From positions 60,760,001 to 60,824,000 of the forward strand of contig OZ260661.1 of the NCBI GenBank assembly GCA_965285935.1: a stretch of DNA of 64,000 bases, in the 5' to 3' direction. The stretch's first letter is position 1. Each line of letters starts with the position of its first letter. The notes beneath the pieces were generated by a model that saw only the letters and a program-made list of their open reading frames with translations, made no database searches and had not been told where the DNA came from. Position numbers and translations under genes: made by a program. Below are positions 1 to 64,000 of the stretch, one piece after another. This DNA is from Ophelia neglecta (lineage: Eukaryota).

Positions 1-801
1 GTCCCTCTGTCCACTATCTGAACTGACCGCTGCAATTGGACTTAATTTTCTAACTGTCCAAGATCAAAGATGATTAACCCCCTACCGACGACACATTAAA
101 ACACAGGTATCCAATCCAGACAATTTGAATTTGCAGAGATTTCTTATTTTCTCTGATTCATCCAAAACACGTGTTTTAACATTTGAGTATGCCCAAACCT
201 GCAGTCTGACTTGTTTACTCATACGTGTTACTCATACCGGAAGTGAATCATACTCTTTTTATTACGTAATGCCTTCATTAAAACACAACTTCTTGTGCTA
301 GACAGGTATCGATCCGCATGCGAGCATTTGAAACACATCGTGTTTATCTCTCAAACCATCTTAATTGATTTTAAAGAGTATGTTTTTGCCCTTTTTATTG
401 TTCATAAATGAGCTTTAACGTGAATGTCGACTCGTCAATGATCTCTGTACAGTACAAAAGAACTGTCTGTTTTGTCACAGTAGTCCTCATTACCATCATA
501 TTATAGACATTAATCTTCGATGAGATCTTCACAACCCTTTCACCTGCATGTACGCACTATTGTCGTTTGTTATTTTGTGAAATATGGAGTTCAATAACTC
601 TGCAGACAAAGAATGAAAGAAGCGCCTGAAAGAAGCTTTGAGTAGATATACATTTTATTGTTCAGTGTCAGCTGCTCATCAGTATCACAATATTAATTAG
701 GAAAAAAAGGGCAACAGCCCTTTAGTAAGAATATTTTTCATAGTTATGAAGGATCGTGGGTAATAATGATGTGGCCATGCACTGGCCGATTTAGAAGGGG
801 T

Positions 802-905
802 GGGTTGGGAGGGGTGGGCTGGCGTAGGGTTGGGAGGGGTGGGCTGACGTAGGGTTGGGAGGGGTGGGCTGACGTAGGGTTGAGTGGGGTGGCGTGGGGG
901 GGGGG
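802..905 (+). repeat. 25-bp G-rich minisatellite (GGGTTGGGAGGGGTGGGCTGACGTA) x3 plus partial copy
   Basis: Units start at 802, 827 and 852, with a partial unit from 877 ending in a G run. Confidence 0.9.
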
Positions 906-3900
906 TGCGTACGAGCATGCAACACATTTTCTCTGTCTACAAGCTGTTAAGGGCGTGTGATGGGCATCCGTCCCCTCCCACATTACCCCCCCCCCCCCCC
1001 CCGAGATATCCATGGACCGTCCCAAAACCTCTAAATACTAGCAGAGTCCGTTTTTTAAATTTCTAGATCGCTCAGTCAATTACAAGCCCTTATGGCGAGC
1101 AGTTCTGGAATGAGGTAAGCATTCGACATGTGGCGAGGTGCATTGTATCCCTATTAATTTGTCTCCCTTCTTTGGAACTCTCAAAACTATTTCAAATATT
1201 CCACACAACCCATCTCATGATAAAGGTGGCATTGTTTCCTCTATATCAGCGCCCAATAAAAAAAAGAAAATGTTGGATGACTTGGGATCTACCGGAGGGA
1301 ATTAAAATACTATTTTGTTTTTCCTTCATAAAGAAAAAAAATGATTAATTGGCGCCCAATTTGTCTTTATCTATTTCTAGTTGTTTAGCATACTATCATA
1401 ATTTGGTGCGACGCCCTCGGATGTTTCTTCCAGTCTAGAAGGCCTCCTTTTTGTAGCTATGGGAGCGGATTGGATTGGAAATTCTTTGAACCATTTCTAT
1501 CTCACATAAAAATACATTGATTCGAGAAATGTGATGTTTCACAGCAGATAACATTTTGTTTTCTCCTTGTTTTTGACTGATAAGGACCCTCCCCTGATTG
1601 ATCACATCCGGGTCCCTAAAACCATGGAATTCTATTTCTCCATCTATTATAGATAAGTGCGTATTGATAGAAAGAATCCAGAGGAGCAAATGAGTCTAAG
1701 CAGCCTGGTCCTAAATTTCCAATATCCGATCAATATAAATTCACTCCTTTCGGCAGCCATGTCCATTGCCCCTGTATGAGGGAATCATAGACACAATTAT
1801 CACCGTAGGATTCAAAAAGAGGCTGCTGAAGAAGTCAAAGGTCACGAAATTCCGAGCACCCATGGAAAAATCTGTTCGAAGCAGATCCTCCAATATTTTT
1901 AATCTACTTCATTCTTCGGGAAAAAGTAATTGCTCTCGAAATTCAATATATGGAAGCAATCATAAAAGTTTAAAAAAATGGAATTCATATAAATAAAGTT
2001 TCTACCTATTCATTGAGCCACTAACTTTTTACTATACAACTGTATTTTCATTGAGAATAGAGATTTCTGATCCATATACCTAAATAGTTTTTATATAAAA
2101 GAGCTTAATAACATGCTATTTGAATCAATACGTAGGCCCACTGCGTGTTAATATAATCTTAGCAATATATGGAATATACCCAACACACAGACACTAAATT
2201 GACCATGTGGTGCTTAAATGTGGTGTTTAACCCCCAAATTTCAATCCAATCCCGGTAACCATTGGATGTTGTCGTCTGCTTGGCTGTTTGCCGCTGTTTT
2301 AAATCTGGCGGGCTCCATTACGTACACACGGTGTTTTACTCCAGGCTTACTAACCGTGTGAGAGAAATGGCCAAACGGAGACGCTCACTCGCGTTTAATT
2401 AAAATGAATCAATTTTACATTTCTTCCACGGTGAGGCGACGTCATTCGGTATCACAATCATGCCATTTCACATTACCTGTCCGCCATTCTCATTCAATTA
2501 GCGAGTGCATGGAGAATATTTAAAGACCGTTTTCTTCCAAGGGGTTAAACTCATTGACCTCTTAATGGTAACCGGGAGCAGGGTTCGGGTTGACCCCTGT
2601 TACACGCAATGTGGATTTCGTGTGTTTGATAAGCTTTTATGGGGCACTTTTGCACTCCTTGGAGGATTTAACATCGGGGGTAACACCCGGTTTTTGAGGG
2701 GGTCGGTTGGTGTCGACAGGGCAACACAAGGTCATAGATCATTGGAACTGTACGCGTGCATGTCATCGGTACACGCGCTCCCCCTTATCACTTTTTACCA
2801 CACACACGGTCGTCCAAATCTAACGAATTCTCTCCTAATTCGAGAGTCTTCATACTCTTTCGTGTCTCATTGAATGTGAACAGATTTCCCAATCAGCGGT
2901 CTCGTGTAAGATCTATACCAGCCATCTGTCTGGAATAGATTGAAAGAAATTCGATATCTAATCTCTTTTGTTTGTGTCAGGCTAGGGTTACCCGGGGTCG
3001 AAAGTGCCTTCTAACGACATCCATGTCGATCTCCCTACCACGGAGGGCCCCCATGCCAGAGGTGTTATTAAAGGAGCAAAAGTTGAACCCGCCAAGATTT
3101 ATTTTACCATTCTGTCATTTCGCTGAGATTTATGGGAAAACTTCGCCCGCTGTGGTTGGCCTGCTGAGAATGTGTGCCGGTGATAGGGAGCCTTCCTCCC
3201 GGCGCACTATCGGCGGCAGATACCGTCCATAATCATACTCGCAATATGCAATAAATTGGCCATAATGTCGGTAACATTGAGGATAAAGTGTCGATACAGG
3301 CTTGTATCGATAAAACACTGATGTTAAATGCCTTTTGACTGCCTCTAAGTGTGCTAACTTTGTTTAAACAATTATCCCTGGTTTGTTTTAGGTGTAGGGT
3401 AGGGGCAAAGGTTACATGCCTGATAGTGTGATAGCACGAGGACACCATTTCCCTTGTGTACATACATTTTTCTGCTTTACTAACACACGACAAAGAAATG
3501 CAGCACTTTTTGCACCGCTTTTTCGTTGTAAGTGTTTCATGGAATTTTAATACATGTATTATTGTCTTAGCTTTTCATACTAAAACTTGCATGAGTTAGA
3601 ATATATTTTTTTCAGAAAAAATCTTAATCATTGTATGAAGCAAAGCATGATTATCTGAATGCAAATTTAGTAAACTATTTATTATTTTGAGTTTAATTGC
3701 TTTTCATTTCTCATAAAAGCTCTACAGGCATATGTTCAACAGTATTAGAGGAAATGCTATATTATATATTAAATTAATGGCATCGGTTCATGGCAATTTA
3801 AATCTTTATTTGTCAATATTAAGCAGCAAGCTCAATACTAGAGCAAGCAGTATTTATTGCCGACAGCGGTGTAGAAGTTTTACTGTATGTGATGTGTTGT

Positions 3901-6900
3901 AAACGTGCCGAGGAAACGATACGGCACAAAGAGTAAATGTAGCCATATTTCTTCTGTCAGGGAGGGCCCAACCAGGTTAGAGCTATGTGTTCAGGCAGCC
4001 GACTCAAAGCAGATAGCACCGAGATTTTGCCATAGCGTTGCGTAATGGGAGCTCACAGCCGGAGCCTAATTGGGCTGGGCTGTCCTGAGTTTAGCCGAGA
4101 AAAAGCGAGCTATGGTACAGCACCTCCAGAATTCTCGATTTACATCGCCTGTTAAACATAGGAGGAAGGAAGGTCTTCTCGGTCGACTTATAACTGACAT
4201 TAACAGCGTTCTGTGCAGGTTTTAGATGAAGATTCGTTAAGGTGCCATTCCTAGGTAAGTTGAACGCCTGCTTCCTGCACTGGGAATTCAGTATTCGATT
4301 TTTCCCTGTAGGCACCATCTTGAATTTTATCCAGTCCAGCGTTCCTTTATACCGGCATGCCGCTGCATATTATTCTCTAAGTTGTTGTATTTTGAACATC
4401 CGGGATCCATGCCCGTTAACGAGGTAACATGTTGAAAATCTTATGTGAAATGGGCATGAAATGAAGCAGCATTGTTTGTCAATCGAATCGGTTCGTTCCC
4501 AGAATGCATATGGCGCATGGTGGTATTATAGTTTCATCAAATGTTCATGAGAATATTACAGCCTGGTGCAGTGTCTTGAACAATATAAATACCAGTTGTT
4601 TTATATTCAAACTGATCACGCTTTTATTCGATACAGGGTGTGCTACTAACATTAGTGAGATTGAAAATTTCTGCACAAATACGTTGCATGTCAAATAACA
4701 AATGGAAAGTCTCCGTGGGGTCAAAGGTCATGGTGCTGCCCTGGCTGTCGTCTGAGCAAATTGACTTGCAAAATTGTCGGCTGGTGCCTCGAAATCGAGA
4801 CATTGGCTTTCGAATCCGCGTGTTTATATGAGAACACAGCTCTGGGGAATTAAAACATGTAGGTCTGGAATTTAGGCAAATAAACTTATTTCAAACGGAA
4901 TAATTCAGCATATATATTGGTCTCTAGACACGCTTTCGTCCTACTATTTCAGACCTCTCTTCGTGTATAAAGCAAACCATGTCTAAGGTACCGGTATACA
5001 AATGCATGCATACATATTTTTCATTACATATTGATTTTTCTATATGATATGATTACTCGAGTTAAAATTCATTTAAAACATGTATTATTTGATGAGTTCA
5101 TTACTCGCTATACTTATAGGCCTACCCATTGACATGCACCTCCCTTCCACATATCTTTATGTGTCAATGTCCTAATGTATTTCAATTGTGATATTTATTT
5201 TTAATTGTTTATTTAACAGTTTCTCTATAAACATTGGGCCTATGCTATTGGCACTGTTTTAGAACCGGGTCTCTGCTGCAATGAATCAATACGATACACT
5301 TAAAATTTAAACACACTCAGTCTTTGTATGAAACAATAATATGCAAGTACACACAAAATTTTATAATGAAACAATAAAAGCAAAGATAGAAAATTAAAAT
5401 TCAAAGTTTGAAGTGGAAACCAAATTCAATGGATGGAAAATATATAGGCCTATATTACATATTTAAAGTTAATCTACACGGGAGAACGAATGAATAAAAT
5501 TAATACTGTATTATTAACATTTAATTTTTATCTACAAGTATCAAATTTCAGTTTTATTTTGAGTAAGAATGTGTTATTTGAAATTGTAAAAATAATGTTT
5601 CCCGAAATTTGACATTCGCCTTCCTCAGGGAAAAAGGAAAATAGATCGAAAATCAATACAATCCATGATTAAGAATTGTAGCAACCGTGAAGGCACACAT
5701 GACGTGAATGTGACATACACCTAGGAATAAGAAATGCGAAACTAAAGACCAAAAACCAAACAACAAACCTCCAAAAATCAATATATGGCTGCTATAGATT
5801 CTGATATTAAAAACAAATCTTAAAAAGTACATCAAATGGGAATATTTTTTACAGAAAAAAGGCACCAATGATTATTGATTGACTCAGTACCAATACATAA
5901 TGCAACACTTGTGTATATGTTTTATGTAACACACGCAAGTTTGAAATCAGAGCGAGAGCAACGACTCTAGTAAATTGTGCTAGATGTGAATCTATACATT
6001 GTGTAGGCTATCATTTGAAGAAAAATAACATGATTATCAGGTAGTTAGGTACTTTTTAAATCTAGTAAATCAACACCGGTTATTTACTTATTAAGGAATC
6101 CATGTACCTTATGTACAATATGCAATTATTTTAATTACATCGAAATCAAATGTCCTTTTTCTTGGTACTTAAAATCTGTAGGACCTGTGTGCTGTCAGTC
6201 TGTCTGGATTTGCCATTTGTCTAACGTCATACAGAGTTGCTATTAAACAATATTTGACACGGCCATAAATGATGCGCAGTATTTTGGTAGTTATTTTGGG
6301 CCTTAGGGTGATATTTACACTAGTATGAGGGGGAAGCATAAATGTAGAGTGTTCTTCCCTAACAGAAATTCACTTTGAGGCCCTGTCATTTAAGGATTAT
6401 TACATTGTAGTTAACTGGTTACCCTTTCGCGCCTTCGCTAAATATATTGGGTCAGATTGGGCAGGCGATAATAAGGCAAGTGCAACAGTTCTCATCTATC
6501 TCCCTTATTTCGTAATTTTCTAGCAATCTCGTGGCGCATTATTCTCTTAATTTCAGACATAGCAAGCACATTTGTTTTTATTAAGTAGAGAGACAGAATT
6601 TAGGCGCATGAGCGATATTTCGTTAATGCACATATCCACTTTAGAATAGCAATACCAAATTCAGGTCACGCCGCCATTTTTCTGTAATGGCGGTCGAAGG
6701 TGTTCAAAAATAGAGTACCCCACAAGATAATCAGAGGAAGTTTCGTCGATATTTCTTGCATTAAACATTAAGTTGAGCGTTAATAACGACACGATTGAAC
6801 GTGTATGAGATTGATCAGCTGTCTAGCTCATAGTTAATAAGAATAATACCCAGCCATTGAACAGAAAGGTTATTCGCAAAGCATTACCATTTTATCAGAA

Positions 6901-9900
6901 ACCACTTTCAAACGAAATATTTTTCTTGGAGACCGAGTCGGAAATCGATTTTTAGAGGAAAATTACTCCCGATTATGATTGATGATATCGCCAGCTGATA
7001 ATTGCATTTCTCTCTTAGCCGCCGTGTGTAAGTAATACCCAAATTTTCGAGTTAGGATCCGCTGCGCTTCGTTCATTTGACTTATCATTGTAGATATTTC
7101 TATTGCAATAACATCTTCACAAGTCTCCTTATTAATGGATTAAACACTGAATTTATTTTTGCAAATTATCGGAAACCAGAAAACAGAATATAAGCTTTGT
7201 TCGGCTTCAATATCCTTGAAATGCGTTCATGGCAATTTATATTAGAAAATGCAGATATTGGTGATAACTTTCGCCTCAACGATAAACTATCTGCATTGTC
7301 AAAATTATCACAGGCACCAGCTTTGGTGAATAGAGACAGGAAATTCAAATCGGTTAGATTATATTCTACAATTGTGCTTAATTCTGCTTCACGAGTTCTT
7401 TGTGTTGTGTCACTTGTTAAAATTGCCTTTTTTCGATAGCCTGACATAGAGAGTGATAAGTGCAGACCAGCTGCTGCCTTTATGGGAAAAAGTAACTAAT
7501 TTGAAATCAAGCTTTTGTTTATCTTCCCAAAGTGTTGCTGACACAATGCGTTGGGTGCACTACAATTTCGATACCAACCACACAGCTTGGGAAAATATCG
7601 ACTAGATACAAATCTGAGAAAAAGTGATTTTCCATTGAAGCTAACTGGTTTATTTCTTTGTGAAAGACCTAATCAAAAACAAATATTTTCTCATTGTTCG
7701 ATAGCAGTAAAAATATAAATGCGCCAAGTGTATTGTTCAGAATATTTTTGAGTCCTTTATGAAGCATTTTAACAAAAGAATTATTTTTCAAAATCCAAAT
7801 TCTTTCCAATTTAGTTAACGACAGAACACATACACCTTGGCATGAGCCAATCGCTTTTAAATTGTATCGACTTTTTCTTTATTTTTAGGCCATCATTGTC
7901 AACATTGCCTAGGAAAAAGTATTCCAATTTATTTGATTTATATCTCAGTGTTGAAAGATTGAGAACAAAATTCATTGAAACAAACTAAAAAATAAAACAG
8001 TATTATTATGAATATATATAATACGCTCTGGAATAATCAGTTTCATGTTTAATTAAGTCAGAATTTTTTTTTAATTCTTGATTCAGTCATTTACCGCATT
8101 AGGAATAAAGATGTGCTCAATGTAGAAGGTTTTTAGAAGCTTCTACCAATTGTAGGTTATATATTCATGTTGTATATTCAGAATTTTTTTTCGTGTAGCA
8201 GGCTGAACGCATATCATATAAGAGTAGGTCTCCTCAGGGCCTTTATGTGTGTGTCTGCATTACATTTTGCCAATATCCTCCATGTAGTGTGCAGCCACAG
8301 GCACGTACAAACCGCTAGCTCTGCACACATACCTACAGCTATGTCATCGAAGGGTAGTGACTAGCGATCTCTAACATGTAAAGCCTGCATGACCCGAATT
8401 GAAAACATCTCAAACCTTGCTGGCTCTACTGTACATGTTGGCAAGAGTTTTCGTCTCATCTGACTAGCTTGGCAGGCAAATAGAATAAAACAGACTGCAG
8501 TGCGAATGGTTTGAATTCTAAAGCCAGCTGGTTATTGCTAACAGACCAAGTAAGCTAAAAATTTGACAGGCAAACAATGCCACTTGCATGCTACAAATGA
8601 GATCCTTCCCTAGTAGGAGAAGTGGCTCATCAGTGACGAACGAAATGTTTAACTCTGTGGATAGAACCTGTTGTTGTTCTGTCTCGTTTCATGGTCACTG
8701 TTTTCCATTTCTCAATCTACTAGGGAGTCAGGGTATTTTCACCCATAATACCACAATCACTGCACAGTTTCTGGAAATGTCGTCCAAAAGGCTGAAATGT
8801 CCTTTTTCGAATCTTTTAAGTCGGGCAACAGTCGACCCGAGCTAAAGAACCCGGCCCACTCGGGTCTTATTAATCATAGATTGACAAGAAATCTCGCTGG
8901 AGAATTAAGTAGCGGGCAGATTTGGTGTGCCGGCAAAATGGATCGTTATTTAGAGAGGACACTTAGGAAAATAAAGTTAAAAACCGCTTGCCACAGTCAC
9001 TGTTGAATCGATACCGTCTCGGGTGATTCTACCACATTCAATTTTCACGGCTTCCCAATATTTCATGAAAAAGTGTATCCAGCTGGTTGCAAAAAATATT
9101 CTTGTTTTCATATTTTTGTGTGTGGGTGTGTGCAGTGTTGGAGTTCATTTTATAATCTAGCCTATTGGTGTATTTAATTAGTTGAAATTACACTGGGTTC
9201 ATACTATAATATCTCTACACGTATTTTTGTTTCGATCCGTCGATTAACCGTTTGATTTTAGTGGAACTTGATCGATGATATCCTGACTGTTTAAAAGGTT
9301 TCTTATAATTAATGTATCGTCTTGACCTAAGTGGCAACATGATATTTTCGATAAAATTCGTTGATTGCGATTAGGCTGAGTATTTTCTGATATCTGCAGG
9401 TTTCCGTGTGATGGAGTCTCCAATCCCCTATGCTCAGATAATCACGATTCTGTTTGCTGGCTTTTTGCTCTTGCCTCGATGAACTTTCTGTCAGCCGAGG
9501 CCACAAAAGAAAGAAATTCAGGCCAGTTTTGGTTGTGATTTGAGCTATGGCAGCGGTAGCAATGATGGGACTTGATAAATCTGACACTTCACTCAGAATT
9601 TTTCTCCATTTCGTCTTTGCCTGTTTTGTAGCTAGCTTGATGTGTGAAGTCGGTGGTATGATTTTGCTGTCCCATCCCATGATGGATGGGTTCCTCACAG
9701 AGAGATTTTCCTTTGGTGAATAAATAACGTCTTTTATCTGAACTAAATGAAAATTCTGGCCTATCTTTAATCTGTGCAGCTCTACAGTTGCTCATGTGCC
9801 GTTTGGTGCGGTTGATTTGAGGACAAGGGCAGGGAGAAAGCAGCGGGTTTGCTTCTCATTTTCCATACCTTCAATGGGGAATTCGCCGGCTAATTTCAAA

Positions 9901-10260
9901 ATGCACCTTAATTTGGCGGCCCTTTTCGCTGATTGCACTGAGCCGGTTCTATCAAATCATTCCCTTCGTCTGAGCACGGCGTGAGATGGAAAATTTGCAT
10001 GCAGCTCGCGTAGACTCCCTAGGAAAATCATCCCGGATTACAAGGCTGACTTACTTGGAATAAAACCACTGGAAACATTTAGTTCGACTCAAAGGCAGCT
10101 GTATTCTCCTATTGTCGAAGCTCCCGCGCTCCCCGCGGCTTTTCAGGTTGGCCTTTGCCTATTTCTATCATTTTGCCACAAGCCATTGGCTTGGTGGGCG
10201 AGCAGCGAGGCCGCAAAATATTTATCAAACCGAAAATGGATATAAGTTCTAATCGATCCG

Positions 10261-10274
10261 GTTGCTATGGCAAC
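10261..10274. promoter_or_regulatory. RFX X-box
   Basis: GTTGCTATGGCAAC, a near-perfect palindromic X-box in a locally GC-rich segment. Confidence 0.45.
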
Positions 10275-12321
10275 GCTCCTGGGGATTAGAGAAGTCACTT
10301 TAGCTAGTGTGTGTTGGCAGCCTGATCCAACCCCACGGCTGCTATCGGCTCTAGCTTGACCAGTGGCCTGATTGATCCTGGTCAGAGGGGTGGGGGTGGG
10401 GGGTAGGGGGTCGGGGAGGAGGGTCGGGGATTATATACATGTTGTCCCAGGGAAGTTCTCGAGAATGTGAAATTTGTTTACGTCTGACATCCCGGGGTGG
10501 GTGGGGGGGGGGGGGGTCTGGGGATCAAGCCCTAAACCCCTGTGATAGGGGCCCCTCCTTTTCCAAACACCTACATCCTCCTACGAACTGACCTGCCTAA
10601 CCGTCCAAGAATGCCCAACGGATGCTCTAAGCGGCAGCCTGAATATCTGTGACTCGCAAATAAATGAAAGCCTGATCGAAACAAGGCCTCGAGTTAACTT
10701 TGTTCACACCTCGAGTTGACAAGGCAGACAAATTTCAACAATTTGCTGACTAATGGTGCAAAGCCAGGGTTGCATGTTGCTGATAACATTGAAATAGGCA
10801 GAGAAATTACTTGTTTTATCGCCCCCTCTCATGCTCTACAGTGAGATGAAACTCCTCCATGATATTTGTATTTATCAAACATAGTCTCGTGTCAAATAGA
10901 GCCGTAGAATATCGAAATATCCATTTATATCATGTCATGGATGGTTGGTAGACAGGTCGATGAGATTAGGAGATAAATTGCGAGATCTACTCCGTGAATT
11001 ACCAATAGTCATTTGAGATAAATTTGTATGGGCATTAGCAATAATCAACCTGATACGATTCTGCTATCAGTGTATTTAAATATGCAGCTAAAAAAATCCA
11101 ACACACTTTGCACACAATAAATCAAATCGAAGCCGGAGGAGCATTTTTTTCTGTATCGAAAAAAAACAGTTAAAATGATAAGCTGTGGTAGATAGCGTTG
11201 GAGAGGCGTGGTTCAGTTGTGTATATAAATACTGGGTCACAAGGGTAATAGTTATAAGAGAAGTGGGCCAGTAAGCCGGGCAGTGTTGCCTCAGTGCAAT
11301 GTCATTAATATGAGCTACAAGCAGATGCGGGTAAACAGTGGGAGGGCTGGAGGCGGCCCTATGTATGTAGATGTAATAGAGGGACTACAAGACACCACGG
11401 CCTATCAATCATGCCCTGTTTACAATGTCCATTGGCCTGTGAGTGTTAGTAATCCTCGGGACTTATCCTCCCTACCTCAGGGGAGGCCTCAATCCCCGGC
11501 ACGAGTGCTGACCGATGGCCCGGCTGACCCGCCCCAAACCTCTCTAGCTTGCCAGATTCTACCCGACTGGCCCGGATTAATTTTCTCGCAGATAAGCCTT
11601 CTCTGGCACACGATTAAGTCCAAGCCAGGCCTTGATTCGGGTCACAGGGCCAATCACCTTGATATTAAGGCAGGCAAATTTGGTAAATGAAGAAAATAAA
11701 TTCTCATTGCTATCTGATTATGATAATTATGTGCAAATCTATGATTGATTCGAATGACCCCAGAATTCAATTTATCACACGTCAGAATAAGAAATTGACT
11801 AAATAGAAATGACGAATTTTCATTTATTTCCCAGTAAATGATGAAGTTTAAGATTGGAATAATACAAGTGGTCCTTCGAGGTTCATCCTGGACGCTTGTA
11901 CCTCTCTCATGTACTCTGAACTAGGGTAGTATTGTGTTTGATTTACACCAATAACACTCGATAAAACCAGGGCCCTGTGAATCACCTCTATAGTACAGTA
12001 TCACTGTAGATAACCTCGTACAGCGGTCCAGATCCAACAAACTAGCAGATAAACATCAGATTAATGCGCAACCTAAACATTTAGGTGACCGAACAACATC
12101 ATTTATTGGCAGGCAGTGTCTTAGTGGGTAGTGTATCGATTTGTCGATTACTGGCAGCCTTGCAGTATTTTACGGCTAATATTACTCACTGGGCCTATAG
12201 TGTTAATTCATAAATAATTTTAGAAAAGGCATTGACACTATGTAAACAATATGTTCACCATTTATAACTGAGTTGGGTGTTGTATGTGTTGTAGTGTTTA
12301 TTTTGTGTGGAGGTTATTTTT

Positions 12322-12498
12322 CACAGAATCCTGCCTTAAAGGCCCTCTATAATCAGACAACCTGTCAATTGAGACCACTAATATGAGGACCATGCTGTAT
12401 ACTTTCGATGTTTAATAACCTGTCTATACAGACCACCTCCGAAATCAGACCAGTTTTTTCCCAGTCCCTTTGGTGGTTTCACTTTACAACTTAATTGT
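12322..12498. mobile_element. Degenerate MITE-like non-autonomous DNA element relic
   Basis: Internal repeated modules CCTGTC-n5-AGACCAC and AATCAGAC, ending in CCCTTTGGTGGT. It resembles, from memory, short TIR elements common in marine invertebrate genomes. TIRs are too decayed to verify. Confidence 0.35.
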
Positions 12499-15400
12499 GT
12501 TTATATTCACCATGCCAGTCCAGGAACACGACCCAAAACACACAAGTTTATATTGAAACATAAGTGTAGAAAAAAATGTGTGCAAAAATTCCAGTTAATT
12601 CATCAAATCAAAAAAGGGCATTGAACTGAACTAGGACAACCTTATAATTAATTATCCTTAGCAATTTACATGAATCTATTCACTTGATAAGTCCTGCTGA
12701 GTACTGAATTAATGATAATGTTTTTTTGTCCGGCTTTTTCGTCACTAATTTCCCTACCATTTTGGCGTGGCCCTCACATGAACACAAGTTTCCTGTTGAT
12801 ACATGAACATGCTTCTAAACATCTAGTTTTTTTTAAAGAATAGAATAAAGAAATTAGACGAAATACAGGACATGCTATTCAGCAATAAGATTTGGCCCTG
12901 ATTACTCATTGTTAGGCCCTTGGTTTGAACGAAATTGGCCCATTAACGGGATTAAAACATTCCGTGTCTAGCCAACAAATATGTACACACATGTGTGCGT
13001 ACATCGTGTATTCGGGCCTTGCAGTATATAGGGCATCGGCTTAGGTGTATGGAGGCAAGTCAGCGAGTGCACAGTGATAATTTACCGACACGACAACCTA
13101 GCTAGGGAACATCGCTCTTGAAAGGAGAAACGGTTGTTGTTATTTGACTATTCGGGTCGTTTCTGTCCATCTTGTCTCAATATGGAGATTTTCTGGAGAG
13201 ACATACAGCTTAGAAAATCTGGAATTGTTTTATTATGATAGAAGGAAATAAATGCTAGTTGAATAGGGAACTATAACGAAAATTTACTTGTTTCTTAAAT
13301 ATTTTGATAAATGGATTAATAATGAATCTTTCTGTAAAAAATTCGTTTCCTTTTCTGGACACACTTAAAAAAATCACAGGCAGGGCTTTGATTATTCGTT
13401 AAATAAACTTATAAAATATGAAAGAGGTGCCTTACTTGTGTAGTCTTTTTAGAATTATTATGCAGTGATAGTGAAATTAATAGATCAAAATCATTAAGCC
13501 TATCCATAATATATATAAAATATAAAAAAAACGGAAGTATTTACACACCTTCTATTACAGTGATGGGGCATTTGATAAATCTAATTAATCATTCAGGCAT
13601 AAGAAATAAATATATAACGAACAAGTAATTACACACACCTTTTGAATTGTTAATATTAGAGGAATCATTTCTGAAATCCATCATAGTCACATCGTCAGTA
13701 TTAACCTTAATCGGATTTCTAAAATCGTTTCTCCAATTTATTTTATGAGTCTTAGAATATAATAACATTGGTCGATTAGTTGACAAGCGAGTGATTTAGT
13801 CCATGCAATCATGTTTGTATCGTTTTCCCATTTCATCGTTTTTTTTCCGGCGCCATAAAATGAGTCCACCGATAAAGATCTGTCTTAGAGGGACATTCTT
13901 ATTAACGAAGAACTCAAAAATGTCAAAGATATGGAAGGAAGAAAATGGATTGGAAAATCTTCAGACATGGCTACAAATTGCATTGATTCCCAAGACGTCC
14001 ACCTTTGTTAACTTTTAATGACCCCCTTGCATACCCATCGCTGTGGGCATATCGAATAATTTGTCTCGGTTCTCGCCATGTTGAGAAATGACATTGTCCC
14101 TTGAAATAACTAATAATTTGCTAAATGCCCCTTGACCTCAAACCCCACGAGGGCAAAAAGTTATAGGAGACAGAGGCCATGTATCTCTACTACTCCCCAG
14201 GTTGTGCCCTCAGAGGGCTAGTTTCATTAGGGCAAATTATTGAATATTACTGATCAATGGATTAAAATTTTCTAAGCATTCAAAGGAAGACGCTGGGCGA
14301 TAATGGATAGATAAATTGGAAGGCACGACAGCGTTCATTAAGAAGGTCAAAGGGTCATGTAGTTCATGCCGTGTTGACAAACTGGACTGGCAACCTTTGA
14401 ATTGACCTCACGAAATCCACGTTCGCCTCTGAGATTCTCACAGGAACTTAGAGCATGATGACACCACATCCATCCTCAGATGTTTGATCGCTTGTCCGAT
14501 AATTCTGCCTTTCTGTCTAATTCCAACCATCCTATTGTCTAACTCTGAATGATTCATAACTAACCTTCTTGCCATTAATCTTCAACGCATGAGCTGAGTG
14601 TTTGCAATAGGAAGACACCTTTCAGTGCATTTGTTTGGCAACAATATTCACAAGTCTTGGGGAATGTGGTTGTTTGACAATCTGATCAACGACTTGATAT
14701 ATATGTTTAACTTTCTCACTTTCTATGCCATTGTTCTAATCTGGTAGCGTTCTTCTTGATAAATTGATCCTTTTCTCACGTGTTGCTCATTTAGTTTTCT
14801 TAAGAGGGGGATATTAATGTCGTTGCGGCCATGATAGTTAATCTGAGCAAACTTTGATAATGGTCATTTTAGTGGCATTACAAAGTGGATTAAGTGTCCT
14901 CGTAGATCTTGTTTGGAGACAAGACTGTCTTGTTTGGGCGTCTGACAGGAAAGCCTATTTCCTCGAAAGGAAAAGCACAGAGAACAGAAGGGAGGTATCA
15001 CGCAATAGACTCCTAGGTATTTATACCGAAACAAGTTTTTACCCAGAAAGTGGTAATAGATTAAGACACCTCTAGAAGTTGTGGACTTCCTGAGCTCTCC
15101 ACCTGTCAAGGCTTTAGCGTTCACTATCCTGGCCAATTTAGTATGTATATACAACCTTTTAGCTAATAGCATGTAATTGGAAAGCCTTGTAGATCCTGAT
15201 CAGCATGGCCTGACATCAGTGGGTGTCTTAGGGAAGTGGGTAGAGATGCGGACTGTAGGGTGTGTGTGAGGTAAGAAAGCCAGGAAGAGATGTAGTGTAT
15301 TTACCAGTATCTCACTCAAGACCCTCGAGCGTCAGATGAATTGAGCTGACGAGTCGGTGACCAGTGTTCATCTCCTCGACATGCTTTTGTGTGTTAACAG

Positions 15401-18400
15401 CACGTCAGCGAGGCCTCGAAGCTTGCTTGATATTACCGGGAGATTGCCGGGCTAATTATCAGCGAATTAGTTGTATTAAGAAATGCCTGACCAGTTCCGT
15501 GGAGCTAATATGATTAAGGTGATCAATCATTATTCGGAGATCTACCGGCATGGTCATTGAATGGCGATGTCACTTGTGCATAATTTCCTTACAGAAATAA
15601 ATTTTACTAATTCCGTCATACTAATCTTATTGGACAGTCTCCCAGGGACCAGGACTTTATGGAATTCACACATGGCGATCGTGAAGACTTTACTGACGTT
15701 TGCTGGCGGCCATATTTTTTAATTCAGTTTGGTGGCAATTTCGGAGTAGGTTGATAGCGGTTACGCCGTCCGAGCTCACGGATGGCAGCCAATGCAGAAG
15801 GCAGTGCATTTAGTCGTAGTCGATCCATCATTTTAGACATGTAGTTATTGATGGGTACACAGCCAAGAAGCCGGGTCACCCTTAGACCAATTTCCTCGCA
15901 GTGGTCTGCACCAGATACAGGCTTCAGTAGACTGCTGTACCTCAGTCAGCATTGTAGAATTTATCCAACTTGTGTTTAGTACACAAGTCGATTGGGTGTT
16001 TATCATCAACGGTGAGGATACACAGACATATTTGGCCGCTCCCTGTACCCATTCATCGGGTTGTAAAGTCTCCAATGATTTCTGACAGACTTGAAGAGCA
16101 TTGAACTTTTTTCTAGCCTCGAAAGCATCTTGAGACGTTGAAAGCTAAAGACTTGAGGACTTTGCACTTTGCAGAGTTTGCTGGCTTTTGTCAGCAGTGT
16201 ATCGTCTAACTATCAGTAACACCCTAAAGTATTTGGTCCTCCGAGTTTTCTATTACAAGATGCAGCAGACGACTCGTCTGTATGGGCCTCAATCCTGCCT
16301 ACACTATTGCAAATGTAAGTCAGGGGCATTGAGACTGGCTACCAGCACAAAGAGAATTCCTTCTAAAATTGAATGGCTCTTATTCACCATTGTATTGCTG
16401 AGCCATCAATCTAGGGCGATAACGGCAGGGAAAGACTTCAGGGCGGGAGACTTAATATCTTCTTCATTATCGGTTTGTTGGGCCAGCAAATAGACTTTTA
16501 TTGAAAAATCGTCGTAGAATAATAATGTGCAATCTGCATGAGCCATCCATCATTGCCGGATCCCTACAAGGGTTCCTAACGTCGCTACATAGCTGCCCTC
16601 AATACATGTTAGGGCCAGATAGCTTAGAGCTAACCTGGAATATTCAGTAAAAACATGTACCGTGGGTTATGGTAGCTGTGGCCAGGGTCTTACCCGCGGT
16701 TCAGCTTACATCGAGTATTTTGATGTTTTACAAGCTTTGCCGTCCTCGTGTATAATATATTATAGCACACATTTGAAATAAATGTATACCAAAATGCTAT
16801 AGCTATATAACGGAACGACTTCCTTCAATTATTGAGGGGGTGACTTTCGTCCAGGTCAGATAGTATTGAGGATAGATATGGGGAGGGGTCATCTACTGCA
16901 CAAACAACACCATCATTTATTGCTACCATAGTAACCAATTGGAGGTACCGACAGGGATATCCAGATTCCTGAATTATTCACGTGAACTCTGTATTATTTT
17001 TAGCCGCCTGTCGCCATTAAGTCCACGTCCTAGCCGTGTGTTTGTCGTCTAACAGGAAATCTTTCAGTGACGTGAGATTAGAAATCACCCGGGTTGGGTA
17101 ACCAGCAAAACTGTGCCACTTCAGCGTTGAACTGATTTGTTTGAAAGGTTGTCAGACTTAGTTTTACCGATTTGTAAACCATCTGTAACGTTGGATATTT
17201 CATCTCAAAATCCGGGCAGGAGTATCGAGTCAATGGCGCGTAGTTTTTTCTAAAAACAACACGTTTTGTCACTTGTGGAAAGTCGTTACATTTATCCACG
17301 TTCAACTTTTCATTGAAATCTCGTTTAAGCGAGACTATCATTCGCGATCATATGACATAGCCGGCAGGCATATACGTCATCGATATACAAGAGGGAATTC
17401 TCCCCACGGAACGTGATTGTTTTTACCAGCCAAACGAAATCATCCTCGTATCATGTGCTTTCAATGTAACATTTGTGGATTGCATTAAAATGATTAATTG
17501 CATATGGTAGGATCACTTTTTCAAGGTTCCTACGATGAAAATTAATGCTATGAGTATTGTTTAGGCCACCGTTTAAATATTTTCATATGCCTATTTCAAA
17601 GTAAATCAAAGTGATTGCATGCTTAAATGTGCCATTAAAATCTTCTCCAAACTTTGCTAAAATTTCTTCCTTGTAGCTTTCCCATCGTTGAGGTCAGTAT
17701 CCTGTAAATGCCCCTCCCCCCCCCCCCCTTCCCCTCCCCCTACATCGCACTGACTCGGCTCGGTCGTAACCACAAAACGGCACACTATTTATCGCCAGTA
17801 GGTTGTAAACATTTACTGAAAGTGCAATATCGCCAATACAGAGGTTAAAGGCGTCCATATCTGGTGACCCTTGAACCATTTAGCAGGAGAAATCGACAAT
17901 ATATTTTCACCCTTGTAACTATTATAGGGACATTATGTAAATTAGCGACTAGTCTTAAACAAGTTGTTGGTTTTCCTAATAGCTTGTTCTCCCATTAACT
18001 CCGTGACCGATGACATAACAGCCTGCTGAGAACATAAATTTTATCACTTACATGATAATGAATTATAACGACTGAGAATTGGCTATAGGCAGCACCAGCA
18101 ACTGCGCCTTCATTTTAGTGAGGTTTTCCTCTTTTCCCAGCGTTTTTTATGACTAACATTGTACGAGTATATCTCATGGAGACAGTTAATGCATAATTCA
18201 TGGTTATTGTTTTATTTCACGTGATGCCCACAAAGTCGCTGATGGAGCACATTGCTTAAAACAAGCAGATAATGAAACACTCAATATCAGCCGGATAAAT
18301 GTTTAAAACAGGGATCAACCCGAGTCTTAGCCTGACAACGATTTTCCTTATAATTGCTACAATCGCTTACGAGTTGACATTTCTTGATTTCTCTCGTACG

Positions 18401-21394
18401 CCATCCTGGTCGATCTATCTTTTTAGTCGTCGTAGAATTTTGGAAATAATTAAGATTCCCTTTGTTTACACTTTATCCAACATCGAAATTAGCAAAATCA
18501 GCTGCAAGCGGAAGTCCTGCTGAATGGTAAATCACAGCTGGGTTTTGGACATGATTTATGCGAATAATCAAGATGGTTGACCAGAGTCAAAAACCAATAT
18601 TTGTTCGGGTTTATACCTCAAAAAAAAGGTTGTGTTTCTTCTTCATCCTTAATTTAATTGACACACAAAAACTGTAGTGAAAAAGGCGCTTCCCTGCTGA
18701 ATGAGATTGGTTTGTCGACGGGTCTTCAAGAGGAAAAAAGATGCTGTGTTAGCTTTTGTTCTATTAGAGTGAAGCGAAGGCTTGCCTTTCGAATGATTGA
18801 TGACATGTCATTCTGCGGAGTGTTCATCCAGTGTACCGGACACGAATGAACGCCAGGCAATTTTCAAACATTATTTTATAAACCAAATGACGGGTTACAA
18901 TCATTCGAGGGTTTCCCCCAATGTCCTTTGCTGTACCTTCATCCATCAAGCATGTATATATCAGCTGTTAGAGGGGGAGGCCTCCCGGGGGGGTTTTCAT
19001 TTTACACTTCTCATGCTGCACAGTTTGGCCACTGTGTTTACACTAATTTGTCACTGCAGCAAGACAATAGTGTATTGGTGTCATTATTGAATGAATGTCA
19101 ACTATTAGTCTATAATTACGGACAAGTTTTTAAAACTTTTTTACATTTGATAAATTGCATTGCTCTTGTTTTACCGGTACATTATTTCCTATCAAATTAC
19201 CTTTTAAATAAAATCAATGTTTGTGTTGTTTGGTTCTGATGGCTTCCTCAGGTTCAATTGTCATTGAATGGTTTGGTGGATTGATAAGATTTTAGTATGA
19301 GTCATATGAAACCCTATTGCATTAGTAGCTGTTGCTGATTAATTAGTATTCGTCTTATGGATTTAAACCACTGTAATCAAGACTCACACCTTTATCTGCT
19401 GCTCGTCACATGGGCTGATGATAGCGAGGCTTTCAATCCATGGCAAATTAAAAACGGTTTTAATAGCCGTCCTAATTCTCTGGCTTAGATTAAGACTATT
19501 TAATGTGTCACCGATACCTATGACCGAATCGTAATTTTCATCAGGGATAACTGCCATTAAGGGACAGAAATAGGTCCAGTTCAACTCAGTAATTCGATAT
19601 GCGTTGGCATTATCTTCAGTTTTAGGGGAGCCTAGAAATCCCTCTGCTGCCTTTACACAATAGACTGGGGACTGTGAATGTCGAGTCTTGGCTACATGTA
19701 TTCGATGATAATTCGTGTAATTTCCTGTGAGTTGTGCTATCTGAAAATAGCCGGAGCCGAGAAAATGAGACCTACTCCTTGTTATATTTATCTCCTAGAA
19801 AGCTTAACAGAGCGCCCTCGACAACATTTGGGGGAGTCTGGGAGAGATTTGCCGGGTTTAAATTAAATTTCAGGCGAATTATTCGCAAGACAAGCCATAG
19901 GACGCCGTGATAAATTCGTAATTTCACCTTCCTGTCTGATATCCTAAATGTGGTGAAAGTATTCCTAATTGAGCGAATGAAAACAAAGAGATGAAAGTGA
20001 CTTAGCCTGAATGGGGCTCTCACTTCATCCGCTGATTGCCCAACTCGCAAAAGATAAATCACTCTTTTTTTCCGGTCTTCTCAAGCACGGAGATGAAAAT
20101 AGAGACATTAAATTGAAAGAAACTTTAATGATTGGTTAATCTACCAAGTCATACGTAAAATTGGACATAAAAATTGCATTCCTTCGTTCATTCTGGATTT
20201 GGTGCTCAACGGTTACTTTCTTGGAAATTAATTCTGGTCACTTCAATACCATGCGGCGTGATTTCGCAGTTAGGTCATGTTCGAAATTAACGTGCCTTAG
20301 ACTATCTTTTGTAGATACATCTTGTGTGAAATGCGTTTCTGAACAGATTAATCTGAAAAATGCCAGCAGAGGAAAAGATAACACATGGCTTTTCATTCAA
20401 GGCCTCGCCAAGCAAAACTACGTCCCTACAGAAACGATGTTGGGCCTGATTGTCTGAAGGGTCATAGGGCATAGAAAGCAGGGGTTCATTTCAAGAGAAA
20501 CCAGCGACGTATATTGGAGTCCCACTTAATATTCTGGTCTCGAATCTGACTTGATGTATGGGATATCGATTCAGGAGAGACTCTCGCCCGCCTGTCACGG
20601 TTTGAAAAGCGTTTGAACGCCGGCAGAGCCAAGCAATGGGGGAGATATGTCATCTCTCGTCCTTTTGCGGTTTTATTGCAGTAGCTCAGACCGAAAACAA
20701 TGTCAGGGAAATTGTCACGTCGAGGTCGAAGGCCAGGTTTCTTCGTTTGTACGTCTCATCATGGCCGGAGCTGTGTGACATTTGCGAAAAGATGGCTTAG
20801 GGAGCGAAGGTTTCAAAGGTCATCCAATCACTGGCCTCTAAAGCTGTGTCGTCATAGTGACAAATGGCCGCCATCGAAATGATGTGACAAATACTCGTGT
20901 AAATATTAACTTAGTTTACCCAAGAACCGATACTTCGTCAAAGCTTTTTCCCTTCCAAGATTCCACGATAATTAGCCTCTATACTTTTGCTTATTTTGAT
21001 GGAATGAGAGAGATATCTACATTGTATTCGACGAATTTTGAAGACACCATACACGCATCGCCATAACAAGTAAACTATAGAAGTAGAACACAAGTAAATC
21101 GATGATTACAAAGTAGCATAGTTGATGTTATAGAGAAGACTCCACTTATTAATGTAAAATGGGGAATCTCTCTGTGGCACAAGATCTACTGTGGCATACT
21201 TGAAGCTCACCTTTCCATGCATCCTGACAGAAAATAAACACGTGCAATAACTTAACTCGTTCCAATCATGTACATGTGCGAAACAAAGGTGAAACGGAAA
21301 ACTGTGGATATCTGAAGGTGCTCTTTTCTAGAGACACAAGCGGAGCGAACAAATCGACAATGACATGCAGACGAGTGGCTGGATCAGCAAATCT

Positions 21395-21465
21395 CCACGT
21401 ACACTGTAGAATAGGCTTGTGATTTTCCAAAATGGCACACAAGCTCGGTTCTACAGGGTGCATGG
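21395..21465 (-). ncRNA. mir-10: miR-10-family precursor microRNA (predicted 5p arm CACCCUGUAGAACCGAGCUUGU(G))
   Basis: Minus strand reads CCATG-CACCCTGTAGAACCGAGCTTGTG-TGCCATTTTGGAAAAT-CACAAGCCTATTCTACAGTGTA-CGTGG. About 23 base pairs over 28-nt/27-nt arms with a 16-nt loop. The 5p arm (21460-21438) shares ACCCTGTAGAACCGA with miR-10b-type sequences. Apical UGUG present and CNNC (CAGC) about 17-18 nt past the 3' cut. Same strand as the Hox gene. Exact paralogue not assigned. Confidence 0.9.
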
Positions 21466-22214
21466 CTATTTCACATTCATCATGCCCATGGCGCAGTTAC
21501 CATGCCAACGAGAAGGAGCATCGAATTACCACAGTCGTTCACCAAATTCACTTGTATCATTGACCCAATTTAGGACTCTACTACACACAGTTTCAAAATG
21601 GCATCTACTTACGTTAAATGCAATGGTATTCTGTTAAATTAGTCATAAAGCTAACTTATCGCAGACGATTGGTGAAAACCACTGTAGAAACCAACCAACC
21701 GATAAATGATATCACACGAACCTGCTGCTTCAGGTATTGTCATACCCAGCAAAATTCATATCAGCATTAAACGCATGCAATTCAGTCTAGAAAAAGCGTG
21801 GCAGTCGCTACATGTGTGCCACACTATATAAAGTTCACAGTTGCACACCTACTGTATTAATTAATTATACGTGAATGGGTTGGTTAGACGCTTTCCGGAA
21901 GCGAATTTACCTTTTGGCATATATACCTACCATTTTTGTTCAACTTAGACAATAAACGTATCTTTAAAAAATCATACCTAATGAATGTTTTCCACACGAA
22001 GGCAAAAAACATATAATTGCACTTTTGAAGTGTAGCATAAAGGTGAAAACAAAAAAAAAAGCATAAACGTTGAAATTTTAAAAAATTGAAAATTACACAT
22101 AGTTTGATAAAAAGTAATACAGTGTGTTCCAACGATAAAAATGAAATTGCCATATTATGTCTAATTTCATGAAATATAAATTAAGCTTGCCAATTATTCA
22201 TGGCTAAATATAAC

Positions 22215-22220
22215 TTTATT
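22215..22220 (-). terminator. Candidate distal poly(A) signal of Antp (AATAAA); proximal candidates at 24241-24236 and 24011-24006
   Basis: TTTATT on + within AT-rich, UTR-like sequence downstream of the stop codon. The hexamer alone is weak evidence. Confidence 0.3.
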
Positions 22221-22374
22221 GAATAACACTTACAATTCTCATTACGGTATATGCTGCAAAATGTGCAACAGATTTATACAAGCTACTTCTACAAAGGCAA
22301 TCAATTAAAATTATTATTGTTCGACTTTCAGTCGAACAGAATTAACAATATAAGACAAAATGTACATGTTCATC

Positions 22375-22505
22375 NNNNNNNNNNNNNNNNNNNNNNNNNN
22401 NNNNNNNNNNNNNNNNNNNNNNNNNNNNNNNNNNNNNNNNNNNNNNNNNNNNNNNNNNNNNNNNNNNNNNNNNNNNNNNNNNNNNNNNNNNNNNNNNNNN
22501 NNNNN
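22375..22505. other. Assembly gap (131 N)
   Basis: Run of N between the Antp homeobox exon and the miRNA; the true distance across it is uncertain. Confidence 1.
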
Positions 22506-23525
22506 TAGCTACAGTGTACATATCATTGACTAACAAAGATATCAATAAATGGGATGGTGAAAGAATTAACACAAGTCACGACATGAAATGTCATACATTA
22601 TTATTCATAACAACGCTGGGCGTGGATGGCCATGAAATAGGAAATAAGTACGAGGCTATGCCTGAACACAAAGTAGTTGTTTTGCTCTACTCAGAGCTAA
22701 TATACAGCGGGATTCTTAATACTTACTGAAAAATTGCTAATCACAGGCAAAAGCGTTTATAACAATGCCCCCATCCAATTTCATAGAAAATCGGATATAC
22801 AATGTGTAAACACATGAATTGTTAACCAATAACGATACGGCATTACCGAAATTCTGGATAGCCATTGGCCAATCAATTTTCTCTTCAAAGGTATAGGCAT
22901 TGGCGAGAAATCACGTGATTAGTGAATGCATCATCAAAATATGCGTACACAATTGATTCTAGAATTATAATGCTAATGTATCTTCCTTCAATCTTTCTTG
23001 TGACTTACATTTCCTCCACTCTCCTTCATTATGGACAACATTAATTAGAAGTACATAGAGTGAGTACATTAACCATTGTTGGTAGTTTAAAAACATTAAA
23101 AACTAAACATACATACATGACTTTCATGTATATACATGTATACTGTATGATGAACTGAGCCTTTCGTAAAGTAGCATTAAGCACAAAACACTGGTTGATT
23201 TGAAGCAAAGCTATCCAAGAAGGGGCGCGACAGGACAATTAAAACCAGCAAACGAATAAGAAGACGTTATTTCTAAAATGACTAGATTACGTCATTTCTG
23301 GCGCTAAATGGTGTTTACTATTCTGTATTAAGGAGAGTCAAACTTCAGCGCCGATGCCAAAACACAGGGTGATGAGTTAAAACATTAAATGCAACTTATT
23401 AAACAGTGCCAATATATATTCATTTGAAGTAATCATATCATGAACTGATTGTGGAAATTGAAACACCAGGTACACACTAAAAGCACAATTTAAATATTTA
23501 CTCCGTATTGCTTTTTCTTTTACAG

Positions 23526-23858
23526 ATTTACCCTTTGAAAGATTTACCCTATGTTTTCAATCATATCAATTTACCCTTCAGATAGACTGTACACCAGAAA
23601 AGTGTAACATGTACAATAACATCTACACGTTTGTGCTGCTAATTTTATAAATTTTATAAAGTTTGTTTAAACACGTGAGTATTCATAATAACTTGATTTA
23701 TCGACGGCGTATGTCACCAAGAAATCAATTCTCAACGGTCCAAAGATTTCCTTTCAGAATTTTTCGATGATGGCGAGAGAAAATACAATTTAGAGTTTAC
23801 AATAAGTGTAGTGATATCGTGTGTTTATGCATGTATATGATATAACTACGCTTACTGT

Positions 23859-23911
<53 letters not shown>

Positions 23912-24221
23912 TTCATATTCAATAGAGTTTCTAAAAAATGAAGTGAGACGACTTTGTTTAAAACTTTTGTTGTCGAAAATTTATACCTGAAAAGAACCGC
24001 TTGATTTTATTTTGTTCTATATATTATGATCACTTATCGTGCGTTTTACCTGGAGAAAGTGTAGACGTGTAATAGACATAAGTATACATTAACTAACATT
24101 AAACTACATATTATATATGCCTATAAATAATTTACCCTAACTAGGGAAATACATTATAGAATACGGGCCAAACAAGTGTAGAAATATGTGTAAATTTACC
24201 CATTTGTTTTAATATTTACCC
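23526..24221 (-). promoter_or_regulatory. Cluster of six GGGUAAAU elements in the predicted Antp 3' UTR (candidate miRNA seed sites)
   Basis: ATTTACCC on + at 23526, 23542, 23569, 24130, 24194 and 24214, all in one orientation. The first four extend to ATTTACCCT. Function is inferred. Confidence 0.6.
23861..23908. repeat. (ATACAT)8 microsatellite within the predicted Antp 3' UTR
   Basis: Eight perfect hexamer copies read directly. Confidence 0.95.
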
Positions 24222-24554
24222 CAAAAATATTTGCTTTTATTACCCCTTGCTTGGGATTGGACGACATTGTTGTGACGCAACATTAAAATGACCAATCAGA
24301 TTATATCATGTTGTCATGTGATTTTAAATGGCCCTGACAATGGTGGAAAAAAAGGGCTGCATTTCAGAGTAGAGGATGATTATAATTGCAGCGAAATGTA
24401 GCTTGTAATGCAGAAAAATGCAAAGGTTCACATCAAGATTACTTAAAGTGAATCCATTAAACAGTATTAGACTCCAGACGGGAGTGGCCTATTCCATGAA
24501 TTCTCCAAAGACGGCCAAGAAAAAAAATGACCATTGACCTACTTTCAAACTGTC

Positions 24555-24809
<255 letters not shown>

Positions 24810-27800
24810 TTATTTTTTCCACAACCATTTAGCAAGTGAATATGTGATTTCCCAAGCTACTTTTTTAAAACACGTAAACTGTTTTATTTTAAAAACGACG
24901 TCATGTTGTGTTTACTCTACTTTAAGAAACGACCTTTGACATTTCCATTCACCATTTCTCATAATAACAAGTCAAAAACCAAAATGTATATATAAGAATA
25001 TATTTCATGTTCTGTTTTTGAGAAATGTGCTCAATTTCTTAGGCAGCGTTACTATTTATAAGCGATTTGCTCAATGAATTTGCTCCCGTGGCACCCAAAC
25101 TTGCATTGATAAACACCTGCATGCTGCTCGTTTTCGGGCAAGACTTAATGCATTTGTGTTAAGGTGTCCAGGTAAAATGAATCGAATGCTAGCTAGCCTC
25201 TCTGTGGATCACCTGGGATTAGCGCTTTCGCTACTAAAATATAATATTTCCCTACTGACTTTCGGCGATCAATACAGAGCGATGCAAGTCAGTGGCGTAA
25301 TAAAGCCGGCCAGCTGTGGGCTGTTCATTGGAGACAAGTCCCGCAGAGATCGATCTTTACCGGGCCCACCCTTGACCTAGTTAGTCACCTATAGCCGGGT
25401 GTATAGCTGAGTGGTCATTGATATCGACTCGGTAATGGCCACTACCCACTAATACATCAATATTTCAAAGGCGGTTATTGAAATTCCATAATGGTGCCTT
25501 GTATGAGAGTTAAGGGGAGTTAATATGTCGCAGTAGCATAGCGCGTTGTCCCGAGAACCAGCAATGATCTCCTGGACCCCAATATTACATATCACCTATC
25601 ATAAGAGAACTGATGCATCATTGTAGATTACCAAATAAGTCGCGCCATCCATTGTAGCCTGCGTCGCTTTATTTTCTTAGCTGTCTAAAACACATCCTCT
25701 AGGACAGATGATCTTTCAAGAGAAGCTGTTTTACATGCAATCCTTCCGGTCATGTCGGGAGACTTTTGTACGGGGTCAGAATTACAATAGGGGCCGTTTG
25801 GGCCTAGGATTAAAGTGCGTAGCTCACTTTAAACAGCACCAAACAGAGCTTAGACTACATATAGACCAAGAACTATTGGATGATGCATTAGCCCGGAGTA
25901 GATATTTATTTATTTATAGAACTGCAAATAGCAATCGAGTGTGGTTATAAGCCTATCTCGCATGCTTTAAACTATAGAGGATAAAGTCATTCAGGGCTAT
26001 GATGGCCTTGCCCTGGCAGGAGAGCAAGAATCAAAAGTCATGTATTACCAGATTGGAAACACGACTAGCAGCAAGCATGAGAATGAGAGGGAGTCGGGAA
26101 ACTAAACAGCCATTATTAATCCCATAAGCAGTTCACAGCACGATCAATAGTATCTTAACTATCCTGAAAGCATTGTCACCTCCGCCTGCAGAAAGAACAG
26201 CAGGTAATCAACTTCTCATTTTGCATTATTAAGGGAGCTGGAGCAGATTGTCCTAGACGCTGCTGGGAGATCACTCTCAATGTGACATCCTCCAAATCGC
26301 CTGCTAGTCAGTATAATCTGCTCGATTATCCCCGCAGCGTCATAGCTAATAATTCAAAAGGTGATGGTAAAGGCCAATGCTAAATGCAAAATTGTTCTTA
26401 GAATTTTGATTAAAGGGCATACCAAAGCACTTGTGTACCTGTGCAGCTTATGATAAAATTGCTGCAGTTTAGATGGGCGATGAGGGGCTTGTCATTACTA
26501 CATTATCGATAGAACGCTTTCATTTGCATCATGTTCCGCTCCTATGCAAACCACACAATGTGCCTTTTTCATCTGCAATCGATCATAGAAAAACCATTCC
26601 AGTGGAATGCTTTGGCAGCCCAAGCTCAAGAGTTTAGTTTTCAGACCGATCAGAGCAAAACTATTTAAATTCCCCTAGTGGTTCTCTCTAAAACACGTCT
26701 CTTGCCGAGACTCGGAAGCAGCCATATCTGAAATGACTAAAATCTCTGTCAATTTTCTTGACATGCCCTGCGGCATTGATTTCTCGTATTGGGAGCAAAG
26801 AAACCCCAAATGAAGTTTTTTTTCTTCTCAGCAGCTCATCCATAATTTTTCAAACCAGTTCCAGACGATCAAGGACATTCTGCACACGTCACGTAGCCGC
26901 TAGACAGATAGTAATACGACCCGGATGATATGACTGCAAGGGCCAATTCTAACTATTACCTGACCATAATCTCTAATAAAACGAATTTATCGGTTTTCCT
27001 CACCCAATTTGACTGCTCTTTCAATCTAACGGGAATGGCTATGATTTAGCGAAGCAATTGAACAGCAAACTGTTATATTCCGCCATAAAAGTTGGCAGAC
27101 GTCCTTGATTCAGGTGTGCGTGCGAAGTAGTTATGATATAATTGGCACCTTACCAGATGTTTGTGAAAAATTGGAGCGTTGTACACCAATATGTTACGCG
27201 CTCGTTACGTTTTCCTTGGACCTGGCTGGTTCCATATCAAAGGCGGATAACTACGACAAAATAGCACGTCAGCAACATAACCTTCGCCTATCAAACAATG
27301 ATATTTTGTGTCAAAGCAAATGACCCTAATTTGAGGTAACCCATCGGTTAATTAGGCGCCATATTTTGTTGCTATTTTCATATTCCCTTCAGCAAAGAAC
27401 GAATACCTATCGTATTGTACACATAACAGTCCTAGTTATTTAACATTTGGGGGTTATTTGTCATTCGAAGCGAGGCTGACCATCATTAATGGATAATACC
27501 GTTGAATATTGCTTAATTTTGGTACTTGTTCAGTCTTAATGCTCTTGTCCACTACGTGGTGAAGCTATCAGCCATATTCAGTGGGAGCCTAAGAAGGAGA
27601 TTGGGGGTCTTCACGCGGCTTAATCAAACGTAAAATTGCAACCTTGTTGCTGGAGATTTTCGTGTGTTCTTGAAATTGTACACCATTTCACAATTAGAGT
27701 GACTTGTTCTCCAGGGTATTTCTTTAACATGCTTGCCTGAGTTTAATTAAAGTCCTGACAATCTCAATGCATAGCTCAGGGAAAACACACACAATAACAT

Positions 27801-28854
27801 TTTATACCCTAAATCAAATATATCATGAATAAAACCTCGGGTTGTTTTAATCAAGAAAGGATTCAATTTAGCCTCTTCAGGTTTTCGAAAAAAATCGATA
27901 ATTGTTTCTTTAATCACAATTGTACTTCCTGTGTATACGACTACTTCCTGCTTCTGGTTTGATATTCTGTTAGGAGAATAATTAAAATTGATATTTTTCG
28001 ACTTTTCTTTTAATCTAGGTATTAAGTGGTACTTAACTGCATCTCTTTAATCTTGATCATTAAAAATGCAGATTGCCCGGAGGAGCCCGAGGCAGCTGCC
28101 GCGGATGCTGGCGCGATAGACATCTGTGAATGGATATTTAGTTACCAATCTCGTTTCCGTTTTAGGACCCCTAGCTTCCAAGGACGGAAGCTACACCCTC
28201 TTAAGTAGTGTTCCACCCCATTGCAGAGAGAATAACTTTCATTGTGACCCGTCCCTTCTGCAACGATAAGATACGGAATGCCGAGCCAGCCACAGATAAA
28301 TGTCATTCCAAAGTGACAGGTCATAAAAAGTTGCACGTGTCATGAAATAAACCACTTTTATCATTAGATGTTAGAGGACGCTCTACTGAGTTGTCCTGCT
28401 GGGACCTAATTACTGCAGGGGTGAATGAGCGATAATTGGCTTTGCAGCAATCGGTATTTTTTTGTATACTTTCGACGTTACACGAATGCATTAGGTACGT
28501 TTTATAAATGTCTTTTTAATTTTGTTTCAGGTAGACGACTTGCCATGAAAAGTTCCAGTAAAAAGCTATAGATACAGCGAGAAAAAGTCGTGAAAGGGTC
28601 CAACAACAACATTAAAGCCTGGAGTTCCACAGTCAATAGAGAAAGGCAGACGACACATGGACTGTATTGAGGCGGAACTTGGTGTCTTTCCTCTGATATC
28701 TATGTTACAAGGAATCTTATTGATTGCAAGCAGCAGTCCTTTCTTTTGCTCGGCAGTCTTTGGAGTCGTCGTCCTTATGTGTGAAGAAATCTCATGAATA
28801 GGGATTACATAGTGACTAGAGTTTCTCCGGGCAAATTATACGGTGACTGGAGTT

Positions 28855-28868
28855 GTTTCCATGGTAAC
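28855..28868. promoter_or_regulatory. RFX X-box in the Antp intron
   Basis: GTTTCCATGGTAAC matches the X-box consensus GTNNCCATGGYAAC. Confidence 0.45.
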
Positions 28869-30239
28869 GTTCTGATTGCTTTCGAATGTTTCAGCACAAA
28901 GATGATAGTAGGGTGACCAGGGCGGACAGTTTTAATGGGGTCGGCTGAACTTTGCGAAATTATAAGACCTGGAGGTCATCAGCAGCGCATCCTGGTGACG
29001 ACCTCATAAACTGTCATGTGACCCATAGATTAGCTCCGCACCCAATTTAACCATAACAACAACACGGACATCTTGATAAAACGAGAATGGTTAATTTCAC
29101 ACTTAAACATTAAATGATTTATGCTTTCGAAAATAAACTGTTTATGAAAAACTTGCTTGATCTTGATCTTAATTTTTATAAAGCCCTTTGCAACATAAAC
29201 CTTAAGTATCAATTTTAATCCTATTTTTCTTTTTCTCGAGTTACGAACATGCAGATTTGTATTTTCAATTGCAAGCACTATATCATCCCAGTATCAACCT
29301 AGACTGGTTTTGTTTTTACAATCAATACACTTTATTTATGTTTAAAAGCCAATTTTGCCACTTTTAATTAACAAGTTTGGTGGGTGCTCGGATTTGTTGT
29401 GAAAGTCACTTTCCGAGCGGATGGTACTGCAGGTCAATGTTTGCCGCCTGGTCTAAATTTAAAGGGTCACATCCAGTGAAAACAAGCCTGGATGAATCCT
29501 GGATCAAATCAACACTTGGGTATATAAGAATCCACTAGTGTTGACTAACTCTACCGCCAGTACAGATGCTGAGGATAAGAAACATTCAGGACAAAAAACA
29601 GTTGCTGCGTACTCTGTATCAGGTACAGGTAATAAACGCGAGTCAGTCCAATGTGTATTTAATTAGTCCTCGTTTATTTCTATCAAAAGATATCTTCCTA
29701 AGTTGAGTTGCTCCTGCTGGATACATTGCCAAATCCCATTTATCAATGTCATTTCAAGGATGGTAACATCTACCTGAAGCTCACTTGATAAACCCTCGAC
29801 CTTTTGTAAACGTAACCAAGGGTATCTTGGTGAATCATCCTTGTCTCTCCAATAAGATAACAAAGAAATGATGGGCATTGTCTAATATCAGTGTTAAACA
29901 CACCGAAATGTAAGAGGCAGATATAGTGATACTTCTAAATATGCCTATAGACATGCTGCTCAGCTTGTGTGCATCGATATTACCGACCCTAAGGACAAGC
30001 CCACAACCAGCAATGAAAAATGTATGTTTTTTCTAAATATTTAATAATGGAGCCTGGTTAAATCAGTATAATAGAATATAATTCTTCTCATATTTCGTGT
30101 CAGTGCATGTACAAACGCTTATCTCCCCCAATCAATAGCTGAGACATCGCATGAAATTCCACCGGTGACCATCACTTTTCTTGCTACGATTTCCTGATAG
30201 TGACGAATTCATGAATCTTTATCAGGTCATAAACGGTAG

Positions 30240-30257
30240 AGCCACTAGAGGGCACTG
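30240..30257 (+). promoter_or_regulatory. CTCF consensus site in the Antp intron
   Basis: AGCCACTAGAGGGCACTG matches the CTCF core CCASYAGRKGGCRS at every position. Confidence 0.6.
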
Positions 30258-31129
30258 TGCACCATGGTTTCCCGCTTAATCAAAAGCAAAACCAGCCGGC
30301 CTCGGCCGCTCAGTAACAACACAAAAAGGTTGACAATTCGCTTGCCTCAATCCGACCTTGAGACAAGAGGTCCAGGTCGAATGAAAGGTTATGAGCATCT
30401 ATCCGATATATAAAAACATATATAAGTGTGTGGTTTTAATTACAGTAGTGGTCAACCTAATTGTCATTAACTAATTGTTGTCTTTATTCACCAATAGGCA
30501 CGGGACCCTCTCAGTCAATGTATGACATTAACAAGGGCCAAATTTCAATTTAAAGACTGAAGTAGAACACAATATGCAAATGACTTACATATTTGACACA
30601 TGAATGCTTATGATAAGCTTGGGCGCACTAATCGTCAAGCTTTTAATCATATTACTTTATAATAAAAATTGGATAGGACGTTCAAAGCAGTCCAGAGATT
30701 TATCAACATAGTGCAACATGCCATATATAAAAAACTAGCGAGCCCCTTATCCTGAAGCCGAGAGGTCAAAGACCAACTCCCAGATAATAACATAACACTA
30801 TTGGTTAGAATATGGTATGGGGGGGGGGACTTTTCTCTCTGAGGATCTTATCGGTTTCTGCATAGAGCGATCACTCCTTAAGCTGTCTGACCATGATGCA
30901 TATATTTTCAATTCACAGCTGTGCACGTCGATGTTAGACAGTGACTTCGGCAAACTTATGGGAAACTATGAAACGTTATTTTTAAACGTTAACAGTTTGA
31001 TAAGGTACAGGTACACATCTACACACATAAAATAACTAACACTATATACATCAGCCTAAAAAAGGGGGTCCTTTTGTCGTTGTGGTGAAACGGGAGAGAG
31101 GGATACCTTGTTTTTTTCCGGAGTCAGTT

Positions 31130-32935
31130 TAGTGTTGTGTCAAAACAGAAGAGAATGTTACGGTCTTGATGGTGGCATAAGGCAAAAAAAATCGTCAATT
31201 TCATGAAGATGACACGAGGGAACGTATTGCCAAGGCCATAATGGTGACTTAAGGAAAGGGGGTGCCTAAGTCATTGTGAGCATGCTCTAATTGTCGGAAT
31301 GTGAGCAAAGGCAGGGCCAAGGTCGGTATGGAGGCATGGAGAAAGAGAATGTGGAGGTCGTGGTGGTGATAAGGGGTAAGAGAATGTCAATATTTGTATG
31401 ATATTATGGGGGGAAAAGAGTGCCAGTGCCATGGAGGTTAGATGACGAAAGGGAGTGGTAAGGACATGGTGGTAACATGATCAAAGGAAGTGCCAAAGTC
31501 GGTGTGAAAACTGAGGGAAATTTGAGTGCCAAGGTCATAGTGGTATAACGAATGAAGGGGCTGCTAAACTTAAGCTGGTGACACGAGGAAAGGGAGGAGC
31601 AAAGGTCAGTGTTACCATTAGAATAGGAAGTACCAAAGTCATGGGGTGAAATGAAGAAAGGGGCTGCCAAGGTTATGATGGTGACATTGGGGGAAGAAGT
31701 GGCAAGGTCATGGTGCTGATATGACAGAAAGAAGTTCCAAGATAATGACGGTGATATAAAGAGCTGGGATGTCAAGGTCATGGTGGTGACATACGGCCTG
31801 AGGCCCCCGAGGTCATAATGGTGACCTGAGGGAAGTGAGTGCCAAGGTCATGGTGGTGACCCGAGGGAAGTGATTGCAAAGGTCATGGTGGTGACTTGAG
31901 GGAAGTGATGCCAAGATCATGGTGTTGACCTGAGGGAAGTGAGTGCCAAGGTCATGGTGGTGACCTGAGGAATGGGAGCGCCAATGTCATGGTGTTGACC
32001 TGAAGCAAGGGAGTGCCAAGATCATGGTGGTGTATGATGTTATGGGGGGAAAAGAGTGCCAGTGCCATGGAGGTTAGATGAGGAAAGGGAGTGGTAAGGA
32101 CATGGTGGTAACATGATCGAAGGAAGTGCCAAAGTCGATGTGATAACAAAGGGAAATGAAGGTGGTGACCTGGGGGAAGTGAGTGCCAAGGTCATGGTGG
32201 TGACCTGAGGGAAGTGAGTGCCAAGGCCATGGTGTGGACCTGAAGCAAGGGAGTGCCAAGATCATGGTGGTGACCTGGGGGAAGTGAGTGCCAAGGTCAT
32301 GGTGGTGACCTGAGGAATGGGAGTGCCAAAGTCTTGGTGGTGACTTGAGCAATGGGAGTGCAGAGGTCATGATGGTGACATTGGGGGAAGAAGTGGCTAG
32401 GTATGGTGATCATATGAAGGAAAGAAGTACCAAGATAATGATGCTGATATATAAGGAGTGGGGGTGTTAAGGTCATTCTGTTGACCTGCGGCACGCGGCT
32501 GCCAAGGTGATGGCGATGACATGAGATTGGGAATGTCAAGGTCATGGTTGTGACCTGAGGAATGGGAGTGCCAAGGTCAAGGTGGTGACATGTGATTGGA
32601 AATGTCAAGGTCATGGTGGCGACATGGATTTAGACTGACAAGGTCAGTGTGACGACAAAAAGAAAGTGAGTGCAGAGTTCATGATGATGGCATAAGGATG
32701 GGACTGCCAAACTCACGCGGTGACATAGGGATGGTACCAAGGTCTTGGAGGTGGTATAGGGAAAAGGAGTATAACGGTCATGGTAGTGACCCGCTGGGGT
32801 AAGGAGTAGCAAGGTCGTGGTGCTGACACGAGGGAAATAACTACCAATGAAATAATCATGATCTTAGAAAAGGGGATGCCAAGGTCATGCCGGTGACCTT
32901 CAGAAATGTGATGCCAAGGTCATGGTGGGCAAATG
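31130..32935. repeat. Degenerate 35-bp tandem repeat array (consensus GCCAAGGTCATGGTGGTGACCTGAGGGAAGTGAGT) in the Antp intron
   Basis: Near-perfect consecutive units at about 31841-32030 and 32185-32370, diverging toward both ends. Boundaries are approximate. It explains the repetitive HHHDLGT/VTTMTL shadow ORFs. Confidence 0.92.
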
Positions 32936-34220
32936 AGTAAAGGAAGCTGAGCCCAAAATTAGAATAGAAAGTACCTGCCGCAAGGAGCCTTGAAAGGAGA
33001 CGTTTCTTTAATTTTCTACTTCTTTTTCTCCATGCCTAGTTCATGAGCAAAACTGATCAAGAAGTTTAATTAAATAGCGTGGTTCCTGCCCATCCCAACA
33101 GGTAGACTGTTTGGCATTTGGGAGTTTCCTTGTAACACCCGACCCCATTTGACTCCAGACAAACCCTTTAGTTTGTTCCCAAAAAAATGGACAGAATCAG
33201 CTGTGTTTGCAAAAAGAACCAAAGCTTGGCATTGGAGGAAAACGGGCTAGAAGAGGCCGAAAGCGAAAAGAAATAAACGAGCGCTCAATGAAATATGTCA
33301 GTTTTGGCGGCGCCAATGATGAATTGCTTCTTGGCTGATGAAGCACGTGGAAATATTTGCACGCAAAGTTTCTATTACATCAGTATTGCATCTTATTCCG
33401 TTTCCTTTTATGTGATCAACTTACATGCATCGGCACTTTTGAATAACATTTTTAAGGATCAGTGTTTTATCTAGGATATTTATATCTTTACATTTTACCT
33501 GGAACACTGTTGCTCTACCTCAAAAAGGGCAGTGCCTCGTTTTGAACAGAGCTTCTCTCTTGTTTGATGCAAGAGCCCAGTGATCTGGTATGCGGATAAC
33601 CAACGACCCAGTTTCGTTATTGGCAATGTTTTGGGTAACTTATCAAAATGTCTGGATAAAGAATACTAGGGGATGATTGAAGATGCATCTGCTGCTGAGC
33701 CATGGCAGTCGGCACTATCCACCAACTACGGAGTCTGAAAGCAATAATCTGAGGTATATTTATAGAGCTAGTCGGCCTTCAGTAAGACAGCCTCTCAGGT
33801 ATGCCCGATTTAGAGAGCAGACGACCTGACCTTCTATCTGCAGCCCCGCTGGCTTTCAGGGTCTTCCCCGAAGCAACTTTCAAGTTGCATATGCGAGGGA
33901 ATTATCGAGTTGAACTTTTTGCCGAGTGGTAAAAAACTAACGGTGAACCTATTTAAGTTCCACCTTAAATGACTTTTACATGGCTAGTTGTCCTGTGAGA
34001 AGAGTATATTTACAAATTTACAACTTATTGACTATAAAAATCGAAATAATAGCGTAAATGAAGAAAACACGAACTGTCAAACACTAAAACATGAACTGTT
34101 AAGATGTAACTATTAAACATATTTCACGAGACTTAAACTCAAGTTTTGGTCTTTTCCATACTACTACGAGACTGCACCCCAAGTCTCTGAATGACCTCTT
34201 ACGTGTGAGGTTGACGCCTA

Positions 34221-34236
34221 TGGCGCCCCCTGGTAA
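34221..34236 (-). promoter_or_regulatory. Weaker CTCF-like site
   Basis: Minus strand TTACCAGGGGGCGCCA: the 3' core is perfect, but the two 5' C residues are replaced by TT. Confidence 0.35.
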
Positions 34237-36057
34237 TCATGCTTCGCATACTGGAGAGGAAGACAAATACCTTAGGATAAAAAAATATAATAAATCCTGT
34301 CGGCAGGTATGATTACGATGAAACTAACACATAAACAAACGTTATAAATAGAACAGACATTGTGCGGGAGGTAAAATAGAACTGGATAGATTAGTAACTT
34401 TTTTCTAGAAATCTCATTGTGGGAATTGCTTCTTGATATAAAAAATGTTCACATTATTCAAACATATAATAGGAACATCTCTAGACAGCCATACAATGAC
34501 CCATTATGTGTAATTTCTAATACTTGCTTGAAGACATTTTGAACATGGAATGCACTGCTCGTAAGCTTTAAGACTTACCACTGCCTACTTTGGACAAAAA
34601 TATCTCCTGAAGCTGCCAATATTCCGACCTTTTTTTCGAGTGTCGGTAAATGAACTTTTAGAAACTTAATGATATAAGTCGACTTTTGAAGCTGAAATTG
34701 TTAGTGAGTCGAGGAGATAACACCAGTGTCTCGACTCCAATCGAAATCGCGCAATGAATTTTTAAAGACAGAGGAAATTGGATGGGGAGACATCAAAGAG
34801 ACGGCGAAATGCTGACCTTTGGGATGCTGGTAACGGCTCGAGTCCTCCAAGAAACTACCGTTTGAAGGATCACCTTAAATTTGCAACAGAAATCAACTGG
34901 AGAATGGATGGCCTGCCTGATAGCAGCAGTATCTTTCAAATTTTCGAAGCCCGCGTTATTTAATAATGAAGGTGTGCTGTCGCCACCCAAGACATATCAA
35001 GATGCTGATGCTGTGGTGTTAACTCTGTAGCACAGGACAGCAACCAAGGAGCGGGCGAGCCAACTCGGAAATGTCGTCTGCTTTACCAGAGAGATTTGCA
35101 ACTGCCTTCCGGGTTTGAGGCCCGGTGGTTGAAAAAATAACCGCACTTAGGTCAGAAATCATGCTTAAATGGGATATCTCTCGGTACCTGGGGAGAACGG
35201 ACAACATGAGATAAACCTTTGCTTTGAGTCCACATAATCAACAACATAAGAGCACTTCGTTCTTTGTGTCGTCTGCATGGTACTAGGCCTACTTTTCTAA
35301 ACGCAAATATGTACATCATTCACCTAGATTTTGTATACCTTTGCAGGGTATGTCGTGCGAGCATGAACTTGGGATTCATGTTAAATAAAAAGGAAATGAA
35401 AGAAAAGTGGTTTTGCTGCAACAACTCTCTGTTGGTTTGTGGAAGTCAACTGTGTTTTCGCCAAGAGATTCATCCATCATTGGCTCCTGACATAGTCAAA
35501 TTGTCTGAAGTAAGGAAGGGAATTCCCGCCACAGGCCGTATGTGCTTCTACAACTAGTCAATCAGATACACATCATTACAAAACAGAATTAATGACAAAT
35601 CAATGAAGATGCCCCCAGCTCGCCAATTCCCCTGCCCGGCCTAGTCCTTGACACACAAGATTTGAAACCAACAAAAAAGACCAGCGGATTTTGGAACCAA
35701 ACTGCACAAATATTGATTTCTGAGCTTAACCTTGGAATAAAGAAAGGACGAATTGAGTCCTTAAAGATAGAGACAACAAGAGTCGTTAATTTTTTTTTTT
35801 CATCAACCAAAGTGGACGCTGCATGAAAAACAAACAGCAATTTATTTGATTAAAGTCGTGTATTTAACTGATGACACGGAAGTAACTGAACCTGCATAAT
35901 ATTAGTAAGATTTTAATAACTTAGAGGTAAACTGAAACATTTTCTTATGAATAGATTAATTTAATGAAATATGTCTGAAGCGTTGAACATCCTCAGTTCC
36001 AAAGTATTGTAGAAAATTTGATTTTATACAAACAAAGATGTCATATGAAAATCTTAC

Positions 36058-36778
36058 CGAATTGAGAGCGCATCCAGGGGTAGATGGGAAGGGTTCCTTG
36101 CTTGCCCTCGCCATCTTTCTCAGCGTCGGCTGAGTTACTGTCCTGATCCTCGGACACCTCCCCGTCCACAGAGCTGCTGAACGGCTTCTCCTTCTTGGTC
36201 TCCGTGAATTTCTCCTCGAGGTCCTCACCGAAGGTCGGCTTGGTGGAACTGGAGAGCGGCGTTCCATTGGCGGGGGAAGGACTAGAGAGTGCAGATGGAG
36301 ACGTTTTGTTGTTGTTGTTCTGTTTATTGGAGGAGATGGTGTTGGTAGAGCCCTGGCCAGGGGTGGTATAGTCGGGGCTTCCCGGAGAGGAAGAGATATG
36401 TCCCGAACCGACACTGCTAGAGCTTGACCGAGGACCCCCTGTTTGGGCCCCAGGGCTGCGGTTCGATGAGCTCAGGTTCTGAGGTTCATATTTTGAGTCA
36501 TATTTGGTAGTAGAGGAAGCATATCTGTCTATGTTTTCATAGAATTCAGCAGCGGAGGTTGGCTGCTGGAGTGAAGCGAGAGTACGGATGTTGTCCAATC
36601 TCTCGTAGGGTGGGAAGTTGGGGTACCCGCTCCCCGCGGGGGAGGAGCTACTACCCCCATAGTGGTCCAATCTAGCCCCAGCATGGTAGCCGGCACTCCC
36701 GGGGGTGGCGCCCGAATGATGAGAATAGGCCGCACCACTTTCACTCGTCAAATAGTTTGATGTAAAATACGAACTCAT
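36058..36778 (-). CDS. Antp: Antennapedia/Hox7 homeobox gene, coding exon 1 (N-terminus to hexapeptide)
   Basis: ATG at 36778, with an in-frame TAA upstream at 36805-36803; the ORF-track start at 36787 is TTG. Encodes the MSSYF Hox N-terminal motif, GYPNFPPYERL (resembling the Antp YPRFPPYDR motif) and the YPWMRSQF hexapeptide typical of Antp. Ends at a canonical donor TTC G|GTAAG (phase 1) at 36058/36057. Confidence 0.95.
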
Positions 36779-36949
36779 GCTAGTCAAGTTATTCCAGATG
36801 CCTTAAAGTTGCCGTCTGTATTATATTGGTTCCTCCTTATAGACTGTGGAGGACTGGGATATATCAAATCATCTTCATGGTCAAACCCCTGCAAAAATTG
36901 TTCCAAGCTCGGCCTCCCCTCGCCGCCCACAGCCCAATGGTCTTGGTCG

Positions 36950-36968
36950 CTAGAAAGGGAAAATATAT
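36950..36968 (-). other. Candidate splice acceptor in the Antp 5' leader
   Basis: Minus strand ATATATTTTCCCTTTCTAG|CGACC, with a TTAAT branch-like motif just upstream. A second candidate, TTTTTGCAG|GG, lies at 36889/36888. Confidence 0.4.
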
Positions 36969-37130
36969 TTTCAATTAATTTTGTATCGAAATTTCCGCAA
37001 AGAATATTACAAAGTAACCTTTTTGGTGGGAGTTTTCCTGATGTATTATTCATATTTCAATTAGTTTCTACCCCGAGCCCTCAGATTATACACATAATCT
37101 GTCAGAGCCTAATAGCTCATGTCTGGCGGG

Positions 37131-37162
37131 TGATGTATTATGGTCACAGTCCACTTTTTATA
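37131..37162 (-). promoter_or_regulatory. Candidate proximal Antp core promoter (TATA box plus initiator-like TCA)
   Basis: TATAAAAA at 37162-37155 on the minus strand, with TCA whose A (37131) lies 31 nt downstream of the first T. About 350 nt upstream of the ATG. Confidence 0.35.
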
Positions 37163-40100
37163 TTTAAGTTATCGATTTATCGCCAATTCAGTGGAATGTC
37201 GTATTGCCTTGTCGCTTTGCTTCAAGTATTGAAATTATTCAAACTAAAAATAATGCACATTGATTATAAGGCAGTGATTTAACACGGCAATAGCCTACAT
37301 GTATCATCATAGGGCATGATCATTACATTATGACGGTCGCCATTTTGTTTTGGCGCTACGTCAATATGGCGGAGAGTAGGCCTGCTGAATAATCACGCTG
37401 TGGGCACGATTAAGGCCCACATACTGCCCCCATTCGTCATCACACTACATGTAGGTACTTTTAGCTTATCGACTTTAAATTTGGTTTGCAAGCGGGAACG
37501 AAAATCTTGAGAAATTTCGTTAATTTTCGCCGACAAAGGTTCTTGACCCTGCATCTCTACTTCACTGCTGACCTACAGTCGAAACGAGAGCCGACTAGAC
37601 AAACGAAATGTTATAATTCATGCTTGCTAAGATGTTCTAAATTCATAATGATTACAGCACAAGGCCTAAGCATTTCACATGCCACTCCATAGCTACAAAA
37701 TGCAGCTCATAGTCCCAAATATCGCCCAGTAAATTCATCATATTTTACTTTGATGTGAAGGATAGAAGGAGGCCTTATCTAGGCCATGTTTACCCGTCTA
37801 CGCCAGCCTTATAATTCATTACAAATCACGACCTCTTATGCAGTTTTTGTTCATAAAAGTAGCCTTTAACGAAAGCATATGTTTCAAGAATAATTTGGTG
37901 GACAGGAATACTTTTATAGATCTTCCGTAGAGCTGCCTAACGTTATAATTAATGATGTTATAAAGACCAAGCAATATAGAAATGCAAGGACGAAAACGGA
38001 CATATGCCGGTCGCAAGTCTCATGATAAATATACTATATATTGCCCCACTGCCCATACACTCAGGCTCACAGGCTGCTAAAATACAGAATCATGAGTGGT
38101 ATATATATATACGAAAAACGGTATTATTTACTCATCGCAGATCGCACTTGCTCATCAATCACAGCATATTACACAAGCCAGTGACATCCATTCCATGAGA
38201 GATTACAAATTGGAGCAACTTGAACTTTGTATCAACACTCGGACAAATATCGTCTGCTTACAGCCCCCTAATCAAAACTAAAACTTCCAGAAATATATAA
38301 CTATTGCAGCCGGTAGTTAATATCCTCATACATAAATCTTAACTGTGATAATCCGTTTGTCTATATAGGGCCTATTGAGATACAAACAACAGTCTCAATA
38401 AAAGGCAATTACATGAAATTATTGCTATCCATTTATTACATTTCTGTTTTATTCAAGAGGTAATATTCTCTGTGTTGTGTTTTCAGCTCGTTGTTAGATG
38501 AAGACTCTTTCGATGCATATTACAATTCACACGTAGAGGGTCATATCACTCATATATCCATCATAAACAAAATTATGAGTCTCTGCTAAATTACCCGCCT
38601 TAAGCTTTTGCCGCAAATTCACTGTTTGTGCATATATATTACGGAATTATTGGATGAAAGTGGTAACAGTTGCTTATCTAGGCGCTAGGGAGAAACATGC
38701 ATAAGCCATATGATACGGTATCTAGTCGGCGAATTATTAAAGTCTTCTCCACCATGGCAGTGATCGATTGCGAGGCGACAGAAAGGTTAAACATTTGTTG
38801 TTTTTATCAGCAGTCAGCCACTCTATAGCAGGGAGTCTCGTCTAGGGACAAGAGACCCATTTTCCTGGGGACTTTTCGATAGAAAGGTGTTGAAAGCCTG
38901 AAATCTGCTCCTAAATTCCGCGTGGGTAAAATATGGTCAACGAAATTGAGAATGATCGCCTGGAAAGCTTCAGAATTTTTATACGAATTCCATAGACATT
39001 TATTAAGCCTAACTATATGGGTGAGCGGGGCTCTAACACAAGCGGCCAACATTCGCTTTCCATCTCAGATACATAATCGCATCACTATATGGCAAATAAA
39101 CCGAGAAAAGTCATCAATATTCGAGCCTGATGAATTTGTTAAGCTGGCAATCTGAAAGACTTTGCTCGAATTCTTGCATATGCAATGAGATCTTTTTATT
39201 TCATTTTTATTTTTTCATTATACGTATCATTTGCAACCATTCGATCAATAAACCCACAGTGGATTTATTGTGTTACATGATCACAATGGACCCATTTACA
39301 AACTACAACGTTTACTGTTATTGATGTTTTCATATTATAAATATAATTTCATGTTCTACCACCGCGGCACATGTCATTAAAAACAAACAACTATTGATCC
39401 ATTCAATCCATCTGTTACTGTGATGTATGGCAGCTCACATTGGTAAATTATATTACAAAATAAGGGACATATGGACAACAAAAATTAACTGTCCATTGAA
39501 ATTGTCACTGGTCAGATTTACTAAATCAAACAAAGGAATTAAGACTAGGGATTAGTCTCCAGGCAGAGCAGAGGTGAGAAATTTAAGTCACATTTGATGT
39601 ATTAATGCTAGGAGTTGTTTCATGGGGCATTTCGCCTAATACAAAGGCCCTTTTTGGCCTGACACCTTGCTCACTTTGAACCAAATGACAGATGAGCATG
39701 CCAGTTAATTTAGTCGTAATATCACTTGTATAACACATCTCTAGTGCTAGCTCTGCTCCGAGGAAGCCTCCTGAGTACCAGTCAACCCCGTCACCTGAAT
39801 TTTTAATTTTCTTCAAGCGACTAACTCCCCAATGTGAATAGCTAGCTTCCCCAGACGACTCGAGCTGGACTCTTCCTTAATTTCCTTCAGCCAGATAAAT
39901 TTGCTGTTTGGCAGGTGGATTTCTCTGACAGATGAAGAAGAGAAAATATTAATCGAAATTATTCCCCCAGAGGTAAAGGGGAAATTGTCTGACATGTGCA
40001 TTAATTCGCAAGAGACATTAAATATATGGGACACGGAGCAGAAAATGTTTTTCTTCTCATTACAAGCCTCTTCGACATGAATAACTCTTCTCATAATTAT

Positions 40101-40448
40101 AACCTTGCTTTTAAGCGAATTATTCCAATGGGTATGTTGAATATTCATTGAGAATATTTACAGTGTTTTTTTAGATTCGTTTGTTTGTTATATTGTAAAT
40201 CTTTCCAATTCGAATCATTCGCCCTAATATCGTTTTTTTGTCTTCTTTGTGCCTGGTCGTCTGCACTCAGGCAGACATGTCTAAATGTATAGGTATATAT
40301 ACGAATATATATAAATATGTGTAGGTTTTTACGCATATATGTATATGTAGTGTGTAATAATGAAAGTCAACAGCACTTTATTTCAATTCCATGCCTAGTT
40401 TTCAGTTCAGTCTACTTGGCGACCTCATCAATGGCTGTTTATAAACAG

Positions 40449-40470
40449 ACACACACACACACACACACAC
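40449..40470. repeat. (AC)11 microsatellite
   Basis: Read directly. Confidence 0.9.
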
Positions 40471-43400
40471 ATATTTGTATATACAAATATAAGTATGCAT
40501 TGTATTATATATATGATGACAGCCACATACTCGACATATGTACTGATTGAGACTATGCCCCAAAAAATATTATTCCAGAAAATTGTGCTCTTCTTAACCA
40601 GTTTACATTTTACTTGCTTGGTGAATATTGCAGGAAAGAAATTATTCAGGATAACCACAAAAACAATGAGAGAAAAACGAAAGAAATATTTGAGTGTCTG
40701 ATTTTGCCAGTAGATGGTTTGCCTTCATCGAAGAAGGACTAAATGTGTTTCAATGGGATACGAGCGTCTCATATTCTCTGGCTTTATCTCATTATTTAGA
40801 CGTCGAAAAAAGTGTGATTAAATGATGAATTATTGCCGAGTTAAGGCATCAATTACCAGGTATTAGTGGCTCAAGTAGCGGCAAAATCACATGGATTTAA
40901 CATGTTACATGCAGTGCCCATGTAATAAACAGCTCCAAACAATTCTTGTGTGGTCCACTGCCGCTGTGCTCGCCACTGTCGTTACTTGGCATTTTGTAAC
41001 ATCGAATGGGCTTAACAGGACATAAAAACAACATTAACAAATTTTCCGAATCATCGCCACGTGTCCGCTCATTATTTAAAAACAATATCATTGGGTAACA
41101 GGGCCATGAACCTGCTGCATTCCGACATTAATTTTGCACTCTCTACGAGCCTATACAATTATGGTAGCACCGGAAGAACAATATTGGGTGGCTATGACCG
41201 AACTGAAGCCTGGAGTACTCGAATTAACTGCCGTTCCCGACGATTTATCGTAGCACCTGCTACAAATGGCGGTAAACGGGGATATTTTCGTCGTTTAATA
41301 CCATTTCATTGCAAATAGTACGCATCCTCAATGGTAAAGTAGGTATCAGTAGTCCTCATTTTGGTTAGATTATTAGCCTAAAATCGACAAAAGTGGGAAA
41401 TTGAGCTGCATTTGCAATGTAAACAAACCATAATTCATCGGGGGCCATGTTTCTACACTAGCAGACTGCGACTGGGCTTCACGCACGCTGTTTTACTCAT
41501 GTTTATATATTCCACATAAAAAGATAAAACAAAATTTAGGTAAATCAAACATGCAGGCTATGTTTGGCCATGAAAAAACTACATACAATTAATAATGATC
41601 TTTTATTTAGAATGTGAAGCATGGGATTGTCTACAGCATTCTATAAATTAACACAAATAAGCCTGTGTAGGTAATTGTATATCACTAAGGTGTGGACAAC
41701 TATGTACCTCAGAAAGGAATATAAATGAAAAAATTAAATAACAATTTCATCGACTATCAACAGGTACAGATAAGTTGATTATCACCCGATTTCTCACTGT
41801 ATTATAGTGTCATCCTCCCTTTTGGCACCGACTAAACAGCCAAGGGGACGAGTGAAAGAAACCAAAAATCGGTGGGTGGGTTGTCTGAATGATGACAACA
41901 CATCAGTTCAGCTTACATTTTTTGTTTTGGGCGATTTCAACAAGGTGCCTTGGAGTGAGAAGTGCTTAGAAATTCTGCCTTAGTCTTTACAAACCCTGGG
42001 GGAGTCATGGCAAGTGTTTCTCAACAAACTCGAGTGGATGGAAGTCCGTACCCCGAGGCTCAATCTCACAGTCTGTCTCTGTATATATATGTCAAACTAA
42101 AAAACAGGGTGCGGAGTTACAACGGTCTAACTCCCCGGTGTTAATACACACTCGCTGCATACAATATGCTGCTTGTATTTTGGTACAGAGCAGTAATTCC
42201 GGCAAGACAGCGATGAATTAATTATACAGTTAACAATCACACACTGAACGCGGTTTACACTGTATAGCAGGTCTGTGATGTCCGTGACACCACAATCCGT
42301 CTCAGTTATATTCCTAATGACAATTCATTTTACAACGAAATTCGATCATTTCGGGGCTCTTTTTCTTAGAATACGCCACCACAACTTAACTTTTTTTTTT
42401 ATGTAAGAGCATCATTGGCAATATTAATTGAAATATATTTTTATTTCTAGTATCCTAATTGTTAGGTTTATTCGTTCAGAGAATGAGAAGGCGAGGACTA
42501 GCAAGGACACCCTGCCTGTACCACCATTAGAATGATGCTTACGCCTGGCATCAGAAGTAAGATGGCTCATTCATCATATTTTGACAGATAAAGGCATGGT
42601 TCGTGGCCAAACACAAATGAGCATTGGAATAACAATATAGTAAAGCGAAATTCCAGCGTCAAGCACAAATTTTAAAACCAGATTGAACAAAATCAAATTG
42701 CTGTAGTCACATTTAAAATAGACAATTCAAAATTACAATATAGGAAGAAAAATCTATTCCTAACTCTCATAATAGCGGTTAACCAATGTTTAGGACTCAA
42801 CCACTCGTTTCGTTCAGGTAGGCCTAGGTCAAACTCGTCAATTCAAAGCCAGTTAAACAAAGCACGGGCCGCTTGAACACAATGAGATTATCTGAAGGAC
42901 CCCAGTGCTTACAGCCGACCCACCTTTTGCACCTGACAAGTCTGCCTTACCAGACTGGCCAGAAGTGATAAATTAAAATCGAATGTTCTGGCCACTTGAA
43001 ATATGATGTAGATAACACATCTTGCTTGTCACGTTAAAATCTAATTCCTGGCGAGTAGTGGTTATCTTATTGGACAACCTTGGTGAAAACTACGTGAAGG
43101 TTCAGATACAGCTGATTAAAAAACCTCTGATTTCATATAAATCACACAGAAAAGCTAATCTTCCAGGAGGAAAATTTGTTAAGGGTTATTTTAATCTCTA
43201 TATACCTAGAGGTAAATGCCAGGCCAACTCGTGTTCGTGAAGAAAGTTCTAAGTTTTAAACAAAAAATACCAACTACTTTAGTTAAGTTTATGTGTGAAG
43301 ATAGCAGAGATAAAGTCGCCCCGAGGAAAATCAGTTTATTTTGGAGGGGAAAGCCAAACTGCGATTATCTTAATTCCGATAACACCTTTCAAATTGGCAC

Positions 43401-46400
43401 TAAACGCAAGGTAATCTTTTTTAATTTTCCATTACCATAGGTCAAGCTTTCACATTGACATTCAGATAAAATGACAAAATAGGATTTGGATAGAAAACCT
43501 AAATCGACAAAGCATGTCTTCCGCTTCAAGTCCTATTAAATTATCACAATCCAAGCCAGAATCTGAGAAGATAAATGGCACCCTGGACGTAACAATTCAG
43601 CAGATTTACAGATAGCCCCTGGTGCTATCAATCGTGGAGCTTCTCATGCTCTGGACCGATACGCTTGTGTGTCTAGCCTCGACCATCTGAATTAAGATAA
43701 TCTTAACCTGGATTATCCTTTGTGTACGAAATCAGCAGTGCTTGAAATCCCAACCGTGTACGTGATGGATTAAATCCTGTCCATCGGTTCTGCCAAGTGG
43801 GCAGACGATAGACTGCAATCAAACCTAGAAATAACAATAAACGAAACTAGCTAACTGGATCAATAAATTCCTAGCTCCCTCTGTTCCTAACCGATATTGA
43901 TATTTGTACTGGTGAATAATATAAGATCCCTTTCTATTTATTTGCAGCTAATAATTGTCTGCCAAGTTTATTGAAAGAGGCTTTCTTCCTACTGACGATT
44001 AGGACAGACAGTCGACCTTGTGCCTGCTCTGAATATCAATAAAAAGCTTCACTTTCAGACGGACAGTGGAATAATGGGATTGCAATTTTCAATTTGAATA
44101 TGTCATTCAGGGATCTGTCTGTCATAGTTGGAAATCCTGGAGATTGTACAGCGTTGGAGGGGTCTTGCTGGGTGGCAGCTAGCGGCTCTCACAGCAGCCT
44201 GGCTACCTAGTGGCAGGTCAGACTGAACTAATACCAATGCGATTGATACAATATGTGCATAAAGCGAAGTGGCAGAAGGATGTAAATTTTACAACTGACT
44301 GCGGCTCTATCAGGAGCACAAATTGTGCAGGATTTGAGGCGAATTTTTCCCTGGAACTGCGAAGAATCCTAGGAACATCAATTTGGGTGGAAGGGTCTGA
44401 TTATTCGTCTTTTCCATTTATTTTAGGCAATGAAGGAACTCGACTCTCATCAATCATTTGACGACAGAGTTGGGCACAGATCGCAGGAAGGGAATTAGTT
44501 GGTTTTCGATGGAAAGCTCTCTCTAGGTCATCCTGTTGGAGAGCCCAATGAGATTTTAACTAGCTTGTTGCATTCGGCTTCAGCTAAAGCTCCGTCCTTG
44601 CCTGAGCTCACCACCTTTAGCGAACTCTATCAAGCCAGGAAGCCCTCTTGAACAGGATATAAATGATACACAGCCCGATACATCATTACCCTAAACAACC
44701 TATATCAACCAGGGAATTGGAGACTATATCCTTGATTGAGCGTCTCGTGACAGGCCAATTAAAGCTATTTCTTCCCTTGTCGGTTGGGTAAATGTGGTTT
44801 CTCTCAGAAATGAAAACTTGTAAGAATTTTGATGCACTGGCTGAGTTGGTTCCAAGGATTTCAGATCGTATTACCAATAGAGTGATAAGTCCTCAGTTAT
44901 TTTTTGACATTACTGCTTGATATCAGCCCCAATGTTAGATGGATTTCCGTCTCCTTGTCACCTCTATCTGATTATATCAAGAGCTTTCCGTTCAATTTTT
45001 AATGGTTATCTTTGTAACCTAAAGGCAAATTCAGGCCAGTGAGTGAACAACAGAAGCTTTTACCAAGCACCAAAGCACCAAGGCTGGTAGGATCAATTTA
45101 GAAAAGACCCTTTCAACTCTCGTCAACATCACGTGAGAGTTATGGTACCCACAACGTTTTCTGACATCCACGAAAGTCAAAAGCCAATTTCTGCCCCCAA
45201 GAATAGAATTTTCATAAAGTTAGCACCTCAGTTAAAAAACAATTTAGACTTAATTGATCCATAATTCCCTACCACGGTTTCCTGAATAAATACTCTTCAT
45301 AACATTAACAAGTGAATATCCCCAGCTAATTTGCCTACAGTAAATAACACCTTTCAGTGTGAAAGATCCTGAAAAACGCCTATTGCGGTGTGAATTATTG
45401 GTGTACAAGTAAGCGAGGCGGTAAATGGGCAATTCGTTATTAGTTTTTCGCTAAAATTAGTAGTTAGGTGTGACTGGGGAGCAGAATTCGTTTGTTTTGG
45501 CAATAAAACATGCGTATATCGCCATTGACCTCTGCACTGGATATAATTCAAAATGGCGGCAGTGTGGGTAATGGCGGCAGTCGAGGCCTTAAGTAGAATG
45601 CCTTACTCGTGACAATATAGTCGCCGTGTACGAGATAGTGCTGAGTATTATGATAACTTTCGATATGGGCTGTCAAGATAAATGTGTATGAGAGAAAATT
45701 TTTAATCTTCAGGAGAAATTGGGTGAGAAATGGAGGCAATTCCCGGTAAAATTAAAGTAGGTGTGTGCTAACAAATTATGCGTGCCAAGACGTTGTAAAG
45801 TTGATACTGAGAGGCAAAAAGCGTTCAAGAGAAGGACTTGTAGCTTATAGCAGTATGGAGCGATAAATCTTCAAATCAGCTATTAATGAACACAGACTTC
45901 CCGGCCCAGAAACTGCCGATTTCTTCGTTTAAGGTTCGCGAGACCAAAGGGATGGTCTAACCCCTGACACCCAAAGCAATACCCCAAACATCCATTTGGG
46001 TCTACTCAAGGGAGTGTTGGCGGATTAACATTAAATCATAGGCGTGCAATAACCCCATCTCCCAGCATATACAATGTTAATACCTATCAGAACAGATCTG
46101 ATTGCCACACACCCCTCCAGGGAAACATCCACATTGAAAATGCCGCATATCATCTTTTGCATTCTTCTCTTCGAAATAATTCATGTTTCATGGGATAAGA
46201 CCCTTTGTCTGCTCTTTTGTGATGGGGAAATTCGGTCTGATGCTTGGTTTAGTAGAAATTATTTCTCTGAGAAGACAGTCAAGAGTTGAGGGCATATGGA
46301 AACTGAAATTAAACCATACCCGTTGACAGAAGGTTTAGCAGTTGCTCGGAAGCGAAACCAACACCTCGGTATACTAAGGGTGCTGACTACTGAGAGTTTT

Positions 46401-49400
46401 CATAATACAATCAAATTCATTCTCCTCTGGGAATTTAATTTTTACACCTCTGTGTCTTTGAACATGCAATAAAAATTCCATGCACCCCTTTCTCATAAAT
46501 TTACTATTATAATTAGGACTCAAATTAGACATTAAATTTGAAATATACCTTAGATCCTGCTTGATGCTATATATTGAGTTTGACATTTCTTCCCTCGGGA
46601 TTTCTGTCGTCTGCTGTATCCCAGAGACTGACCAATGTGGAATACTAATAAGGGGGAGGGGGGGGGGGGGACATTGAACATCTCTGGTCATCGTTAGGAA
46701 ACAAACGAAACAACCAAGAATGATGGCTTTTCAAATATTCAGGACTTTTGTCTTGTAGCTAATGGATTTCACCCATCAACCTGTGTCATTTGTAACCATC
46801 AAAGAGGCTGGGAAAATTAGAAAGAGAGAGATACGGAGTCCTATCTGCTTTTAGAAAGATTAATGGAGGGAGGTGACAAACGCCAGAGGTCACAGATCGA
46901 AGCTGCACCCCAGGAGTTCTGTCTTTCCCGGTGATGTTTGACTCAGATCACCCTGATAGATCATAATACAACTGTTTGAATATTCAACACACCATCCATC
47001 AGTGTCCGGGCACATCTCGACTCCCTCGTGCATGGACTCCAGAATATCTAATACGGATTATTCTCAGATGGTCGAACAGAAGTCGCATTCTACTTTGAAA
47101 AACTTCAAGATATCAAGCACATTTTATTACTCGGGAAAACAAGCTTGACTGGTTTTGTAGATATGTGGTGCGATTTTATATTGAACATTTCTTTTTTGGG
47201 TGAAGATTTATTGCTGTATTAAGCGAGAACGGAAAAAACCGTGTTTTAGTATTTCCGATCAAATGTTTTGGTAAATGGAAAAGAACACGCCCTTTAAAAG
47301 AAACTGGAGAATTGCAATCAACAAATACTTGGGAGTTTTTTTTCACTCTACAAAAATCTCTCCATGCGCATTGTGCACATTCCTTACCGGCATTTCACAC
47401 TGAGGTCATATTTCCTTCGAATTAGTGCATAACAAATTATCAAATACTTGGACCTGCTTTGAACATCTAAAGAAAATTCTAAAGGAATTCAGTTTTTCTG
47501 TCAATATTGAACATAACAAAATAGGGCAGATGCTTTTATAGATTACAGGATGTTTGTATGGGACTTGTCACCGGTAGCATTAATAATCCATTCTTTCCGA
47601 AGTTTCTGTCTAATCTTGGACTAAGTGTCATGCGATATTCTGAGGAACCGGACAGCCTCTTTTGAGGGGAGGTGGGATGAATATGAATTTAGCTAATTTG
47701 TCCTCGACTAATTGCAGCGTCTTATAAATGTTGGTATTAACGAGACTGGCAGTCTCTGCATGCGAGTACCCTAACGGTGATAATTACTGGAAAATTGTGC
47801 GCTTATGCCTAGAGTCCCGGAGTGTGTAAAACATTTACCCGGCTGTACCATAGTCATCAATACTTTGTGAGTTGGGTCAAATCCATCATGGCGGCTCGCT
47901 AGCTGGTGATTTGGGGTAAGACGCTGATGTTCTACATAATTTGGAAGCCGAGAGACCAAACCTTTGCGGTCGATGGAGCTATTTTGCCCGCCAAATTTTG
48001 GGATGAACTTTTGCCTTTCCCCGGGTCTCTGTAGACGGTGATCCATCATTGCCTGTCTCCCTCCATCAATATTCCCTTCACAAAACGCAAGCTCAGAAAT
48101 AGGTTTTCGTGGAGTTTAATTTACCGGATCGATGAGAATGTGATTTATCATGCAGGTTTCAAATACACGATTTGGACAGTCCCGAGGGCTTGTAGATATT
48201 AAATCCCCTTCCAAAGCGAGGGCTTATCGAATTAAAACCAAGTTGGGCCTTCTCTTTGTGTCGGGTTCAGTTTATCGACAGAGTGGGGCCAGTCGAACAA
48301 GATTTTCGATATCTGGAAAAGACGCCGGCCCCTTCGCTGCCTTTCCATGCCGAATAATCATGGAGCTCTCCCAGAGGAAATCAACATTGCACACATGTGT
48401 GTTCTTTGACGGAGCTCATGGAAATAGACCTAGACTGGTAAAGAGCACGGCAGCTGAATTCCAAGTATACCTCGGCTCCATCGATGACAGCTCGGCGCTA
48501 TAGCCTTTTTTCTGTCATTGAAGGCGGCGTAGTTTGTTTTCAATGCTCCGCTTGAGGCACAGAAAGGGGTTTTGCAACCCTTACCTTGACTAACACCGCC
48601 CATATATAGAGAGTAGCGGCAGTCTATTATACAATAGTGTTCATGCTAGTCGGTAGCCAGAAATGGTTTGTACAAGCTTGGAGATTGGCCAATTCAAAGG
48701 ACATATTTAATCGCTCGTTGTCAACACATGACACTAGGCCTTAACGTGTATGATGGATGGAAAATATTCAATGTAAAATATGTATATAAATATACATATA
48801 ATATATATATATTTATTGACAGCATGCTGATTCTGACACGATGGCCATAGCCACATGTACCTACACACCAAACCGGGCCACTACACATTATATAGCACAA
48901 TATTTCAATATTGGTGTAAAATTCTGTACATGGCATTTTCAGCTGCAACCGTTGATGTGTCAGTGCGTGATAAATCAATAATTCAGCTCCTCGCTGAGGA
49001 GGACATGGCCTTGCTAAATTTCCTCGGGCCACAAGTTCAAGACATGCTGTCTTCACAATAATCAATACCGAAATTTAATAATAATCATGTACAGGGTCTA
49101 TAATTAGCTAATTTTTCACCCAAATCAAGACAGCTGGATATATGCGGTTGTACATGCTTCAGTTTTGTTTTACTATTTCAATAATCTTGTCAGATAGGCG
49201 ACTAAGCAGATAATTGATTTTGCTGCTGTCAAGTCGTATAGCTATGCGTCATATATCATGTGACAATTTTGACAGAAAGAGGGGATTGTCCACCTGTGTT
49301 TTCTGCTGATAGAGCTCGCGTGGTCACATTGCCCGGCTCGCAACAGACGCGGGACGGCCCCTTGGACTAGAGAGGGTCACCATATCCATTGAAGATGTGT

Positions 49401-52400
49401 CACGAGAATAATGAGATTAACAATAATAATTTTTCTCATTTCTGTGACGGGACGGAATGAAGACCAACCGCTGAGATGAAATCTAAGGACAAGGAAATAC
49501 TCATTAATTATTACTAACTGACAGGCTCCAGAAAAACCAGATAAATAATGATCTACACAGGTTTTATTGTAAATTTATGACGACTAGGCCACCTTTGATT
49601 TGACATCAATTAAAAAAGTCCATGGCCAAATTATCAAGTAAACGACATAGGCCTGGAGGTCTAAAGTCAGGAAAGATAGTTCTAGAAAAGTCAAGCCGCA
49701 GGACTACTTACTTTTTTAACAAAATTCATTGCCATCTCATTACCAGTGCTTTCTATTGTTTGAAGTTACAGGCTATAGCGTTGATATCCCAACAAAAATA
49801 TTTCAATTGAAGAAAAGATTTATCTGTATAAGACGACGGCTAGAAGTCCAACGTGAGTATTTACAAATATATTGGATATACTAGGCCAGTTAACTAGGTC
49901 ACACATTCCTTACTTTATCGCCCATCAGTTATAATTCCTGGCGCAATAAAAGAACGATAAAACCGTGCTGGTAGCCATTAGCTTGGTATAAAACAACCAT
50001 AAATTAGTTCGCTAACCACAGATATAGATCAACAGAACTCTGACCTCTTATAAATCTAGACCAATCCATGAACTAGAGTAACCTTATTTTTAACTGTTTT
50101 AAACATTAGAACTATTATATGCTTAGTACTTCTAGTAGTTGGCGCATAAAATAGTAATATAAATGTCAGTTTCCCACAGATATATTTATCTCTCTCTTGT
50201 TGACTGCATGAAAAATGACGTGTTGAGACCAGTCGAAGAATAGATTTTTGCGATAAAAGTTACAAGATAACTTGTAACCTCAGACAAAGGACAGACATTC
50301 CGGGGAACCAGGCTACACGCGCAGTGATACATCAGCCACTGATAACGATAATTGATTTTCATCAACAAAAAGCGTTACGATTTGTTTCAATTATTTGTTA
50401 TCTATCTATTTTGTCTGTGTTCACTTTCTGCTGCATTGAACCTCACACCGAGTTGTCACAGATTATCATAAAACTACTTTGTTAGGAGAAAACCCAGGCC
50501 TACCGTATTTCCTTCGCCGCTTGCATCTCACTGACCTTTTTAAACATGGTCACATGGTACATACTGACCAATGAGAGGACACACTTTCAGACCTCGACCT
50601 TTGACCATTTTCATGCATGACTAAAGCAACAAACCACACTAAGTCTTGTCAAGAAAAAACATACGTGAAGCTACATTATATAAAGTGAACTCACATACCT
50701 GCTGGGCTTAATATGTTTTATGCGTTGTCCATTTTCCAGATCTTATTAAACTTTGAATCCTATAATTTTGCTAAATTCACGAATGAACAACTTCGTTCAA
50801 TTATTCATGCAATTATATCATTCTAATGTGACTCAGCTGCTAAAACATAAAGATGGTACACTTATAAACGGCCAAACTTCCTATTAGACTAGTAACCTGA
50901 CCAGTTGTCATAAGTTCCATTTCCATGCTATATATACAGGCTTAGACAGTACCAATGAAACCGTCTGGGTAACTATAATACTGACGAGTATTGCATGCAC
51001 GTGAATTGTAAAGGTCATATTGATATCAGATTTCCGCACGAGAAAATTTAATATCCCAACTCCCGGAGGATAGGTACAGAAATAAAACATAGACATAGAT
51101 GTGTTATATTAATGCCAAGGTTATGATCCTTGGCAGAAGCCTGGCCTAATAAACCATGCTATGTTTGGTATTGTAGAAGCTCAATATTCTCTCAACTTTG
51201 ATGTTATAGACAATATATTATGATAGTGATTTTTACTAATAAATAATAACTCAAGAGGAGCTGTTGTGGGTTGTATAGTATGTAGGAGACGGGGGGGGGG
51301 GGGGGGGGGGGATAGGTAAACACACTTCACGGAAGATAAAAGTGTCCTTGAAATAACAAAGATGTTTGTGTGAGTAGATGAACGAAGGATCTCATTACAG
51401 TTCAAAGAAAATGTAATCGTCCTTTAACAATTCACATGACATACGTTGATCTCCAATGCATTTGAACTTAACAAAACAAAAATATCCCAAATCATGGTTG
51501 TTACTAAGAGATGGACTACTCGCAAGTGACTCCGGCCAGTTTGCCTCTACATTAATTTTGATACCCCTCCCCTCCCAACCCCACCCCTCCCCCGCTCTCT
51601 CCATCATTGAGCGTCACCAGGAACTAGAAAAAACGACATTCAAACTGGCATTAGAGTAGTTAAAAAAAACTTGACAATAAAGAGGTCTATAATTTCTGGG
51701 CTGGCGCAAACCAGTTTTAATAAAATTGTGTAACCAAAGATTAAACAATACCTAAAAAATTTAAAAGACATTAAATAAGAGATGTGCGCCTAATACACAA
51801 ATACTGCTAAATTAGATAGAAAACAAATGATAAATAGGCTATAGGCCCAGGCTTTAGGCGAAATAAGGGGAGACAAAACAAAAAGCAGCATAAACATATA
51901 TAACATTAGCCCCTAGACCTAGGCTTGTAGGCACATCGCCTATCAGGTAATGAGATAGTTTAGGCATATTTCGCGCAGCACGCAAAATTAACCGATTTGG
52001 GTTGGCAGTAGGCCTATAGGCTTCTATAGTGTAATTGTGGGGAAATTATAAGAGGGTAGCTGCATGAGTATAATGCTTCACTTCTCTCAAACTACCCATC
52101 GATGGCAAATTCGCAGTGGGCTAGCCGAACCAGGTTTAATGCAAGTAACCTTCATGAAAACGAGCTCAGAAAAAAATCACCATCACGTAGTCCTGCAAGT
52201 CTAATTGAGGAAGTGATATTTCAGGCAGGTTCTTGAAGCTCAACCCGAAATAGGCGGTGCCGGGTTGGGCAAGGCCCGGCACTGCCTAATTACGCGCGAA
52301 GGGATACAAGTTCCCCGTCGACGCTATTGTCGGTGTTGAATACCTTAACGCCAATTTTGTGGGGCTTAATTGTACAACATTTAGCCGAATATTCTCCCTT

Positions 52401-55400
52401 GCATACAATTTTCATGGCAACATCACCTGCATGTGGTAATTTCTGTCCTTCCATCTACTTAATCATTCACCGCCATGGGTGTTACTAGGAAAATAAGCCG
52501 AGGTTTAGTTAATGGTTTAAATCTTCATTAACACCTATAGCCTTGACGTTATTTGCTTCACGTTCACTTAAAAATAAGTACAAGTTCGCCTTTTTCATAA
52601 AAACTCCCCGTTTTCTTGGCATTTTTGTTTATTTCCTATATCAAAATCCGTTGAAATAGAGACCATGAAGAAATATGTCATATTGTCCACGTTCTTCTCA
52701 TTACCGTTAGGCTTATGCATCTATAACCTTACAACGAGCATGTTTTAAATATCAAAGCCATAGTGTCCGGATGTCATTAACCTACACGTAACAAATGAGT
52801 GGAGAGTGATTATTCCGCTCAGTGAACAAAATGTCGTCTGCTACAGTAGTTGAGGTGTTCACCACTGCAGCGCTGCGGCGCAGAGCCATTAAAAGTTCAC
52901 AATGAGTAGACAGTTATACGCTCAGCTGGAATCCCTTACCAGACAAAATGAACAAAAAAAGAAGACACTTCGGTAAAAGAATAAATTTGAGATAATTAGC
53001 TATTGATATCCGACAGCACTATATACCTGCTCATATATATACCAAACCCGCACAATTCTTTTGCTTTTTATAACAGATCATTAAAATATGTGACATACGA
53101 TTGTTTTTCTATGTATATAGCATTGAGGTTCATTTTAATCGATCTTCTACTTTCAAATGTTTTGTAAGTCTTAACTTAGCGATCATTGTAGAAAATCACC
53201 AGACATTAACTAGTCACACTATGTTGTATAGTGAAAAAATTAATTAACAATGCCAATCAATGAAGCTCGTAAGCATGTCACGTGTCTTGAATCTTAGGTG
53301 GAAAATATACAAACACCATCGAACCGTCTCCAAACAGTGTCTGTCTGTAAATCATAAAAAAGTGTTCTTTTCAGTAATGCGTTTTGTGAACGAGTTTGTA
53401 TGAAAAGCATGTGTTACAGTCATTGAACTGTTACGGTAGACAGTAGTTAAGCCAGTTGATTTAACACAAGCAAAACCACTTAACAGAGTGTCGAAATCCC
53501 AGAATATTGAGCCAGGAGCGGCCTGTATAAAAGCTATAACACGAGATTTTAGTTAAATGAGCCAGAAAGTTCGATCAGCTTGGACTTCGGCGTGTTTTTG
53601 GAGCTGGTCCCAGTCTGAGTTTCAGAAGAAAATCGATATTATAGTCTGCAGACTTGTATATCTTGAGCTTTTCAAATACTCTGGGGTCTTTTTCTGGTCT
53701 CGTGTCCTTGAGACTGGTAAATCTGAGCCATGCTGAGGGTTTGCGTTGCGTCTCTCACGAACTTAGTTTTCCCGCAGGCGACATGGCAGTTTGCCCCAAC
53801 CTAATGCAGGTACTGAACCCCTATGCGGCGCAAATGAAAGTTACTTATCATTCTCCCATGCCACTCTCCGCAGCTTTTATCTACGGTCATTGGCACTACA
53901 ATCTTGTGGTAGATATCGATGCATGACTTTAAAATAGGCCCAGGATTGAGGTGCAGTTGTATCGTGTTGTATACATCTGATAAAACTTTCTGTGGGTTGT
54001 GGAATCGAGAAAAGAATGACCTCTGCTGCTTTATTTAGGCCAGGTCATTGCTGGTGACATTGCTACTTGCAGCATTACTGCGCATGCGTAAGTAAGCAAT
54101 GCACCCATGCCTGGAGAAATAATTTCTTGGATGTCATGTGGGTACAACCGACCTTTAAGCTCTGACCATTTGACCAATCTCTGGGTAACAGCCGGCCAAA
54201 TTTAGCACAGTTGAGCGAGTTTAGCTGTGCTTGAGTTCCACACAATAGTTTCCATGACCCTCTGATCGGCGTTGTAGTTCACAGCTACACAGAACCGCAA
54301 GAGTCGTTAAAATCTTATCCTTGATGGATCGCCTCTCTCCAGACAGTTATCAGCACGTTGAGACGGCCGGAGTTATCTCCTTTCCAAATCTCAATGCAAT
54401 TTCGGTAGTCAGACTGATATTTCCACCCCACGGCCTTCCCTCAGGTGAGGCAAACCCCAGTTCATTAATCTTAGAAGAAAACGGATTAATCTATGCTCAC
54501 CATTGAATAATTCAGAGTGGAAGCCTGCATTTGGGCACACTGGGCAGTAATAAATAACAACCCAGGGCCGCTCTAATGCGCAGACGTCAATTTTAGGGAG
54601 TTCTATTCGGAGGTGTGTTGTCCCTGAAGGGGACCTGCCTGTTTTAATTGCGTGAGCAGACGAGAGAGGTGTGAGGTCAGGAAATCTTGAGCCGGGCACG
54701 CTCACTATGGGACACCGTCCTATTAAATATACATTAAAAGAAAGGGAAAAATCATCGTTAATTCTAGTTGTGTGTAGTGGGTGTGTGTCGGTTTTCCTTG
54801 GTCCATTTCCAGCGGTGAAATAAATTCGTATTTGTGCCACCACAGGGTGACATAGTCCGAGGTCCGTGAGGGGCATATATCATTCTCATGACAACTGCCA
54901 GTCTTGTGATTGTCGACCACAATCCAGCGAGATGGGCTGATGTTATTTTGGAGTGGGCATGCTTAATTCATATAAGCAGAAAAGGTGCACCAAATATTGT
55001 GGACTCCTAGAAGATAGCTAAATATATTAAATAGAGCCGGGTCAAGTGCGACATGTAATAGGGAACGTACAATATGTGCAAACTGCTGATATCTCAGGCG
55101 ATAAAAGGCGACAAATATTCTTGTGCAAACTTACCGCCACCAATAAATAACCTTTTGGGCAGCTATAAGTAGTGTATATATGGCTTACCTAGACACTAAC
55201 ATTAATCATCCTACTTTGAAAGTGCATGGCCCGGGCTCTTTCACGGATAGTTTTGAAATAAACATAATTAATATGGTATAATATGTCATACATGAAGCAC
55301 GTTAAATTAAGGCCTATTTATATAAAGACAATGCGTAATGTTCTAAATTCTTTATATTACGCTATCAGAACCTGCATAGAAGAAAATGACAACAGGTGTG

Positions 55401-58400
55401 CCAGACGTGCCTCCATCCCAAGGCAAGCATCTTGAAGCCTCCCGCGTTTCTTTCCAATCACCACCAACCCCAAACTAGTGGGCGAGGTAGTGATTTAGGC
55501 ATCCATTCTGAATAACCAAGCTCCATCTGGTCCCAGCTGCAGACGACGCAGGGTGCTCCTTGATGAGTGACACGTAAACCCCTCGGGCAGAGCCAAGAAA
55601 CAGGATCTCCAAACTAGAAGGGAGCAGATATCAACACAGCTTGGCCCCGCCACTAAACTATCTAGCCCTTTCTGCTCTTTCAATCGAGTTGTGTATCTGC
55701 TGAGAATCAAATTCGCTCAGTTCCTGTCTCGGGATGCCTCTGTTTATAAAGTTCTTTTCATTGGAGCTCAACTTATCCTAACTCAAACACTTAATTTCCA
55801 TTACAAACTGATAGTCGTCCATGTACACTTGAACATTTGATAAACACAGTGATCAAAAATATCCCCTATCTAACGCATTTGGTTGGAGACTTTTATCGAA
55901 AGTGACCAATGTTATCACGAAGAGCGTTCTTCAAAAGCCTCCAGTGATAAACGGTGATAAAATAGCCCCACTGTTCACATGCCACAAATAGCCTGAGGTG
56001 ATCAAAGATAAATAAAAATTGTTTTAGTATCATTTATTCTGTTCAGTTTGGCTGTGTGCATGTGGAAGTACCCTACTGTCGTTTTATGAGAATAAACTTT
56101 TAGGGAAATAATACATGTTCAACAATAAATATAACTCGATATGAAGTTAGGTATAATATAATTATTATGGTTCAATGAAGTTGTTAACTAAAGCCACAAT
56201 AATTTGTCGGTATAGATTTCGGAGACATTCTTTTCTTTTAAATTATTTAAATTGTAATATTGATAAGGAAACGTAAATTAATGGCGTAGTAATACATCAA
56301 TTCTAAAACGAGGCCCCCTTACAAATGACGTTCCATGACGCATGCGCATTGTAAGAATGTACCACATTACCCGTTGGTGGGTCAAGTGGTTGCTCCGCCC
56401 ACGTACAAAAGGTTACACTGGTCAAAAGGGTAATAAACTTGGCCTGCTAATTTGATTTGTTATGCTCTGATACGCATCAGTGACATCTCCGAAAATATCA
56501 TGGACGAATAGAAAGCGTTTGCCTGGCCATCATAAAAATGCACAGAATTAATCAAGAACACCCGGGCCTACCAACTATTCTGTCTTTTCGATATCCATAC
56601 GTAGCTATTTTTACAATAAAATGCTCAGGATTGATGCTAAAAATTCAGTTTAATATTAACCCGGCGTCATTCAACTGTACAGATTATCGCCTACTGTTCA
56701 ACTTAGGTAGATACTTTTCGTTTAAATTAAAATATTAGCTTCTTCGAATTCGAGGTGTATTTTTATTTAATTTTTTCAACCGCGCAATTAACTTTCGATA
56801 AATGTTTTAACCTAGGACTTGTGCATTGTACTGAAAATAATCTGTGAATATCATATGCTATGCTTCTGAAACGAACAGAAAAGGCGGGCACAGAAAACTA
56901 GAGCTATACACAGTCAAAGCAACGCTTCAGATGTCAGAAGTATCCTAAGAACCGAGCAAAACTGAAAGAGCAAATGTTAGAAAGAGACAGGCCCATGTCA
57001 ATTAGTCGATGGAGAGGCAGGGAAAATGACAGGGGCAGCCAAGATTCAACTCTCATTAACTCGGAAAAACGAACACGCAGGCCATCTAACGGGTCAAGGG
57101 CGCCTAACATCGGTGGAAAAAAATCAGAGTGAAATCCCTATAAAACTGCCGCCTGTGGAATGGCGGACCACCAGAATAATAATTGATCCATAATTGACTT
57201 GCTCGAGAAATCGATAATAATCTGGGCATGAATCTCAGAAAACAGGAGAGAAATTCACTTCAAGGTTCCCAAATGCGTCTCATTTTGTGCGAATTACGTG
57301 TGCTTTGGAATGAGAATATTAGATCAATATTTCTTTCCACCCTTCAATATTCTCAGGCGCAAATCCATCTGAGACTTCACAAAAACTTGATCGATTTCAA
57401 CGAAATTGGATTTTTTCGCGGATGTCGAGTTTCATTTATCAGTCCTACTCCCAGTAGAAACATGTCCAGGGGGCAAAACTGGAAATAGATAGGCTCAGAA
57501 ATATTTGAAATTCGTTCTAGGTAAGAAATTACCACTGGCAATAAATAGCTAAAATATACCCCAGAGGCAAGAACATCTAATGGCACATATTTTTCAATCA
57601 AATGTCAAATATTGCCCTACAATAAACGAGAGTTTGTCTTTCATCCATTGCATTTTTAAAAAAAGGACCGTAATATATACTTACTAGAGGCCTATGAATT
57701 AAATAATAAAATGAAAATCAAACTATAACAGTGAATCAGATGTATTAATATATAAGCATGCATGTTTGGCAATTTTTTAACCCCTTCTATCAGTCTCAGC
57801 ATGAATTTAAGTGGTGTTGAGTTACAGGTGACTCGTAAATTAGTGTCATGCTCTTTATTTAACCCGCAAAATATTTAAATTATATAAACACCTGATATCT
57901 TGCTAAAACATAGTGTGAATTATGTTCAGTAATTAGCTAGGATGGGAGAATAGTTTAATAAACGAGAGAGGGACAATAGAGGATGAAAACAGAAAAATAA
58001 TTCATTTATAAAAAGTTAAATTATAACAAAAATAAAGTATTTATATCACATTTAATGACACTTTTTTGGGCACTTGATATGAAACGTAGCACTATCAATT
58101 TTTTTTAAAGGAATTGAACAAATTACCGAGAAACTGTTGTCATTTAAGTTTGATGTGTGTGAGATTTCATGTGGTGGGTATTGTCAGCAAGTAAACAGCG
58201 GGAATAAAAACATAAATATCTGAAAAGCAGACGACACTGGAACAGAACGGGTGTTTTGTAACCTTTGTCTAACCCAACAAGGGGCCGTTAAATTAGAGTC
58301 TAATCCAAGAAAAGCTCCTAGATACCGGTAGCTCAGCTAGCTGAAATTCCATCAAAATTCCTACATCTCCGCGCAAATTTTGAGCTAATACCCCGAATCA

Positions 58401-61400
58401 TCGATCACTTTGGTAGCGGATTGCCTCGGACTGGTGACGACTCCCAGGCCGGCTAGCCGCAGCGACTAATCAGGCTACGACAAGGCAGTAGGTTTAAATT
58501 GGATAAGTTCACTCTTAATGGGCTGCCCATTGCACAGAAATACAGCAGATTATTTGAAATCCAGCAAAATCCGTAGGGCGTGATAGAGCGGGATAGGTAG
58601 GAGGTAACCGCAAGCCAGGACACGGGAAGCAACACGCAGTTTGGTTACTTTTGGGACAGAACTAAAAAGATGAATTGCTCGACCTGTCACTAATTGCTTT
58701 CAACGTCTAATGAAGGAGCCGTGTTGTATAATGCCAGAATTCTGATGACCAATTCTCTCGCTGGCCATACAAAGCTTCTTGATGTCATTTCATTAAAATT
58801 CTCATCTGGTTGAGTAGATGAATTTTGCTCAGGAGCGGAAGTAAGATCAATCACATGGGAATTTGATTTGATTCACGCCCAAATCGTATGCTCCTCCGAA
58901 TGGGTTTATTTCAAACTAATTTCCAGCTCAAATTTCTAATTCTCAGTAGCGGATTTGGCGCTAATTCGCAAGCCAAAACTAGTTTATGATCGAATATCCT
59001 TTATCGTGGGTACATGTAGGCCTTTTATCTAAAAGAACACGTTGCAGATTCGCAGAAAGAAATCTGCAGCATGAGGCTGTAATAGAGGTAATCATTCTTC
59101 ATAAAATGTCTGGGAGATGTTAGAATAGAATTCCCGACACACAAGCCAGGAGCGCGGTTCCTAGATGAACCGGTAGTGGCATTTAATTTCGTGGACCTCT
59201 GCTCTACGGATGCTGGTTTTATTAAATCAGAAGAGCGGCTTAATTCGGTATTATTCCGCTAAGACATTCCCGCCTTTCTGCGGTAGCCTGAGACAAAGTT
59301 AATCAAGGAACATCAGGGTAGCCGGGATACCCAGGCTAACATTTGAGCACTGCCTTGTAATCACCCGAGGGCCTTCCCAAGACAAAGGTGCAAGCATTTC
59401 AATGAGAGGTTTGCCAAGGAGGGGCTGACCTCTGCCTAGATTAGCAGGCGGACGGTGTCAGGGAGGGCAGGAAGATCGGAGCCGGGGCCGCGAGAGACAC
59501 GTCCTGCCTGGCCAGTGCAAGACAAACCCTCATCAGAAGACCGTGCTACACACACATGCCTCACCCTCCCAGCCACAGTGAAAATTACGCACATGATCAA
59601 AATCTCATCTTCACGACAACCACTATGAGTTATTACATTAATTTCCCCACCATCTAATCTTTGTGGAGAGGCGCCGAGTCGCTCAGAGATGCTTAGTTTT
59701 CACCAGAAACACTTCATCAAAAAAGTGAAAGCCTGCAATATTAAGGCTATATGTATATACGTAATGCCAATATAAGAAATCGTCACCCTAGTTTACTTAG
59801 ACAGTTTCAAGTCAATATTTCCTGCCTGGTTGAATTTCATACTTGAACTTCTTGGGCTTGATGTAGGGTGTCAAGTAAGATGGAAATTGGGAAGAATAGT
59901 GGCTGACATCTCTACGTTATGGCATGATGTGTCTCTGCCTACCTTTAAAAATGCTAGGACGTGCAACCTTGACCTGCCATGCTGATATTTATATTCAAAC
60001 CAAAACATATACTTTGGCAAAAAATTGACATATATATATACATGTATAGGCGTTTGGCGAGCATAGATCTCACTCTGGTATCAACAAGTTGTTTTTAGAT
60101 AAAAGGCATTAGGATATTTATAGAATATTTTTGGGCTTGTAAAGAATAAAAGTTTGGCAAATTAATGTAATAAACAAAGAGAAAAACAGTTCAAATTGGA
60201 GTGTTTGAGTTTATATGGGTTGTAGGGGGTGGGGGTGGGGTATGTTTGTGGTGTGGGTAATTCGGTAACAATTCATTTGATGCTTTTTCTGTGTGAGCCT
60301 TTCCATTTAAAGTTTATGAACATGTAAAATACTTTTTTAAACATATCGGTTTCGACCTGGGCATGTGCCAATATTGGAATACAGCGCATTTATAAAACCA
60401 AAGATAAGCACATCTGCAATGCACCCTAAATTTGCCTGAATTATTTTCATAAATCAATATAGACAGATTAATCTTTATGATAATCATATTCTGACAATAT
60501 ACCTCTTAAGCTTGATCGTTATGATGGTATATTCTGTCATAAGCCTTTTAAATATATATATAGGATTGTACTGACAAGTTTACTAATCTATTTGTGTGTC
60601 ATTTGAATAAATATTCAATGCTAGCATCTGATTCGTACCCAAGAATTATCTTCGAATCAGTAATTTTGTCTAGATACCAACCATGCACAAAAAACTTCCA
60701 TGCTGTAATAGCGAAATAAATAAGGTTGAACTCGTAAATTTATCGAATTTTTACTAATATGTGGCTCTATCAATTTATGATATATCTAAACTTATTGTAC
60801 AGATATGGGGCAATTTTTCAAAAAAACAGATCTACCACGACTTAGTCAAATTTATGGACAGTCAGGATTGTTTTACATCCACTGGCTGATTTCTTTATAA
60901 GATGAATTCAAATTCTTTGAGGGGGTCATTCAGTTGCGTCACCCCTATTTAAATAGAGTGATTATGTTTCTTGGGCCAGATGGCATTGAGGAATGGCTGA
61001 GCGTGGAGAGACTTACCCTGGTGATCAATCTCGGCGTCGTTTATTGACCGCTGGTCTTAGGACAAAGCTGACAGTAACGGATTAGACTTCGTGTGCTGTT
61101 GGTTTTCTTTTTAATTACTAGCTGAAGTCCCCACACCAATTTCCTACGAATTCCCGCCAGAATTGGCGATTATGTCGGGTTCTTACTTTTTCTTTGTCCC
61201 TTATCAGTGAACAGGGATATTATTCAACGGTTTGTCAAAAATCGGTTAAGAATTAATGCTCCCCTACAATGTTGGACAGGCCAGAGGAAGCACCTGACCG
61301 AGACGTTTCGCCATCCAAGCACCTATCAAGTAAAATTATGGCCGAATTTTGGCGTTTGCTCAAAACTGATGTATAGGTTTGGAGGGGCGAGTCATTTACT

Positions 61401-64000
61401 GCAGGATACACTAGCCCCCAAAACCTATCAATAATGTTGTAACTGGGCATTAATAGTCGTCTGCCATTGTCTTAATTCGCGTCAGTCCCACGTGGTGAAA
61501 GCGGGAAATCCGTGTGATTGCACTGCGGTCTACCTGCTGCACAACTGCCGAACGACAAAAGAATTTACCAACCATATATCTCAGTTTCAATGAAAATCGA
61601 ATTTCAGCACCCAAATTGACAAGAAACGTCATAGTGAGCAGCATAATAGTATTAGAATGATGGATGGGTGGAGGCGGTTTAAACCTGTGGCTTTAAGAAG
61701 TTTAATTATGGCTTACTCACGAGTTATGGGCTCTGATTTAGATATTTTAACGACCTTTAATCATAATCGGATAGATCACATAACACCAGGGTGTTCATGC
61801 CTTGTCAAACATTTGTCACCAGTGACCCTTCAAATCTTTCACAAAAATGACCCATTTGTCATAGAGTTTCTACGGGCAATATGTTGCTGTCATCAAATTC
61901 CTTGGGGGGCAGGCCGATAGATGCCTTATAGCGATAATTTATTCCATCAAAATTGAACAAAATAGAGCTATCTATCTTTCTAAAATCTTACAAATCGAGC
62001 CACAGAAATATTGTCAAGTTTCTTCTATTATTTTTGGTGCCAAGAGCATAATAATTCACCAGCCGACAGGTTGAAATTCCTAAGAGAAATGGCCAATTGA
62101 TGAAGCGAAGGGCCAAAATGGAAAAATACCAAACTTATCAATCATAATCAAATCCTCTAGGCAGCTGAGAGTGGCTCTGATACGAACATTTTCCGGTAAA
62201 TTATTCTCCCTAATCTGATCTGGATTCGATAGATTAGAATTGCAAATCGATTAGTATAAAGCCAGATTTTGACAAACCTCAATACATATCGTTTTAGAGT
62301 CAGCAAAGAGCACGTCCAACGGGCTAAATAAAATGGCCATAACGACTGAGTGGCGAATTGTGATAACAAGTGGAAACACGCTGAGAATACTAAAACTTCA
62401 TTTACAACCAAATCTATAACACAGCCACTAGCAAAAAACAATTACACTATTTTGATCTATGTTAGCTTAGCCAAAAATGGGCATAGGCCAATTATTATGT
62501 AAGAATTCCGGCACACCTTTAATACTCAAGAACTGCAGGTGCGTTTTCCACGCAGTTTTAATTAAAACCAGTTCATTATTTTCTCAGAATGATGTATGTG
62601 TTATATACATTTTTCACAAGAAAGAGGAAGGAAGTTAGATCGTGATTTGTGCTACAACTTAATGAAGTTGCATCACTTTGATAAGATTTTTAATGAACCC
62701 GATTAATAAAGGAGAAGTGATGCCAAGAAGTAGTTCGTTCTTTGTTTGCCAAGAGAGCAGACGACATATAGCCAGTAGGAGATCCATTAAAGTCAGTCCC
62801 CAGCCCGGGCCCTCCGAGTACAAACTGCATCATTCCTAGCTCTAATACAGGAAAGAACCGGACGAGATGCCGTCTGCCTAGGCCCTTGCTGCCTAACCTT
62901 TAGACTTTCGTTTCCTATCCCAGAAATGATTTGTTAGAAATCTGAACATCATGAGTCAAAACCCATCCTATAATGAATCTAATTTCGCCGGGGAAATATC
63001 TCCAGTTTGAAAAATAAATTGAGATTGAACGCCAGGGCATCAAAATTGATCTCTGCCTTTTTCGATAAATCACAAGCAATGAAAGGAAAGGTGTTGTCAA
63101 TTCTCAAGAAATGAAACAACATTTGGGTAATATTTCATCGAATTTAGGTTTAGCCGCTTCTACAAGAATCTCGTCCCCGTGTCTATCTCTGACTTCTTGG
63201 CCCTTGCATCAGAATAAATGAGAGAAATATGGATTTTTCGATGAAAGGGTTTTGTTGTTCCAGCAAAGTGAACAAGGCTGCTTTGACGGTGGTATTTCTG
63301 CACAGAAGGGGTTGATTGATAACACATTCCTGAATATTTGCTTCTATATTCAATTCCTACAAATAAATCAATTTTCTCACATGATATTGTCAGTAGAAAA
63401 TGTAGAGTTCCTGACATTACCATCTATTCAACGGACAACAATGCCTAATAATTTCTATAATAAGGGACATATTTCGTTTTGTGTGCCTAAGTGAAAGGTT
63501 GGACTATAATTATTAGCATAGTTGAACACATAAGGACATCGACTAAATCACTCACGGACAACGGAGGCAAAGACTAAATTTTGTATCGATTAAGGAACCT
63601 CATAACGTCCAAATTGTGTTATACCTGTTGACAGAACTCCATTAGGAATATAGATAGAAAACAAAATATTTTCAAGTGGACTATTTAACCCCCCCCCCCC
63701 CTCCCCATCTCACCCCACTACTATGTGTTTCCACAAATATCGAAACAAAGAATTAAACAGCAAAAATAGCACACTTTATCAGATGTCATGGCAAGGGAAA
63801 TAGGACAGCTAAAAAGCATGAAATTGTAGCTGTTGATAACCTCCTGAAAAAAGGGGGTCTTGTCTAATTCGACCACTCTGCACCATGTGAACACAAGAGA
63901 AATAGTGACAACGATTAAGAGTCCGGATCGCCGAGGGCAAAGCCCATGCATAACGAGTTCTTTCTTACAACTACTGGAAAAAGCTTATATTTCCGCACAA

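What the first reader, a model, noticed from the sequence alone, without database searches (positions are those of the whole stretch)
21395..21465. miR-10 paralogue immediately downstream of Antp, not at the canonical Hox4-Hox5 position
Seen: a well-formed hairpin with 5p arm CACCCUGUAGAACCGAGCUUGUG, about 3.1 kb past the Antp stop on the same strand. Knowledge: canonical miR-10 (UACCCUGUAGAUCCGAAUUUGU) lies between Hox4/Dfd and Hox5/Scr, and spiralians have extra miR-10-family paralogues. This copy has C in place of the first U and GAGCUU in place of GAAUUU. The 5' end is ambiguous: a basal UG falls at -14/-13 if the cut is at A21459 (seed CCCUGUA, like fly miR-10-5p), otherwise the seed is ACCCUGU. 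Inference: a cluster-internal duplicate, possibly processed from Antp read-through so that it shares the Antp expression domain. Neither seed matches the Antp UTR sites, so it probably targets other Hox mRNAs.
Basis: partly seen in the sequence, partly recalled or inferred. Interest (0 to 1): 0.8.

Follow-up and report, generated by a model that had tools for sequence, protein, structure and literature searches.

The report
Known annelid Hox miR-10 paralogue
The hairpin 3.1 kb downstream of Antp is a real, deeply conserved microRNA gene, but annelid Hox clusters are already known to carry such extra miR-10 copies; the one fresh point is that its two DNA strands match two separately named earthworm microRNAs, so it may be read in both directions.

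Summary
A 76-nt hairpin lies at window 21392-21467 on the minus strand, 3.1 kb 3' of the Antp stop and between Lox5 and Antp. Canonical miR-10 sits separately between Hox4 and Hox5.

The hairpin is not chance. Both arms are invariant and the loop has diverged at the same place and strand in Capitella teleta, Paralvinella palmiformis and a closer relative from an ENA contig.

It is not new. Extra Hox-embedded miR-10 paralogues of annelids are described in papers from 2011, 2012, 2018 and 2025. [quoted passage not shown] By that homology the 5' end is C21460 and the seed is ACCCUGU.

[quoted passage not shown] That sequence is unique in this genome, and both strands fold equally well.

My best reading, at about even odds, is a bidirectional locus like fly iab-4/iab-8. 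No RNA run exists for this organism, so strand use and the Antp read-through idea stay untested. ACAGGGU sites occur 3' of Hox1, Hox3, Scr and Lox5, but not 3' of Antp or the posterior genes.

The parts
21392..21467 (-). pre-miRNA-like hairpin of the MIR-10 family, in the Antp-strand reading
   Evidence: Rfam mir-10 full-length match at 28.9 bits. MFE z = -4.4. Orthologues in three other annelid loci.
21439..21460 (-). predicted sense 5p product CACCCUGUAGAACCGAGCUUGU (seed ACCCUGU)
   Evidence: 21 of 22 identical to the Efe-Mir-10-P1f 5p mature from Eisenia small-RNA data. Positions 2-22 are invariant in four annelid loci.
21398..21419 (-). predicted sense 3p (star) arm CAAGCCUAUUCUACAGUGUACG
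   Evidence: Same register as the Efe-Mir-10-P1f 3p*. It leaves a 2-nt 3' overhang against C21460 in the fold. Positions 1-21 (window 21419-21399) are invariant; the last base, 21398, is A in Capitella.
21400..21421 (+). predicted antisense 5p product UACACUGUAGAAUAGGCUUGUG (seed ACACUGU)
   Evidence: Exact 22 of 22 match to the Efe-Mir-10-P7 (efe-mir-10e) 5p mature. Exact and antisense to Antp in L011, L012 and L013. Unique in the genome.
21440..21462 (+). predicted antisense 3p arm CAAGCUCGGUUCUACAGGGUGCA (carries AAGCUCG, the miR-231/miR-993-type word)
   Evidence: Register inferred from the Efe-Mir-10-P7 3p*. Rfam mir-231 matches the plus strand at 26.4 bits.
21333..21516 (.). conserved non-coding block around the hairpin
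   Evidence: 86% identity over 187 nt to the ENA relative, the best non-coding block in 27 kb. Only this block and the homeobox align to Capitella and Paralvinella. The DNA contigs laid on the region show no variant in the block.
24555..24790 (-). Antp exon 2 (homeodomain, tail [16 protein letters not shown], stop 24557-24555)
   Evidence: Translation and splice context. Best named matches are Capitella and Paralvinella Antp.
36058..36778 (-). Antp exon 1 coding part, ending in the YPWMRSQF hexapeptide region and a GT donor
   Evidence: 58% identical to the exon-1 product of the ENA relative.
22215..22220 (-). last AATAAA upstream of the hairpin on the Antp strand. The next one downstream of the hairpin is at 20677.
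   Evidence: The block 22311-22192 is conserved in the ENA relative.

Best explanation
This is a genuine, ancient annelid microRNA gene of the MIR-10 family, embedded in the Hox cluster between Lox5 and Antp. It is one of the already described annelid duplicates of miR-10.

I commit to the reading that the locus is used on both strands. On the Antp strand, Drosha and Dicer would release CACCCUGUAGAACCGAGCUUGU. It has the same ACCCUGU seed as miR-10 and differs from it at positions 1, 12, 17 and 18. It would repress mRNAs carrying ACAGGGU, which here are the more anterior Hox genes. On the opposite strand, a transcript running antisense to Antp would release UACACUGUAGAAUAGGCUUGUG, with seed ACACUGU and a different target set.

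Shown here: the hairpin, its synteny, invariance of both arms, identity of each strand's 5p arm to a sequenced Eisenia mature miRNA, and equal folding of both strands.

Inferred: that either strand is expressed in this species, the cut sites (by homology), and the targets.
For: Hairpin and family.

Position: ten collinear minus-strand homeoboxes carry the diagnostic motifs. Lox5 has its KLTGP parapeptide at C1:60751k and Antp lies at 60785k.

Orthologues lie on the Antp strand 2.3 to 4.3 kb 3' of the Antp stop in Capitella, Paralvinella and an ENA relative. About 23 to 25 nt of each arm are invariant and the loops differ in sequence and length.

In 27 kb, only the homeobox and the hairpin align to the two distant annelids.

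The Eisenia S2 table gives Efe-Mir-10-P1f 5p, which equals the sense arm at 21 of 22, and Efe-Mir-10-P7 5p, which equals the antisense arm at 22 of 22. The antisense 22-mer occurs once in the 762-Mb genome.

By my hand count, the two Eisenia loci show reciprocal decay. P1f keeps the sense arm while its other arm has 3 changes in 22. P7 keeps the antisense arm while its other arm has 9 changes in 23. This is what is expected if an ancestral two-strand locus was partitioned after duplication.

Both strands fold equally well or the antisense folds better: -33.2 and -33.2 in the window, -29.0 and -33.7 in Capitella, -32.5 and -40.0 in Paralvinella.

The antisense 5p starts with an invariant U. Position 1 of the sense 5p varies: C here, G in Capitella, U in Eisenia.

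Antisense Hox7/Antp transcripts whose 5' ends lie downstream of the Hox7 3' end were cloned in Alitta and Platynereis (bioRxiv 10.1101/2021.01.30.428931).

The miR-993-type paralogue of this cluster is already on the strand opposite to the Hox genes.
Against: There is no small-RNA or RNA-seq evidence for this organism. The three runs that hold the region are DNA contigs.

Invariance of both arms could also reflect one strand with two functional arms.

The Eisenia loci were not placed relative to their Antp copies, so their orientation is unknown.

The Platynereis paper says Mir-10-P7 and Mir-10-P8 share the seed of Mir-10-P1. That does not fit ACACUGU, so the naming may have changed or my equation with P7 may be incomplete.

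Variable basal-stem positions give one site favouring each strand and no compensatory pair.
Confidence: 0.5

Rival explanations
1. Only the plus strand, antisense to Antp, is a miRNA gene. The locus is Mir-10-P7 (efe-mir-10e type), made from an antisense Antp transcript. The ACCCUGUAG arm is conserved only as its 3p partner.
For: The match to the Efe-Mir-10-P7 mature is exact at 22 of 22, and that family is recorded as shared by Capitella and clitellates. The sequence is unique in the genome. It has an invariant 5' U. The antisense hairpin is equally or more stable. Rfam mir-231 hits the plus strand. antiHox7 transcripts are known in nereidids.
Against: The sense 5p arm is itself a sequenced mature miRNA in Eisenia. 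It is invariant over 22 nt in four lineages, which is more than a star arm usually shows. In Efe-P7 that same arm has drifted at 9 of 23 positions, so it is not constrained merely as a partner.
Confidence: 0.22
2. Only the Antp strand is used. The locus is a same-strand miR-10 duplicate, possibly cut out of Antp read-through or a long 3' UTR isoform.
For: The sense arm is 21 of 22 identical to Efe-Mir-10-P1f. It has a slightly better Rfam mir-10 score on the minus strand, 28.9 against 24.4 bits. It has the same orientation as Antp in all four loci. No AATAAA lies between 22220 and the hairpin, and the next is at 20677. ACAGGGU sites are enriched 3' of anterior Hox genes: 5 seen against 0.61 expected, P = 4e-4.
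Against: It does not explain why the opposite arm matches a second sequenced mature miRNA exactly and is invariant. Position 1 is C or G, which Argonaute loading disfavours (general knowledge). The seed sites are equally explained by canonical miR-10. Read-through is untested.
Confidence: 0.23
3. It is not a functional miRNA, but a decaying duplicate or another conserved element that happens to fold.
For: It falls below the Rfam gathering score. There is no expression data here.
Against: The conservation has the classic miRNA shape: arms invariant, loop free, flanks decaying. It holds across distant annelids at a fixed syntenic place. Matching mature reads are reported in Eisenia.
Confidence: 0.03

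Closest known systems
Canonical miR-10 (MirGeneDB Mir-10-P1), here at G000:C1:60685996-60686064 (-)
   Same: Same hairpin architecture. Same ACCCUGU seed if the cut is at C21460. Embedded in the Hox cluster on the Hox strand. 19 of 23 identical in the 5p arm.
   Different: It lies between Lox5 and Antp instead of Hox4 and Hox5. Positions 1, 12, 17 and 18 differ. The 3p arm is different. The opposite strand carries a conserved second mature-like sequence.
[quoted passage not shown]
   Same: The 5p mature is identical at 21 of 22 positions and the 3p* at 19 of 22, in the same register.
   Different: That table treats it as an Eisenia-specific duplicate of Mir-10-P1. The synteny found here indicates an older, annelid-wide locus. 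Its arm opposite the mature has diverged.
[quoted passage not shown] The paper's text describes an annelid-specific mir-10c.
   Same: The mature 5p is identical at 22 of 22 to the plus strand at 21400-21421.
   Different: In Eisenia it is a separate hairpin whose other arm no longer resembles ACCCUGUAGAACCGAGCUUG. In this genome it is the reverse strand of the same hairpin. Equating it with Capitella mir-10c rests on the paper's wording and was not checked against miRBase.
Drosophila mir-iab-4 / mir-iab-8 (sense/antisense Hox miRNA locus)
   Same: It is a Hox-embedded hairpin that folds on both strands, with a distinct seed from each strand. This rests on my general knowledge of that system.
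   Different: It belongs to a different miRNA family and lies elsewhere in the cluster (abd-A/Abd-B). Two-strand expression is demonstrated in flies and only inferred here.
Other Hox-embedded MIR-10 members: miR-993 (Mir-10-P4), miR-1991, and the Capitella mir-10b type (UUACCCUG...)
   Same: Same family, also inside the Hox cluster (PMC3394115, PMC4138081, PMC12257675).
   Different: The miR-993 type lies between Hox3 and Hox4 and is 3p-dominant; here it is a separate locus at C1:60625019-60625096 (+). miR-1991 lies between Post2 and Post1. The UUACCCUG type here lies between Lox4 and Lox2, at C1:60893888-60893939.

Membership tests
MIR-10 family (Rfam RF00104 / MirGeneDB MIR-10) | Hairpin of about 60-75 nt with an ACCCUGUAG-type 5p arm that aligns end to end to the family model | tested here: met
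   Full-length alignment, model positions 1-74, E = 7e-5. Stable fold.
MIR-10 family (Rfam RF00104 / MirGeneDB MIR-10) | Score at or above Rfam's curated gathering cut-off (47.5 bits) | tested here: inconclusive
   It scores 28.9 bits, below the cut-off. The canonical miR-10 of this genome, whose mature has the standard miR-10 sequence, also scores only 35.0 bits. The cut-off therefore does not separate members here.
MIR-10 family (Rfam RF00104 / MirGeneDB MIR-10) | Small-RNA reads from both arms with homogeneous 5' ends and 2-nt overhangs (MirGeneDB criteria) | not testable with these tools
   No RNA run holds the region, and the runs that were laid are DNA contigs. Reads are reported for the Eisenia orthologues.
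Annelid Hox-cluster Mir-10-P1 duplicates (PMC3049427, PMC6160089, PMC12257675) | Conserved in other annelids at the same Hox-cluster position | tested here: met
   It is found in Capitella, Paralvinella and an ENA relative, on the same strand, 2.3 to 4.3 kb 3' of the Antp stop.
Annelid Hox-cluster Mir-10-P1 duplicates (PMC3049427, PMC6160089, PMC12257675) | Absent from non-annelid spiralians (annelid-specific origin) | tested here: inconclusive
   No mir-10-like hairpin was found within 10 kb 3' of the Antp-like exon in a gastropod (Candidula) or a bivalve (Tegillarca). Only 10 kb was searched in two species.
Mir-10-P7 / efe-mir-10e type | Mature sequence UACACUGUAGAAUAGGCUUGUG | tested here: met
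   Exact match on the plus strand at 21400-21421, in the 5p arm of the plus-strand hairpin, and in three orthologous loci.
miR-993 (Mir-10-P4) | Lies between Hox3 and Hox4, with 3p mature AGAAGCUC... | tested here: not met
   A different locus fits, at C1:60625019-60625096 (+). Its 5p arm equals the Efe-Mir-10-P4a 5p*. The hairpin studied here lies between Lox5 and Antp.
miR-1991 | Lies between Post2 and Post1 (PMC4138081) | tested here: not met
   The position is Lox5-Antp, and the sequence differs from efe-mir-1991.
Sense/antisense miRNA locus (iab-4/iab-8 type) | Both strands form Drosha-competent hairpins | tested here: met
   The two strands have equal or better MFE in all four species. 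Consensus folds give 26 and 27 pairs.
Sense/antisense miRNA locus (iab-4/iab-8 type) | Mature small RNAs detected from both strands of one locus | not testable with these tools
   There is only indirect support: each strand's 5p arm equals a sequenced mature from one of two separate Eisenia loci.

The most novel reading that the evidence does not exclude
The Lox5-Antp hairpin is an annelid counterpart of fly iab-4/iab-8. One ancestral locus would yield a miR-10-seed miRNA from the Hox strand and an ACACUGU-seed miRNA (Mir-10-P7) from the opposite strand. The antisense product would be cut from the antisense Hox7/Antp transcript cloned in nereidids, which would give that long non-coding RNA a function. 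In the duplicated earthworm genome, the two strand functions would then have been split between two copies (Efe-Mir-10-P1f and Efe-Mir-10-P7).
Probability: 0.35. Interest if true: 0.6.

Novelty: already known. Interest (0 to 1): 0.3.

Why it matters
That is useful for annotation and not surprising.

Two points may be worth a specialist's time.

- The Eisenia 'species-specific' Mir-10-P1f appears to have an annelid-wide orthologue at a fixed position 3' of Antp.
- Two separately named annelid miRNAs map to the two strands of one hairpin. If both strands are expressed, this would be a second, independent case of a sense/antisense Hox miRNA. It would also link to the unexplained antisense Antp transcripts of nereidids and give an example of strand-wise partition after duplication.

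All of this can be checked cheaply with existing small-RNA libraries.

Tried and rejected
- **Rfam at gathering thresholds:** nothing in the window. The e-value mode was needed.
- **Expression:** The look-up of sequencing runs returned three runs of one sample, none recorded as RNA. Laying them gave uniform genomic contigs across intron and intergenic DNA, with no joints. There is therefore no evidence for or against read-through.
- **N run at 22375-22505:** it lies inside the putative Antp 3' UTR and was left as it is.
- **Full scan of the Hox cluster for all paralogues:** The posterior half is only half covered. miR-1991 and any sixth paralogue were not located.
- **Full-text searches for the mature sequences:** no paper found. 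The match came from a supplement. No supplement is held for the Platynereis paper, so the current MirGeneDB name (P7 or P8) could not be fixed.
- **Extra Antp-like contigs (L050-L059):** these proved to be arthropod-type by their C-terminal tails and have no hit.
- **L061:** an unrelated genome with a canonical mir-10.
- **The sigma-70 promoter and terminator scan:** irrelevant for an animal genome and ignored.
- **A coding reading of the overlapping ORF 21419-21637 (+), and of the prokaryote-style gene call on L011:** rejected, because conservation is confined to the two arms.
- **A Markov-shuffle script:** timed out and was replaced by an analytic expectation.

Full report
**1. The observation**

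The minus strand of window 21392-21467 forms a clean hairpin.
- The 5p arm CACCCUGUAGAACCGAGCUUGUG is at 21460-21438, a 16-nt loop follows, and the 3p arm CACAAGCCUAUUCUACAGUGUACG is at 21421-21398.
- A 116-nt stretch folds at -40 kcal/mol. The z-score against 200 dinucleotide shuffles is -4.4, and none of the shuffles folds as well.
- Rfam finds nothing in the window at gathering thresholds.
- In e-value mode, mir-10 aligns over its whole length at 28.9 bits, E = 7e-5.
- Failing the cut-off is not informative here. The canonical miR-10 of this same genome scores only 35.0 bits.

**2. Context**

The window is G000:C1:60760001-60824000.

The upstream gene is Antp.
- Exon 1 codes at about 36778-36058. 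It ends in YPWMRSQF and a GT donor.
- Exon 2 is 24790-24555, with stop at 24557-24555. It carries an Antp-type homeodomain and the tail [16 protein letters not shown].
- The hairpin starts 3094 nt after the stop.
- My first homeodomain coordinates were off by two codons. One search corrected them, and no result depends on the error.

Ten homeoboxes lie collinearly on the minus strand of C1. By their diagnostic residues they read Hox1, Hox2, Hox3, Hox4, Hox5, Lox5, Antp, Lox4, Lox2 and Post2. Assigning motifs to classes rests on my knowledge of spiralian Hox signatures.
- Hox4 has the KLPNTK motif.
- Lox5 has the KLTGP parapeptide and lies at 60751k.
- Antp lies at 60785k.
- Lox4 and Lox2 have UbdA-like peptides.

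A search of the genome with RF00104 finds the following:

| Locus | Strand | Identity | Position |
|---|---|---|---|
| C1:60685996-60686064 | - | canonical miR-10, UACCCUGUAGAUCCGAAUUUGUG | between Hox4 and Hox5 |
| C1:60625019-60625096 | + | miR-993-type hairpin | between Hox3 and Hox4 |
| window hairpin | - | the finding | between Lox5 and Antp |
| C7 | - | miR-100 and miR-125 | outside the Hox cluster |

A further paralogue, UUACCCUGUAGAACCGAGCGAGUG, lies at C1:60893888-60893939 between Lox4 and Lox2.

**3. Conservation**

I reached relatives' Antp loci through the Antp exons. The same hairpin lies on the Antp strand in all three:

| Species or source | Locus and coordinates | Distance 3' of the Antp stop |
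|---|---|---|
| ENA-contig relative | L011:13400-13475 | 3080 nt |
| Capitella teleta | L012:18446-18520 | 2316 nt |
| Paralvinella palmiformis | L013:15177-15256 | 4347 nt |

- In the alignment both arms are invariant, over 23 to 25 nt each. The loop differs in sequence and length, and the flanks decay.
- Over 27 kb, only the homeobox and the hairpin align between the window and the two distant annelids. In the closer relative, the hairpin block is the best conserved non-coding block, at 86% over 187 nt.
- A covariance model built from the four sequences finds a single copy in this genome.
- No mir-10-like hairpin lies within 10 kb 3' of Antp-like exons in a gastropod or a bivalve. This is weak support for an annelid-specific origin.

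**4. What is already known**

- Griffiths-Jones et al. 2011 note extra miR-10 and miR-993 duplicates inside the Hox complexes of lophotrochozoans such as Capitella (PMC3049427).
- Heimberg and McGlinn 2012 say the same and list miR-1991 as a further family member (PMC3394115).
- miR-1991 lies between Post2 and Post1 (PMC4138081), so it is not this locus.
- The Eisenia paper lists Hox-linked mir-10, mir-993, mir-10b, mir-10c and mir-1991 (PMC6160089).

The decisive item is the S2 table of the Eisenia paper. The Efe-Mir-10-P1f (efe-mir-10b) mature 5p is UACCCUGUAGAACCGAGCUUGU. It differs from the window's minus-strand arm only at nucleotide 1. By homology, the 5' end here is C21460, the seed is ACCCUGU, and the star arm is 21419-21398. 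That register leaves the expected 2-nt overhang in the fold.

The existence and nature of the hairpin are therefore not new.

**5. The opposite strand**

The same table lists Efe-Mir-10-P7 (efe-mir-10e), recorded as shared by 'Capitella + Clitellata'. Its mature 5p is UACACUGUAGAAUAGGCUUGUG.
- This 22-mer matches the plus strand of the window exactly, at 21400-21421.
- It also matches exactly, antisense to Antp, in all three orthologous loci.
- It occurs once in the 762-Mb genome. Matches with three mismatches are near control level: 7 such matches against 3 in the control.
- The plus strand folds as well as the minus strand, or better.
- Rfam's mir-231 model hits the plus strand.
- The plus-strand 5p begins with an invariant U. 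Position 1 of the minus-strand 5p is C, G or U depending on species.

In Eisenia the two matures come from two different hairpins, and their decay is reciprocal by my hand count.
- P1f keeps the ACCCUG arm, while its other arm has 3 changes in 22.
- P7 keeps the ACACUG arm, while its other arm has 9 changes in 23.

Eisenia is reported to have undergone large-scale duplication. The simplest reading is that an ancestral locus with two functional strands was partitioned between the copies.

Independent literature shows antisense Hox7/Antp transcripts in Alitta and Platynereis, with 5' ends downstream of the Hox7 3' end. Those transcripts could host the plus-strand hairpin. Whether they include it is unknown.

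Two cautions apply.
- Variable basal-stem positions give one site favouring each strand and no compensatory pair.
- The statement that P7 and P8 share the seed of P1 does not fit ACACUGU, so current nomenclature may differ from the 2018 table.

**6. Targets and read-through**

- I scanned the 0.9-2.2 kb following each stop codon. ACAGGGU occurs once 3' of Hox1, Hox3 and Lox5, and twice 3' of Scr. It does not occur 3' of Hox4, Antp, Lox4, Lox2 or Post2.
- That is 5 sites against 0.61 expected, Poisson P = 4e-4.
- This is the familiar pattern of Hox miRNAs aiming at more anterior genes. The sites serve canonical miR-10 equally, so they say nothing specific about this paralogue.
- Sites for the plus-strand seed are not enriched.
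- On the Antp strand, AATAAA or ATTAAA signals lie at 24241, 24213, 24011 and 22220. The next is at 20677, beyond the hairpin.
- A long isoform containing the hairpin is possible. No RNA data exist to test it.

**7. Verdict**

It belongs to an already described set of annelid paralogues, and its mature sequence is on record, so I score the finding as given as already known.

The residual interest is that both strands match known matures. I rate two-strand use at about even odds. The fuller scenario, with an antiHox7 host transcript and strand partition in earthworms, I rate at about one in three.

The scan's earlier notes on this genome touch neighbouring UTR sites, not this hairpin.

Noticed in passing
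G000:C1:60893888-60893939 (L022:9888-9939): A further miR-10-family hairpin lies between Lox4 and Lox2. The minus-strand 5p is UUACCCUGUAGAACCGAGCGAGUG, which resembles the Eisenia Mir-10-P5 type. The plus strand folds more stably (-37.0 against -28.7 kcal/mol), and its 5p reads CACCCUGAGAACUGAG, with a miR-125-like CCCUGAG word.
   Followed up: partly
G000:C1:60625019-60625096 (L002:1501-1578), plus strand: A miR-993-type hairpin lies between Hox3 and Hox4, on the strand opposite to all ten Hox genes. Its 5p arm ACCCUGUAGACCCGGGUUUGUGU is identical to the Efe-Mir-10-P4a 5p*. Its 3p is AGAAGCUCAGAUCUACAGGUAU.
   Followed up: partly
G000:C1:60685996-60686064 (L004): The canonical miR-10 of this genome scores only 35.0 bits against Rfam RF00104, whose gathering score is 47.5. 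A default Rfam annotation would miss every Hox-cluster miR-10 member here.
   Followed up: yes
Regions 3' of the Hox1, Hox3, Scr and Lox5 stops (L048, L046, L044, L040): ACAGGGU seed sites occur only 3' of genes anterior to Antp (5 seen, 0.61 expected), and three of them read ACAGGGUAA. None occurs 3' of Hox4, Antp, Lox4, Lox2 or Post2.
   Followed up: partly
window 23533-24221, minus strand: The six GGGUAAAU words noted by another first-stage note are present, at 24221, 24201, 24137, 23576, 23549 and 23533. They are not complementary to the seed of either strand's products from this hairpin.
   Followed up: partly
L010/L011 (ENA ERZ25069296, contig ctg23096, 92 kb): A record in a metagenome assembly is an animal Hox contig collinear with the window, with non-coding blocks at 70-86% identity. 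Its gene calls are prokaryote-style. The Antp exon-2 product was read through the TGA stop as W (P0002 ends in ...DDKWK).
   Followed up: partly
window 22375-22505: A run of 131 N lies inside the putative Antp 3' UTR.
   Followed up: no
L061:17016-17087 (GCA_977065575.1): An unrelated genome has two homeoboxes 9 kb apart and a canonical mir-10 (67.6 bits) 6.7 kb 3' of the second.
   Followed up: no
G000:C7:13908607-13908678 and 13900784-13900850 (L001, L006): miR-100-type and miR-125-type hairpins lie 8 kb apart on another chromosome. The miR-100 5p reads AACCCGUACAACCGAACUUGUG, two changes from the usual sequence.
   Followed up: no
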